Shown here: in pieces, positions 1 to 64,000 of the stretch
Layout: each line of letters begins with the position of its first letter
How positions within the stretch are numbered: position 1 is the stretch's first letter
DNA from: Alphaproteobacteria bacterium
Lineage (GTDB): Bacteria; Pseudomonadota; Alphaproteobacteria; Bin95
Length of the DNA: 64,000 nucleotides
Reading direction: 5' to 3'
Assembly: GCA_963422665.1 (NCBI GenBank)
Contig: OY730441.1
Span: 2,061,737 to 2,125,736 of the forward strand
Translations under genes and position numbers: made by a program
Notes under the pieces: generated by a model
What the model saw: the letters and a program-made list of their open reading frames with translations, nothing else
The model's database searches: none
Told to the model about the DNA's origin: nothing

Positions 1-1317
1 CATCGAGGACGAACCGTTCGATTCCGTGATTTCCGAGACGACGCGAACCGTGTAGGGGAAGTCCTCCTTCTTCGGCAGCAGCGGCCGGACGGCGCGCCAG
101 GCCAGCTTGCCGTGGCCGATCTCGCGCCGGCCCGGCGCGCGCAGCATCCGCGCCTCGCCGGTAGAGTAGGGCGGGAAGTTGTAATGGAGCATGAAGTGTT
201 CGCGATACTCGCCGTCCAGCGCATCGACGATCTGCTCGTCTTGCGACGTGCCGAGCGTGGAGACCACGATCGCCTGCGTTTCGCCGCGGGTGAACAGCGC
301 GCTGCCATGCTGGCGCGGCAGGATGCCGACCTGGCAATCGATGGGGCGCACCGTTTCCAGGTCGCGGTCGTCGATCCGCTTGCTGGTGTCCAGAACGGCG
401 CCTCGCACGATGTCGCGTTCGAGGTCCTTGAAGAAGGGGGCGGCCACAGCCGGGTCTGTGCCGGACTCTTCCAGCCTGGCCAGAACTTCCGTCTTGGCGG
501 CTGAAATTGCCGTCTGGCGGGCCTGCTTCTCGCGAAGTGCGTAAGCGTCGCCCATGGGCGCACGGCCCAGTTCATAGACCTTGGCCTTCGCGTCCTCGGC
601 GCCGGGCTCGGGATCGGGCAGATCCCACGGGTCCTTGGCGCATTCCTCCGCCATGTCGATGATGGCGTCGATGACCGGCAGGAAGCCCCGATGGCCGAAC
701 ATCACGGCGTCCAGCATCTGCTGCTCGGGAAGCTCCTGCGCTTCCGACTCCACCATGAGCACGCCCTCAGAGGTGCCCGCGACCACAAGGTCCAGGGTCG
801 AGGACTGCATTTGCTCCGTTGTGGGATTGAGGACGAACTCCCCGTCGACGATGCCGACCCGGGCGCCGGCAATGGGGCCGAGGAACGGGATTCCGGAAAG
901 CGTCAGCGCAGCCGAGGTGCCGACCAGCGCGACGATATCGGGATCGTTCTCCAGATCGTGGCTCATCACCGTGCAGACGATCTGGGTTTCATTGCGGAAA
1001 CCCTTGGCGAACAGCGGGCGGATCGGCCGGTCGATCAACCGCGAAGTCAGCGTTTCCTTCTCGCTCGGCCGCGCCTCGCGCTTGAAGAAACCGCCGGGAA
1101 TCTTGCCGGCGGCATAGGTCTTTTCCTGGTAGTTGACGGTCAGCGGGAAGAAGTCGAGCCCGACTCTCGGGCTCTTCTCCGCGACCACGGTGCACAGCAC
1201 CGCCGTTTCTCCTAGGCTTGCCATGACGGCAGCGTCGGCCTGGCGCGCGATGCGGCCGGTCTCCAGGACCAGCGGGCGTCCGCCCCAGTCAATTTCCTTG
1301 CGGACGATATCGAACAT
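1..1317 (-). CDS. pnp: polyribonucleotide nucleotidyltransferase (PNPase), 5' part; runs off the window
   Basis: Read manually: [31 protein letters not shown]...[27 protein letters not shown]...[12 protein letters not shown]. Lies downstream of rpsO. Missing from the ORF track because its stop is outside the window. Confidence 0.97.
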
Positions 1318-1380
1318 ATCGGATGAAACCCTTTCCATGGCCACGACCCGGACGGTGCGGCCTTTTGTATGTTTCCTGTC

Positions 1381-1402
1381 GGACGCCGGCCATCCGGCGT
1401 CC
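1381..1402. terminator. perfect 9-bp GC hairpin between rpsO and pnp (terminator or processing stem)
   Basis: GGACGCCGG-ccat-CCGGCGTCC. No clear U-tract. Confidence 0.4.
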
Positions 1403-1408
1403 CGGTCG

Positions 1409-1678
1409 TTAGCGGCGCAGGCCGAGGCGTTCGATCAGCGACCGATAGCGCCCGTTGTCTTTCCCGCGCAGGTAGTCGAGCAGGCCGCGGCGCTGGCCGA
1501 CCATCACCAGCAGGCCGCGACGCGAGTGGCGGTCCTTCTTGTGTGTCTGGAGGTGCTCGGTCAGATTGCGGATGCGTTCCGTCAGGATCGCCACCTGCAC
1601 CTCCGGCGATCCCGTGTCGTCTTCGTTCGTACGAAACTCCTGGATGAGTTCGGTCTTTCGTGCGGCGGTAATCGACAT
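1409..1678 (-). CDS. rpsO: 30S ribosomal protein S15
   Basis: [15 protein letters not shown]...[16 protein letters not shown]...[12 protein letters not shown]...LGLRR, 89 aa. Confidence 0.98.
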
Positions 1679-1700
1679 CTGTTGCTCTCGTTCCTTGCAG

Positions 1701-2630
1701 CTATTGATTGACAACCCGCACCGGCCGAACCGTTCCGGAATCATATCGGGCCACGGCGACAAGAACCTCGCCCACCCGGGCGCGGATTGTCATGCCGTCG
1801 TGAAACCCGGCGATCCGCGGAAGATCGGCCGCGCTAAACAGCCGCAGCGCCTGTCCATTCCTGAGCGCTGCAGCCTCTTGCTCCGAGACGGACAGAGCCG
1901 GGATGTCGGCCAGCGACCTGTCCGTCGGCAGCAAGAATACACTCTCCGATCCTATATGGGCCAGAGTTTCCAGTTCTTCCAGCGTAATTGCGTCCTCGAC
2001 GCGAAACGGCCCGACGCGCCGCCGCCGGAGTGCAGAAACATGTCCGACCGTGCCGAGCGCGGCGGCGAGGTCGCGCGCGATGGCCCGGACATACACACCC
2101 TTGCCGGTCTCAGCCGTGAATTCTGCGCTGTCCTGGCCCAGGCGACGTTCGAGCCGCAGGTCCATGACTTCGACGGGACGGGCCCGCAGGTCGGGCGCTT
2201 CGTTGGCACGGGCCAGGTTGTAGGCCCGTTTCCCGCCGACCTTGACGGCGGAATATTGCGGCGGGGTCTGCATGATTTGTCCGATAAAGGCGGGCAGGGC
2301 GCTCTGGATGGCGTCATCGTCCGGCCGTGCGGCGCTTGTCTCCACAACCTTGCCGTCGGCGTCGTCCGTGTCGCGGGATTCGCCCCAGCGCAGCGTGAAA
2401 CGATAGACCTTGCTGCCTTCCATGACCCAGGAGACCGTCTTGGTCGCCTGGCCGAGAGCGACCGGCAGCACGCCGGTCGCGAGCGGATCCAGCGCCCCGC
2501 CATGCCCGATCTTGGCGCCGCCGCTTAGTCGCTTGATCCGGTTGCAGACATCGGTGGATGTCATGCCGGCAGGTTTGTCCACGACAATCCAGCCGTTGAG
2601 GTCGGTCCGTTTCGGCCGCCTATGAGCCAT
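1701..2630 (-). CDS. truB: tRNA pseudouridine(55) synthase
   Basis: [41 protein letters not shown] motifs. Start placed at MAHRR. Confidence 0.95.
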
Positions 2631-2988
2631 GCCGGTTCCGCCGGATAAGTGTTTCGACCCGTTCGGCTTCGTCGAAACTGCGGTCGCGCCGGAACTCGAC
2701 GATCGGCGTGAACTTCGCCTCGAGCATGCGGCCGAGCTCGCCCCGGATATGGCCTGCCGCACGGTTCAGCGCCGCGACCGTGTCGTCGATATCGTCGCGG
2801 CCAAGCATCGAGACAAACGCCGTCGCCCGTTTCAGGTCGGGTGACATCACGACTTCGGAAACGGTGACCATCTCCAGCGCCTGCAGGTCGGGGTCGCGGA
2901 AAGTGGCCCGGGCAAAGATTCCGGCTGTCGCATGGCGGACCGTTTCGCCCATGCGCAGCCGCCGCGGGCCGGTCCGGGCATGCTTCAT
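2620..2988 (-). CDS. rbfA: ribosome-binding factor A
   Basis: [10 protein letters not shown]...[19 protein letters not shown]...[14 protein letters not shown]. Lies between infB and truB. Confidence 0.92.
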
Positions 2989-5612
2989 GGCAGCGTGCGC
3001 TGCACTTCCTCGGTCTCGTAGCATTCGATGACGTCGCCCACCTGGATGTCCTGGTAGGACTCGAACGACATGCCGCACTCGAAACCTTCGCGCACCTCTC
3101 GCTGTTCTTCCTTGAACCGTTTGAGGGTCGCAAGGCGTCCCTCATGGATGACGATATTGTCACGCAGCAAACGCACGCCGGCGCCGCGCCGGACCACGCC
3201 TTCGATGATCCGGCAACCCGCCACCTTGCCGACGCGGGTGATGTTGAAGACTTCCCGGATATCGGCCTGCCCGATCTGGCGTTCGCGCAATTCGGGCGCC
3301 AGCTTGCCTACCATCGCATCCCGGATATCGTCGATCAGTTCGTAGATGATCGAATAGTACCGGATATCGACGCCATGCTGCTGGGCAGCAAGGCGGGCCG
3401 GGTTCGCGGCGCGGACATTGAAACCGATGATGAAGCCGCCGGACGCATGCGCGAGGGTGACATCGCTCTCCGAGATGCCGCCCACGCCACTGTGCAGGAT
3501 CTCCACCTGCACCTCGTCGCCGCCAAGCTTCGCAAGCGCGCCCACGATGGCCTCGACCGACCCTTGCACATCCGCCTTTACGACCAGCGGCACCTTCTCG
3601 GTCTTGCCGGCGGCGAGGCTCTTGAAGATATCGTCTATCGAGCCCCGCCGGATTGGCGCCGCGCTCGCCGCCCTGTCGCGCCGGGCGCGGTATTCCGTAA
3701 CCTCGCGGGCGCGCCCCTCGCTGTCCACGACGACAAGCTCGTCGCCGGCGACAGGCGGGCCTGACAGCCCGAGCACTTCGACCGGCGCCGACGGGCCGGC
3801 TGACTTCACCCTTCCGGTCCGGTCGTCGACCATCGCCCGGACCTTGCCCCATTCGGCGCCCGCGACGACGATATCGCCGACCCTGAGCGTACCGTTCTGG
3901 ACCAGAATGGTCGCCACTGCGCCGCGGCCCCGGTCGAGTTGCGCCTCGACGACAATACCGCTTGCCCCGCGGCCCGGGTTGGCCTTCAACTCCATCAGGT
4001 CCGCCTGGAGCAGAACGGCTTCCTCCAGAGTGTCGAGACCGGTCTTCGCTGTTGCCGACACCTCGACCATCTGCACGTCGCCGCCGAATTCCTCCGCGAC
4101 CAGTTCGTGCTGCAAGAGGTCGTTCCGGACCCGCTGCGGCTCGGCTTCCGGCCGGTCGACCTTGTTGATCGCGACGATGATCGGGGCGCCGGCCGCCTTG
4201 GCGTGCGCAATCGCTTCGATTGTCTGCGGCTGGACGCTGTCGTCGGCCGCGACCACGAGAATAACGATGTCGGTTGCGCGGGAGCCTCGCGCGCGCATCG
4301 CCGAGAAGGCTTCGTGGCCGGGCGTATCGAGGAAGGTGATGTCGGCCCCGGACGGCGTCCGCACCCGGTATGCGCCGATATGCTGCGTGATCCCGCCAGC
4401 CTCGCCGCTGACCACGTCCGTCTTTCGGAGCGCGTCGAGAAGCGAGGTCTTGCCGTGGTCCACATGGCCCATCACGGTCACGACCGGCGCACGAGGCTTG
4501 AGATCGGCGTCCTCGTCCGGCAGGCCGGAAAGCCCCGCCTCGACGTCGCTCTCCGCGACGCGGGTGACGCGGTGCCCGAACTCCTCGACGACAAGTTCCG
4601 CCGTATCGGCATCGATGGCCTGAGCCGGCGTGGCCCGGATGCCGTTCTGCATCAGCACGCGAATGACATCGACCGCGCGTGTGGCCATCCTGTTGGCAAG
4701 TTCGCTTACCAGGATGGATTCGGGCACGACGACTTCGCGCTGGATAAACTGCTGCCCTTCTCCCGAGGCTTGGCGCTGGCGTTCGCGTTCGCGGGCCCGG
4801 CGCACCGACGCAAGGGAGCGCTGGCGTTCCTGTTCGACTTCTTCATCCAGCGCCTGGACGATGGTGAGCTTGCCGGCGCGGCGGCGCGGTTCGGCGCGGC
4901 GCTGCTGTGCAGCGGGCCGCTTGTCGTTGCGCCGCCGTCCGCCGCGGTCCTCTTCGTCCCGTCCGCCGGCGCGCCGTCCGCCCGGCGCGTCAACAGGCGG
5001 AGCCGGGGCCTCGGAGGGGCGCGCCGACGGCCGGCCGGTCGGCCGGGCGCGACGGGCGGCCGCATCGGCCGGACGCCGGGCGGACACGCCGCCGGGCTGC
5101 CGGTCGCTGCGCGCCGGTTCGGCCGGGCGCGCCGCGTCCCGGCGGGCCTCCTCGGCCGCGCGCTTCTTCTCTTCGTCTTTCTGGCGCCGCGCGTCGATTT
5201 CATCCTGCTTGCGCTGTTCTTCGGCGTTGGCGGCCTTGAGTTCGGCAAGCTCGCGCGCCCGCTGTCCCGCCCGGAGTTCTTCAGGGCTCAACGGCAGGGA
5301 GGACGGCGGCGCTTCGGGCGCCGGTTCGGCGGCAATGGCGGGAGCGGACGGCGGTTTGGGGCGCGCCTGCAAGGCCCGTGCCCGCGCGGCGCGCTCTTCG
5401 GTGCTCAGCCCGCCGACTTTCTGCTGTGCGTCCTTGCCGGGCTTGTCGGTGATGATCGTGCGTTTGCGCTTGACCTCTACCGTGACCTGTTTCGACCGGC
5501 CGTGGGAAAAGCTCTGGCGAACCTTTCCGGCGTCCACTCTCTTCTTAAACTCCAGCTTACTCGGGCGGGACAGGCTGAGCTTGCCGCCGTCGCGATCGCC
5601 GCTTTCGGTCAT
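2985..5612 (-). CDS. infB: translation initiation factor IF-2
   Basis: [12 protein letters not shown]-terminus, [37 protein letters not shown]. Confidence 0.98.
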
Positions 5613-6217
5613 CCTTGTCTCCCGTCCGCCGTTCCATTGCGGAAGCCGGCAAGCCGTCCGGCTTCGCGGGCGAACCGCTCCGCCAGCCGACCCGGACCTA
5701 GCACCGCATGAACGGTAATGTCACGCCCTATTGCCGCGCCCATTTCGGCCGCGGTCAAAACCGATACCGCAGGCAGGCCCCGTGAGAGGCCGGCGAGCGC
5801 CCGCCTTCCGTTCTCCGCGCCGTCCAGCGCTTCGATCAGAACCCCGCCGCGGCCTTCCCGAAGCCATTCGCATGCGCCTTCATAGCCGGCTGCGAGCAAT
5901 CCCGAGCGCCGGGCAAGTCCCAGCAGGCTGCAGCAACGCTGCGCCAGACCGGCCTCGACGCGCGCTTCCAGATCTTCGGGCAAGGAGACTTGCCGCCGCG
6001 CGGCGCGCTGGAACGCCCGTCCGCGCCGTGCGGCCTCCAGGCTCTTCGGATCGGCGCCGACCCAATAGCCTCGTCCGGGCAGCTTTTCCTCGAAATCGGG
6101 CGTGAGTCCGCCATTCGGTCCGATGACGAACCGAATCAGCTCCCGGCGCGGCCGGCGCCGATGCGTCGCGACGCATCGGCGCATCCCGCCGTCGTCCTTC
6201 GTTGCCGCGCTGGCCAC
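5609..6217 (-). CDS. YlxR/DUF448 RNA-binding protein with L7Ae-like C-terminal domain
   Basis: RRCVAT...LIRFVIGP...KLPGRGYWV, then LLGLARRSG. Lies between nusA and infB. Confidence 0.88.
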
Positions 6218-6233
6218 GTTCTCGTCCGTCTCC

Positions 6234-7868
6234 TCACGACCGGTCGCCGGCCGGCTCTTCGCCGACGGGCTCGTCTTCTTCGCCGGCAGGTTCGTCGTCG
6301 AACCAGTGAGCCCGGGCTGCCATTATCATCGCGTCAGCGGCACCGGCATCGAGGACGCTCGCTGCGAGGCCGGCTTCGAGCGTCTCCTGGTCGAGTTCCG
6401 CAATCGCGTCGAGGTCGCGGCGCTCGTGCATCGGGCTCGCGATAAAGCGCAACTCGTCGCTCGAGAGGTCGGCGAAATCGTCGAGCGTCAGGACGCCTGC
6501 ATGCCCGAGCGCCACGACGATGTGACCGTTGAGGCCCTCCATTTCCGCAAGCTCGTCCGCAACGCCGAGTTCGATGCGCTCGCCGTCCAGCCGCGCTGCC
6601 TGCTGTTCGAGGAAGTCCTGCGCACGGCGCTGCAATTCTTCGGCAATCTCCTCATCGAAGCCCTCGATGTCCACCAGGTCTTCGATGCCGACATAGGCGA
6701 CTTCCTCAAGGGTCGTGAACCCTTCGGTGACAAGCAGTTGCGCAATGAGCTCATCGACGTCGAGCGCGTCGATGAACAGCACCGAGCGCTGCCGCATTTC
6801 CTCCTGGCGGCGCTCCGACTCTTCGGCTTCGGTGAGAATGTCGATAGACCAGCCTGTGAGCTGGCTCGCGAGGCGGACGTTCTGGCCGCGGCGACCGATC
6901 GCCTGGCTCAGCTGGTCGTCCGGCACGACGACCTCGATGCGTCCATCCTCCTCGTCGAGCACGACCTTCACCACCTCGGCCGGGGCGAGCGCATTGACGA
7001 TGAAGGTCGCCGGATCCTCGGACCAGGGGATGATGTCGATCTTTTCCCCGTGGAGCTCGCTCACAACCGCCTGCACGCGGCTGCCGCGCATGCCGACGCA
7101 GGCGCCTACAGGGTCGATACCGGGGTCGTTGGAGATCACCGCGATCTTGGCGCGGCTGCCCGGGTCGCGGGCCACGGCGCGTATTTCGATGATGCCGTCA
7201 TAGATTTCCGGCACCTCCTGGGCGAACAGCCGCACCAGGAACTCGTTGCGCGTGCGCGACAGGAAGATCTGCGGGCCGCGCGTCTCTTCGCGAACTTCGT
7301 GGATCAGGGCGCGGACGCGCTCGTTGCGGCGCGGATGCTCGCGCGGGATGATCTCGTCCCTGCGGAGCACCGCCTCCGCCTGGCCGAGATCGACGACTAC
7401 ATGGCCGAACTCGTTGCGCTTGACCAGGCCGTTTACGATCTCGCCAACCCGTCCGACGAACTCCCGATACTGCCGCGCGCGCTCGGCTTCGCGCACCTTC
7501 TGGACGATGACCTGCTTCGCGGACTGGGCGGCGACGCGGCCGAAATCGATCGGCGGCAGATCGTCGATCAGCATGTCCCCGACCTTCGCGGACGCGTCGT
7601 AACGCTGCGCGTGGGTCAGGGTCATTTGTGCGAACTCGTCCTCGACTTCCGCATCGTCCTCGACCACCTCCCGATAGCGCGCCAGCCGGATTTCTCCGGT
7701 CTTGCGGTCGATCGAGGCGCGAATATCGTGCTCCAGGCCGTATTTGGACCGTCCTGCGCGCTGGATCGCCTGCTCCACGGCAACGATGACCTCGTCGCGG
7801 TCGATGCCTTTTTCACGCGCCGCGCTGTCCGCGATCTGCAGTAGTTCGGGCCCGAGGATGTTCACCAT
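6234..7868 (-). CDS. nusA: transcription termination/antitermination factor NusA
   Basis: [60 protein letters not shown]. Confidence 0.98.
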
Positions 7869-7889
7869 GGCGGGGTCGCCTTCGCTTTC

Positions 7890-8396
7890 CTAGATTGCGC
7901 CGTCGGCCGCGGCCGCCAGCAACGCGTCGGTCATCAGCAATTTCGCCGATTTGACGGCGGCCAGTGGGAGTTCCGCCTTGCCCTGTTCCGTCCGCAACCG
8001 CAGGGTTCCTCCTTCCAGGCCCTCCAGCCGGCCGCGGAATCGGCGTTGGCCGGCCATGCCGTCCTCAAGCTCGATGCGGGCTTCGAAACCGGCAAAGCGC
8101 TCGAAATCGCCCGGCCGGGTGAGCGGCCTGTCGATTCCGGGGGAACTCACCTCCAGCGAATAGGCTTGCGGAATCGGGTCTTCGACGTCCAGCAACGCCG
8201 ACAATGTCCGGCTTGCCTCGGCGCAATGGTCCACGGTCATGCCGCTCCCGTCCTGCCGCTCCACCATGATCTGCAGCACCGGGTCGCTGCCTCCGAACCG
8301 GACGCGCACGAGATCGTAGCCCAGCCCCTCCAGGACGGGCGCCACAAGGTCGGCCACGCGCTGCGCGGCGGCGCTGTCGGCAACGGTTACGGCCGT
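7890..8396 (-). CDS. rimP: ribosome maturation factor RimP (probable ACG start at 8396; alternative GTG at 8357)
   Basis: LDVEDPI...YSLEVSSPGIDRPL motif. GGAG lies 7 nt upstream of an in-frame ACG. Confidence 0.93.
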   Translation of the reverse strand, partial: TAVTVADSAAAQRVADLVAPVLEGLGYDLVRVRFGGSDPVLQIMVERQDGSGMTVDHCAEASRTLSALLDVEDPIPQAYSLEVSSPGIDRPLTRPGDFERFAGFEARIELEDGMAGQRRFRGRLEGLEGGTLRLRTEQGKAELPLAAVKSAKLLMTDALLAAAADGAI

Positions 8397-8410
8397 CGAT
8401 CTTCTCCCGA

Positions 8411-8450
8411 CGAAAAAAGCGGCCCGAAGCCCCCAATTCGCTTCCCACTG
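8411..8450 (-). promoter_or_regulatory. rimP leader stem-loop with U-tract (possible attenuator)
   Basis: Minus strand reads GAAGCG..GGGGC-TTCG-GGCCGC-TTTTTT, just upstream of the rimP SD. Confidence 0.35.
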
Positions 8451-8505
8451 TCAAGAATGAGCAGCCCGCATCCACGACAAGCAGGCAAGCGCGGGAAATA
8501 TAGCG

Positions 8506-9207
8506 TCAAGCCGGGGAAACCGCAACGCCGTCGCAGCGGGCGAAGCGCAGATAGGTCGATTTGACGCCTGCCGCCCGCGCTTTGGCTTCATATCGCGTTT
8601 CGGGCCAGTCCGGCGGGCGTCGCCGCCAGTCGTCGGCGCCTGCGGCCGTCCAGGCGAATGCGGGATGCGTTGTCAACCGTTCCAGCATCCAGTCGAGATA
8701 GCCGGTGTGATCCGTCGCCAGGCGAAGCTCCGCGCCCGCCCGCATGGTCCGCGCCAGTCTGTCGAGCATCGGACGGGCGACGAGGCGCCGGTTATAGTGT
8801 CTCGCCTTCGGCCAAGGGTCCGGGAACAGGACGAATACTCGCCCTAGCGCGTTGTCGGGCAGCCGGTCCAGCACCGCCGTTGCGTCGTCGCAATGTATGC
8901 GGATGTTCTCGAGGCCCTCCGCTTCGGCGCGCGCGGCCAGGCTCGCAACCCCGTTGATGTACGGTTCGGCGCCGATAAAGCCGATGCGCGGGTGGCGCGC
9001 GGCCTGCCAGGCCAGATGCTCGCCGGCCCCGAAACCGATTTCGAGCCACAGGTCCTCGATGTCGAAACCGAACAACGCCGCCGGATCGAGCGGCCCGTCG
9101 GGCAACAGCAAGGCGGGAAGAGCCGCATCCAGGGCTCGACGGCGTCCGGGGTTCAGAGGCCGGCCGCGCCGCCGGCCGTAAGATCGGTAACCGGTCGGCT
9201 CGTTCAA
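8506..9207 (-). CDS. trmB: tRNA (guanine-N7)-methyltransferase
   Basis: [35 protein letters not shown]. Confidence 0.95.
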
Positions 9208-10388
9208 GTAAGCGCGGCCTGCAGGTCCTTCGCGAGGTCGGTCCGTTCCCAGGAGAAGCCGCCGTCATCCTCCGGCTCGCGGCCGAAATGGCCGTAGGAA
9301 CTGGTTCGCTTGTATATAGGGCGGTTGAGCATGAGGCGGGTGCGGATGCCGCGCGGGCTGAGATCGACCGTTTCGCGCACAGCGTCCGCAAGCTTCTCGT
9401 CCGGGACCCGGCCCGTGCCCTGGGTGTTGACCAGCACGGAAATCGGATTCGCAACCCCGATGGCATAGGCGACCTGCACGACGCACTTGTCCGCAAGGCC
9501 CGCCGCAACCACGTTCTTGGCGACATAGCGGGCCGCATAGGCAGCGGAGCGGTCCACCTTGCTCGGGTCCTTGCCGGAGAAGGCGCCGCCGCCGTGCGGC
9601 GCTGCGCCGCCATAGGTATCGACGATGATCTTGCGGCCCGTGAGGCCCGCGTCGCCGTCCGGCCCGCCGACGATGAACTTGCCGGTCGGGTTTACGAAGA
9701 ACCGGTCCTCAGGGCACATCCAGCCTTCGGGCAGCACGGCCTCGACGAAGGGGCGAACGATACGCTTAACCGCCTCCTGGTCCTCGCCGAAACGTTCGTG
9801 GTGTTGAGTGGAGACCACGATCGAGGTCGCCCGCACCGGGCGGCCGTTCTCGTATAACAGGGTGACCTGGCTCTTGTTGTCCGGCCCCAGATCGTCGCCC
9901 AGGTCGCCGCGGCGGCGGGCCTCGGCGAGCCGATACAGTATCTGGTGGCTGTATTGGATTGCGGCCGGCATCAGTTCCGGAGTCTCGCGGCAGGCGTAGC
10001 CGAACATCAGCCCCTGGTCGCCTGCGCCCTCGTCCTTGTTGCCGACGCTGTCAACGCCCATTGCAATGTCTTCGGACTGCTTGTGGACCACGCAGAGCAC
10101 GGTGCTGTCGCGCCAGTGGAAGGTGGGCTGCTCATAGCCGATTTCGCACACGGCCTGACGCGCGAGTTCGCTCATCCGTTCGCGGGTAATGGTGCAGGGA
10201 CCCCGGACTTCGCCGCCGATCACGATGAGATTGGTTGTCACCATCGTTTCGACGCCGCAGCGGTTAAGCTCCGGTTCGCCCTCCGCCATGAAGGCATCCA
10301 CGATCGAGTCCGAAATCCGGTCGCAAATCTTGTCCGGATGGCCTTCGGACACCGACTCGCTGGTGAAGTGATAGCTGCCTTCGAGCAC
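9204..10388 (-). CDS. metK: S-adenosylmethionine synthetase
   Basis: [52 protein letters not shown]. Confidence 0.98.
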
Positions 10389-10478
10389 GGGGCGGACGCT
10401 CCCTGACTACGGCATGACGCGAGGCCCGCCGGAGGATTCAGATTAACGACCCGTTGTCGCAAGCCGGGGCCGGAAGGG

Positions 10479-11987
10479 TCAAGTATATTGGCGTCGCACC
10501 GTTCTGCTGCGCCAGGCGGCGAAGGCGGCAAGAAGGGCGACGCCGCTGAAAAAGGGCAGATCGCCCAGCCGGCTGTAGATTGTTTCCGTAAGCGGGGGCG
10601 GCAGGCGGATGTCGAGGCTGCCGGTCCTGCCGAGCCCTGTCCTGCCAAGGCGGCGGCCATGTCCGTCCACCGCGCCGGTGATGCCGGTATTGGCGACGCG
10701 CATCACCGGCAGGCCGGTTTCGATCGCTCGCATCCGCACGATCTCGAAATGCTGGTGCGGTCCCGCCGTCTCGCCGAACCAGGCGTCGTTGGTGAGGTTC
10801 AGCAGCCATTCCGGCCGCGCGTCGGCCGCAACGGTCTCGCCCGGAAAGATCGCTTCGAAACAGATCAGCGCGCCGAACGGCGGGAGGCCGGGCAGGGTGA
10901 GCGTCGAGGGACCCGGGCCGGCCGCGAAGTCCTGCCGCCCGACCGTCAGCTTCGCGGCGCCGAGCAGTCCGCGCAACGGCACATATTCGCCAAACGGCAC
11001 GAGATGCGCCTTGTCGTGGCGTCCCTGCAGGCTGCCCTCGCGGTCTATCGCAAGGATGCTGTTGTAGTAGCGTCCGTCCTCCCGCCAGGGCGCGCCCGAG
11101 ATCAACCCCCGGCGACTCCGCACGCTCTTTCCCAGTGCCTCGACAAGCGGCGATTCGGAATGCAGCAGCCGGGTGACCGCCGTTTCGGGCCATATGACGG
11201 CGTCGGGCTCGGGGTCCGCCGCGCCGAGACGCACAAGGCGCTGCAAATGGGCGGCGACCTCCCCGCGGCGCCACTTGTCGGATTGCGGGATATTGGGTTG
11301 AACGAGACGCAGCAGCGGTGCGCTTGCGGTTGCAGCGAGGTCCGCCTGGGGCGCGCGGCCGAGGCGAAGCTCGCCGTAAGCGAACATCGCCGCAACCGCC
11401 AGCATTGCCGTTGTCCACCCGCGCCGGTCGGCGACCGACAGCAGCAGGCACACGGCGAGCGTCGCAAGCCCCAACCCGTAGATGCCGGTCGCCGCGGCCA
11501 CTTGTTCGACTGCCGGCACATGCAGCCAGGCATATCCGAACAGGTTCCACGGAAAGCCGGTGAGCATGTGGCCGCGCAGCCAGTCGCCGAGCCCGAGCGC
11601 GGCCGCCAGCGCCAATGCCCGCCCGACACCGGGCTGCGTCAGGCGGTGTGCGACCGCAACGGGAAAGGCCAGAAAGCATGAGAGCAGTCCCGCCAGGCCC
11701 AGAACGGCTGCCGGTCCGCCTGCAGCCATGGCCCCGCCAACCACGAAAAATGAGCCGGCAACCCAGTAGAGGCCGGCGGCGAAGAACCCGAAGGCGAAGG
11801 CGAAGGCGGTCAGGAAGGCGGTGCGGAACCGCGACGTCCCGTCCAGCAACCAGGCGAACGCAACAAGACCCGCAGCCAAAGCGGGCGTTGCTCCCAGGGG
11901 CGGCATGGCCAGTGTGGCCCCGCCGCCCGCCGCCAGCGCGGCCAGAAGCCGGTTCCGGCCTGCCAGGCTGGCGAGCCGCGCCCTCAT
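10479..11987 (-). CDS. lnt: apolipoprotein N-acyltransferase
   Basis: N-terminal TM helices, TGFPW, QPNI, WPETA, KAHLVPFGEYVP, ICFE, TNDAWFG. Confidence 0.95.
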   Translation of the reverse strand: MRARLASLAGRNRLLAALAAGGGATLAMPPLGATPALAAGLVAFAWLLDGTSRFRTAFLTAFAFAFGFFAAGLYWVAGSFFVVGGAMAAGGPAAVLGLAGLLSCFLAFPVAVAHRLTQPGVGRALALAAALGLGDWLRGHMLTGFPWNLFGYAWLHVPAVEQVAAATGIYGLGLATLAVCLLLSVADRRGWTTAMLAVAAMFAYGELRLGRAPQADLAATASAPLLRLVQPNIPQSDKWRRGEVAAHLQRLVRLGAADPEPDAVIWPETAVTRLLHSESPLVEALGKSVRSRRGLISGAPWREDGRYYNSILAIDREGSLQGRHDKAHLVPFGEYVPLRGLLGAAKLTVGRQDFAAGPGPSTLTLPGLPPFGALICFEAIFPGETVAADARPEWLLNLTNDAWFGETAGPHQHFEIVRMRAIETGLPVMRVANTGITGAVDGHGRRLGRTGLGRTGSLDIRLPPPLTETIYSRLGDLPFFSGVALLAAFAAWRSRTVRRQYT

Positions 11988-12853
11988 CCGTTCGCCGGCA
12001 GATTGCGCACCCGCAGTCGTTTCAACCGGCGCGGGTCTCCGTCCAGCACCTCGAATTCCAGACCCGACGGATGCGACACCAGTTCGCCCCGGCTCGGAAC
12101 CCGCCCGACCAGGTTGAAGACCAGCCCGCCCAGCGTGTCGATGTCTTCGCGTTCGTCGTCGGACAGCACCTCGCCGACCGCTGCCTCGAAGTCTTCCAGC
12201 GTCGCCCGCGCGTCCGCGACCAGCGTACCGTCGGGCCGTGTATCCAGTTGCGGCGATTCCGCAATATCGTGCTCGTCCTCGATGTCTCCGACGATTTCCT
12301 CGACCAGATCCTCGATGGTCGCCAGACCGTCGATACCGCCGAACTCGTCGACAACCAGGGCCATATGCGTACGCTTGAGCCGCATTTCGAGCAACAGGTC
12401 GAGAACCAGCATCGCCGGCGAGACGAACAGGACCTCGCGCGCCAGTTCCTTCGGCGACGGCGTGTCCGGCTTGCCGATATGGGCCAGCACGTCCTTCACA
12501 TGAATCATGCCGACGATCTGGTCGAGGTCCATCTCGAACACCGGCAGGCGCGAATGGCGCGATTGCTCGACCGCCGCTACGACTTCCTCGACCGGCGCGG
12601 CGGCGGAGACGGCAACAATGTCCGCACGCGGCACCATCACGTCCTCGACCGTCATGCGGCGCAGCTTGAGCGTGTTTTCGAGCAGGAACCGCTCAAGCGG
12701 GTCTATCGGCTTCACGTCCTCATTATGTTGCGCGGCGAGATTCGACAGGGTTTCGCTGATGGAGCCCTCATTGCTTCGCCGGCCCGCAAGCCGGCGCCAG
12801 AGTCCGCGGAGGCGGGCGCCACTGCCATTCGATGTATGAGCCGTCGTATCCAC
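11984..12853 (-). CDS. corC: CBS-domain/CorC-HlyC family protein (Mg/Co efflux-associated)
   Basis: DVMVPR, HSRLPV, HMALVVDEFGGIDGLATIEDLVEEIVGDIEDEHD. Confidence 0.9.
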   Translation of the reverse strand: MDTTAHTSNGSGARLRGLWRRLAGRRSNEGSISETLSNLAAQHNEDVKPIDPLERFLLENTLKLRRMTVEDVMVPRADIVAVSAAAPVEEVVAAVEQSRHSRLPVFEMDLDQIVGMIHVKDVLAHIGKPDTPSPKELAREVLFVSPAMLVLDLLLEMRLKRTHMALVVDEFGGIDGLATIEDLVEEIVGDIEDEHDIAESPQLDTRPDGTLVADARATLEDFEAAVGEVLSDDEREDIDTLGGLVFNLVGRVPSRGELVSHPSGLEFEVLDGDPRRLKRLRVRNLPANG

Positions 12854-12859
12854 AGCCCG

Positions 12860-13336
12860 TCAGCCCTGTTCCCTGTAGGGATCGGTTATCGACAGCGTTT
12901 CGAGGCAACGCGCCTCCAGCCGCTCCATTCGGGTAGCCTTCTCTTCCGTGCGATGGTCGAAACCCAGAAGATGCAGCGTTCCGTGAACCACGAGGTGACT
13001 CAGATGGTCGTGCAGCGTCTTGCGCTGCGCGGTCGCCTCCCGGCGCACGGTGCCGCCGGCCAGCGCAATCTCCCCGAGCGGCAGGGGGCTGCCGGGCCAG
13101 GGGCTGTCCCCGGCCGGAAAGGAAAGCACGTTCGTGGGCCGGTCGCGGCCGCGGAAACGGCGGTTCAGCTCGCGTATCTCGGCGTCGCTGCCGAGCAGTA
13201 CGGAAATCTCCGCAGGACCCGTTCGTCCCGCGCCGGACAGCGCCGCGCATGCCGCGCGGCTGCACCAGTCGGCGGCCTCTTCGCCGTCCGGCCACTCGCC
13301 GTCGCCGAGCGACACATCGACGGTCCACTTATCCAT
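12860..13336 (-). CDS. ybeY: endoribonuclease YbeY
   Basis: LNRRFRGRDRPTNVLSFP, HLVVHGTLHLLGFDH. Confidence 0.95.
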   Translation of the reverse strand: MDKWTVDVSLGDGEWPDGEEAADWCSRAACAALSGAGRTGPAEISVLLGSDAEIRELNRRFRGRDRPTNVLSFPAGDSPWPGSPLPLGEIALAGGTVRREATAQRKTLHDHLSHLVVHGTLHLLGFDHRTEEKATRMERLEARCLETLSITDPYREQG

Positions 13337-14309
13337 CGCGGCGCGCCTTGGCGGCGGCGTCATAGGCATCGACGATGCGCGTCACGACCGAATGGCGCAC
13401 CACATCGTGCGAGGTGAAACGCACCATGCCGACGCCGTCCACCCCGTCCAGCAAGTCGAGCGCCTCGGACAGGCCGGAGCGCACGCCACCCGGCAAATCG
13501 ACCTGTGACAGGTCGCCCGTCACCACCATCCGCGAGTCTTCGCCCAAGCGGGTTAGGAACATCTTCATCTGGGTTGGGGTCGTGTTCTGCGCCTCGTCGA
13601 GGATGACAAAGGATCGAGCGAGAGTACGCCCTCGCATGAAGGCGAGGGGAGCGATCTCGATCTCGCCATTTCCGATCTGGCGCATCACGCGGTCGCCGGA
13701 CACCATGTCATGCAGCGCATCGTAAAGCGGGCGAAGATAGGGATCGACCTTTTCGCGGAGGTCGCCGGGAAGGAATCCGAGGCGTTCGCCGGCTTCCACC
13801 GCCGGGCGCGACAGCACGATGCGCTCGACTTGCCCGGCCGTCTGCATCGAAACGGCCGCCGCCACGGCCAGGTAGGTCTTGCCGGTCCCTGCCGGGCCGA
13901 CGCCGAAGACGACATCGCGCTCGCGGATCGTCTTGAGATACAGGGCCTGGTTGGGCGAGCGGGGGGCGATCCGGCGTCGCCGGGTATCTACGGTCTCCCT
14001 GTTGACTCCAAACAGGTCACTGCTGGCGCCCGGCAGTTTCGCAATGCCGGTGACTTCGGCGAGCCGCGCCGCGCCGTCCACTTCGCCCGGGTCGATCTCC
14101 AGCCCCCGCCGCGCGCGGTCGTAAAGCAGGTCCATGGCCGACCGCGCCGCCGCCACGGCGCTTTCCGGGCCGGCGATGGCCAGCTCATTTCCGCGCGCGC
14201 GCATCGAGACGCCGAATTTCTGTTCCAGATGCGCCAGGTTGCGGTCATGCGCGCCATAAAGCACTGGCAAGAGGCTGTTGTCGTCGAACTGAAGACGCGC
14301 TTCGCTCAA
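13329..14309 (-). CDS. phoH: PhoH family ATPase
   Basis: [38 protein letters not shown] start overlaps the miaB stop. Confidence 0.95.
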
Positions 14310-15664
14310 ATTGCGGGGCTCCCGCCGGAGAGGCTGTTCGGGCCGGCGGCCAGTATCTCGACCTGGGCGAGGTCGCCGATCCCCGCCGTATCGGCCTCCG
14401 CGTGGACCGCCTGCATGTACGGAGAGCGTCCGACCAGTTGTCCGCGCCGCCTGCCGGGACGCTCGAACAGGACGGGAAGCCGCTTCCCGATGCAGCTCCG
14501 GTTGAATGTCTGCTGCTGGCTGTTCAGGAGTTCCTGCAGGCGGGCCAGGCGCTCGCTCTTGACCGTTTCCGGCACCTGTAGCGGGTCGGCAGCGGCCGGA
14601 GTACCTGGCCGCGGGCTGAATTTGAACGAGTAGGCCTGGGCGTAGCCGACATCGCGGACCAGCGCCATGGTCTGCTCGAAATCGCGCTCGCTCTCTCCCG
14701 GAAACCCGACGATGAAATCGGAAGCAAGCGCAAGATCCGGCCGGGCCCCGCGCAGGCGTTCGACGGTGCGCCGGTAGTCCGAGGCGCGGTGCTTGCGGTT
14801 CATCCGCTCCAGCACCCGGTCGGAGCCGGCCTGGACGGGCAGATGCAGGAACGGCATCAGGGCGGGCACCGCCCCGTGCGCTTCGATCAGGTCGTCCGAC
14901 ATGTCGCGCGGGTGCGAGGTCGTGTAGCGCAGCCGCTCCACGCCTTCGATCTCCGCCAGCGCTCGGATCAGACGCGCCAGGGACCAGTCGCGCCCGTCGG
15001 GGCCCTCGCCGCACCATGCATTGACGTTCTGGCCGAGCAACACGATTTCGCGCGCCCCTCGTTTCGCGATTTGCTTCGCTTCGGCGATGACCGCCGCCGC
15101 GGGCCGCGAATATTCGGCGCCGCGCGTATAGGGCACGACGCAGAAGGTGCAAAATTTGTCGCAGCCCTCCTGAATTGTCAGGAAAGCGCTCGGCCCCGCC
15201 GGCCGCTCGAGCGCGGGAAGCTCGTCGAACTTCGTCTCCGGCCGGAAATCGACATCGACGATTCCGCCACCGCCCCGGGCCCGCTCGGCTCGGGCCAGCA
15301 TCTCGGGCAAACGATGATAAGCCTGAGGGCCCACAACGATATCGACCGAAGGCGCGCGGCGCAGCACTTCGCCGCCTTCGGCCTGGGCGACGCAGCCGGC
15401 GACAGCGATCAGCATGTCCGGGCGCCGGCTTTTCAGGGCGCGCAGCCGGCCGACCTCGGAATAGACCTTCTCCGCGGCCTTCTCGCGGATGTGACAGGTA
15501 TTGAGCAAGACGAGGTCGGCATCCTCGGGAGCCTGCACGGCTTCATAGCCCATGGCCGCCAGCATTTCCGACATCCGCTCGGAGTCGTACACATTCATCT
15601 GGCAACCGTATGTCCGGACGAACAGCTTCCTGGGCAATGCCTGCCTTGTCGGTCTCTCGAGCAT
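14306..15664 (-). CDS. miaB: tRNA-2-methylthio-N6-dimethylallyladenosine synthase
   Basis: [20 protein letters not shown], radical [15 protein letters not shown] domain. Confidence 0.97.
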
Positions 15665-15699
15665 CGGTATGTCAGAAGCTAGCATTCGGCGGAGGCGCG

Positions 15700-16494
15700 T
15701 CAACCGCCTGCGAGGCGGCCGGCCAAGGCTCGTTCGACGCCGCCGGCGACCTTGCTGTGGCATGTCCTAGCCATTTCGCGCCGGTTCGCGAACTCCGCGT
15801 AGCTGGTCGGCTCGTGCAGCACTATGTCCACGGATATCCGCCCGAGGCCCACAACAGTCCAGATATGCCCCGCCATGCCCATGTCTCCGTACCAGGAGAT
15901 GCGCGGCATATGCGCCCGACCTGTCGGCAGGCCGTCTATGGCCGAATAGGCGATGGATACCGGCTGCACCACCAACGGCTTGCCGCCAACTTCGCGCTCG
16001 GCGACGCTGAACAGGGCGCTCTTGAACGGCAGCACCCAGGTTCCATCGTTCGATGTGCCTTCCGGGAAGAGGATCAAGTTGTCGCCGCTCTCGAGGCGTG
16101 TCTGCATGGCGTCGCGCTGACCGGCCGTCGACCGCGGCCGCCGGTCCACGAACACGCTTCTTTGCAGCTTGGCGAGTTGCCCGAAGAAAGGCCAGCCGGC
16201 AACCTCCGATTTCGCAACGAAGGAGGCAGGCAGCGTCGCTCCCAGCGTGATGATATCGAGATAGGTCACGTGGTTGCAGACGAACAAGGTCGGCCGAGCG
16301 GTGCTCAGCGTTCCGTGCATCCTGAGTTCGAAGCCCAGAAGCCCGGCGCAGCGCCGGTGATAGGCAAGCGGCAGACGCACGGCGAGAGGCCAGTCGAAGA
16401 GCACGGCAAGCGCCTGCACCGGCATCAGCGGAAGCGTGTACAGGACGTAAGCGAGAAGGCGCCCCAGGGCGCGCAGCGGCGAGTGCCGGATCAC
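15700..16494 (-). CDS. olsA: lyso-ornithine lipid / lysophospholipid acyltransferase (PlsC family)
   Basis: NHVTYLD, FVAKSEV, FPEGTS motifs. Adjacent to the olsB-like gene. Confidence 0.82.
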
Positions 16495-17432
16495 GAGGCC
16501 AGCGCCTCCCGCGAAAATTCGCCGTCGCGGCTGTAGCGCCGCAGATAGCGGTCGGTTACGCCGTCCGGGCGGACGACGATACAGACATCCACCGTATCGA
16601 ACTCGCTGTCGATCACCGCGCCGTCGCCGACGCCGCCTCCAAGGCGCAGATAGCCCTTGATGAGCGGGGGCAGGGCGGCCAGCGCCTCCCTCTTGTCGAT
16701 ATCCTCCCGGGCCATGCGCCGCATTTCGACATGGCGCGAACGCAGCGCCTTCGGCCTGAGCGCAAGCGGCGCCAGATGCTCGTAATACAGGTAGGAAAGA
16801 GGCAGGGCGTGGGCGTCGGGATCGGCGCCCGGAAAACTCCCGCACCCGAACAGCAGCTTGATATTGTAGTGCAACACATAACGCGCGATCCCGCGCCAGA
16901 GCATCTGCATGGTGTGATGGCGGCGATAGTCCGGGTGGACGCAGGAGCGTCCGAGTTCGAGGATTTGCCGCCCGCCGCGCAGCAGCTTGCGGATGTTGTA
17001 TTCGTCCTGGGTATAGAAGCGTCCGAGACGCGCCGCCGCATCGCGCCGCATCAACCGGTAGGTGCCGACGATGGCGGACGGACCGCCGCCGAGGCGGCGG
17101 TCCAGCACGATGAGGTGGTCGCAATAGGGATCGAAGCGGTCGAAATCGCGCTCGGCCGCTGCAATTGCCGGACTCGGCTGCGCCGTCATCTCCTCGTAGA
17201 AGACTTTGAACCGCAGCGCCTGCGCGGCGTCGATATCCGCGTCCGTCTGCGCCAGGCGGACCACCAGATCTCCCGACTCGACGATGAACGGACTGCGCTG
17301 GGCAATCGGGGCGGCGCGCCGGCGGCGAGCCGCCGGGCCGAAAAACGGCACGATAAGGCCGCGTTTGCCGGGCGGCGTCACCCGCCGGCGCGGAACGACC
17401 CGACTCACGGCTTTCCTGACCTTGAGAGCCAC
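16491..17432 (-). CDS. olsB: ornithine N-acyltransferase (GNAT, Acetyltransf_5)
   Basis: AQALRFKVFYEE, DRFDPYCDHL, VGTYRL, LELGRSCV, LPPLIKGYLRLG. Start uncertain. Confidence 0.88.
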   Translation of the reverse strand: MALKVRKAVSRVVPRRRVTPPGKRGLIVPFFGPAARRRRAAPIAQRSPFIVESGDLVVRLAQTDADIDAAQALRFKVFYEEMTAQPSPAIAAAERDFDRFDPYCDHLIVLDRRLGGGPSAIVGTYRLMRRDAAARLGRFYTQDEYNIRKLLRGGRQILELGRSCVHPDYRRHHTMQMLWRGIARYVLHYNIKLLFGCGSFPGADPDAHALPLSYLYYEHLAPLALRPKALRSRHVEMRRMAREDIDKREALAALPPLIKGYLRLGGGVGDGAVIDSEFDTVDVCIVVRPDGVTDRYLRRYSRDGEFSREALAS

Positions 17433-17526
17433 CGCAACGCCTTTCTCTGACCGTCCCCAGTTTACTCTGCCCGGGGCGGCGCGCCTAGTGAGGCTGTGCG
17501 TCCTCCGGCCTGCAGCCGCAACGCGG

Positions 17527-17940
17527 TCAACCGCGGGCGCTGCGGCGGCCGAGGCCGATCTTCTTGGCGAGTTCGCTACGCTGGGCCGCATAGTCGGGCG
17601 CGACCATCGGATAATCGGTCGGCAGGTTCCAGCGTTCCCGGTATTCGTCGGGCGTCATGTTGTAGGCCGTCTTGAGGTGGCGGCGGAGCATTTTGAGTTT
17701 CTTGCCGTCCTCGAGACAGACAATGTGGTCCGGCATCACGGACCGATGAACGGGAACTGCCGGAAGGGGGCGGTCGGGTTGTGTCTGCGAGCGTTCGTCG
17801 AGGCTTGTGAGGGTCACGTAAACCTGCCGGATGAGTTCGGGAAGGTCGGTGACCGAAACCGTATTGTTGGAGACATGCGCCGAAACAATTCTTGAAGTCT
17901 GCTCCAGAAGGTTGCGGCGGCTCTGCGTCTCGTCGCTCAT
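17527..17940 (-). CDS. mucR: MucR/Ros family zinc-finger regulator
   Basis: IVSAHVSNN, IVCLEDGKKLKMLRRHL, YPMVAPDYAAQRSELAKKIGLG. Confidence 0.95.
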   Translation of the reverse strand: MSDETQSRRNLLEQTSRIVSAHVSNNTVSVTDLPELIRQVYVTLTSLDERSQTQPDRPLPAVPVHRSVMPDHIVCLEDGKKLKMLRRHLKTAYNMTPDEYRERWNLPTDYPMVAPDYAAQRSELAKKIGLGRRSARG

Positions 17941-18283
17941 TTCCGACGCTCCCCCTTTGTCCGGCGGACAATCGAAAGCCGAAAATAGGGCGGTGCCATA
18001 ACCCGGCAAGGCCGGCTTCCTGTTCCCTTCGGCGTTTTCCCGCCCGAAAGTCGCATCCGGGCTTCCGGACGGTCGCATCGCGACAAGTGTCGGTCCGCTG
18101 GCAGGGCCGATGCTCTTCGCGGCACAGATAACCGGCGTCAATGGCAGGCGGCCGGGCTGCTCCGGGAGGTGGGATCGTCATGTCGCTGCTCGTCGGTTCC
18201 CGCAGTCCTTCGATCTGTCATATCCCGGTCGTGCCGCCCTGTCGTCCCGACAAAAGCACACGCGCGCGAACGGAGGCCTGACC

Positions 18284-19375
18284 ATGGACGCCTATGCGAT
18301 CATGCATGACGAACTGGACTTGGAGGTCCGCTGGCCCGGCGGCGAGTCGACGCGCTTTCCGTGGATATGGATGCGTGTCAATGAACCGGGCGCCTTCGAC
18401 CCGGTCACGCGCGAGCGGCGGTTCGACCTCGCGGGAGTCGCGCCGGATATTCGGCCCGACGATGTCGAACTCAGCGGCGACACGCTGGTCGTCCGCTGGC
18501 CGGACAGCGACGGCGCCAGCCAGGTGCCGATGGCCTGGCTGGAGGCCCGGAGGCCGGACGCGCCGGAACCTGTCGACCCGGCGGCAATCGTCCCGGAACT
18601 CTGGGACGCATCCCTCGCCGAAAGGCTCCCGCGCCATAAGGCGGACGGCGACCTCAAGGCATTCCTTACCGATCTGAAACGCTTCGGGCTTGTGCTTGTC
18701 GACGAGCTGGATGACGATCCCGAAGCCGGCGTCGCCTTCGGCATGCGCATCGCGTATATCCGCGAGACCTATTTCGGCCGCATCTTCGAGGTCTATACCC
18801 ATCCCAAGCCGAACAGCCTCGCCTACACGGCGCAGGCGCTCGCGCCGCACACCGATCTCCCCTATTACGAAACCCCGCCGGGCGTGCAATTCCTGCATTG
18901 CGTCCGCAACGGAGCGGCGGGCGGCTCGAGCCTGTTCGTGGACGGGTTTCGCGCCGGGCAGGTGTTGCGCGAGGAGACGCCGGAGGAATTCGACCTGCTC
19001 AGCCGGCAGAGAATGCCATACCGGTTCATCGACGATGTATCGGACATGCGCCACCGCCGTCCGGTCCTCGCCCTGGACGACAGGGGCGAACTTGTCGAGG
19101 TCGCCCTCAATCCGGCGCTTGCCGACGAAATCCGGCTCGAAGTCGACCCTGCGGCGACGAGAAGCTACTATGCGGCTTACCAGCGGCTGATGACGATCAC
19201 GCGCCGGCCGGAGCTCATGCTGCATATGCTGCTGGAGCCCGGCGCCATGGTCGCCTTCGACAACCGGCGCGTGCTTCACGGGCGGGACGCGTTCGACCCT
19301 TCGACCGGAGAACGCTGGCTGCGCGGCTTCTATATAGACCGCACCGACATCGACAGCCGTCTCCGCTGCCCGTAG
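18284..19375 (+). CDS. TauD/TfdA-family 2-oxoglutarate Fe(II) dioxygenase (gamma-butyrobetaine/trimethyllysine hydroxylase-like)
   Basis: HTD facial triad, QFLHC, VDGF, FDNRRVLHGR, plus a GBBH-like N-terminal domain. Confidence 0.88.
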   Translation: MDAYAIMHDELDLEVRWPGGESTRFPWIWMRVNEPGAFDPVTRERRFDLAGVAPDIRPDDVELSGDTLVVRWPDSDGASQVPMAWLEARRPDAPEPVDPAAIVPELWDASLAERLPRHKADGDLKAFLTDLKRFGLVLVDELDDDPEAGVAFGMRIAYIRETYFGRIFEVYTHPKPNSLAYTAQALAPHTDLPYYETPPGVQFLHCVRNGAAGGSSLFVDGFRAGQVLREETPEEFDLLSRQRMPYRFIDDVSDMRHRRPVLALDDRGELVEVALNPALADEIRLEVDPAATRSYYAAYQRLMTITRRPELMLHMLLEPGAMVAFDNRRVLHGRDAFDPSTGERWLRGFYIDRTDIDSRLRCP

Positions 19376-19450
19376 CGAACTCGCTCCCGTTTTGCCGAAC
19401 CGCCAGCCTGGGCAGTATGCTGCGGCGATTCGACGAGGGAGGCAACAGAC

Positions 19451-20227
19451 ATGGACTCGATGGCGGACGGCAGGCCGGTCGGCATGAGCGCCGGGGAATG
19501 GCAAGCGCGGTGCGACCTGGCCGCGGCCTATCGGCTATGTGCGCTTTACGGGTGGACGGACCTCAACAACACCCATATCTCGGCGCGCCTGCCGGGGACG
19601 GATGATTCCTTCCTGCTGAATCCTTTCGGCATGTTCTTCGAGGAGATCACGGCCTCCTCGTTGATCGTGGTTGACCGGGAGGGGAATGTGCAGAGCGAGT
19701 CGGACCATGGCGCCAATCTCGCCGGCTTCGTCATCCACGGCGCCATTCACACGGCCATGCCGCACCTGCATTTCATCATGCACACGCACTCGCGATACGG
19801 CGTTGCCGTCGCCATGCAGGAGTGCGGGTTGCTGCCGGCAAGCCAGAAGGCGCTCACCGTTATGGGCTGGCTCGGCTACCACGATTTCGAGGGCACGGCG
19901 ACCGACACGGATGAACGGCCGCGGATCGTGCACGACCTCGGGGACCGGCGGGTCCTGATGTTGCGGAACCATGGCCTGCTGACGGTCGGCGAGACGATGG
20001 GCGAGGCGTTCGTGTGGATGTACCGGATCGAGACCGCCTGCCGCCACCAGATCGACGCCCAGGCCGGCGGGGCGCCGCTGCGCGAAATCTCGCCGGCGAC
20101 CCAGGAGAAGACGGTCGCGGCCGGCAAGTCGATGTACGGACCCGGCGGCTTCATCGAGGTCGGCAGGGAATGGCCGGCCCTGCTGCGCCAGCTCGAACGG
20201 GCGGGTATGGACGACTACCGGCGCTGA
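19451..20227 (+). CDS. class II aldolase/adducin family protein
   Basis: DLAAAYRL, THISAR, EITASSLI, GFVIHGAIH, MHTHS, LRNHGLL. Confidence 0.92.
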   Translation: MDSMADGRPVGMSAGEWQARCDLAAAYRLCALYGWTDLNNTHISARLPGTDDSFLLNPFGMFFEEITASSLIVVDREGNVQSESDHGANLAGFVIHGAIHTAMPHLHFIMHTHSRYGVAVAMQECGLLPASQKALTVMGWLGYHDFEGTATDTDERPRIVHDLGDRRVLMLRNHGLLTVGETMGEAFVWMYRIETACRHQIDAQAGGAPLREISPATQEKTVAAGKSMYGPGGFIEVGREWPALLRQLERAGMDDYRR

Positions 20228-20670
20228 CCCGGACCGTCGGCGTTTGTCCCCAGCCGGAGGACAAGGGCGTCCTCGCGGCCTGAGGAGATGCGGTAATATC
20301 CGCGCCGGCGGCCGACCGGCTCGAAGCCGAACCTCGCGTAAAGTGCGCGGGCGGCGCGATTGCGCTCGGCGACTTCCAGGAACAATGCCCTGTTGTCGAG
20401 GGCGGCGAGCGCGTCTTCGAGCAGCGCCGTCGCAACACCCCGTCGCCGTGCGGCGGGGTGGGTCGCAATCATCACCACTTCCGCCTCATCGCCGGCGCAG
20501 CGCAGATGCAGGAAGCCGACGGGCGCGGGGCCGTCCATCGCGATGCGGGTGCGCCCGCCCGGAGCGGCGACCAGGCTGCGCCAGGCCTCCGCCGGCCAGG
20601 CTGCCTCCGGCATGGCGGCGCTGTGGATGGCCGCAAGAATCCCGGCGTGCGACGGGGCGGCTGCGATCAC
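20215..20670 (-). CDS. rimI: RimI-like GNAT acetyltransferase
   Basis: HPAARRRGVATALL, LFLEVAERN..ARALY..GF..VGRRRGYY. Follows tsaB. Confidence 0.88.
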   Translation of the reverse strand: MIAAAPSHAGILAAIHSAAMPEAAWPAEAWRSLVAAPGGRTRIAMDGPAPVGFLHLRCAGDEAEVVMIATHPAARRRGVATALLEDALAALDNRALFLEVAERNRAARALYARFGFEPVGRRRGYYRISSGREDALVLRLGTNADGPGQRR

Positions 20671-21272
20671 GGCCTGACGGGCCCGGTATGCGGCCGGGTG
20701 AGATAGAGCGGCGATGCCGGGCCGGGCGGGAAATTCCTGCCGAGCAGCCGGGCCGCATCCGGCAGCGCCGGCCCGAGCACCCGGACCGCTCCCGGCACCA
20801 GCGCGGCGAGGACTGCTGCTGCATCGCCGACGACGGAGAAGGGCGCCTGCGCGGCCAGAGCCTCCGCCGTCGTGACGAAAGGATCGGCGGCGCCCGACAG
20901 GTCCGCGGCGTAAAGGCCGCCGCGCCTGGTGTCCAGCACGGCGAACAGGCGGCCCTCCGGCGGCTCCGTCGGGCGCAGCGCCTCGAAGGTGGGCACGGCG
21001 GCAATCGCGGCCCCGGTGGCGAGCGCCAGTCCGCGCGCCGCCGCCAGTGCGATCCGGATGCCGGTAAAGGAGCCGGGCCCCCGCGTGACGACGACTCGCG
21101 AAAGTTCGGGGAAGGCCGCGCCGGCATCGGCCATGGCGCGTTCCACCATGACCGGCGCCGCCTCCGCATGGCCGCGCGCCATCGCCCGCCAATGGCTCGC
21201 CACCAGCTTCCCGTTTCGCGCGATGGCGACGGAGCAGGCATTGGCCGCGCAATCGAGCGCGATTTCGACCAT
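20667..21272 (-). CDS. tsaB: tRNA threonylcarbamoyladenosine biosynthesis protein TsaB
   Basis: HAE..P, VTRGPGSFTGIRIALAAARGLA, LDTRRG, PLYL. Confidence 0.92.
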   Translation of the reverse strand: MVEIALDCAANACSVAIARNGKLVASHWRAMARGHAEAAPVMVERAMADAGAAFPELSRVVVTRGPGSFTGIRIALAAARGLALATGAAIAAVPTFEALRPTEPPEGRLFAVLDTRRGGLYAADLSGAADPFVTTAEALAAQAPFSVVGDAAAVLAALVPGAVRVLGPALPDAARLLGRNFPPGPASPLYLTRPHTGPVRP

Positions 21273-21318
21273 GGGATGCGCAGGTATTGCCGAGGGGCGC
21301 CCCCGCCCCGGGGCGTCC

Positions 21319-21870
21319 TCAGGGGACCGGATAGACCGCTTCGACTTCCGGGATGTAGTGGCGCAGCATGTTCTCGACGCCCATCTTCAGGGTCGCCGTC
21401 GAACTTGGGCAGCCGGCGCAGGCGCCTTGCATGCTGAGATAGACGACACCCTCCTCGAAGGCGCGGAAGACGATATCGCCCCCGTCCTGCGCCACCGCCG
21501 GGCGGACCCGCGTCTCCAGCAGCTCCTTAATCTGCGAAACGACCTCGCCGTCCTCCGCGCCGTCGTCGGCATCGTCCGCCCCACTGTCCAGCATGACGGG
21601 GCGGCCGGCCATGAAATGGTCCATGATCGCGCCGAGGATCATCGGCTTCAGCACCTGCCAGTCGCGCGCGTCGTCCTTGCTGACGGTCACGAAGTCGCTG
21701 CCGAGGAACACCGCCCGGACACCCGGCACATCGAAGAGCGTCTGGGCCAGCGGCGAGCGTTCCGCGCCCTCGACCGACGGGAAATCGGCCGTGCCGCGCG
21801 CCATCACGTTCACGCCGGGGATGAACTTCAATGTCGCGGGGTTGGGGGTCTGCTCGGTCTGAATGAACAT
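21319..21870 (-). CDS. nfuA: NifU/Nfu-family Fe-S carrier protein
   Basis: MFIQTEQTPNPATLKF, VRPAVAQDGGDI, GACAGCPSS. Confidence 0.93.
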   Translation of the reverse strand: MFIQTEQTPNPATLKFIPGVNVMARGTADFPSVEGAERSPLAQTLFDVPGVRAVFLGSDFVTVSKDDARDWQVLKPMILGAIMDHFMAGRPVMLDSGADDADDGAEDGEVVSQIKELLETRVRPAVAQDGGDIVFRAFEEGVVYLSMQGACAGCPSSTATLKMGVENMLRHYIPEVEAVYPVP

Positions 21871-21926
21871 CGGCTGCGTCCTCCGGCCCAATATGCCTGC
21901 CTAGATGGACCGGAACCGCCGCGAAA

Positions 21927-23186
21927 TCAAGCGGCGCCGTCGTAATAGGCCTGGAGGATGGCGACCACGCCGTCGCGGCTGTATTCGGGCGGAACCGCCT
22001 CGCCGCCGGCGAACATCCCGCGCAGCCGGGTGCCCGAGATGCGGAGCTTTCCGTCGTCCCCCTTGCGGCAGGGCCGGCCGGCGGCGTTGCCGGTCGCCAC
22101 CGCCGCCACCATGCGATAGCGCTCCTCCTCGCCGGGCGGGTCCGTCCCGTCGTCGGTGGCGAAGCACACATTGCCCGTCGCCATGCCCTGGCAGTCGAAG
22201 CAATGGAAGGTGTCGTCGATCTTCAGCGGACGGATGGCGAGGCTCTCGTCGCCGGTCTCGTCGAATATATGATGTGCGTCATAGGGTCCGTAGTAGCCGC
22301 CGAGCCCGGCATGGTCGCGCCCTACCACCAGATGCGAGCAGCCGAAATTCTGGCGGAACAAGGCGTGCAGCAGCGCCTCCCGAGGGCCGGCGTAGCGCAT
22401 TTCGATAGGGTAGCCGGCCTGGATCACCTTTCCTTCCGCAAAATGGTTGGCGACCAGCCAGTCGATGGCGCGGACCCTGACCCCGGCCGGGATGTCGCCT
22501 TCCTTGAGCGCCCCGAGGACCTGGTGAATGAGCAACCCGTCGCACACCTCGATGGCGACCCTGGCGAGAAACTCGTGGCTGCGGTGCATCGGATTGCGGG
22601 TCTGGAAGGCGGCGACCGTCGACCAGCCCTTTTCGGCGAACAGCGCCCGGGTTTCGGCAGGGCGCAGGTAAAGCCCCCGATAGGTCTCGGGAAAGCGGCC
22701 CTCGGAGAGGACCGAAACCGGGCCCGCCAGATTGACAGAGCCCTGCGCCATCACCTTGGCGACGCCCGGATGGGCTTCCTCGGCGGTGCGGTAGACCTCA
22801 CGGCACTCAAGGGCCTTGTCGATGGCGTATTTCTCGGTGACCGCGAGGACGCCGAGGATTTCGCCCCCTGCGTCCGTCAACGCCACTTCGTCGCCCGTGA
22901 CGACCGCGAAGTCCTCGCTGCAGGAGAGGGTGATGGGGAGAGGCCAGAAGAGCCCGTTCTCCAGGCGCATGTCGAGGCACGCGCCGCGCCAGTCGGCCGC
23001 GCCCATAAAACCCTCGAGCGGCGTGTAGGCGCCCATGGCGAGCATGAAGAGGTCCGAGACCTCGCGACTCGACAGGGGCAGCTTTTTCAGGCCGCGCGCC
23101 CTCTTCAACGTCTCGCCCCGCTCCTCCTGCGCCACCAGCAGGGGCTTCAGGGCGGCGTTGCCGTGCGGGGCGATCAATGTCGACAC
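21927..23186 (-). CDS. sat: sulfate adenylyltransferase (ATP sulfurylase)
   Basis: LIAPHG, PLEGFM, AFQTRNPMHRSHE, MRYAGPREALLHA..RQNFGCSH..VGRDHAG, ISGT. Confidence 0.96.
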   Translation of the reverse strand: MSTLIAPHGNAALKPLLVAQEERGETLKRARGLKKLPLSSREVSDLFMLAMGAYTPLEGFMGAADWRGACLDMRLENGLFWPLPITLSCSEDFAVVTGDEVALTDAGGEILGVLAVTEKYAIDKALECREVYRTAEEAHPGVAKVMAQGSVNLAGPVSVLSEGRFPETYRGLYLRPAETRALFAEKGWSTVAAFQTRNPMHRSHEFLARVAIEVCDGLLIHQVLGALKEGDIPAGVRVRAIDWLVANHFAEGKVIQAGYPIEMRYAGPREALLHALFRQNFGCSHLVVGRDHAGLGGYYGPYDAHHIFDETGDESLAIRPLKIDDTFHCFDCQGMATGNVCFATDDGTDPPGEEERYRMVAAVATGNAAGRPCRKGDDGKLRISGTRLRGMFAGGEAVPPEYSRDGVVAILQAYYDGAA

Positions 23187-23214
23187 GGGACGTCGCTGCA
23201 ACGGAAAATCGGGA

Positions 23215-25059
23215 CTAGTCGACGATGTGGTGAACGGGGGCCTTCTCCATGGTCCATTCCCCGGATTCCCGATCGTAGCGAGACAAGGTGAAGCAATGCC
23301 AGTCGGCGTCGTCCAGCTTCGGATGATCGGCCCGATAGTAGTATCCCGGCCACCGCGTTTCCGTCCTGAACATCGTGTGATGCGTCACGGACTCCGAAGC
23401 AAGGACCCGGTGGTGAAGCTCCCACGCCCGCTGAAGCTGGTGAAGGTCTTCGGCCCCGAGACTGCCGAGGTCCTCTTTCAACATGCCCAGCAATTCGAGC
23501 CCGCGGGCGAGCATGGGTTCGTTCGTCGTATAAGCGGTGCCGATACCGCCGACATATTCGTCCATGATCTTCTCGAGACGCTGGAGACCGTGAATCGGCA
23601 ATATGTAGCTCGGCGAGACCGTTCCCGCGACGATCTCGTTGCGGCCGACCCGGTAGGTCTCCAGAGGCTGGAAGACGACACTCTTGAGGTCTTCACACTC
23701 TTTTTCGCTTACCTGAGGCCGGTCGCTCTTCAGGTCGTTGACGTAGTTGACCGCCGCCTTTCCGGCGATCCGGCCTTCCGTGAAGGACCCCGACGAGAAC
23801 TTGTGGGCGGTGCCGCCAATGGTGTCGCCGGCGCCGAACAGCCCCTCGACGGACATCATCCGGTTGTATCCCCACTGGTAGTCCGCCGGCGCGCAGTCTT
23901 CCGGACCGCTTGCCCAGGCGCCCGAACAGGTGGCATGCGACCCCATAACATAGGGCTCGGACGTCGTCAGTTCCGGATTGGTGTGCTTGGGATCGATGTT
24001 CTGGGACGCCCAGACGACCGCCTGCCCGATCGTCATGCCGAGGAAGTTCTCCCAGCCGACCTGCTCCAGGTGGGGATCGGCGAAGGCCTCCTTCGTCACC
24101 ATGCGGATGGGGCCGCGGCCGGCCTTGATCTCCTCCAGGAAGGCGTGGTTGCGCAAGCAGGTAGGCACCGGGTGCCGGTCGATGTAGTCCCCGACCAGCC
24201 CCTTGGTGTGGTCGTACCATTTGGACTCGTATTCCTCCCCATAGGCGTTCTCGGTATACGTCTTGAGGTGGAGGAAATAGGCGCCGACCGGACCGTAACC
24301 GTCCTTGAAGCGCGTGAGGACGACCCGGTTCTCCATCTGGGTCATCTTGGCGCCGACGAGGATCGGCAGCGCATAGGCCGACGCGCTGCTCCAGGGGGCG
24401 TACCAGGTTCGCCCCATGCCTTCGCCCACCGCCCGGGGCTTGAAGATGTGCGATGCGCCACCGGCGGAGACGATGACGGCCTTCGCGCGGAAGACGTAGA
24501 AATCCCCGCTGCGGACGTTGAACCCGACGGCGCCGGCGACGCGGTTGGGCTTCGTCCGGTCCATCAGCAGGTGGGTCACCATGATCCGGTTATAGACTTC
24601 GGTGGCGGCCTTGCGCGCGGCCTCGGCGACGATCGGCTTGTAGCTCTCGCCGTGGATCATGATCTGCCATTTGCCTTCGCGCAGATAACGCCCGGTCTCC
24701 GGGTCCTTCATGATGGGAAGGCCCCACTCCTCGAACTTGTGCACCGTGGAGTCGACATGCCGGGCGATATCGAAGCCCAGATCTTCCCGCACCAGGCCCA
24801 TGAGGTCGTTCCGGGCGTAGCGGACATGGTCCTCGGGCTGGTTCTCGTTCCACTGCATGCCCATGTAGCAGTTGATCGCATACAGGCCTTGGGCAACGGC
24901 GCCGCTTCGCTCGATGTTTGCTTTCTCGACACAGACCACCTTGAGGTCGCGTCCCCAAAACCCGGCTTCGTAGGTTGCGCCGCAGCCGGCCATGCCGCCG
25001 CCAACGACCAGGATATCCGAGTCCACGAAAACCGTTTTCCGGCGAGCGAACAAACTCAC
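23215..25059 (-). CDS. aprA: adenylylsulfate reductase alpha subunit (FAD)
   Basis: GGGMAGCG, RSGAVAQGL, WQIMIHGESYKPI, RFKDGYGPVGA, HKFSSGSFTEGR. Confidence 0.97.
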   Translation of the reverse strand: MSLFARRKTVFVDSDILVVGGGMAGCGATYEAGFWGRDLKVVCVEKANIERSGAVAQGLYAINCYMGMQWNENQPEDHVRYARNDLMGLVREDLGFDIARHVDSTVHKFEEWGLPIMKDPETGRYLREGKWQIMIHGESYKPIVAEAARKAATEVYNRIMVTHLLMDRTKPNRVAGAVGFNVRSGDFYVFRAKAVIVSAGGASHIFKPRAVGEGMGRTWYAPWSSASAYALPILVGAKMTQMENRVVLTRFKDGYGPVGAYFLHLKTYTENAYGEEYESKWYDHTKGLVGDYIDRHPVPTCLRNHAFLEEIKAGRGPIRMVTKEAFADPHLEQVGWENFLGMTIGQAVVWASQNIDPKHTNPELTTSEPYVMGSHATCSGAWASGPEDCAPADYQWGYNRMMSVEGLFGAGDTIGGTAHKFSSGSFTEGRIAGKAAVNYVNDLKSDRPQVSEKECEDLKSVVFQPLETYRVGRNEIVAGTVSPSYILPIHGLQRLEKIMDEYVGGIGTAYTTNEPMLARGLELLGMLKEDLGSLGAEDLHQLQRAWELHHRVLASESVTHHTMFRTETRWPGYYYRADHPKLDDADWHCFTLSRYDRESGEWTMEKAPVHHIVD

Positions 25060-25520
25060 TGGCGGCCTCCCTCACTGGTTCGACCGGGTTGCAGCAGGGG
25101 CAATGCCTCGATGTGGAGCGCGTCCGGCTCGTGCGCGAGTTGCTGGGACCTTGCCGCTTCGGCGGCGGGCGCCTCGTAATCGGCCGGCGGTTTGATCGAT
25201 CCCCAGGGCGTGGTCCGGATCGGGGAAACGAAATCCTTTTCCTGGCCGTCCCGGAACTTGATCTTCCAGGAAATAGCGCCCTTCGCCTCTTCCCTCAGTA
25301 CGCGAACGCTGTGACCCAGCGGAGCGAAATCGGCGTAGCCGCGGCAGTCGATGGCATGCTGCGGACACGCCTTCACGCAGGAGTAGCACTCCCAGCACAT
25401 GTTGGGCTCGATATTGTAGGCGCGCCGGGTAGTGCTATCGATGTGCATGATGTCGGACGGGCAGATATCGACGCAATATCCGCAGCCGTCGCAACTGGTC
25501 ATATAGACGAATGTCGGCAT
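25056..25520 (-). CDS. aprB: adenylylsulfate reductase beta subunit (2x[4Fe-4S])
   Basis: MPTFVYMTSCDGCGYCVDICP...CWECYSCVKACP...GYADFAPLG. Confidence 0.97.
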   Translation of the reverse strand: MPTFVYMTSCDGCGYCVDICPSDIMHIDSTTRRAYNIEPNMCWECYSCVKACPQHAIDCRGYADFAPLGHSVRVLREEAKGAISWKIKFRDGQEKDFVSPIRTTPWGSIKPPADYEAPAAEAARSQQLAHEPDALHIEALPLLQPGRTSEGGRQ

Positions 25521-25563
25521 GTGGTTCCGTTATCTCCTCGATCGAAGACCGACGATGGGCCGA

Positions 25564-26349
25564 TCAGTAGTGGCGAGGCCTTTCGCGCGCACTGCCGAAC
25601 ATTTCGGGCTTGTCGGCGGGGGCCGGCAGATTGCGCCTCGAACCGGTCGCCTCGGAAACCCGTTTTTCCAATGCCGCCGCAGGTTTGTAGAACATATGCG
25701 CGAACTTGGACCACGGAACGGACCCGAACAACACCGTCGTGGCGATGAGGTAGAGGCCCAGTAACACGCTCGTCCACGAACTCTCCATCGCCTGCAGCCC
25801 GGCCCAGACCAGTCCCAGCGTCGTGCTGGCGAGAAGCGAGAGGATGAACAGGTCGGCGCGCACCACCCGGAACGGCGTATGGCCCTCGGCGGCTACATCG
25901 ACCCGAATGAAGAACCAGAACCAGTAGCCGCCGACGCAGACCAGCAAGGCCCCGGCGACCCACAGCAAGGGCAGGACGGGGGGCGTCGGCGCGGCCGGCG
26001 TCGGGTACCAGAACACCATGACGACGGTGGCGATGACGTATGCCAGGAAACCGTACATCGTCAGCAGGTGCACAACCCGGCGGCGCCCGGGGCCGAATTC
26101 GGCGGATGTCAGGCCCTCCGCCAAAGCGGTCCGGATCGCGAGCGACGACATTTCCCCGCCGCCGACGCGGCGCGTTCCCCTGTCCCGCGTGCTTCGCCAG
26201 CTGCGGAAGAAATAGGCGGCACTCTTCTTGTGCCAGATGTCGAACAGGGTGCCGCCCACGACCAGGACGATCATGATGACGACATAGGTCTGCATGACGG
26301 CGGGTGGTACGGACGCCGAAAGCACGGCGAAGGGATTACTGGTGAACAC
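25564..26349 (-). CDS. aprM: APS reductase membrane anchor AprM
   Basis: NPFA, D..HKKSA.YFF, HLLTMYG, YWFWFFIRVDV, WSKFAHMFYKPAAA. Directly upstream of aprB. Confidence 0.92.
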   Translation of the reverse strand: MFTSNPFAVLSASVPPAVMQTYVVIMIVLVVGGTLFDIWHKKSAAYFFRSWRSTRDRGTRRVGGGEMSSLAIRTALAEGLTSAEFGPGRRRVVHLLTMYGFLAYVIATVVMVFWYPTPAAPTPPVLPLLWVAGALLVCVGGYWFWFFIRVDVAAEGHTPFRVVRADLFILSLLASTTLGLVWAGLQAMESSWTSVLLGLYLIATTVLFGSVPWSKFAHMFYKPAAALEKRVSEATGSRRNLPAPADKPEMFGSARERPRHY

Positions 26350-26552
26350 GCAATTGCCCCAATGTCAGCCTGTTCCGTTCAACGCCCTGAGCGATAATAT
26401 CAATCGGCCCCCGGCAAAGATACAACCATTTGGAGCGGCTGCTTGTCAAGGCTGGCGCAGCGCACTCGCCGGCGCCAGACCCTGCGCCGGGCGACGGCGG
26501 AAGGCGCGGGGCCCCGGAAAGGTTTTCGAGCCTCATGCAAGCGCCGTCTCCT

Positions 26553-27038
26553 TCAGGCGAAACGGGTAATTTCTTCTTCGGAAAGACTGCCCGGCAGGAT
26601 GACCACCGGCACTTGCAGGCGGCCGACCGACTTGCCGGTCAGAGAGGAAATCAGCGGCCCCGGCCCCTTGGGGCCTGTGCCGGAGGCGAGTATCAGGAAA
26701 GCGACCGACGGGTCCTCCTCGCACGCTTGTATCGTCTCCTCCACCCGGTCGCCTTCGCGGATCGCCAGCGACGGCGCCCGGCCGGACAGGCGCTGCACCT
26801 GCGCCGCTGCTTGCAGGATGACGGTCTCGCCGTGCTCGCGCGCTTCCTCGCGCATCAGTTCGCCGACTGCAGACCAGTGCCGGAAGTCCGCCGGCGTGTC
26901 GATGACGTAGAGCAGGCCGACATGGCTGCCCGTGCGCCGGGACCGGAGCGCCGCGAAAGTCAGCGCCACCGGCAGTTCGTCGCTCTCATCGACGACGCAG
27001 AGCAGGGTGCGCGTCGAGGGGGAAGGAAGTTCGGTCAC
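26553..27038 (-). CDS. universal stress protein
   Basis: LCVVDES.E...AL.FA, IREGD, GPGPLISSL..PVVILPG. Confidence 0.9.
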   Translation of the reverse strand: MTELPSPSTRTLLCVVDESDELPVALTFAALRSRRTGSHVGLLYVIDTPADFRHWSAVGELMREEAREHGETVILQAAAQVQRLSGRAPSLAIREGDRVEETIQACEEDPSVAFLILASGTGPKGPGPLISSLTGKSVGRLQVPVVILPGSLSEEEITRFA

Positions 27039-27042
27039 GGAC

Positions 27043-27789
27043 TCAGGTTCTCCGCGCGACAGCGCCTGCGAGCCATCCTGCCATCAAGGCCGCGAGAATG
27101 GCAACGAGACCGTGCAGGATCGGGAAATCGTGCGCGAAACGGAAAACAGCCGCTTCGAGTCCGGCCTTGCGGACATGGAGCGCGCTCGCCGTGGCATTGA
27201 CGACCCGGTCGTCGCGGACCTCGAACACCTCGATGCGGTAACTGCCCACCGGGACGTTAGCGGGAAACCGCAAGCGCGTGCGGAACAGGTGTTCTCCCAG
27301 GAACTCCACACGGCCGAATTCATCGGAATAGAGTCCGGCCGCCTGCTTGCGCCGGACGAACGCCGCCTGGAATTCGGCAACTTCCACGGCGCCGCCCGCA
27401 GCCGGCGCAGGGGCCAGGAAGTCTCGCCCGATATCGTGTTTGCGGAGAACCTTCGTCAGCGGTTGCTCGGCGAAGGCCTCGCTGGCCGCGACCCACACGA
27501 AGGCCGGCGCCTCCGGAAAGGCCACGCCGCCGTGATTGGCCCAGACGCCGAAATTGCGCTCCTTGCGGCGCACCACCGTCGGTTGTTCCGGCCCGCGAAT
27601 AACCACGATCACGCCGTGTCGTTCCGCAGTCGATCCCTGCTCCTCCGCCGCCGTCCCGAAGACGACAAGCTCGGCCCCGGTGAACCCGGCGGTTATGGCG
27701 ACGGTTCGTTCGGAAACATCGACCACGAATTGGTCCGCCGACGCGGGGGCGGCGGTGGAGAGCAACAGGGCGGCGACGAGCGCGCGCAT
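27043..27789 (-). CDS. TIGR02186 family membrane protein
   Basis: Signal peptide, ITAGFTG..LVVFG, VRRKERNFGVWAN, LFRTRLRFPANVP, C-terminal TM. Coupled to tauE. Confidence 0.88.
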   Translation of the reverse strand: MRALVAALLLSTAAPASADQFVVDVSERTVAITAGFTGAELVVFGTAAEEQGSTAERHGVIVVIRGPEQPTVVRRKERNFGVWANHGGVAFPEAPAFVWVAASEAFAEQPLTKVLRKHDIGRDFLAPAPAAGGAVEVAEFQAAFVRRKQAAGLYSDEFGRVEFLGEHLFRTRLRFPANVPVGSYRIEVFEVRDDRVVNATASALHVRKAGLEAAVFRFAHDFPILHGLVAILAALMAGWLAGAVARRT

Positions 27790-28706
27790 CAGAGCAGGCC
27801 CGGCTGGAGCGAGAACAGGTCGTCGGGCCGCGTCACCAGGTCGAAGAGCAGCTTGAGACAGACCGCCAGCACCAGGGCCGCCAGGAGCACGCGGAATTGC
27901 TCGCCCGGCAGCCGGGCTCCGAGTCGCGAGCCCACCTGCACGCCGACGACGGAGCCAGCCAGCAGCAGCAGCGCCAGGATCACATCGACCGTCTGGTTGG
28001 CGGCTGACTGGAGCAGGGTCACCGTAGAGACGACGAACAGGATCTGGAACAGCGAGGTGCCGGCGACCATGGCGGTCGGCATGCCGAGCAGATAGATCAT
28101 CGCCGGCACCATGATGAAGCCGCCGCCGACCCCCATGATCGCCGCCAGCAGGCCGACCAGCAGGCCGATCAGGAACGGCATCACGGCGCTGATATAGAGG
28201 CGCGACTTCTGGAACCGCATCTTGAGCGGCAGGCCGTGGATCCAAGTGTGGCGGTGCAGCTTGCCGCGCCGGGCCACGCCCTTGCGCTTGCGCAACAGGG
28301 CGCGCAGGCTTTCCGCCATCATCAGCGCGCCAACGATGCCGAGGAACACGACGTAGCAGAGCGAGATCGCCAGATCGATCTGGCCGAGGCCGCGCAACAG
28401 CTTGAACAGCCACACGCCAAGGCCCGAGCCCAGAACGCCGCCCGCCAGCAGCACCATGCCCATCTTGAAATCGACGCCGCCGCGCCGCCAGTGGGCGAGC
28501 ACGCCGGAAACCGAGGTCGCGACGAGCTGGTTCGCCTCGCTTGCGACCGCCACCGGCGGTGGAATTCCGATGAAGATCAGGAGTGGCGTCATCAGGAAGC
28601 CGCCGCCGACGCCGAACAGCCCGGACAACACGCCTACTCCGGCGCCCATCCCCAGCAACAGGAAGACATCGACCGAAAGCTCGGCAACCGGCAGATAGAT
28701 CTGCAT
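27789..28706 (-). CDS. sulfite exporter TauE/SafE family protein
   Basis: MQIYLPVAE, two GLFGVGGGFL / MGVGGGFIMVP repeats. Confidence 0.92.
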   Translation of the reverse strand: MQIYLPVAELSVDVFLLLGMGAGVGVLSGLFGVGGGFLMTPLLIFIGIPPPVAVASEANQLVATSVSGVLAHWRRGGVDFKMGMVLLAGGVLGSGLGVWLFKLLRGLGQIDLAISLCYVVFLGIVGALMMAESLRALLRKRKGVARRGKLHRHTWIHGLPLKMRFQKSRLYISAVMPFLIGLLVGLLAAIMGVGGGFIMVPAMIYLLGMPTAMVAGTSLFQILFVVSTVTLLQSAANQTVDVILALLLLAGSVVGVQVGSRLGARLPGEQFRVLLAALVLAVCLKLLFDLVTRPDDLFSLQPGLL

Positions 28707-28875
28707 GGCGGCCCCTCTTAGGCCCGCCGCCGCCCTCGTGCAAGAAGGGTTGCGCCGGTTTCCCGCTTCGGGCCCGCAATAGTCGGCGGGCCCCCTCCGC
28801 CGGGCGCAATCCTTGCCGGCAAGGCAGCCTGGCCTCACCGCTGCTGAAGTGTTCGGTCCGGTTCCTGGTCGGGAC

Positions 28876-29497
28876 TCAGGGAATGACTGCGCCTAGGTGG
28901 CGGCAGGCGACATGCGCATAGCTCTGCGCAAGCCCGCCTGCGGGGCCGATGAAGTCTGAAATGTCTATGCTTCCGCCGTCGATGCGGTCGAGCAGGTCCT
29001 CCCGGTCCTTACCGCAATTCGCGATGGTTCAGTTTCAGGAGATCGATCATTGCCTTGGCGGCGATGTCGCCTTCTGCGCTCGACACGACATCGCCGTTCA
29101 GCAAGAAACGGAATCTGCGGGTGCAGTCAGGATACTCAGGTTCAATACACCGGGCCTCGTTGAAGCAGTCGGCTTTCGCAGTCCCGCAAGTTTCCGACAG
29201 ATTGCCCCCGCACGTCTCTTGGCCGCCACTCAAGAACAGGTTGGCAAAATCGGTCGAAAGTTCGGGATGGCGGGTTTGCGGCCGGAAATGCTCGATATGA
29301 TACGACTTCCCCGGCTGGCGCATGTCCAGCCTGCGTTTGCAATAAACGCAAAGCCCGCCCTGCGTCTTGCGGAGCGCTTCGACGACAGCTTGTCGAATGT
29401 CGCCCGGAAACGGATAGGACGGCGACCAGTCGGCGCTCTCCAAGGCCAGCCAGTCTTCCAGCACCCGCGGCATTGTCTTCGCGTGGCTGCCCCTCAT
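28876..29497 (-). pseudogene. HNH endonuclease (PtuB / TIGR02646-like), frameshifted near 29011
   Basis: QGGLCVYCKRRL..HIEHFRPQ..FANLF..TCG..K. An extra base gives ELR*, and the shifted frame continues KDREDLLDRID...GAVIP* to 28876. Confidence 0.75.
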
Positions 29498-30737
29498 GCA
29501 ACGCTGCGCAACTTCTTCAATCGTTTGCGCAATACCAGCATAGTTGCCGCATCGTCGCCGATTTGCTCTTCGAGAGTTACGAATTTCTCCGACGCGGTGT
29601 CGGCATCGCCCCGTTCGATGGCGGCGTTGAAATCTCCGATGAACGCATTGACCGGCGGATAGCGTTCTGAAGCGGCGAAGACACCTTCGAGAAGATAGTT
29701 GCCGGTGCGGCCGCGGGTGCTGAGCGGAGTTGACACTTTCGTGGCCCCCCGACGCGTTGCTTTCCAGAATTCTCACTTGGCGACTTTCGACGCCGGAGAG
29801 CACTTGCGGAGAATGCGTTGTCACAATGAATTGGTACGACGCGAAGACGTTCGCGAGCATCGGCACAATCTCGCTCCGCCAGGCCGGTGTAGATTGAGCT
29901 CGATCTCATCGATCAGCACGATATCGGCAATTTCGCCCAGCGCTTTGCCGGGTTCGAACACCTACACCTGCACCCGGTGCACCAGATCGGCTAGCAGGAC
30001 GATAAAGGAACGTTCGCCACTCGACAGTGAGCGAACATGCACCGGCGTGTTATCCTTCTTGACGAAATACAGGCCAGGACGAGACACGGTCGAATCGAAC
30101 ATGATGCCGGAAGAGCTGTCGATCTTCGAAACAAGACCGCGAATCGCTCCGAGTTGTGGATCCCGGTAGTCCCGATCTTCGTCCCGCATCCTGCGCGCCT
30201 CTTGCGCGTCGATTCGATCCCACAATGCCTCCAAATCGTTGATCGATTTAAGATCCTTTTTCGGGGATCTTTCTTGCACAACTTCTGGATAGAATAATTC
30301 CGAAGATTCATTTTCTAGCCGAAGATTTTTTCAGAAACAAACTCCCTTTCTTGCCTAAAATATATAGAATGTGGCCGCAATGTTGTAGTCCTTGACCATT
30401 GTCTAAGTTACTTGGAGAATTCAAAATCTGGTCTACGCTGATCGGTATAATGCAAAATCTTTATCAGATCTTTGTCCGCTAGGCCCGATACACCATCCTC
30501 AATTTCAACTCCAAAATTAACGCATAGCTTGCAGCATCTGTACGAATATCCAAGTCCGACCGTGGGGAGGCTACACGGTTACGCCGTGGACCATCCAAAT
30601 GCGCGCGCACGAGCTGCATCATTATACCAAGGGCATCAAGGATCGAGGTTTTGCTGGCGCCATTGCGACCGACAATGGTGGCCACGTCCGCCTCGAAGTC
30701 GATCTTCAGTTCGCAGATACCGGGAAATTTTTCCAAG
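29494..30737 (-). pseudogene. ABC-type AAA ATPase (PtuA-like), multiple frameshifts, N-terminus cut by IS1595
   Basis: Fragments carry IVGRNGASKTSILDAL (Walker A), LSSGER (signature), IVLIDEIEL (Walker B) and QFIVTTHSPQVL. The stop overlaps the HNH start. Confidence 0.8.
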
Positions 30738-31818
30738 GGCTTATCCCTTTGGGTCCGGTTTGACGAGATATTGAGTTTCCGGTGGTCGTCGGCATCATGT
30801 TTGTATAATGTTCCGATATGGCGAGCCGCTGGAAATATGACCGCCCGATGTCCCGCGCCACCTTCGAGGCGCGCTTTCCCGATGCAGCCTCCTGTGCCCG
30901 GCCTCTCGCCGCCAGACGCTGGCCCGACGGCTTCGTGTGCCCCGCCTGCGGCCATGACAGGGGCCGGGAACTGAAACGGCGCCGGGCGAGCCGGGAATGT
31001 GCGGCCTGCGGGAAGGAGACCCCGGTGACCGCAGGCACGATCGTGCACCGCAGCCCCTTGCCCCTGAAGATCCGGTTCATGGCCGTTCACATCGTGACCA
31101 GCCACTCGAATGGTATCTCCGCCCTGCAACTCCAGGCCCGGCTCGGGCTCGGCAGTTACAAGAGTGCCCGGCTCGGGCTGCACAAGCGGCGCCGCGCCAT
31201 GGTCGATCCGGATCGTAGCTTGCTTGAGGACCCGATCGAGATCGATGAGGCCCCCCTCCCGTTCCGCACCGCAAGAGACCCGGCCACGGGCGGGCAAGGT
31301 CGCAGCCCACAAGGCAAGATGCGCATTGCCGGCGCGGTCGAGCTATCGCCCGAGGGCGAGCCATGCCGCATCCGGCTGGCGCCGATCGGGGATTTCTCCG
31401 CGCGCCGCCTTCGTGCCTTCGTTGCCGGGACCCCGGCGCCGGGCGCGCGGGTGATGGCCGAGGGCTGGAGAGGGTATTGCGGCCTGCCCGACCACGACCG
31501 CCAGCCCAGGGTCGTTGGCGCAACGCCCGCCCCTCTCGTGCTGACGTGGATCCATCGTGTGTTCTCGAACCTGAAGCGCGCCGGGCGCTCGGAACCTGCC
31601 ATGGCCTGCGCCGCGCCCATCTGCGCCGCTACCTCGACGAGGGCGTGTTCCGCTGGAACCGTCGCCGCCACACCGCAACGGCTTTCGACACCCCGCTCGG
31701 CATCGGCACGCGCCTGGGACCCGCCGACTGCCGCGACAGCGCCGGACAACACGTCCGATCGCCGCAGGCCGGGCGCCAGCCGCCGCCCGCCCTACGATCT
31801 GCCTCAATCGGGGCCGAA
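30738..31818 (+). mobile_element. IS1595-family element, degenerate, right end missing
   Basis: Left end GGCTTATCCCTTTGG. Transposase from 30818 with RWPDGFVCPACG Zn ribbon, GISALQLQ, IEIDE, HRVFSNLKR and, after a frameshift, YLDE..FRWNRR. Confidence 0.85.
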
Positions 31819-33160
31819 TGAGGTGTCCCCGGAAAATCGGACAGGTTGTTAGGGTGTATTCCGCCGTCTGACGGAGGAATGCCGATGAGCAAGCGCCGCA
31901 GGTTTTCCGGGGAGTTGAAAGCGAAGCTCGTGCTTGAGGCGCTTCGGGGTGATCGGACGCTTCAGGAGATCGCCTCTCGGCGCCGGGTCCATCCGAACCA
32001 GGTGGGTGCGTGGAAGCGCCAGGCGATCGAGGGTCTGGCCGAGCTGTTCTCGAAGGGCGCGGAACGCCGGGTCCGGGATCATGAGGGCGAGGTGCGCGAT
32101 CTTCACGCCAGGATCGGGGAGCTGATCGTGGAGCGGGATTTTTTGTCTCGCGGGTCCGGTCGATGAGCCGGGCCGAGCGTCGGGCGATGGTGGAGCGCGA
32201 TCATCCGGCTCTGAGCCTGAACCGGCAATGCCGGCTGCTGTCGATCGGGCGCTCGTCGCTCTACTACGAGCCGAAGGGCGAGAGCGCCGAGACGCTGGCG
32301 CTGATGCGTCGGATCGACGAGCTGTTCGTGAAGTATCCGTTCTACGGCGCCCGCCAGATGGTTCGCCATCTTCGCCGCGAGGGGGTGCGGATCGGGCGCT
32401 GCCGGGCGGCTCGGCTGATGCGCCTGCTCGGCCTTCAGGCGGTCTATCGGGCGCTGCGGACCGGCGATCAGCATCCCGAGCACCGGGTGTGGCCCTGGCT
32501 GCTCAAGGGCTTGCGGATCGAGCGGGCGAACCATGTCCGGTGCGCCGACATCACCTGCATCCCGGTGCAGCGGGGCTTCCTCTACCTGGCGGCGATCATG
32601 GACTGGGCGAGCCGCCACGTATTGGCCTGGCAGCTGTCGAACACGCTGGATGCCGGCTTCTGCACGGACGCGCTCGACGAGGCCCTGGCCCGGCATGGCG
32701 CGCCGGAGATCTTCAACACCGACCAGGGGAGCCCGTTCACCAGCTTCGCCTTCACCGGCCGCCTGCAGGCGCCCGGCATCCGCATCTCGATGGACGGCCG
32801 GGGCCGGTGCATGGACAACATCTTCATTGAGCGGCTCTGGCGCTCGCTCAAATACGAGGCGGTCTACCTGCACGAGATCGCCGACGGCTTCACCGCCCGG
32901 CGCGTGATCGGCGAGTGGACCGGCTTCTACAACACCATCAGGCCGCACTCGGCGCTGGGCGGACGGACGCCGGCCGAGGCATACCGAGGTGACACGCCTG
33001 TGGATATGATGGACAAGCCGCTTCGCGCCTTGACCACACCCCCAAAGGCGCAACAGCAGCAACAGGAAGATCCATTCAAGGGGATTCTGGCGGCCTGAAC
33101 TTCAACCGGAACACACCTTAGCCCAGCCGCCAGGCTGTCCGAAAAGGCGAGGCCACCTCA
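31819..33160 (+). mobile_element. IS3-family element (orfA 31885-32166, orfB 32163-33098)
   Basis: Imperfect IRs TGAGGTGTCCCCGGAAAATCGGACAG / CTGTCCGAAAAGGCGAGGCCACCTCA with TG..CA ends. T-run at the orfA/B junction (ERDFL). ADIT..TDQG..ERLWRSLKYE. No target duplication. Confidence 0.92.
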
Positions 33161-34382
33161 GTTCGAGGCGGACCTGCTTCGCGAGACGATCGCCTTCACG
33201 GTCGAGCGTCCGATGGCGCTTGAGGTCGAGGGCCTTGCCGGGGCCGCGCATGGCGAGCGTTCGCCGGCCCTCACGCAGCGCAACGGCTACCGCGACCGGG
33301 TCCGGGAGACGCGGGCCGGCGCGGTCGAGTTGAAGCGCCCGAAGCGGCGCAAGGGGCGCTACCGCCCCGGCTTCCCGGAACCGCGCCGGATGGCGGAGAA
33401 GGCGCTGACTGCGGTGATCCGGGAGGCCTGCATCGAGGGCGTGTCGACCCGCTCGGTCGACGGCCCGGCGCAGGCCATGGGGATGTCGGGCCTCTCCGGG
33501 AGCCAGGTCTCGCGGCTGTGCGGCGGGATCGACGACAAGAGCCGCGACTTCCTCGACGCCCGCTGGAGGGCGACTGGCCGTATCTGTGGCGGGACGCGAC
33601 CTGTGCGAAGAGGCGCGAGACCGGGCGCGTCGTCCCGGTCGCGGTCACCATCGCGGCGGCGGTCAACGACCGGGGCCGCCGCGAGGGGCGCGGCATGGCG
33701 AGCGGCGCGTCCGAGGCCGGGACCTTCCGGACCGCGTTCCTTCGCTCCCCGGCCCGCCGCAGGCGGCGCGGCCTCAAGCTGGCGATCTGCGACGACCGCA
33801 AGGGCCTCAAGGCCGCCGCGACCCGCATCCCCGGCGCCGCATGGCAGCGCTGCCGCGCGCACTTCATGCGCAACCGGCTCGCTCATGCCGGCAAGCAGGG
33901 CCGGCGCGTCGTCTGCGCCTTCGTCACGACCGCCTTCGCCCAGGAGGATGCCGACAGCGCGTCCGCCCCGTGGCGCCAGGGCGCCGACCGGCTCGGGGCC
34001 AGGGCGGCGAAGCGCGCCGCTATCATGGACGAGGCCGAGCACGACGTCCCGGCCTGTATGACCTTCCCGGCCGCGCATCGCGCCAGGCTGCACGCGACAA
34101 ACCCGCTCGAACGCCTCCATGGCGAAGTCAAGCGACGCACCGATACCGTCGCCATCTTCCCCAACGAGGACGCCATCGCCCGGCCGATCGGCGCGAGCCT
34201 CCTCAAGCAGAACGACGAAGGGGCCGTCCAGAGAGCCGGATACATGACGCTGGAAGCCATCGCTCCCGTGAGCGACAATATAACCGTCAAGATGCCCGCC
34301 GCGGCAGACTGAGCGGCCCGGCCCCACCCGCCGGATACCGCAACGGACGCCAAGCTCTTACACCACCGGCTGGGACACGATC
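33161..34382 (+). mobile_element. IS256-family element, 5' truncated and frameshifted
   Basis: QRNGYRDR, GVSTRSVD, WQRC.AHFMRN, TNPLERL..EVKRRT, FPNEDA. Right end ...TACACCACCGGCTGGGACACGATC. Confidence 0.88.
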
Positions 34383-34464
34383 AGAAATTGATCGTCGTGC
34401 ACCGATACCCTCGACAACCGAAATACGATACGCCGGCTTCTTGCGCCCGGAATGTCATCGAGCA

Positions 34465-35054
34465 CTACCGGACTCCGGCGGCCGACTCGACATAGTCCCG
34501 CGCCAGCAAAAGGTCCTCCATGGAATCCTCAAGCATCAGCGACAGGGGCGATGCGCCGTCCAGCATGGAGTGCCGCTCGCGCAACCAGCCATTTTCCGCA
34601 GCCGGATCGCGGAACAGCGACCATAAGGTCCTGCGAATAGAAAAAGACAGGCAATTCTGTCCTGGATGTCCCGTCCGCGAAGCTGCCTTCGGCCATCCAG
34701 AACAGCCGCGACATACTCGAAATCCTCCGGGTCGAACCCGAGAAGCCGAACAGCATCCGGCCTGTCGAGACGCCAAGCTTCCAGCAACTTCCGGAGGAAT
34801 TGAACCGGTCCGGCCAATCTCCCCGCCGTCTCGCCTGCCGCGCCCGCGGCCGCCGTCATGCCGCCGGACCGACTATCCCCGACAGAGTCCGCAATTCCGT
34901 GGCGGCCTTGGGGGACCCATCTCACAGGGGCCGGGCGGCCATCTCGATCAGCTCTGAAGCACCCGTTTCCATGAATGTTGAATTTCCTGAGAACCTCATC
35001 AGGGAGACTGGAAAGATCGCCGGCGTCCCCGTTCTCGGCAACTATGTTCGACAC
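34465..35054 (-). pseudogene. Xre/MbcA/ParS-like antitoxin (DUF2384-like C-terminus), frameshift near 34641-34645
   Basis: LLEAWRL...AVRLLG...DRIACLF, then the next frame SIRRTLWSLFRD...WLRERHSMLDGASPLSLML..SMEDLLLARDYVE. Confidence 0.65.
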
Positions 35055-35533
35055 TATCCGATTTCCTTGTCGACATGCAGCGGAACGAACAGCACGAAGC
35101 CGTCGGCGCCTGCGACTCCTGCATCCCCTTTCTCAAATCCCTCGCCACCTGTCCCGCCGCCGCCCTGACCGATCTCGATTTCGAACCGGTCGCCTTGGGA
35201 CAAGCCCTGGAGTTCGACAATCCGGGTTTCTCCGGGGAACCCCTTGCCGCCATTGCCGCCGTTCGACACCGGCCGATTGTCCGCCGAAGGCGCGACGGCC
35301 CCGCGCCCTCCACCGCCGCCGGAACCGTAATCGCAACCCTTGCCGTTCTTCCCGCTTGCGGGCCGCCCCGCATCGAGACCGCCGCCGTCGCCGCCGGACG
35401 CGCCTGTAACGATGGCAAGGCCGGCCATTGCGGCCCAAGGCCAATCGAAACTTCCCGATTCGGTAATCCGTTGCAGCGCGGCGTCCCGCACCGCATGCCT
35501 CCGGCTATGCTGGCGCCCGGCCCGCAATGGCAC
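35054..35533 (-). CDS. glycine-rich hypothetical protein (start uncertain; possibly a remnant)
   Basis: GSGGGGGRG...GGNGGKG.PGE....L..GDRFEIEIGQGGGG..G..G.DGFVLF. Stop TAG overlaps the GTG of the next gene. Confidence 0.45.
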   Translation of the reverse strand: MPLRAGRQHSRRHAVRDAALQRITESGSFDWPWAAMAGLAIVTGASGGDGGGLDAGRPASGKNGKGCDYGSGGGGGRGAVAPSADNRPVSNGGNGGKGFPGETRIVELQGLSQGDRFEIEIGQGGGGTGGEGFEKGDAGVAGADGFVLFVPLHVDKEIG

Positions 35534-35650
35534 CCTGACACTAAATTCTGGTTCAGTCCGGGTCTTGTGTCCAGCGAAGCTCCACCTTCGCGCTTGCCGG
35601 GAAGCAGTCGGGACCGGTCTGGCGGCACGATGGCTTGGGCCGATTACCCC

Positions 35651-36475
35651 TTAGCAATCCGGCGGGTCGAGCAGTTCGAGGTCTTTCAGGCGATAGCGGA
35701 TCGTGAAATCGGGGAAGGCGATCTCGGCGTCGCCGCCGACGCCGTTCTCGTAGAACCATTCGGTCGACTCGAAGGCGGGTATCATGTCGTCGTTCGCGCC
35801 GAAAAAGGCGACCCGCGCCCGCCAGCGCGCAAGACCGGCCAGTTCCTCCGGCGCCGCGCCCGCCGCGCTGTTCGGCAATACCAGGAGACTTGCGGTCAGG
35901 AGGTCGTCCTCGTCCTCGCCGAAGAAGATCGTGCGCGTGAACAGGCCGCCGCCGGTCCGGGCGTGCTCGATGACCTCCTCCACCCAGGCGCCGGGGAACA
36001 GCGTGCCGGGCGCGAGCGCGAGGCGGCGTCCTTCCGGCCGGCTATAGACGACCTCGCCGCCTGCGCCGGGCGCCGGAAGACGCGCCCTGCCGCGGCGCTC
36101 CTGGACGGGAACGCCGGTCCGGCTGGTCTTGCCGGAGAAGCCGTAAGCCGTTCCGTCCAGCCGTTCCCACGCCGAAAAGTCCACCCTCACGGCGACCGGG
36201 GGCCCCTCGTCCGACCGGATGAGCAGGCGGGTCTCGCGGTTCACGACCGTTCGTTCGCAATCGGAAGTCCACTCATAGGCCGCCGCTCCCGACAAGCCGC
36301 CGATGCCGGAGGATGCGCCGGCGCGGACAAGCCCGACCTCGTAGAACGCCCGGTGCGGCGCGACACCGCCGGCCGCCGCCTCCGTCCCCGCTGTGGCTGC
36401 CAGCAGGGCGAGTCCGGCCAGGGCGGCTCGTCCTCCAGGGCGGCCGAGGCGCTGTCCGGTATGTCCCGAACCCAT
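35651..36475 (-). CDS. eipB: cell envelope integrity protein EipB (DUF1849)
   Basis: Signal peptide, PHRAFYEV, WERLDG..Y.F, GTLFP, ENGV motifs. Confidence 0.82.
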   Translation of the reverse strand: MGSGHTGQRLGRPGGRAALAGLALLAATAGTEAAAGGVAPHRAFYEVGLVRAGASSGIGGLSGAAAYEWTSDCERTVVNRETRLLIRSDEGPPVAVRVDFSAWERLDGTAYGFSGKTSRTGVPVQERRGRARLPAPGAGGEVVYSRPEGRRLALAPGTLFPGAWVEEVIEHARTGGGLFTRTIFFGEDEDDLLTASLLVLPNSAAGAAPEELAGLARWRARVAFFGANDDMIPAFESTEWFYENGVGGDAEIAFPDFTIRYRLKDLELLDPPDC

Positions 36476-36540
36476 GTCCGGCCTCCCCGTCCGATGCTTC
36501 CCGTTATACCGGATTGCGCCGGAAGGGAAACCGCGCCCGA

Positions 36541-36569
36541 TTGCCCGGCGGCGCCTTCCGCCCTATATT
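36541..36569 (+). promoter_or_regulatory. sigma70-type promoter of ssrA
   Basis: TTGCCC-N17-TATATT immediately upstream of the tmRNA. Confidence 0.6.
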
Positions 36570-36574
36570 GAAGA

Positions 36575-36833
36575 CGCTGGATACAACCGGCTATGGCGAT
36601 AAACGCTATGCGGAATAAGCGTTGCGGACCCGGGGGCAGTACCCGGCGCCTCCACCATCCACGGGGGCGAACCAGGATCGACGTGCGTGGTAAAGGCATG
36701 GTCTTCGCTCGGCATGGCACCACCGTTATCGGGCCGCAACTCAAGTGCGAACGACAATGAGGTCGCACTCGCTGCCTGATCGCTGATTCGGCAAGCGCGG
36801 TTTGGAGGGCACCGGGCAACAGAAGCCCTCCAT
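36575..36833 (+). ncRNA. ssrA: circularly permuted two-piece tmRNA
   Basis: Acceptor piece ends GACCCGGGGGCAGTACCCGGCGCCTCCACCA (36657). Coding piece starts GGGGGCGAA..GGATCGAC (36663). Tag GCG AAC GAC AAT GAG GTC GCA CTC GCT GCC TGA = ANDNEVALAA* (36747-36779). 3' hairpin present, and sspB follows. Ends approximate. Confidence 0.95.
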
Positions 36834-36861
36834 CCGCACCGTTCGGGGGGTGGGGGGAGCG

Positions 36862-37341
36862 ATGGCCGAGGACTTCCTGGAATACGACCGGCTGGTCGAG
36901 GATGCGATGCGCGGCGTCGTCCGGCGCGCGCTTGAGGAAGCGGCCGAAAAGGGCCTGCCCGGTAACCACCATTTCTACATCACCTTTGCGACCCGCCATC
37001 CGGCCACAGCGGTGCCGCCGCGTCTCGCCGCGCAATATCCCGACACCATGACCATCGTGCTCCAGCACCAGTATTACGGGCTGGAGGTCCATTCGACCCA
37101 TTTCGAGGTCACGCTCTCCTTCAACCGCATGCAGGAGCGCCTGCATATTCCCTGGGAGGCGGTGACCGTGTTCCACGACCCGTCGGTCGATTTCGGCCTG
37201 CGCTTCTCCCGCCAGGGCGTCGAGCCGCTGCTGCCGGCCGAGGAGGCCGGGGAAGACGAGGCCGGGCAGCCGGAGGGCGGCAAGAGGGACAAGGGCGGCG
37301 GCGGCAATGTCGTGTCGCTGGACCGTTTCCGCAAGAAATAA
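36862..37341 (+). CDS. sspB: ClpXP adaptor SspB (alphaproteobacterial type)
   Basis: [35 protein letters not shown]-terminal [11 protein letters not shown]. Confidence 0.95.
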
Positions 37342-37352
37342 GGGGCGCGCCC

Positions 37353-38963
37353 ATGCCCGAATTCGCCTTCCACGAAATGTTCCCGCTCGCCAAGGGCCAG
37401 CTCCCCTGGCGCCGGCTGGAGGGGGATTTCGTTTCCGTCGAGCGGTTCCGGGACAGGGATTTCGTCTGCGTCGAGCCGGAAGCGCTGAGCCTGCTTGCGC
37501 GCGAGGCCTTCCACGATATCTCGCACCTGCTGCGTCCGGGGCATCTGGCGCAGCTCGCGTCGATCCTCGACGACCCCGAAGCCTCGCCCAACGACCGTTT
37601 CGTCGCGCTGGACCTCCTGAAGAACGCGAATATCGCCGCGGGCGGCGTGCTGCCCATGTGCCAGGACACCGGCACCGCCATCGTCATGGGCAAGAAGGGC
37701 GAGCGGGTGCTGACCGGCGGCGGGGACGAGGAGGCGCTCTCGCGCGGCATCTTCCGCGCCTATACGGAGGACAATCTGCGCTATTCGCAGCTCTCGCCCG
37801 TTTCCATGTTCGAGGAGCGCAACACCGGCTCCAACCTGCCGGCCCAGTTCGACCTCTATGCGGCGCCGGGCGAGGAATACGAGCTGCTGTTCATCGCCAA
37901 GGGCGGCGGGTCTGCGAACAAGTCCTTCCTCTACCAGGCGACGCCCGCGACCCTGCATCCGGACCGGCTGCTCGCCTTCATCGACGAGAAGATCCGCACG
38001 CTCGGCACCGCCGCCTGCCCGCCATACCATCTGGCGGTCGTCGTCGGCGGCACCTCGGCGGAGATGAACCTGAAGACCGTCAAGCTCGCCAGCACCGGCT
38101 ATCTCGACGGGCTGCCGACCGGGGGCGGGCCGCATGGCAGCGCCTACCGGGACCGGGAGACCGAGGAGAAGATTCTGGAGGCGACGCGGGCCATGGGCAT
38201 CGGCGCGCAATTCGGCGGCAAGTATTTCTGCCACGATGTGCGGGTGGTGCGCCTGCCGCGCCACGGCGCCTCGCTGCCCATCGGCATCGGCGTGTCCTGC
38301 TCGGCCGACCGCCAGGCGCTGGCCCGGATCACCCGCGACGGCGTGTTCCTGGAGGCGCTCGAGCGCGACCCGGCGCGCTTCCTGCCGGAGACGGACGCGG
38401 GCACGCTCGGCGGCGAGGTGGTTGCGCTGGACCTCAACCGGCCGATGGACGAAATCCGGGCCGAACTCTCGCGCCATCCGATCCGCACCCGCCTTGCTCT
38501 GACCGGCCCGATCGCGGTCGCGCGCGACCTCGCGCACCGGAAGATCGAGGCGAGGCTGGCCGCGGGCGAGCCGATGCCGGACTATTTCCGCGACTACCCG
38601 ATCTACTATGCCGGCCCCGCCAAGACGCCGGAGGGCATGGCGTCCGGCTCCTTCGGCCCCACCACGGCGGGGCGCATGGACGCTTTCGTGGACGCCTTTC
38701 AGGCCGCCGGCGGCAGCCATGTGATGCTCGCCAAGGGCAACCGCTCCGCCCAGGTGACGGCGGCCTGCAAGGCGCATGGCGGCTTCTATCTGGGCTCGGT
38801 CGGCGGCTCTGCGGCGCGTCTGGCGCAGGACCATATCCGCCGGGTCGAGCTGCTGGAATATCCGGAGCTCGGCATGGAGGCGATCTGGCGCATCGAGGTC
38901 GAGGACTTCCCCGCCTTTATCGTCATCGACGACAAGGGCAACGACTTCTTCGCCGGGATTTGA
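37353..38963 (+). CDS. fumA: class I (Fe-S) fumarate hydratase
   Basis: [48 protein letters not shown]. Confidence 0.96.
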
Positions 38964-39017
38964 GTGGAAGGGAGATTTCCCCGCGGGCGGCGGTGCGCCC
39001 GCGGGGAAGAAGCCGGA

Positions 39018-40091
39018 TCAGGTGATCGCGACGGGGTTGCCGATGGAGCCGGTGCCGCCCTTGATCGGCAGCGGCGCGAACACATAGACGAACTGGTACG
39101 CCCCGTCGGCGATCAACTCGTCGAAGACCAGGTTCTCGTGGATGTAGATGCCGTTGCGGGTGATGAGCTCGTTATGCACCACGAACGCCTTCTTCGGGTC
39201 CGGGTTCGGCACCACCTCGACCGGCCAGGTGTCGCCGCCGACAAGGCACACGCCCTTGTCCACGAGGATCTTCGCGACGTCCATGCCGATGCCGGGGCAG
39301 CCGGAGTTGAAGCGGTCGTTGTTCTTCATCCAGAGGTCGCCCCAGCCGGTGTTGAAGAACACGGCGTCGCCTTCCTTCACGTCGTCTAGCGACATGCCCT
39401 GCGCGGCGAGCGCGGTATCGACATGGGCCGGCGTGATCTCGTTGCCGGCGTCCCAGGCCTGCTGCGGCTTCACATTGACCAGGTGGCCGCGGGTGAAGAA
39501 CGGCTTGACCTGCTCCACGCCGATCTTCTGGAGCCCGTAGGCGCCTTCGACCTCGGCCCCGGTGAAGCCGTTATAGTAGCGGTGGTCCGCCTTGTCGGTC
39601 GCCGAGCCGACGATGGCGCCGATATGGCCGAGCCCGTCGAACTGGGTGCCGACCTGGCCGATTTCGGTCGCGAGATACTCGTCGTTATAGACCAGCATGT
39701 TCTCGCCGAACGGGCCGCCGGTCGGGGCGCCGGGGATGCGGAGCGCAAAGCCGCGCGGGCCGAAGAACGGGATGCCCGGCTCGTAGTCGCGCCCGATGCG
39801 GCGGACCTTGCCGTTCCTGATCCACTTCACGGCGTCGAGCGTCTTCTCCGGCGTCATCCAGTTGGAGGCGCCGGCCTGGTCGCCCTCGCCCCAGCGCGAC
39901 GGCCACCATTTCTCGCCGATAGGCGTCATGTGGCTGTCCGCCCTGGCCTCCCGGACGCCGCCGCCGGTCATCGCCGCGCCGGCGGCCGCCACCGCGCCGG
40001 CGCCGACGGCGGCCGTGCGCATGAAACTCCGACGATCCGGCGACTCGATATCGGCCGTCTTCGGCAGCGACTCGAACTTGCTGAAGATCAT
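39018..40091 (-). CDS. cyclase/kynurenine-formamidase-family metal hydrolase with Tat signal
   Basis: DRRSFMR plus h-region and [43 protein letters not shown]. Confidence 0.85.
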
Positions 40092-40192
40092 GTGCCTGTC
40101 TCCCTTGCGGCAACTCCGGTAATAGTAGAAGCGTATCCTGTGCCCCGTTGCGGCGGCAGGTCAAGGCGGGACGAGCGAGAAAAGCGGAGCCG

Positions 40193-41197
<1,005 letters not shown>

Positions 41198-41230
41198 TCC
41201 GCCGCGCCGGGACCTGGCGCATTTTGGATA

Positions 41231-41260
41231 TTGACACGGCGCCGGCCGGCATTCGATGCT
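41231..41260 (+). promoter_or_regulatory. putative sigma70 promoter of the autotransporter
   Basis: Perfect TTGACA with a weak -10 (GATGCT) at 18-nt spacing. Confidence 0.4.
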
Positions 41261-41318
41261 TGACGGACCAAGCGACAGCCCTGCGGGGTCGCCGGATAGC
41301 GTTTGGAAGCAGGAGAAC

Positions 41319-44300
41319 TTGAAATCCATGTGTTTGTTCCGCCGTTCAGAAATTCTGCCCCCCCCCCCCGCAGTTTTATTGTCAACGAACGCGCCTGACG
41401 CCCGTTGCCGGCGCCATCGCGGGTGCCGGTTTGCTGTTTTTCGCAACGGCCCCCTACGTTCCCGCGCAGGCGACGGTGACCTGCGGCGCCTCCTGGAAGC
41501 AGGGAACCCTGGATGGCGGCGGCGGATGGACGGCCGGGGCCGGCAGGGATTACCGGGTCGTCTGCACCGGCGACGCCAACCGCGACACCCTGGACCTCGG
41601 CGACCTGCCGCCCCCTCCGGCCGGCGCCGGCCGGCTCATCGCCGACATCGCCGACGCGAATATCGATTTCGCCAAAGACGACCTGACCGATGTCGAGACC
41701 GCACGCTGGGTGCTGACCGGCGCGCTGGGAGCGCCGGGCGGGGACGACGGTGGCCTCGATATCGACATCGACAGTTTCGCATCTCCGGACAACGCCTTCA
41801 CCCTGGAATCCTTCGCGGCCATCCATGCCTCCGAGGCTTCCACGCGGGGCATACGGCTTCGGAACCGGGACACGGGGCATACGGACCATATCGTTGCGAT
41901 CAACCACGGCGCCATAACCACCAGTGGTGAAGACTGGGCCCGAGGGATGGAGGTCCGGACCGGGTCGAGGAGCGCGGAGGCGCACGCCCGGGCCGTCAAC
42001 AAGGGCACGGTCTCCACCAGCGGGGCCGGCGCGAGCGGCGTTTACGCCAGGGTCGGGTCGACCGGGGCCGGAACGGCGACCGCGGTCAACGAGGGGAGGA
42101 TCGAGACCTCCGGCGGCTACAAGAGGGGGGTGGACGGCAGCGAGTCGCGCTACGCCGGCGCCGGCGCCGACGGCCTGCGGGCGAGCAATGACGGCAGCGG
42201 CAAGGCGCAAGCGACCAACGAGGCCGGCGGCGTCATCGAAGTCAGCGGCGGCGGAGCGCGCGGCATATGGGCCTGGGCCGGCAATGGCGCCGCCACCGCG
42301 ACCAACCGGGGGACGGTGACCGCGACCGGCGACAGCACCACCGCGTCTCCGAGGCGTACCGCAGGCGGCGTAACGGCCGGTTCGGTTGGCGGCGTTGCGC
42401 GCGCGGTGAACGAAGTCGGCGGCAAGATCACGACCGGCAGCAAGGACCAGACTTCCGGCGCGCTCAGCGGCGGGACCGGGTGGACGGGTATCCGGGCAAG
42501 CAATGAGGGCAGCGCCGGCGAAGCCCGGGCGGTGAACCGGGGTTCGGTCACCACCTATGGCGACATGCTGGTAAGCGGGACATACCGGCGGCCCTCCAAC
42601 GGCATGCGCGCCTGGTCGGCGAGGCAGTCGGCCTATGGCAAAAACAGCGGCGATATCCGGACCGAGGGCCGAAGCGCTTCGGGCCTCTCCACGAGTTCGC
42701 AGCGCGGCGGCGACGGCGAGAAGGCCGTCGCCGTCAATTCCGGCGACATCGTCACCACGGGCGGCCTCATGCCGGAGGACGACGGTAGTTACGCCGGCGC
42801 CGGGGGCGTGTTCGTCTATACTGGCGGGGGCGCGGCGGCGAAAGCGACCAACGAGGCCGGCGGCAGCATCGACGTCGGCGGAGACGGCGTGCGCGGCATA
42901 ATTATCTACGCCGACAACTTTGCGGTGCAGGGTTCGGCGAGCGGCGACGCGACGGCGGAGAATTCGGGCCGCATCGTCACCCGGGGCGACGCCCAAAAGA
43001 TGAGCAGCTACTGGAACGGCGCCCATGGCATCATGTCCTGGTCGGCGGACGGAACGGCGACTGCGAGAAACCGCGGCGCCATCGACACGCACGGCCTGGC
43101 CTCCTACGGTGTGTTCGCGACCTCGGTCAAAGGAGACGCCGTGGTGAAGAACGCCGGCACGATCACGACTCACGCAACCGAGTCGGACGCCACGCTGCCC
43201 GGCGAAGACGGGCGGGCGGGCGGCTCGCACGGCCTCTATGCGGGCCTCTATCGGTCGAACGCCGGCAATGTGAAAGCGGTCAATACCGGCGCGATTACCG
43301 TATCGGGCGCCGGCACGCGCGGCATCAAGGCGATCACCTTCGGCGCCGGCCGGGCCACCGTCCTCGCCGACGGCGGCAGGGTCACCGCCAGCCACGACGA
43401 CGCCGACGACGCGAACGACGGCGTCGGCATCCATGCCTCCAGCGGCGCGGCGGGCGGCATCGATGTGACGGTCCGCAACGGCGCGGTCATCGACGCGCCG
43501 CAGGCGCTGCTGCTCGAAGGCGCGCCGGCGACGGTCGCCGTGACGGCGAGCGAGTTGATCGGCCGGGTGACTTTCGGCGGGCGCGACGACAGAATGACCG
43601 TCAATGCCGGCATTCTGCGCGGCCCGGTCGCCTTCGGGGACGGCGCGGACACGCTCCGCGTCCGGAACAACGGCTATTTCGAGGGCGGACTCGACTTCGG
43701 CGCCGGCAACGACATGCTTGAGGTCCTGAACGGCGGTTATTTCGGCGGCGATATCGATTTCGGCGCCGGCACGGACACGCTCCGCGTCACCAATGGCGGC
43801 TATTTCGCCGGGGCCATTACCGGGCTGACGGACTTCACGGGGTCCGGCGGCGAGATCCGCCTCGACGCCGTGACCTTCAGCGGCAGCAGCGCCACATTCA
43901 CCGACGATGCGGAACTGTCCATCTTCGGCGCCTTCGACCTGGGCGACACGGGGACGATGACGATCCATGACGGGTCCCGCGTCCAGCTCTTCGCCACGAC
44001 GACGGACGACGACAAGGTCGTGCTGCCGCAGATCCGCGCCGGCGGCGGAGTCTCCTGCCGGGACGGGGACAGGGCGGAAACCGGCTGCACCCTGTATCTC
44101 CAGAACGACCTGAACACCCAAGCAACGGCGGGGGAGATGGCGCGGAACGCCGTCTCGCGCGACACGGAGCTGAGCGGAGAGGAAGTAAGGTACCTGACGC
44201 GGGACGATGACGGAAACGAGGAACTCATTGGAACCGCCGAGGTGATGGCCGACGGATCGCAGGGGACGCAGGACATCGCGGAGGAAGCGAAGGCGCATCA

Positions 44301-45336
44301 ACTCGAGCCACCGGCCGTTCCCGACCGACCCGATGTCAGCCCGCCGACTCCCGACCCCGGCGTCGATCCGAAGACTCCCGTCGGCTCCGGTTCCGGCGGC
44401 GGCGGCAGTCGCGGGGCAGTTGTCGGCGCCGGGCTGCTGGCGCTGGTCTTCACGCTGTTCGACTTCGGCCCCGATGAGGCGCCGGACCCGGCGGCGCCGA
44501 AGCCCGCCTTCGTCCAGGCCGCCGCCGGCGAGTCGCGCTGGTGGACGCGCAACCTCGCCTCCGGCCTGACGGCGGGCGGCGGCGTCGGCGGCGTCGAGAT
44601 CGGCATGGACCTGGCCGTCGGCAACGGCTTCAGCCTCGGCTTCGCGACCGCCCCCGAAATGGCGGCGAAGCGGCGCGCCGGCGCGGATGCCGCCGCGCTG
44701 TCCGGAGGCCGCTACAGCCTGCGCGGCGGCTGGCGGGGCGAGCGCCTGTTCGCCGGGCTCAGCCTCTCGCACGCCGACTGGCGGGTGAACGGCTCCTGGG
44801 AGAACCCGACCGTCGGCGGCGGGATGCAGAGCCACTTCGACGCGGCGCAGCGCGACCTCCGGCTCAGCCTGGGCGCGCGGCTCGACCTGGGCGGCGGCAT
44901 GACGCTCGTCCCGCAGGCGGAAGCCTTCGCCGGCGAACTGGAGCGGGAAAGCCACATGGCGGAGGGCGCGGTGTTCCGCGCCGCCATGCCGGGCCTGACG
45001 CAGCGCTATCGCGGCGTCAAGGCGGGGCTGGGCTTCGCCTCCGGCTGGCGCGAGGCGGGCGGCGAGGTGAAGCTGCGCCCGACGCTGAACCTGAGCGCGA
45101 TGCGTGTGCGGACCGGCTCGGAGAGCTTCGAGATGAAGCAATCGGACCGGCTCGGCATCCTGTCCACCGGCAGCCGGGCGCGGCTGGCCGACGCGCCGGA
45201 GACCGCGTTCGGCCTGGGCGCGGGCCTGGAGGCGGCCGGTCCGGGCGGGCTGCGGATGGGCTTCGGCTATGCCGGCCTGGTCGTGGACGGCGAGCTCCAC
45301 CACGCCGCCGCCGCCAGCCTCCACCTCCCCTTCTGA
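41319..45336 (+). CDS. autotransporter (type Va) / adhesin-like protein, frameshifted at the poly-C tract (main ORF 41431-45336)
   Basis: Signal peptide ...AGAIAGAGLLFFATAPYVPAQA. Repetitive A.A.N.G.I.T.G..A.G passenger, Pro-rich linker, amphipathic C-terminal beta-barrel ending LHLPF. Confidence 0.82.
41358..41369 (+). repeat. C12 homopolymer inside the autotransporter 5' coding region
   Basis: ATTCTG-CCCCCCCCCCCC-GCAG. Confidence 0.9.
43573..43821 (+). repeat. four tandem 60-63 nt repeats encoding FG.G.D.L.V.N.GYF.G
   Basis: Units start at 43573, 43633, 43696 and 43759 (FGGRDDRM, FGDGADTL, FGAGNDML, FGAGTDTL). Confidence 0.8.
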
Positions 45337-45348
45337 CGCCCCCAAACC

Positions 45349-45389
45349 CGCCCGTGTCCGCCGCCGACAAGGCCCGGCGGACACGGGCG
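45349..45389. terminator. 15-bp GC-rich inverted repeat between convergent genes
   Basis: CGCCCGTGTCCGCCG ... CGGCGGACACGGGCG. Confidence 0.55.
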
Positions 45390-45506
45390 GCGGCCCCATT
45401 CACCGCCCCGGCCCGCGCCTGTACCCGCCGCCGGGCGGGGAAGCCGGGGCGGCGGTGGTTCGGGTCCGCCGCCGCTGCGATGAGTGCTGTATAAGGACCG
45501 CCGGTA

Positions 45507-47114
45507 TTACATGCGGAAGACGCCGAAGGCGCCGCGCTCGACGGGGGCGTTGAGGGCGGCGGAGATGGCGAGCGCCAGCACGGTGCGGGTCTGGGGCGGA
45601 TCGATCACGCCGTCGTCCCACAGCCGGGCCGAGCCGTAATAGGGGTGCCCCTGGGTCTCGTACCGGTCGAGGATCGGCTGGCGGAAGGCCGCCTCGTCCT
45701 CCTCCGGCCACGCCCGCCCGTCGCGCGCCAGCGCATCGCGGCGCACCGTCGCCAGCACCGTCGCCGCCTGCTCCGCCCCCATCACCGAGACGCGCGCATT
45801 CGGCCAGGTGAACAGGAAGCGCGGCCCGTAGGCCCGCCCGCACATGGCGTAGTTGCCCGCGCCGAAGCTGTTGCCGATGACGACGGTGAACTTCGGCACC
45901 CGCGCGCAGGCGACGGCATGGACCATCTTGGCGCCGTCGCGCGCGATGCCGCCCGCCTCGTATTTCCGCCCGACCATGAAGCCGGTGATGTTCTGCAGGA
46001 ACACCAGCGGGATGCCGCGCTGGGCGCAGAGCTCGATGAAATGCGCGCCCTTCTGCGAGGATTCCGAGAACAGGATGCCGTTATTGGCGACGATGCCGAC
46101 CGGGTAGCCCTCGATATGCGCGAAGCCGGTGACCAAGGTGGCGCCGTAGAGCGCCTTGAACTCGTCCAGCCGGCTGCCGTCCACCATGCGCGCGATGACC
46201 TCGCGCACATCGTAGGGCGTCTTCCAGTCCGGCGGCACGATGCCGTAGATCTCCTCCGGGTCGTAGCGCGGCTCCTCGGGCGCGCGCAGGTCCAGATCGG
46301 GGCGCTTGACCGTGTTCAGGTAGCCGAGCGCCGTGCGCGCGAGCGCGAGCGCATGGTTGTCGTCGGCGGCATAGTGGTCGGTCACGCCCGAGATGCGGGA
46401 ATGCACATCCGCCCCGCCCAGCTCCTCGGCGCTCACGATCTCGCCGGTGGCGGCCTTCACCAGCGGCGGGCCGCCGAGGAAGATCGTGCCCTGGCCGCGC
46501 ACGATCACCGCCTCGTCGGACATGGCCGGCACATAGGCCCCGCCGGCGGTGCAGGAGCCCATCACCACGGCAATCTGCGGGATGCCTTCCGCCGACATGG
46601 TGGCCTGGTTGTAGAAGATGCGCCCGAAATGGGCGGCGTCGGGAAACACCTCGTCCTGCTGGGGCAGATTGGCGCCGCCGGAGTCCACCAGATAGACGCA
46701 GGGCAGCCGGTTCTCGCGCGCGATCTGCTGGGCGCGCAGATGCTTCTTGACCGTCAGCGGATAGTAGGTGCCGCCCTTGACGGTGGCGTCGTTGGCGACC
46801 ACGACGCATTCGCGCCCATGCACGCGGCCGATGCCGGTGACGATGCCGGCGGACGGGATGTCGTCCTCATAGACGCCCCAGGCGGCGAGCTGGGAGAGTT
46901 CGAGAAAGGGCGAGCCGGGGTCGAACAGGCCGCGCACCCGGTCGCGCGGCAGCAGCTTGCCGCGCGCGAGATGGCGCTGGCGGGCCCGCTCGCCGCCGCC
47001 TTCCTGCACCTTGGCGACGGACTGGCGCAGGTCCGCGGCCAGCGCCTGCATCGCCTCTGAATTGGCGCGGAATTCCCGTCCCCGCGGCCGGAGCCTGCTT
47101 TCGATGACGCCCAT
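45507..47114 (-). CDS. mccB: 3-methylcrotonyl-CoA carboxylase beta (carboxyltransferase) subunit
   Basis: [58 protein letters not shown]. Confidence 0.92.
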
Positions 47115-47144
47115 GCGTGCGCCGCGCCTTTGGCGGCCGGCCGC

Positions 47145-47507
47145 TCAGGCTGCCTCGTCGGCCTCTTCGCCGCGCGCCGCGCGCGTATAGGCCCGGTTGC
47201 AATGCTCGGCGCAATAGGGCTTGCCCGACTCCGCCTCGGCCCCGCAGAAGTGGAAGTCGTCATGCTGCGGGTCGCCATAGGGCCAATTGCAGACCGCCCG
47301 GCCGACCGGGGCGAGGCGCACCGGACGCGGCGGCGGCGAGGCCGGCAGGCGGCGGATCGGCGAAGGGCGCGGCGCCAAGCCCGAGCGGTGCGCCTTGCCG
47401 ACCACTGCGTTCTTGGACACGCCGAGGCGGCGGCCGATCTCCGCCGTGCTCGCGCCCGTCGCCCAGAGTTTACGCAACTCCAGAACCCGTTCCGATGTCC
47501 AAGTCAT
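47145..47507 (-). CDS. gcrA: GcrA cell-cycle regulator (compact, 120 aa)
   Basis: MTWTSERV..LRKLW..G.ST.EI...LG.SKNAVVGKAHR, CNWPYGDP..FHFCG, PYCAEH. Confidence 0.92.
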   Translation of the reverse strand: MTWTSERVLELRKLWATGASTAEIGRRLGVSKNAVVGKAHRSGLAPRPSPIRRLPASPPPRPVRLAPVGRAVCNWPYGDPQHDDFHFCGAEAESGKPYCAEHCNRAYTRAARGEEADEAA

Positions 47508-47643
47508 CTGTCCCGTCCCGACACTGCGATCAATGGTAGCCATAAGAGCGAAATATACTATATCCTGTATTTCTCCGCAAGCGCCGCCATACCCGAATTC
47601 GAGCATGGCGGCGGCGCGGCGGCGACGGGCCGCTCTTTAGGGC

Positions 47644-48496
47644 TGACCTCGTTCATACAGATATGAGACCGCCCGCTTGAAAGCGGTTTGGGGGTCTCCG
47701 CAGCTGTTGGCGCTGAAACGATCAGCCTGGAGGAGACCCCCATGCAGGTGATTGGCTTGCCTCGTCATGTTACACGAGGAGCCGCTCTTGCGTCGCACAG
47801 ACGCGCCGTTCCGGCCCGCTGGCGGCGCGCGCCGGACAAGGGCTTGAGCGCCGCAGAGGCGGCCGAAGCGCTCGGCGTGTCCCGCGCCCCTCCTGCGCCG
47901 CAACGGGCCGCGCGCCGCAAGGCGCGTCCGGCCCTGCGCCGGACGCCTGCCCAAAGGCCGCAAGCCCACAAGCCCCGGCGAGATCGTCCAGCGCGACACC
48001 CTCGCCATCCCGACCCACCCCGGACGGCCCGCGATCAAGCCGTTCACCGCACGCGCCCCCGTCGCCGAGTGGACCTGCGCCCAGGCCCCGGAGACGCGCC
48101 ACCGCCCACAACGCCAAGCGCTTCCTCGACAAGCTCCAGGACCGCATGCCCTTCCCCCTCGAGGCCATCCAGGTCGATGGAGGCTCCGGGTTCAAGGCCA
48201 ACTTCGAGACCGAACGCCAGCGCCGCCGCAGCGCACTCCTCGAACGCCCGCCCCGGTCGCCCAGGCTCAACGGCCCTGTCGAGCGCAACAACGGCGCAGG
48301 GCGATACGAGGTCTGCGCCATACGGGACCTCCCCAACGACGACATCGACGACATCGACCAATGGCTCGACGCCTGCGCCGAGGAGGGCAACACCTTCAGA
48401 CCGCACCACGCGCCTGGCGGACAAACCCCCGCCGAGCGCCTTGCCAATCGCACAGCCAAAGAAACCCGCCCGTCTCATATGTCCCGAACCGGAACA
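47644..48496 (+). mobile_element. IS481-family remnant with internal deletions and frameshifts
   Basis: Imperfect IRs TGACCTCGTTCATACAGATATGAGAC / GTCTCATATGTCCCGAACCGGAACA. Fragments PFPLEAIQVDGGS.F, PPRSP.LNG.VER, N.FRPH. Confidence 0.75.
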
Positions 48497-48566
48497 GGAC
48501 CTTGAGCGGCCGGCGCGGGCAGGGTATGGGGCGAGCGGCCGAGAAAACGCGGAGGGGTGCGGAGCC

Positions 48567-49994
48567 ATGTTCATCGACGGAGTCTGGTGCGAGGCGGCCG
48601 GCGACGGGCGCTTCCCGGTTGCGAACCCGGCGAACGGGGAGACGGTGGGCGATGTGCCGGACGGCGGCGGCGCCGATGCAGCGCGCGCGATAGACGCCGG
48701 CGAACGCGCGTTCGCCGGCTGGGCGGGGCAGACAGCCTATGACCGCTCGCGCATCCTCTACCGCGCATGGGAGATCATGACCGAGCGGGCGGAAGACCTG
48801 GCCCGCACGATGACGCTCGAACAGGGCAAGCCGCTGCGCGCGGCGCGCAACGAGGTGCGCTACGGCGCGGACTTCCTGCTCTGGTATGCCGAGGAGGCGA
48901 AGCGCGTCTATGGCGAGACCATTCCGGCGCCGCGCGGCGACCAGCGCTTCATGGTGCTGCGCCAGCCGGTCGGCGTCGTCGCCGCCATCACGCCATGGAA
49001 CTATCCGGTCTCGATGGTGACGCGCAAGGTGGCGCCGGCCATCGCCGCCGGCTGCACCATCGTGCTGAAGCCGGCCGAGGCGACGCCGCTCTCCGCGGTC
49101 AAGGTGTTCGAGTGCCTCGAGGCGGCGGGCGTGCCGGCGGGTGTCGTCAACCTCGTCACGGCTGAGGACCCCGCCCCCGTCGGCGACGCCTTCCTGACGG
49201 ACCCGCGAGTGCGGAAGATCACCTTCACCGGCTCGACCGAGGTCGGCAAGATGATCGCCGCGCGCGCCGCTGCAAGCATGAAGCGCGTCTCGCTCGAGCT
49301 CGGCGGCCATGCGCCCTTCCTGGTGCTGCAGGACGCCGACCCCGTCCATGCGGCGAAGGGGGCGGCGCTGGTGAAGTTCCTGAACACGGGCCAGGCCTGC
49401 ATCTGCCCCAACCGCATCTTCGTGCATGAGGACGCCGTCGATGCCTTCACGGAGGAGTTCGTCTCGCGCGTCGGCCGGATGCGGGCCGGCAACGGGCTGG
49501 AGGAGGGCGTGCAGATCGGTCCCCTCGTCGACGAGGCGGCGATCGAGAAGGTCGAGCGCCAGGTGGCCGACGCGGCCGGGCGCGGGGCGGAAGTGCTCTG
49601 CGGCGGGCATCGCATGACGGACGGCGCGCTCGCAAAGGGCGCCTTCTATGCGCCGACCGTGCTCTCCGGGGTCGCGCCCGACATGCAGATCTACCGCGAG
49701 GAGACCTTCGGCCCGGTTGCGCCGATCATTCCGTTCCGGGATGAGGGCGAGGCGCTCGCCATGGCGAACGACACCCATTACGGCCTCGCCTCCTATGTCT
49801 ATACGCGCGACATGGCGAAGGGCTTCCGCATGTTCGAGGGCCTCAAATTCGGCATTGTCGGCATCAACGACATCAACCCGACCGCGGCGGCCGCCCCGTT
49901 CGGCGGCTCGAAGGAAAGCGGCCTCGGGCGCGAGGGCGGCCATGAGGGCATCGCCGAATATCTGGAGACCAAGCTCGGCGGCTTCTCCATCTGA
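48567..49994 (+). CDS. gabD: NAD(P)-dependent succinate-semialdehyde dehydrogenase family ALDH
   Basis: AITPWNYP, LKPAEATP, FTGSTEVGK, LELGG, GQACIC, EETFGP, PFGG.KESG.GREG. Confidence 0.88.
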   Translation: MFIDGVWCEAAGDGRFPVANPANGETVGDVPDGGGADAARAIDAGERAFAGWAGQTAYDRSRILYRAWEIMTERAEDLARTMTLEQGKPLRAARNEVRYGADFLLWYAEEAKRVYGETIPAPRGDQRFMVLRQPVGVVAAITPWNYPVSMVTRKVAPAIAAGCTIVLKPAEATPLSAVKVFECLEAAGVPAGVVNLVTAEDPAPVGDAFLTDPRVRKITFTGSTEVGKMIAARAAASMKRVSLELGGHAPFLVLQDADPVHAAKGAALVKFLNTGQACICPNRIFVHEDAVDAFTEEFVSRVGRMRAGNGLEEGVQIGPLVDEAAIEKVERQVADAAGRGAEVLCGGHRMTDGALAKGAFYAPTVLSGVAPDMQIYREETFGPVAPIIPFRDEGEALAMANDTHYGLASYVYTRDMAKGFRMFEGLKFGIVGINDINPTAAAAPFGGSKESGLGREGGHEGIAEYLETKLGGFSI

Positions 49995-50042
49995 CGGCGG
50001 GCATCGGGCCGGGCCGGCGGTTGACCGGTCGGGAGGCTGTGG

Positions 50043-50861
50043 ATGACGGACATTGAGACGGTCTTCGTCGAAGGGCCGCCGCGCCTCGCCCTCGACCGGG
50101 CCGGAGCGGGCCCTCTCGTATTCTTCCTGCACGGGATCGGCGGCAACCGGTCGAACTGGACCCGGCAGATCGAGGCGTTCGGCGGCAGCTTCCATGCCGT
50201 CGCCTGGGACGCACGCGGCTACGGCGCCTCGGACGACTATGAAGGCCCGCTCGATTTCGGGGATTTCGCGCAGGACGCGCTCCGGATACTCGACCGTTTC
50301 GGGGCGGAGCGGGCGCATCTGGTCGGGCTCTCGATGGGCGGGAGGATCGCGCAGGACGTCCATGCCCGGTTCCCGGATCGCGTCGCCACACTGGTGCTGT
50401 GCGGCACGAGGGCGGATTTCCGGGATTCCATGACGCCCGAGAAGCGCGCCGAGTTCATCCGGCTGCGCCAGGCGCCGCTCAAGGCGGGCAAGGAACCGCG
50501 CGACATCGCGGATGCGCTGGTGGAGAGCCTGGCCGCGCCCGGCGCGGACGAGCGCGCGCGCCGACAGCTTTGGGAGAGCATCGCCGCGCTCCACAAGGAC
50601 TCCTACCTGAAAACCATCGAGGCTTCGCTCTCCTTCGACCGGTCCGCCGAAATCGACCGGATCGGGGTTCCGACGCTCCTCATCTACGGCGAGCATGACC
50701 GACTGACCCCGCCGGCCATCGGACAGGCGCTGCACGACCGCGTCGCCGGCTCGGAGTTCGTCAAGATCGAGGGCGCCGGACACCTGACCAACATCGAACG
50801 CCCCGCGGCGTTCAACGCCGCACTGCTTGCCTTCCTCTCGAAGCACCGCGACCGCGCGTGA
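50043..50861 (+). CDS. alpha/beta hydrolase
   Basis: FLHGIGG, WDARGYG, GLSMGG nucleophile elbow, GEHD, AGHL. Confidence 0.9.
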   Translation: MTDIETVFVEGPPRLALDRAGAGPLVFFLHGIGGNRSNWTRQIEAFGGSFHAVAWDARGYGASDDYEGPLDFGDFAQDALRILDRFGAERAHLVGLSMGGRIAQDVHARFPDRVATLVLCGTRADFRDSMTPEKRAEFIRLRQAPLKAGKEPRDIADALVESLAAPGADERARRQLWESIAALHKDSYLKTIEASLSFDRSAEIDRIGVPTLLIYGEHDRLTPPAIGQALHDRVAGSEFVKIEGAGHLTNIERPAAFNAALLAFLSKHRDRA

Positions 50862-50979
50862 ACGGCGGGCGCGTGGGGCAGGGAAGCCGGCGGCGAAACC
50901 GCCGCATCGACCCGGCGACCGTCGAAGGTGGCCAAGCGCCTGAAAGTCGTGCATAAATCGGTTCCGGTAAGGTAAGGCG

Positions 50980-51222
50980 ATGGCAACGACCGTAATCGAC
51001 ACCCTGCGCTATGCACGGCGCCTTCGCGACGCCGGCGTGCCCCCCGAGCAGGCGGAGGCCATGGCGGATGCGATCGGTTCGGAGCTCGTCGAGAACCTCG
51101 CGACCAAGGCCGATCTCGACGGGGCGGTTGCCGAGATCAAGGGGACCGTTCTCCTGTTGAAGTGGATGACCGGGTTCATTCTCGCTTTCGTCGTCGCAAT
51201 TGCGTGGCGCGTTTTCGGCTAG
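50980..51222 (+). CDS. DUF1640/CCDC90-like small coiled-coil membrane protein
   Basis: DTLRYARRLRDAGV...QAEA, LATKADL, LKWM and a C-terminal TM. Confidence 0.85.
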   Translation: MATTVIDTLRYARRLRDAGVPPEQAEAMADAIGSELVENLATKADLDGAVAEIKGTVLLLKWMTGFILAFVVAIAWRVFG

Positions 51223-51262
51223 AGAGGGAGAACGGGCCCGGGCCGATTACGGGGGGAGCAGC

Positions 51263-52855
51263 ATGGCGGAAGAACGTTTCGATTATATCGTCGTGGGGGC
51301 GGGGTCTGCGGGGTCGGTGCTGGCGAACCGGCTCTCGGCCGACCCGGCGAAGCGTGTGCTGCTGCTGGAGGCGGGCCGGCCGAGCCATCCCTGGTCGTCC
51401 ATTCCCGTCGGCTTCGCGCGCCTGATCGACAATCCCGCCGCCAATTGGCTCTATTCCTCCGAGCCGGAGGAAAGCACGGGCGGGCGGCGTATCCCGGTGC
51501 CGCGCGGCCGGCTGCTGGGCGGCTCGTCGGCGATCAACGGCATGGTGTTCGTGCGCGGCCAGGCGGAGGATTTCGACGGCTGGGCGCAGCTCGGCAATCG
51601 CGGCTGGTCCTACCGCGACGTGCTGCCGCTGTTCCGGAAGATGGAGAGCTATGCCGGCGGCGAGGACGAGTTCCGGGGGCGGAGCGGCCCGCTGAAGGTC
51701 AGCGACCTCGCGGAAAGCGGCCCGCTCTACGACGCGATCATCGGCGCGGGGCAGGAGATCGGCCTCGCCTGCAACGCCGACTATAACGGCGGCTCGCAGG
51801 ACGGCATCTCGATGACGCAGGCGTCGATTTCCGGCGGACGGCGCATGAGCACGGCGCGCTGCTATCTGGACCCCGTGCGCTCGCGGCAGAACCTCGATAT
51901 CCGCGCCAATGCGCCGACGGAAGCGTTGCTGTTCGAGTGCCGGCGCTGCACCGGCGTGCGCTACCGGCGCGGCGGCGAAGTGCGTGAGGCCCATGCCGAC
52001 GTCGAGGTGGTGGTGAGCGCAGGCGCCGTCGCCTCGCCGCAATTGCTGGAGCTGTCCGGCATCGGCCAGCCGGAGCGGCTGAAGGCGCTCGGCATCCCCG
52101 TCATCCGCGACCTGCCGGGCGTCGGCGAGAACCTGCGGGACCACTACGCGCCGCGCATGAAATGGCGCATCCAGACCAAGGGGCTCACCTATAACGACAG
52201 GAGCCGCGGCCTCGGCCTGGTCTGGCAGGCCGTGAAGTTCGCGGCGACCCGCACCGGCCTGCTGAGCCTGCCCGCCTCGCCGGTCCGCGCCTATATCCGG
52301 ACGCGGCCGGGACTGGCGAGCCCGGACGCCATGATGTCGTTCATCCCGTTCCTGGCGACGCCGCATTTCAAGCTGGCGAAGGAATCGGGCGTGACCGTCA
52401 TCACCCATCCGCTCCGCTCGGAGAGCACCGGCAGCATCCACGCGGCGTCGGCCGACCCGGCCGCGCCGCCGGCAATCCGCTTCAACTTCCTCTCCGCCGG
52501 GATCGACCGCGAGGTCACGCTCGGCGGCATGCGCATAACGCGCCGGCTGATGGGCGCGCCGGCGCTGGAAGGCATCGTCGGCGAGGAAATGACGCCCGGC
52601 GAGAGGCTGGAGAGCGACGACGAGCTGATCGCCTGGGTGAAGGAGAATGCTGAGACTACCTACCATCCGGTCGGCACCTGCAAGATGGGCTCCGACCCGA
52701 TGGCCGTGGTGGACGACCGGCTCTGCGTCCACGGCATCGAAGGCCTGCGCGTCGCCGACGCCTCGATCATGCCGACGCTCACCTCCGGCAACACCAACGC
52801 CCCCTCGATCATGATCGGCGAAAAAGCGGCGGAGATGATCCTGGCGGCGGCGTGA
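51263..52855 (+). CDS. GMC family oxidoreductase (choline dehydrogenase-like)
   Basis: VGAGSAG, PRGRLLGGSSAINGM, SPQLLELSGIG, VGENLRDH, YHPVGTCKMG, GNTNAP. Confidence 0.93.
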   Translation: MAEERFDYIVVGAGSAGSVLANRLSADPAKRVLLLEAGRPSHPWSSIPVGFARLIDNPAANWLYSSEPEESTGGRRIPVPRGRLLGGSSAINGMVFVRGQAEDFDGWAQLGNRGWSYRDVLPLFRKMESYAGGEDEFRGRSGPLKVSDLAESGPLYDAIIGAGQEIGLACNADYNGGSQDGISMTQASISGGRRMSTARCYLDPVRSRQNLDIRANAPTEALLFECRRCTGVRYRRGGEVREAHADVEVVVSAGAVASPQLLELSGIGQPERLKALGIPVIRDLPGVGENLRDHYAPRMKWRIQTKGLTYNDRSRGLGLVWQAVKFAATRTGLLSLPASPVRAYIRTRPGLASPDAMMSFIPFLATPHFKLAKESGVTVITHPLRSESTGSIHAASADPAAPPAIRFNFLSAGIDREVTLGGMRITRRLMGAPALEGIVGEEMTPGERLESDDELIAWVKENAETTYHPVGTCKMGSDPMAVVDDRLCVHGIEGLRVADASIMPTLTSGNTNAPSIMIGEKAAEMILAAA

Positions 52856-52891
52856 ATGAGCGGGGGACCGCCGTATCGAACGGAAAGCAGG

Positions 52892-54334
52892 ATGGCTGGA
52901 TTTACGGACTACGAAGACCATGATGCGGTCGGGCTGGCCGCGCTGGTGGCGCGCGGCGAGACGGCGCCGGAAGAGCTGCTGGAGGCCGCCATCGAGCGGG
53001 TCGAGGCGCGGAACGGGGCCGTCAATGCCGTCACCAACCGGCTTTACGACTACGGCCGCCGGGCCATCGCCGAGGGCCTGCCCGACGGCCCGCTCAAGGG
53101 CGTGCCTTATCTGCTGAAGGACCTGAGCGCCTCGCTGGCCGGCTGCCCGACCACGCGGGGCTGCAAGTTTTTTGCCGACGTCGTGCCGGCGGAGGACAGC
53201 GACCTCGTCAAGCGGCTGAAGCGCGCCGGCACGGTCATATTCGGGCGGACGAACACCTGCGAGCTCGGGCTCAGCCTCACTTGCGAGCCGCAATTGCACG
53301 GGGCCACGAAGAACCCCTGGGATACCGCGCGCATATCCGGCGGCTCCAGCGGCGGCGCGGCCGCTGCAGTAGGCGCGCGCATGCTGCCGGCGGCGCACGC
53401 CTCCGACGGCTTCGGCTCAATCCGAGCACCGGCCGCCTGTTGCGGCCTTGTCGGCCTGAAGCCCACCCGCAACCGCAACACCATGGCGCCCTATATGGGC
53501 GAAGGACTGGGCGGCCTTTCCACCGAACATGCCGTCACGCTCACCGTGCGCGACAGCGCCGCCATTCTGGACGCCACATGCGGGCCGGGCGCCGGCGATC
53601 CCTACAGCGCCGCGCCGTCGGCCCGCCCGTTCCTGGACGAGGCCGGCGCCGACCCGGGCAGGCTGCGCATCGCTTTCACCCGCCGCGCGCCGAACGGCGC
53701 TCCCGTCGAGGCGGACGCGCTGCGCGTGCTGGAGAAAACCGCGAGCCTTGCCGCCGAGCTCGGGCACCGGGTGGAAGAGGCCGACCCCGCCATCGACGGC
53801 GCGGCCGTGGCGCCGACCTTCCTCACCCTCATGGCCGCCAACACCGCGGTCAATCTCGCGAGCCACCCGAGCGCCGGCCGCGCGGCCCGCGAGGACGAGG
53901 TCGAACGAATCACCTGGCTTTCCGCGAAAATGGCCGAGCGGGTGAGCGGCGCCGACTATGTCCGCGCGACGCAGGCCATGCACCGGCTCGGCCGGCAGAT
54001 GGCCGCCTTCCATGCGGATTACGACCTGCTGCTGACGCCGGGGCTGGCCTCCGGCATAGCGGTCAAGCTCGGCTGGCTCGACATGACGATGGACGATGTG
54101 GACGAATACTGGCGGCGCGTGTTTGCCTTCTCGCCCTTCACCGTCTGGTTCAACATCACCGGCCAGCCCGCGATCATGCTGCCGATCGGCACGAACGCCG
54201 ACGACCTGCCGGTCGCCGTGCAGGCCGTCGCGCCATATGGGGACGAAGCCGCGCTCTTTCGTTTTTCCGCCCAGCTCGAAGCCGCCCGCCCCTGGTTCGA
54301 CCGCAAGCCGCCGATTGCGTCCGGAACCGGCTGA
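52892..54334 (+). CDS. amidase signature family protein
   Basis: GVPYLLKDL, GGSSGG, SDGFGSIRAPAACCG. Confidence 0.93.
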   Translation: MAGFTDYEDHDAVGLAALVARGETAPEELLEAAIERVEARNGAVNAVTNRLYDYGRRAIAEGLPDGPLKGVPYLLKDLSASLAGCPTTRGCKFFADVVPAEDSDLVKRLKRAGTVIFGRTNTCELGLSLTCEPQLHGATKNPWDTARISGGSSGGAAAAVGARMLPAAHASDGFGSIRAPAACCGLVGLKPTRNRNTMAPYMGEGLGGLSTEHAVTLTVRDSAAILDATCGPGAGDPYSAAPSARPFLDEAGADPGRLRIAFTRRAPNGAPVEADALRVLEKTASLAAELGHRVEEADPAIDGAAVAPTFLTLMAANTAVNLASHPSAGRAAREDEVERITWLSAKMAERVSGADYVRATQAMHRLGRQMAAFHADYDLLLTPGLASGIAVKLGWLDMTMDDVDEYWRRVFAFSPFTVWFNITGQPAIMLPIGTNADDLPVAVQAVAPYGDEAALFRFSAQLEAARPWFDRKPPIASGTG

Positions 54335-54422
54335 GCCGGAGCCGGCGGGCGTTGTTGCGCCATCCGGGGGTCAATTGCGCTATCCTGCCGCCCGAAGCTT
54401 GCGATTTCGGGAGGACGCCGCG

Positions 54423-56021
54423 ATGGACGACATTCTCATCGGGGGCGGCGAGGTCGTGGACGGGACCGGGGCGCCGGGGCGCGCGGCCGATGTGGCGATC
54501 CGCGGCGGGCGCATCGCAGCCATCGAGGAGAGCTACGCAGGCACCGCGGAGACGGTGATCGACGCCGGGGGCCGCATCGTCGCGCCCGGCTTCATCGACA
54601 TCCACACCCATTCCGACTTCACCCTGCCGCTCAACCCCAGGGCGGAATGCAAGATCCGCCAGGGGGTGACGACCGAGGTAGTCGGCAATTGCGGCTTCTC
54701 CGTCGCCCCGGCGCTGCCCGGCAAGGTCGAGATGCTGCGGGACTACCTCTCGGCGAGCGCCCCCTGGCTGCCCTTCGAGGAGACGGATTTCGTCCGCTAC
54801 ATGGAGACCTGGCCGGACCTCTCGCTGAACACGGTGATGCAGGCCGGCCACAACACGCTGCGCCTGATGGCGATGGGCATGGAGGATCGCGACCCCTCCG
54901 ACGCGGAGCTCCGACACATGCAGGACATGTTGGCCGAGGCGCTGGAGGCGGGCGCGCTCGGCCTCTCCTCCGGCCTCTTCACCGCGCCCGGCTGCTACGC
55001 GAAGCCGGAGGAGATGCGCGCGCTCGGCCGCGTGGTGAAGGCGCATGGCGGGCGCTATTCGAGCCATGTGCGAGACGAGAGCCACGGCGTGCATGAGGCG
55101 GTCGCGGAGGCGATTGACGTCGGCGAGCAATGCGGCATCCATGTCCAGGTGGCGCATCTCAAGCTGTCCGGCGCCGGCCGCTGGGGCGAGGCGGACAAGC
55201 TGCTCGGGCAGTTCGCGGAGGCGCGGGCGCGCGGTGTCGATGTGCATTGCGACCAGTATCCCTATGACTGGGCGACCAACCCCTTGCGCTTCCTGTTGCC
55301 CGTCTGGCTGCAGGAGGGCGGCATCGACGCGATGCTGGAGCGGCTTGCCGACCCGCAGATCCGCTCGCGCGTGCGCCAGAAGATCGCCGAGGGCGGCTTC
55401 AACAATTTCGGCCATATCGAGAGCTGGGACGACATCCGCATCGCCAACTCGCCCGGCGCCGCCGAGCCCGGCAGGACGATCTCGGAGATTGCAGCGGCGC
55501 GCGATTGCGACCCGCTCGAGGCAGTATTCGACATCGTCGTCGAGGACCGGGGCGGGACCCGTATCCTGGTGCGCAGCATGTCGGAGGAAGATGTGCGGCG
55601 CATCGCGGCCGAGCCGTCGATGACCGTCGGCTCGGACGGCCCCTGCGTCGCGCCCTACGGCATCACCTCCCAGGGCAAGCCGCATCCGAGACTCTACGGC
55701 ACCTTCCCGCGCGTGCTCGGCCGCTACACCCGCGACGAAGGACTGCTGACCCTGCCGCAGGCCGTCGCCAAGATGACCGGCAATGCCGCCCGGGCGCTCG
55801 GCATGGCGGATCGCGGCCTGCTGCGCGAGGGCTGGGCCGCCGATGTCGTCCTGTTCGATGCGGAGACGATCCGGGACGAAGCCACCTTCGACGAGCCGCA
55901 CACCTATCCGGCGGGCGTCGAGACGGTGATCGTCAACGGCCGGGTCGTCATCCACCGGGGCGAGCACACCGGCGCGCTCGCCGGCCGGCTCCTCCGCTGC
56001 CGCGAGGGCGTGCTGGGTTAG
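54423..56021 (+). CDS. N-acyl-D-amino-acid deacylase (D-aminoacylase)
   Basis: PGFIDIHTHSD, QGVTTEVVGNCG, SSHVRDE, HLK, GSDG, HPRLYGTFPR. Confidence 0.92.
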   Translation: MDDILIGGGEVVDGTGAPGRAADVAIRGGRIAAIEESYAGTAETVIDAGGRIVAPGFIDIHTHSDFTLPLNPRAECKIRQGVTTEVVGNCGFSVAPALPGKVEMLRDYLSASAPWLPFEETDFVRYMETWPDLSLNTVMQAGHNTLRLMAMGMEDRDPSDAELRHMQDMLAEALEAGALGLSSGLFTAPGCYAKPEEMRALGRVVKAHGGRYSSHVRDESHGVHEAVAEAIDVGEQCGIHVQVAHLKLSGAGRWGEADKLLGQFAEARARGVDVHCDQYPYDWATNPLRFLLPVWLQEGGIDAMLERLADPQIRSRVRQKIAEGGFNNFGHIESWDDIRIANSPGAAEPGRTISEIAAARDCDPLEAVFDIVVEDRGGTRILVRSMSEEDVRRIAAEPSMTVGSDGPCVAPYGITSQGKPHPRLYGTFPRVLGRYTRDEGLLTLPQAVAKMTGNAARALGMADRGLLREGWAADVVLFDAETIRDEATFDEPHTYPAGVETVIVNGRVVIHRGEHTGALAGRLLRCREGVLG

Positions 56022-56425
56022 CGCCCCGTCGGCAGTTCCGCCAGCTCGATGAGGATGTTGCCGGTGGCCGCCGGATCCAGGAAGGCGATGCGGCTGCCGC
56101 CATGGCCGGGGCGCGGCGTCTCGTCGATCAGCTTGACGCCCTTCTCCCTCAACTCCGCAAGCGCGGCGTCGATGTCATCCACCTCGAAGCAGAGGTGGTA
56201 AATGCTCTCGCCCCTGCCCTCGATCCACTCGTTCACCTGCGAGGCCGGGCCTTCCGCCTGCAGCAGTTCGATGCTGGTCTCGCCGACGGGATACATGGCG
56301 AGCCGCGTGTCGCCGATGCGTTCCTCATAGTCGAGTTCGAGACCGAGCGTCTCCTCCAGCATCTTCATCGATGCCCCCATGTCGCGCACCGCGATGGCGA
56401 CATGTTCCACGCGCTTGAGTTTCAT
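56018..56425 (-). CDS. mce: methylmalonyl-CoA epimerase (VOC family)
   Basis: EHVAIAV, IELL, YHLCFEVDDI, PRPG..G..IAFL.P..T..ILIEL. Confidence 0.8.
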   Translation of the reverse strand: MKLKRVEHVAIAVRDMGASMKMLEETLGLELDYEERIGDTRLAMYPVGETSIELLQAEGPASQVNEWIEGRGESIYHLCFEVDDIDAALAELREKGVKLIDETPRPGHGGSRIAFLDPAATGNILIELAELPTGR

Positions 56426-56465
56426 GCTTTGCTCGCCCGTTGCTTCGTTACCCGTTCGGGCGGGC

Positions 56466-57533
56466 ATGTTCCTCCGCGAATCCGGCCATTACAAGACCAG
56501 CTACCGCGCGGACATGGCGCTGTTCCCGCACCCGGCCGTGCGGCGGGCGGTGTGGGCCTCGTTGTTCCTGCTGTTCGTGCCCGTGCCGCTGTTCGGCAGC
56601 GAGCACCTGCTGGCGGTGCTCACGCTCAATGCGGTCAACCTCGTGGGCGCTCTCGGACTCACGATCCTGCTCGGTTATGCCGGCCAGATCTCGCTCGGGC
56701 ACGGCGCTTTCATGTCCGTCGGCGCCTATACGGCGGCCAATCTCGCGGTGCGGCTCGACATGCCTGTCTGGCTCACCCTGCCGGCGGGGGCGGCGATGGC
56801 GGCGCTGGTCGGCATCGTGGTCGGCTTGCCCTCGCTGCGGATAAAGGGCTTCTACCTGGCGATCTCCACCCTCGCCGCTCAACTGGTCATCGAGTGGATC
56901 ATCAACCGCACGCCGGCGATCAGCGGCGGCATCCAGGCCTCGATCCATGTGCAGCGCCCGGAACTGTTCGGCATCCGGCTCGACAGCGCGGCGGAGCTCT
57001 ACCTGTTCGTCATGGCCGTCGCCGCCGCCGGGCTGCTGGCAGCGCTCAATCTCGGCCGCTCGCGCCTCGGCCGCGCGATGGTCGCCGTGCGCGAGCACGA
57101 GAACGCCGCCGCGCTCATGGGCGTGGATGTGAGCCGGGTGAAGCTCGCCGCCTTCGCCCTCTCCGCGGCCTATGGCGGCGCGGCGGGCGTACTGTTCACC
57201 TACTATCTGGGCGTCGCCAACTACCAGCAATACACCTTCGCGATTTCCATCTATTACCTCGCCATCAACATCATCGGCGGGCTCGGCAGCGTGTGGGGCG
57301 CGCTGCTGGGGCTTGCTTTCCTCAGCCTCGTGCCGCGCTTCGTGTTCCTCGCCATGAGCACGGTCGGGGCCTGGTTCGTGGACCTCGCCTATATGGCGCA
57401 GGCGGTCGCCCAGGTCAGGCAGATGACCTTCGGCCTCCTGATCCTGGCCTTCCTGGTGCTGGAACCCGAGGGCCTGGCCGCGCTCTGGCGCCGCGCGCGC
57501 AACCGGCTTCGCGCCTGGCCCTTCTCCTACTGA
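56466..57533 (+). CDS. branched-chain amino acid ABC transporter permease (LivM type), orphan
   Basis: GYAGQISLGH, LRIKGFYLAISTL, SRLGRAMVAVRE, IIGGLGS..G, EPEGL, WPFSY. Confidence 0.9.
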   Translation: MFLRESGHYKTSYRADMALFPHPAVRRAVWASLFLLFVPVPLFGSEHLLAVLTLNAVNLVGALGLTILLGYAGQISLGHGAFMSVGAYTAANLAVRLDMPVWLTLPAGAAMAALVGIVVGLPSLRIKGFYLAISTLAAQLVIEWIINRTPAISGGIQASIHVQRPELFGIRLDSAAELYLFVMAVAAAGLLAALNLGRSRLGRAMVAVREHENAAALMGVDVSRVKLAAFALSAAYGGAAGVLFTYYLGVANYQQYTFAISIYYLAINIIGGLGSVWGALLGLAFLSLVPRFVFLAMSTVGAWFVDLAYMAQAVAQVRQMTFGLLILAFLVLEPEGLAALWRRARNRLRAWPFSY

Positions 57534-58465
57534 ACCAGACAGTCCGCGAGGCTCTCCGCGAGGCCCTCGATCAGCGCCGCATAGAGTCCGGGGCCGGCGT
57601 CGAGCGCCGCGCCCACCGGGTCGAGCGCGGCGATGCGCGCGTCAGTGCCCTCAGCGGCCGTCTGCGCGAGCTTCGGGTCCAACTGCGGCTCGACGAAGAC
57701 GCAGACGACGCCGTGTTCGCGCATCTCGCTGCGAATGCGGTCAAGCCGCGCCGGACCCGGCGAGGCGGCGTCGCTCAGCGCTACGGACCCCTCCGACTCG
57801 ATCTCGAAACGATGCTCGAAATAGGCGTAGGCATCATGGGCGGTGAAAAACGACTTGCCGCGCGCAGGCGCCACGATGGCTTCCACCCGCTCCGTCAGCG
57901 CGTCCAGCTCGGCCGCCCCGCCGGCGGCATTGGCTGCATAGGCATCCGCATTGGCAGGGTCGATCGCCGCGAGGCGGGCGGCCATTTCCGCGAGCATGGC
58001 CCTGGCGTTGTCGGGATCGAGCCAGATATGCGGGTCCATGCCGCCATGGTGCTCGTGGGTGTCCTCCCGCTCCTTGCGGTCGCGGTCGCCGTCATGGTCC
58101 TCATGCCCGTCCTCGCGGAACTCGAGCAGCGCCACGCCCGGCGCCTCCATAAGCTCCACCGACAGCGCGTCCGCTGCGAGGCTCTCCACCGCATCGCCGA
58201 GCCAGGGCGTGAGGCCTTCGCCCACCCAGAACACGATATCGGCCGCCGCCAGCCTCGCCGCCTCGGACGGCCGCATGGAATAGCCGTGCGGCGTGGCGCC
58301 GGGCGGCAGGATTGACTCCGGCTCGCCCACGCCCTGCATGACGCGCGCCGCAAGCGACTGGACCGGCGGAATGTCCGTCACGACCCTGGGCGCCGCCATG
58401 GCGGGCAGGACAGCGAGCGAGGCGAGGGCGACGAACGACGAGAGGCAGGCGAGGCGGTGCTTCAT
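57527..58465 (-). CDS. znuA: zinc ABC transporter substrate-binding protein
   Basis: Signal peptide, GATPHGY, His/acidic loop, DPHIWLDP, HDAY.YF, LDP.G. Confidence 0.93.
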   Translation of the reverse strand: MKHRLACLSSFVALASLAVLPAMAAPRVVTDIPPVQSLAARVMQGVGEPESILPPGATPHGYSMRPSEAARLAAADIVFWVGEGLTPWLGDAVESLAADALSVELMEAPGVALLEFREDGHEDHDGDRDRKEREDTHEHHGGMDPHIWLDPDNARAMLAEMAARLAAIDPANADAYAANAAGGAAELDALTERVEAIVAPARGKSFFTAHDAYAYFEHRFEIESEGSVALSDAASPGPARLDRIRSEMREHGVVCVFVEPQLDPKLAQTAAEGTDARIAALDPVGAALDAGPGLYAALIEGLAESLADCLVQ

Positions 58466-58500
58466 GCTGTTATCCTGTATCGTAGCGGCGGATCTGCTTC

Positions 58501-58523
58501 AGAATAGTATAATATAACATTGC
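58501..58523. promoter_or_regulatory. Zur box between divergent znuA and zur
   Basis: Minus strand GCAATGTTATATTATACTATTCT resembles the consensus GAAATGTTATA-N-TATAACATTTC. AT-rich patch in GC-rich DNA. Confidence 0.8.
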
Positions 58524-58541
58524 AGTGCGCCGGGAAACGGG

Positions 58542-59063
58542 ATGGCGAACGGGAAACACGGGGAACGGACGGCGGCGGCGGAAGCGATGCGCCCGCACGA
58601 CCACGGGGACTGCATCCGCCGCGTGCTCGACGAGGCCGAACGCCGCGCGTCGGAGGACAAGGTCAACTTCACGCCCGTCCGCCGGCATGCTCTCGAAATA
58701 TTGCTGGAGAGCCACGCCGCCATGCCGGCATACGGCCTGCTGAAGCGCCTCGATGCGGGCGGGTTCGGCTCCCAGCCGCCGGTCGCTTACCGCGCGCTCG
58801 ATTTTCTCATCGGACAGGGTTTTGTCCACAAGGTGGAGCGATTGAATGCCTATGTCGCCTGCATGTATCCGCATGAAACGCACACGCCGGCTTTCCTGAT
58901 CTGCCGCACTTGCCGCTCCGTGGCGGAGACCTGCGTATCGCCCGCTCCGGCCGCGCTGCTGCAGGAGGCGCGGGCGACGGGTTTCGCCATCGAATGCTCG
59001 GTGATGGAGGCGGAGGGTCTCTGCCGGGACTGCGCCCCGGGAGCCGGCGCGCCGTGCGGTTGA
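58542..59063 (+). CDS. zur: zinc uptake regulator
   Basis: HDH..C, TPVRR, PPVAYRALDFL, HKVERLNAYVAC, CRTC, C..C. Confidence 0.93.
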   Translation: MANGKHGERTAAAEAMRPHDHGDCIRRVLDEAERRASEDKVNFTPVRRHALEILLESHAAMPAYGLLKRLDAGGFGSQPPVAYRALDFLIGQGFVHKVERLNAYVACMYPHETHTPAFLICRTCRSVAETCVSPAPAALLQEARATGFAIECSVMEAEGLCRDCAPGAGAPCG

Positions 59064-59791
59064 TCGCGATGCACGGCCTCTCGGTGAGGCTGGGCGAACA
59101 GCTCGCGCTGCGCGACATCGACCTCGCGGTGGACCGCGGCGAGGTCGTCACCGTCGTCGGCCCCAACGGCTCGGGCAAGACCACGCTGCTGCGCGCCATG
59201 GTCGGGGCCGTGCCGCCCGCCGCCGGCAGTGTCGAGCGCGCACCGGGGCTGCGCATCGGCTATGTGCCGCAGCGCCTCCATCTCGACGCCACCCTGCCGA
59301 TTACCGTCGCGCGCTTCCTCCGGCTCGGCGCGCGACGGCGCAATGGCAGTATCGGCCGCGCGCTGGAGGAGACCGGCGTGCCGGACCTCGCCGGGCGGCA
59401 GATGACGGCGCTCTCCGGCGGGCAGTTCCAGCGCGTGCTGCTGGCGCGGGCATTGCTCTCCGAACCCGACCTGCTGCTGCTCGACGAGCCGGCGCAGGGC
59501 CTGGACCAGCCGGGCATGGCCGCGCTCTACCGGCTGATCGGCGCAGTGCGCGACCGCCTGGGCTGCGGCGTGCTGATGGTCAGCCACGACCTGCATGTCG
59601 TGATGGGGGCGACCGACCGGGTGATCGCGCTCAACGGCACCGTCTGGTGCGAGGGGCCGCCCGTGGCCGTGTCCTCGGCCTCCGAATACCGCACGCTGTT
59701 CGGCGAGGCGGCGCCGGGCGCGCTCGCCCTGAACCGCCATGCGCCGGGCCACCGCCACACGCCGGAGTACGGGTGCTCGACGACTTCCTGA
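59054..59791 (+). CDS. znuC: zinc ABC transporter ATP-binding protein
   Basis: GPNGSGKTT, IGYVPQR, LSGGQFQR, LLLDEP, VSHDL. Confidence 0.93.
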   Translation: MRLIAMHGLSVRLGEQLALRDIDLAVDRGEVVTVVGPNGSGKTTLLRAMVGAVPPAAGSVERAPGLRIGYVPQRLHLDATLPITVARFLRLGARRRNGSIGRALEETGVPDLAGRQMTALSGGQFQRVLLARALLSEPDLLLLDEPAQGLDQPGMAALYRLIGAVRDRLGCGVLMVSHDLHVVMGATDRVIALNGTVWCEGPPVAVSSASEYRTLFGEAAPGALALNRHAPGHRHTPEYGCSTTS

Positions 59792-60570
59792 CCCGCGCCT
59801 GCCTCGCCGGCGTCGGTGTGGCGCTTGCGGCGGGCCCGCTCGGCTGCTTCGTCGTCTGGCGGCGGATCGCCTATTTCGGCGATGCGACCGCCCATGCGGC
59901 GATCCTCGGCGTTGCGCTGTCGCTCGCCTTTTCGATCTCGACCGTCATCGGCGTGCTCGCTGCGGCAGCGGCCATGGCGGTCGCCGTTTCGATGCTCTCC
60001 GGGCGCGGCCTGGCGATGGACACGCTGCTCGGCGTCGCCTCGCATGGCAGCCTCGCGGTGGGGCTGGTGGCGGTCGCGGCCGCGTCCCCGCGCGCCATCG
60101 ACGTGGACGCCTATCTGTTCGGCGAAATCCTCGCCGTGACCCGCACCGACCTCGCGGTGATCTGGGGCGGGGCGGCGGTGGTGCTGGGCCTCATCGTCTG
60201 GCGCTGGCCGGCGCTGCTCACCGCAACCCTCAGCCCGGAACTCGCGCGCGGCGGCGGCATCGACCCGGAGCGCGAGCAGCTTGCCATGACCATGGCGATC
60301 GCGGTGCTCGTCGCCGTCTCGATCAAGGTGGTGGGCGCGCTGCTGATTACCGCGATGCTGATCGTCCCGGCCGCCGCCGCCCGGCCGTTCTCGAGCACGC
60401 CGGAACGCATGGCGGTCGGCGCGGCGCTCATCGCCGTCGCATCCGTCTTCGCCGGCCTCGGCGCCTCCTGGCGCTGGGACACGCCCACCGGCCCCACCAT
60501 CGTGACGCTTGCGGTGCTGTTCTTCGCCGTCTCCTGCTCCCTGGGCGCGCTCCGGCGGAAAGCGGGCTGA
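59773..60570 (+). CDS. znuB: zinc ABC transporter permease
   Basis: [48 protein letters not shown]. Confidence 0.93.
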
Positions 60571-60676
60571 ACCGGGCTGCGGCGGGGCTTTCCGCCACGG
60601 CGAAGTCGGCGTTTGCACGGAGCGCGCGAGCTTGTCATTCTGCGCCCCTTCCGTCCGGCGAGGAGAGAGTGCCCTC

Positions 60677-62350
60677 ATGGCCAAGAGCGATATCGAAATT
60701 GCCCGCGCAGCGCGGTTGCGGCCGATCGGCGAGATCGCCGCGCGCCTCGGAATTCCCGAAAGCGCGCTCGTGCCTTACGGCCGCGACAAGGCCAAGGTGG
60801 CCGCGGATTTCATCGACGGCCTGGCAGGCCGGCCCGACGGCAAGCTCATCCTGGTGACTGCCATGACGCCGACGCCGGCGGGCGAAGGCAAGACGACGAC
60901 AACGGTCGGCCTCGGCGACGGACTGAACCGCATCGGCAGGAACACGGCAATCTGCCTGCGCGAGCCTTCGCTCGGCCCCTGTTTCGGCATGAAGGGCGGG
61001 GCGGCCGGCGGCGGCTACGCCCAGGTCGTGCCGATGGAGGACATCAATCTCCATTTCACCGGCGACATGCACGCCATCGGCGCCGCGCACAACCTGCTTT
61101 CCGCCATGACGGACAACCACATCTACTGGGGCAACGGGCTGGAGCTGGATGCGCGCCGCGTCACCTGGCGGCGCGTGGTGGACATGAACGACCGGGCGCT
61201 GCGCGACATCGCGGTCTCGCTCGGCGGCGTCGCCAACGGCTTCCCGCGCCAGACCGGCTACGACATCACCGTCGCTTCGGAGATCATGGCGATCCTCTGC
61301 CTCGCCTCGGACCGAGTGGACCTCCAGCGCCGGCTGGGCCAGATCGTCGTCGGCGGCCGACGCGACCAGTCGCCGGTCACGGCGAGCGACCTGAAGGCCG
61401 ACGGCGCGATGATCGTGCTGCTGAAGGACGCGCTGCAGCCCAACCTGGTGCAGACGCTGGAGGGCAACCCGGCCTTCGTCCACGGCGGCCCGTTCGCCAA
61501 TATCGCGCATGGCTGCAACAGCGTGGTCGCGACCCGGGCGGCGCTCAAGCTCGCCGACTATGTGGTCACCGAGGCGGGCTTCGGGGCGGACCTCGGCGCG
61601 GAGAAGTTCTTCGACATCAAGTGCCGCAAGGCGGGGCTCGAACCCGATGCGGTGGTGCTGGTCGCGACGGTGCGCGCGCTGAAGATGCACGGCGGCATCG
61701 CGCGCAATGCGCTGGGCGAAGAGGATGTCACGGCCGTCGAGCGGGGTTTCGCCAATCTCGGCCGCCATCTCGACAATCTCGTCAAGTTCGGCGTGCCGGC
61801 GGTCGTGGCTGTCAACCGCTTCACGGCGGACACCGATGCGGAGATCGCCGCGGTGCGGCGCCTTGCGGCCGAGCGCGGCGCGGCGGCGCATGTCTGCACC
61901 CACTGGGCCGAGGGCGGCGCCGGCACGGAGAGCCTGGCGCAGGCGGTCGCCGCGCTTGCCGACAGCGGCGACGCCGAATTCGCCCCGATCTATCCGGACG
62001 GCCTGCCGCTCTGGGAGAAGATCGAGACGGTCGCGCGCGAGATCTACCGCGCCGACGGGGCCGAGGCGCCGGCGCGGGTCAAGGACCAGCTTGCGCGCTT
62101 CGAGGCCGACGGGTTCGGCCATGTGCCGGTGTGCATGGCGAAGACGCAATACAGCTTCTCTTCCGATCCCGCGCTCAGGGGCGCGCCGGAGGGCTACAGC
62201 ATTCCGGTGCGCGAAGTGCGGCTTGCGGCCGGTGCGGAGTTTGTGGTCGCGGTCTGCGGCGACATCATGACCATGCCGGGCCTGCCGCGTACGCCGGCGG
62301 CGGAGGCCATCGGCCTCGACGAAAGCGGGGAGGTGGTCGGCCTCTTCTGA
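60677..62350 (+). CDS. fhs: formate--tetrahydrofolate ligase
   Basis: [57 protein letters not shown]. Confidence 0.98.
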
Positions 62351-62373
62351 CGCCCATCCGGCGCGCGGCGCGA

Positions 62374-62415
62374 CAACAGCTTGACCAGCGCGACGATCAA
62401 CCCGCCCTGGGCGAT
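62374..62415 (-). pseudogene. C-terminal remnant of a DUF1640-like gene
   Basis: Translates IAQGGLIVALVKLL, resembling the typical DUF1640 tail. No upstream body. Confidence 0.4.
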
Positions 62416-62574
62416 CGGCGCGCGCTCCGATGTCCGACCGAGATTTTACGGTCCCCCATTGGCGTTGAATCTGTTTGGATTCAAGATGCTGGTTGAGCAA
62501 ACGCAGCGTCACCGACGGGGTGCGGAAACCTGTCACAGGGTTTGTTGGATTCCCAGTATGCGTCGGCGGACCGG

Positions 62575-63697
62575 CAGGGGAATCGCATTTGGGACCAAGT
62601 GTGCAGATCGGGGATTTGAGGAGGGGGGTCTGGATGGTTTCAAGGGGGTAGGGTCGGATGGCATTGATTGTGTGGATTTTACGGGATGGTCCCGACCCGC
62701 GGCTTGGGAATGCGCGTCGCCACCGATCTTGCGGACATTTTTGACGATTGCGTTGGTGGGGTCGGTGTGCGGCTGCGACAGTTGCGTGGACTTTGCGGAT
62801 TTCGCCGGGGATCGGGAGGGTCTTCTGCGCGAGTTTCCGAGTCTTGAGACCGGCTTGCCGAGCCATGACGCCTTCAGCGGTGTATTCCGTTTTCCGGACC
62901 CGGAGGCGTTTGCGGCCTGCCTGGGGCGCTTCGTGGAGGCGCTCGGGATGGACGGGGCGGGGATGGCGGCGATCGACGCCAGGACCTTGCGGCGGTCTTC
63001 CGACCGGGCGGCGTCGGGGTCGGCCTTGCATGCGGTCACGGCATTCGGGACCGGGGCGCAGGCAGCTCCGGGCCGGAAGGCGGCCTCCAACGGCGGCGAG
63101 ATCGCCCGGGCGCGCGCTTTGCCGGAAACGCGCACTCTCGATGGCGTCCCGGTGACCGGCGATGCGCTGCACCGCCAGAGCGAGACGGCGCGGCTGGTTA
63201 TCGAGCGCGGCGGCGCCTGTCTGTTCGCGCTCAAGGCCAACCGCCCGGCGATGCGGGCCGATGTCGAGGCGTATTGCGCCGACCCGCCCGCGCCGCCGGC
63301 CCGCCACGAGACTATCGACGCCGACCATGGCTGCGTCGAGACCCGCCGCCACCGGGTCCGCCACGATGTCGACTGGCTCTTCTGCGACCGTCGCCACCCC
63401 GGCGAACCCGCCATGCCGGGACCGGCCGCCATCGCCCGCATCGAACGGCTGCGCGAGCACCGCGCCGGAACCTCGCGCAAGTCTCACTTATTATCTGTGT
63501 TCGGCGCCGATCTCAGCCGAACACGTCGCCAGGGCGGCCCGCGCCCGCTGGCGTATCGAGAACGGCTTGCGCCGGGTCCTCGACATGGCCTTCGACGAGG
63601 ACCGCCCCGGAAACCGCGAGGACAACGGACCCGAAAACCTCGCCACACTGCGCAAGCTCGCCCCCAACAGGCTGCGAACCGCCCGATCCGACATGTC
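62575..63697 (+). mobile_element. ISAs1-family transposase pseudogene, cut at the 3' end by IS630
   Basis: Left end CAGGGGAATCGCATTTG. PSHDAF, AID.RTLR, VTGDALH.Q, LKAN.P, DHG..ETR, W.IEN.L..VLD..F.ED. Confidence 0.85.
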
Positions 63698-64000
63698 ATA
63701 CCAGCGGCGATGGTTTGGAACCCATGGGGCCATTTTCCGGTTCCGATAGAGGCGATGCGGCCCGGGTGAGATACGAGTTTGTTCCGGGCTTCGCAGCAGC
63801 GATCGAGGATATCGTCGTAGCTTTGGAAGACACGGTTCGAGAGCCCGTTGTCGCGCAGGAACCGCCGGATGTTCTCGACCGGGTTGAGTTCGGGCGAACG
63901 GGGCGGGAGTGCCGACAGGGCGATATTGCGGGGGACCTTGAGGGTCGAGGAGGTATGCCATCCGGCCCGGTCGAGCATGACGACGGCATGGGCGCCGGGT
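63698..64000 (-). mobile_element. IS630-family transposase 3' part, degenerate; continues beyond the window
   Basis: HAVVMLDRAGWH...LPPRSPELNPVENI..FLRDN.LSNRVF. Confidence 0.85.

Follow-up and report, generated by a model that had tools for sequence, protein, structure and literature searches.

The window (the whole 64-kb stretch of DNA that was analysed) came from an uncultured alphaproteobacterium. The locus under study lay 3′ of a CobW-family GTPase gene (40148–41197; CobW domains from Pfam), and it was composed of a 5′ region, a putative start with a short leader, a homopolymer of 12 cytosines (C12), and an autotransporter gene frame of 1301 codons ending at 45336. The features, all on the forward strand, were as follows:

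41204–41220 (+): terminator-like hairpin followed by ATTTTGG, from a pattern scan
41221–41327 (+): 5′ region with AGGAG Shine-Dalgarno-like motif at 41311–41315, from the sequence
41328–41357 (+): putative start ATG 41328 and ten leader codons 5′ of the tract, from the sequence
41328–41930 (+): off-frame ORF read from ATG 41328 across C12; arginine-rich, about 200 codons long, stop at 41928–41930
41358–41369 (+): C12 homopolymer, the proposed slipped-strand switch, encoding proline in every frame, from the sequence
41371–41472 (+): gene-frame segment encoding the putative signal peptide, composed of QRTR as n-region, LTPVAGAIAGAGLLFFATAP as h-region, and a c-region that closes with AQA
41473–44130 (+): passenger domain, a long beta-solenoid in the AlphaFold2 model
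44509–45270 (+): autotransporter beta-barrel translocator domain (PF03797)

The layout of the reading frames was resolved by inspection and translation of the sequence. AGGAG (41311–41315) was followed by TTG (41319–41321) and ATG (41328–41330); TTG 41319 was an alternative start in frame with ATG 41328, and the spacing from the end of AGGAG was 3 nt to the former and 12 nt to the latter. The 12-nt spacing was long, and it was counted against reading the locus as a switch (see below). The ATG frame crossed C12 as ..RRSEILPPPPAVLLSTNAP.. and terminated at 41930. The gene frame had TGA at 41320–41322, continued as ..PPPPQFYCQRTRLTPVAGAIAGAGLLFFATAPYVPAQATVTC.., and ran without interruption to its stop at 45334–45336; no ATG, GTG, or TTG was found in this frame between that TGA and TTG 41431, which itself lay inside the signal h-region. 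The upstream frame (position mod 3 = 0) and the gene frame (position mod 3 = 1) were offset by one base, and they were joined only by a tract one base shorter or two bases longer (11, 14, and so on). The tract stood between the only plausible start, for which ATG 41328 is the probable choice, and the signal peptide, where length changes would alter the frame. This layout had been described in the first-pass annotation (the positions of AGGAG, TTG 41319, and ATG 41328, a C12 frame ending at 41930, a stop at 41320 and no start before the middle of the h-region in the autotransporter frame, the joining of both frames by C11 or C14, and about 3.9 kb of uninterrupted downstream frame), and every element of it was reproduced here.

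The hairpin, located directly 3′ of the CobW-family gene, suggests independent transcription of the autotransporter gene; the scan behind it returned two terminator patterns in the region against 1.8 expected, which was weak. No sigma-70-like site was detected by a promoter scan of 41000–45700. A TTGACA hexamer was visible at 41232–41237 within the 5′ region. Rfam gave only tmRNA for the whole window and nothing at the locus, and thus no riboswitch or known leader RNA was recognised there.

The gene frame encoded a candidate Sec signal with n-, h-, and c-regions and AQA, which aligned with the signals of relatives, had a putative cleavage site predicted before TVTC (41473), and was without an in-frame start codon as assembled. 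The AlphaFold2 model of the passenger (41476–44130) had a mean pLDDT of 91.2 and a pTM of 0.88, and it was all beta, almost wholly short regular strands. Foldseek yielded no PDB match for this model at E ≤1e-3, and its weak top matches were the passengers of Ag43, Fap2, pertactin, and UpaB; no enzyme domain was recognised in the passenger by Pfam, and no peptidase domain at E up to 10. The last 311 residues matched PF03797 (E 4.4e-10, 40.2 bits with a cut-off of 26, profile positions 2–254 of 255); this match was found with the isolated C-terminus only, the whole 1301-aa protein giving none against Pfam and NCBIfam. The barrel model had a pLDDT of 70, and its top Foldseek PDB matches were the barrels of EspP, EstA, BrkA, and AaaA (E 1.2e-6 to 2.2e-5, TM 0.41–0.47); a profile search of PDB sequences with the barrel found nothing. 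The protein terminated in ..LHLPF at 45333, and the F was invariant in alignments A1 and A3 of relatives. Because of the PF03797 C-terminus, the EspP/EstA/BrkA-like barrel model, and the beta-solenoid passenger model, the gene was confirmed, at the level of sequence and predicted structure, as a type Va (classical) autotransporter, the class named in the first-pass annotation; the PF03797 barrel, the modelled beta-helix passenger, and the C-terminal aromatic F of that class were all present. The protein may act as an adhesin or otherwise at the cell surface, and the bacterium may be host-associated.

C12 was the sole homopolymer of at least 7 nt in the window, as the first-pass annotation had suspected in calling it the only long one noticed. 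Runs of C or G numbered 67 at length 5, 10 at length 6, none at lengths 7–11, and one at length 12. For C12 or G12 runs, the expectation was 0.19 per 64 kb with an independent-base model, 1.6e-3 per window with an order-3 Markov model, and 4.8e-5 with one of order 5, the last trained without the tract; these values were computed analytically. The tract far exceeds what the genome's own homopolymer statistics predict, and it is not due to chance. CCC accounted for 149 of 497 proline codons (30%) across 23 ORFs, and the gene's one other PPPP was encoded as CCGCCCCCTCCG; codon usage was ruled out as the source of the C run, and the tract is unexplained by coding need, because CCC made up just 30% of proline codons.

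The sequence comparison was extended to nine related loci, all from MAG assemblies, in which consensus errors concentrate at long homopolymers. Poly-C was found at the same place in four of them, all from Gammaproteobacteria MAGs: C24 in L003, C37 in L004, C21 in L005, and C13 in L007. These four shared one layout (start codon, about 10–14 leader codons, pure poly-C, and signal peptide), their leaders began 27–33 nt before the tracts, and direct reading of the sequences placed a purine-rich motif resembling GGAGGA or GAGGA ahead of the start codon in tract-bearing loci. A pure C tract of at least 12 nt between the start and the signal h-region was present in five of the seven loci with an intact gene and 5′ end (window, L001, L002, L003, L004, L005, and L007), L001 and L002 having no tract, and the only homopolymers of at least 12 nt in 84.5 kb of related loci were the four tracts themselves. 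L006, a paralogue of L007, had internal frame breaks, and its tract position was interrupted (..SPGTTSPTSP..); it read in frame from GTG into the signal, showing that the tract is meant to be read through by the ORF.

At the protein level, 136 family members were retrieved (P0003–P0138). P0044, the closest relative with 61% identity across 665 residues, displayed in a single frame a 14-residue leader, eight prolines (P8), and a signal; its alignment to the window gene frame started with the residue that directly follows the tract, and the two leader peptides were barely similar. A proline run of 7–9 within the first 35 residues was found in seven of the 136, namely P0025, which is L003, and P0015, P0016, P0019, P0020, P0021, and P0044, which are known as protein sequence alone; a pure C tract behind the poly-proline was thus seen in DNA for P0025 only. 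The other 129 were without a tract-type proline run, and no proline run of at least 5 was found elsewhere in those seven or in other proteins among the 136. Two further word-index searches, run with 250 residues from the N-terminus at near and at shorter lengths, added seven proteins, none with a proline run. Across loci and proteins, the tract translated as 4–12 prolines. Most relatives carried the precomputed label PF27417, which was absent from the Pfam copy searched.

The tracts compared (C12, C13, C21, C24, and C37) belonged to paralogues and distant orthologues, not to alleles of one locus, and they differed in phase: L003 and L004 were in frame, and L005, L007, and the window were out of frame. 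The out-of-frame genes were otherwise open (1541 codons in L005, 1543 in L007, and 1301 in the window). OZ244045.1 harbored three mosaic paralogues, of which those with C24 and C37 were in frame and that with C21 was out. The check for the tract in orthologues and paralogues that the first-pass annotation had proposed therefore turned up tracts at the same place in both phase states, and its reading of the locus as a contingency locus gained support from this recurrence of tracts differing in length and phase.

The locus is probably a translational phase-variation (contingency) switch of the autotransporter. ATG 41328 would open an intact type Va autotransporter gene of about 1.3 kaa, with the product order short leader, polyproline from poly-C, Sec signal peptide, beta-helical passenger, and C-terminal barrel. 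As in known systems, slipped-strand mispairing in the course of replication would lengthen or shorten the tract: (i) at 11, 14, and every third length thereafter, the start codon would be in frame with the signal and the protein (ON) and (ii) at C12, translation would yield the off-frame product that stops at 41930, and an autotransporter fit for export would not be made (OFF). By analogy, the tract would vary in length within the population. Such a switch would be a trait common to part of the autotransporter family in uncultured Alpha- and Gammaproteobacteria, with tracts of up to 37 C's. Weighing against this reading are the absence of a tract from most family members, the negative promoter scan, the long spacing from AGGAG to ATG, and the scant similarity between the leaders of the window and P0044.

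Twelve-base homopolymers are error-prone on every long-read platform. The window gene may truly be OFF, and this state is uncertain because assemblies miscount at homopolymers of this length. The strongest rival explanation accepts the tract as real but takes C12 as a miscount of a modal length in frame (11 or 14), with the gene ON in most cells; we consider it a serious possibility, though less likely than not. It accords with the intact remainder of the window gene and with the offset shared by all three out-of-frame loci, which fell into one phase class (an ON length plus one C or minus two); this common class could reflect biology, chance (1 in 4), or systematic miscount. However, 22 neighbouring Pfam-supported ORFs were without sign of widespread homopolymer frameshifts, so that the assembly appears accurate at short runs, and length-dependent error would be expected to strike the longest tracts first, whereas C24 and C37 of OZ244045.1 were in frame and C21 was out. 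A miscount would overturn the assignment of OFF as assembled but would leave the switch itself untouched.

Expression might instead be non-binary, through RNA-polymerase slippage or ribosomal frameshifting on the C/proline run, possibly tuned by EF-P-dependent stalling, with the tract acting as a rheostat or a leak. Tracts of up to 37 nt, always translated (as 4–12 prolines), would suit this explanation, but the reported bacterial slippage cases mostly involve A/T runs, and we regard it as unlikely. Homopolymer transcriptional slippage rescues frameshifted bacterial genes elsewhere (e.g., PMC4256274 and PMC5009743, in excerpt), and against this the known poly-C autotransporter switches were ON or OFF on immunoblots in the excerpted text of PMC3723659.

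A further possibility, that a hotspot frameshift has permanently silenced the gene and set it on a course of decay, appeared slightly more doubtful still. The gene was out of frame as assembled, without an alternative start before the middle of the h-region, and decay does occur in the family, L006 being internally broken; but the 3.9 kb downstream of the window tract was stop-free and aligned end to end with intact homologues, the decayed L006 had lost its pure tract while the window retained an uninterrupted C12, and a one-base change at such tracts was readily reversible in known systems (PMC1891110, in excerpt). A transcriptional switch, with translation starting downstream (TTG 41431 or GTG 41476, the latter being the start in the public gene prediction P0003) and the tract acting in the promoter or 5′ UTR in the style of fimbrial promoters, is very improbable and was rejected, since an autotransporter must cross the inner membrane and the product would have no n-region and little or no h-region and could not be exported, the frame upstream of TTG 41431 encoded a signal aligning with relatives right up to the tract, and the tract was read through inside the ORF in L003, L004, and P0044.

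The preferred translational switch was compared with known systems, the published ones as given in excerpts of the papers cited. In Neisseria meningitidis, nalP and mspA carry coding poly-C tracts of 6–15 and 6–14, of which every third length only is ON, as confirmed by immunoblot for NalP and stated with data not shown for MspA (PMC3723659). These are likewise type Va autotransporters switched by the length of a coding poly-C; in contrast, their passengers are proteases (S8 and S6 families), while the window passenger was modelled as a plain beta-solenoid without a Pfam peptidase domain. The window gene, with no protease passenger, thus falls outside the NalP and MspA families, although it would work like them. 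The NalP barrel (1uyn) ranked 38th for the window barrel (E 7.6e-3), with no sequence relationship detectable beyond the barrel fold; the host also differed (N. meningitidis versus an uncultured alphaproteobacterium), as did the tracts, those related to the window reaching 37 C's.

BapC of Bordetella (BP2738/BB2033) was similar by gene type and tract alone, being an autotransporter with a long C/G homopolymer in the 5′ coding part, but it has two tracts and the window gene one. In B. pertussis Tohama I, bapC contains coding G11 and C14, and the value given for the B. bronchiseptica orthologue is 35. The reference genome has bapC frameshifted, and changing one base brings it back into frame; single colonies contained mixed alleles, which arose within 23–30 generations, and Taq polymerase itself slips on G10 (PMC1891110). 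The Bordetella survey in the same paper placed C/G tracts shorter than 9 below its threshold, implying a value of about 9; C12 lay above this benchmark of hypermutability and within the 6–15 of nalP/mspA. ON/OFF control of a surface structure by simple sequence repeats was also shared with the Haemophilus Lav autotransporter and the Bifidobacterium breve pilus (PMC9022572 and PMC9187656), which differed in having a tetranucleotide repeat (GCAA) in Lav and, in B. breve, another kind of surface structure switched by poly-G slippage. The window locus can credibly be counted as a contingency locus like those of NalP, MspA, and BapC.

Neisseria Opa (CTCTT repeats) and Helicobacter hop (CT repeats) have their repeats in the signal-peptide coding regions of outer-membrane families. 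The likeness lay in the extreme 5′ placement of the switch, within or ahead of the signal sequence, and in several mosaic paralogues per genome, each with its own tract for independent switching, three in the case of OZ244045.1; the penta- or dinucleotide repeats and the protein families were different. As a tentative extension that we hold to be rather unlikely as a whole, start, short leader, pure poly-C, and signal might form a conserved exchangeable 5′ cassette of a mosaic beta-helix autotransporter family in uncultured Alpha- and Gammaproteobacteria. Up to three paralogues per genome with tracts of 12–37 C's would then give combinatorial surface display, an Opa-type system of antigenic or phase variation beyond the classical pathogens, and tract length (4–12 prolines) would also grade expression within the ON class via stalling on polyproline or slippage of the transcript.

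Phase variation of surface proteins is characteristic of bacteria under fluctuating host, phage, or grazer selection, and to our knowledge nearly all documented cases come from pathogens and commensals in culture. The mechanism is a textbook one; the same kind of device, a coding poly-C ahead of an autotransporter signal, would now extend to an uncultured alphaproteobacterium and to MAGs of Gammaproteobacteria, the latter with several mosaic paralogues per genome and tracts of up to 37 C's. Length heterogeneity, if confirmed by reads, would mark these lineages as under such fluctuating selection, would provide a tractable family for very long C-tract switches, and would supply a simple annotation rule rescuing 'truncated' autotransporter calls: the public call for the window gene (P0003) started at GTG 41476, past the signal peptide, and P0024, the database call for L007, likewise started after it.

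A single large plus-strand ORF, flanked by a CobW-family GTPase gene (on the side of that gene's stop codon) and a carboxyltransferase gene, had the DNA features of a homopolymer switch at its 5' end.

Features of the autotransporter locus
40148-41197, CobW-family GTPase gene (domain scan), left neighbour of the autotransporter ORF
41311-41315, plus strand, AGGAG (read from the DNA, as are the next four)
41319, plus strand, TTG, candidate start
41328, plus strand, ATG, putative start
41358-41369, plus strand, pure C12 tract
41431, plus strand, TTG inside the gene frame
45507-47114, minus strand, carboxyltransferase gene, right neighbour of the ORF

The coordinates assigned by the first-pass annotation to AGGAG, both TTG codons, ATG, and C12 were all confirmed in the DNA. 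With C12 as assembled, the frame of ATG 41328 translated as ..RRSEILPPPPAVLLSTNAP.. and terminated at 41930, while the gene frame began past TGA 41320-41322, translated as ..PPPPQFYCQRTRLTPVAGAIAGAGLLFFATAPYVPAQATVTC.., and was open until 45336 (1301 codons, counting from TTG 41431). These two frames were offset by one base; ATG would be joined to the long ORF only if the assembled tract lost one C or gained two. Frame translation bore out the earlier claims of a stop at 41930 with C12, an in-frame reading at C11 or C14, and an uninterrupted 3.9-kb ORF. The database gene call P0003 (1286 aa) began at GTG 41476, past the predicted signal cleavage site, so the database protein was without the export signal. 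No sigma-70-type promoter was detected for the gene in a promoter scan of the locus. A G+C-rich terminator-like hairpin followed by TTGCTGTTTT was located at 41407-41430, within the signal-peptide coding part; it was probably due to chance, since the pattern scan of the region gave 2 terminator-like sites versus 1.8 expected.

By its domain match and models, the gene encodes an autotransporter of the classical kind (type Va), the passenger being a predicted beta-helix. The whole protein had no match in Pfam or NCBIfam; its C-terminal 311 residues matched the PF03797 autotransporter beta-domain (E 4.4e-10, profile covered almost in full), and the AlphaFold2 model of this part (pLDDT 70) had its best Foldseek matches to the EspP, EstA, BrkA, and AaaA barrels (E 1e-6 to 2e-5). 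The 885-residue passenger was modelled by AlphaFold2 as a long all-beta solenoid (pLDDT 91.2), for which Foldseek gave nothing at E <=1e-3, the weak best matches being the Ag43, Fap2, and pertactin passengers. The domain match, the barrel-like model, and the beta-solenoid passenger together substantiated the autotransporter call of the first-pass annotation. The last residue was F, no enzyme domain was recognisable in the protein, and the proposed adhesin role is a reasonable guess.

The C12 tract was the only homopolymer of at least 7 nt in the whole window (G+C 67.8%), as had been noticed before: C/G runs numbered 67 at length 5, 10 at length 6, 0 at lengths 7-11, and 1 at length 12. An independent-base model expected 0.19 C12/G12 runs per window, but it was the wrong null because it predicted 128 runs of at least 6 nt versus 11 present; with the C12 tract left out of the training sequence, Markov models of the window expected 1.6e-3 (order 3) and 4.8e-5 (order 5) such runs. 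A need to encode proline was ruled out as the cause of C12: CCC made up 149 of the 497 proline codons (30%) in 23 window ORFs, and the other PPPP of the autotransporter gene was encoded as CCGCCCCCTCCG.

The autotransporter family was small (41 clusters in a word-index search; 96 representatives at E <=1e-3 among 1.84 billion proteins), and no description of it was found in searches of a limited paper collection. A genome scan gave nine related loci (L001 to L009), each in a MAG labelled Alpha- or Gammaproteobacteria, and their 84.5 kb contained exactly four homopolymers of at least 12 nt.

Long homopolymers in the related loci
C24, L003 (OZ244045.1), in frame as assembled: leader, 8 prolines, signal
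C37, L004 (OZ244045.1), in frame as assembled: leader, 12 prolines, signal
C21, L005:3527-3547 (OZ244045.1), out of frame as assembled
C13, L007:2847-2859, out of frame as assembled

Each tract was located 27-33 nt downstream of an ATG preceded by a GGAGGA- or GAGGA-like motif and directly preceded the part of the homologous gene that encodes the h-region of the signal; the search in orthologues and paralogues suggested by the first-pass annotation thus found tracts at the same place in four loci. The gene frames of out-of-frame L005 and L007 were still open (1541 and 1543 codons). Several retrieved proteins were N-terminally truncated gene calls without signal; P0024, the call for L007, started well within the passenger owing to the out-of-phase tract in the DNA. 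L001 and L002 (Alphaproteobacteria MAGs) had an ordinary ATG start without tract, L008 had lost its 5' end at a contig end, and L009 matched the C-terminal part only. Seven loci, counting the window, had both the gene and its 5' end intact, and five of them carried the tract (two in phase, three out). L006:2443-6169 (OZ241901.1), a paralogue of L007, contained internal frame breaks (gene frame open only from 4487) and an interrupted tract position (..SPGTTSPTSP..), in frame from GTG into the signal; judged from this sequence, L006 appears to be a family member in decay, no longer carrying the pure tract it once had.

The closest relative P0044, a 684-aa contig-end fragment with 61% identity over 665 residues, had an N-terminus composed of a 14-residue leader, eight prolines, RFGSVRARLTPLVGAVFGAGLLFFTTLPHGPAHA, and AVTC, and its BLASTP alignment with the window gene frame began at the first post-tract residue on both sides; this comparison shows a predicted ORF running from start codon through tract into signal peptide in the window's own lineage. 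Seven of the 136 family proteins P0003-P0138 (P0015, P0016, P0019, P0020, P0021, P0025, and P0044; DNA read for one of the seven) contained 7-9 prolines in the first 35 residues, and proline runs of at least 5 were found nowhere else in the 136. The P0019 N-terminus read ..GIPACVETIVSFNL then nine prolines, a frame-shifted version of the leader MCGNDSFIQPT known from L003; its gene call entered the signal from an upstream ATG of another frame, and when read from the usual start, P0019 probably falls out of phase.

Three paralogues were found in one Gammaproteobacteria MAG (OZ244045.1): L003:2200-6666, L004:2667-7410, and L005:3301-8022. Their 5' cassettes (TTGACA hexamer, GGAGGA, leader, tract, and signal) were 90-93% identical and their barrels 95-98% identical, and their passengers were mosaics of 78-99% blocks with the closest pair changing from block to block, which suggests recombination or gene conversion among these surface-protein genes. 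Immediately upstream of the C37 cassette, an ORF in the same frame (L004:2404-2860) had the translation ..RRLTQEEAARLPGVCERTFRRSVDRYEDEGLDGLVDKRLG.., which presumably resembles the helix-turn-helix part of a transposase.

The window locus resembled two known systems in having homopolymer switch anatomy in the coding region of an autotransporter gene: (i) NalP and MspA of N. meningitidis, for which poly-C tracts of 6-15 and 6-14 are reported, with protein on immunoblots only at every third tract length (PMC3723659), and (ii) the Bordetella autotransporter gene bapC, whose 5' coding part is reported to contain two tracts, G11 and C14, with a tract listed as 35 in the B. bronchiseptica orthologue; the reference genome carries bapC out of frame, and mixed alleles arise within a single colony (PMC1891110). 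By analogy, the window locus most likely works as a coding-region homopolymer switch: slippage of the C12 tract during replication would switch the gene back and forth between OFF lengths and ON lengths (11, 14), and at C12 the ribosome would yield an off-frame product of ~200 residues, with no exportable protein made. This phase-variable reading, already advanced in the first-pass annotation, was strengthened by recurrence of the leader/poly-C/signal cassette in the family with varying lengths and phases, and the gene is upheld as a candidate phase-variable autotransporter.

The three out-of-frame tracts (window, L005, and L007) shared a single phase class, each exceeding an ON length by one C or falling short of one by two, and this common offset could reflect chance (1 in 4), biological bias, or systematic assembly error. 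The last of these causes would fit a miscounted C12 in a gene truly ON, a somewhat improbable though quite conceivable reading that would change the state and leave the mechanism as it is. RNA polymerase or ribosome slippage, or polyproline stalling, is possible and would make expression graded rather than binary. It is unlikely that the gene is dead, its 3.9-kb ORF being intact and its tract pure, unlike those of decayed L006. The reading as a promoter-type switch, in which translation would start downstream of the tract, was rejected, since its product would have no usable signal and the tract is part of the translated ORF in relatives.

Phase-variable autotransporters are already well known, and the window gene adds another candidate case; it is of moderate interest, mainly in that uncultured Alpha- and Gammaproteobacteria would join the bacteria with contingency loci, in a family with unusually long tracts and mosaic paralogues.

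Elsewhere in the window, a tmRNA gene and a transposase cluster (30818-34312) were identified. The two-piece alpha-type form of the tmRNA (36537-36834) marks the source bacterium as an alphaproteobacterium.

Other features of the window
30818-31852, IS1595-like transposase gene (transposase cluster)
32163-33098, rve integrase, IS3 type (transposase cluster)
33518-34312, Mutator-family ORF (transposase cluster), 5'-truncated since it matched only profile positions 153-375 of 379
36537-36870, two-piece alpha-type tmRNA (233.5 bits, tag ANDNEVALAA)
36802-37341, SspB-family ORF, directly after the tmRNA with a small overlap
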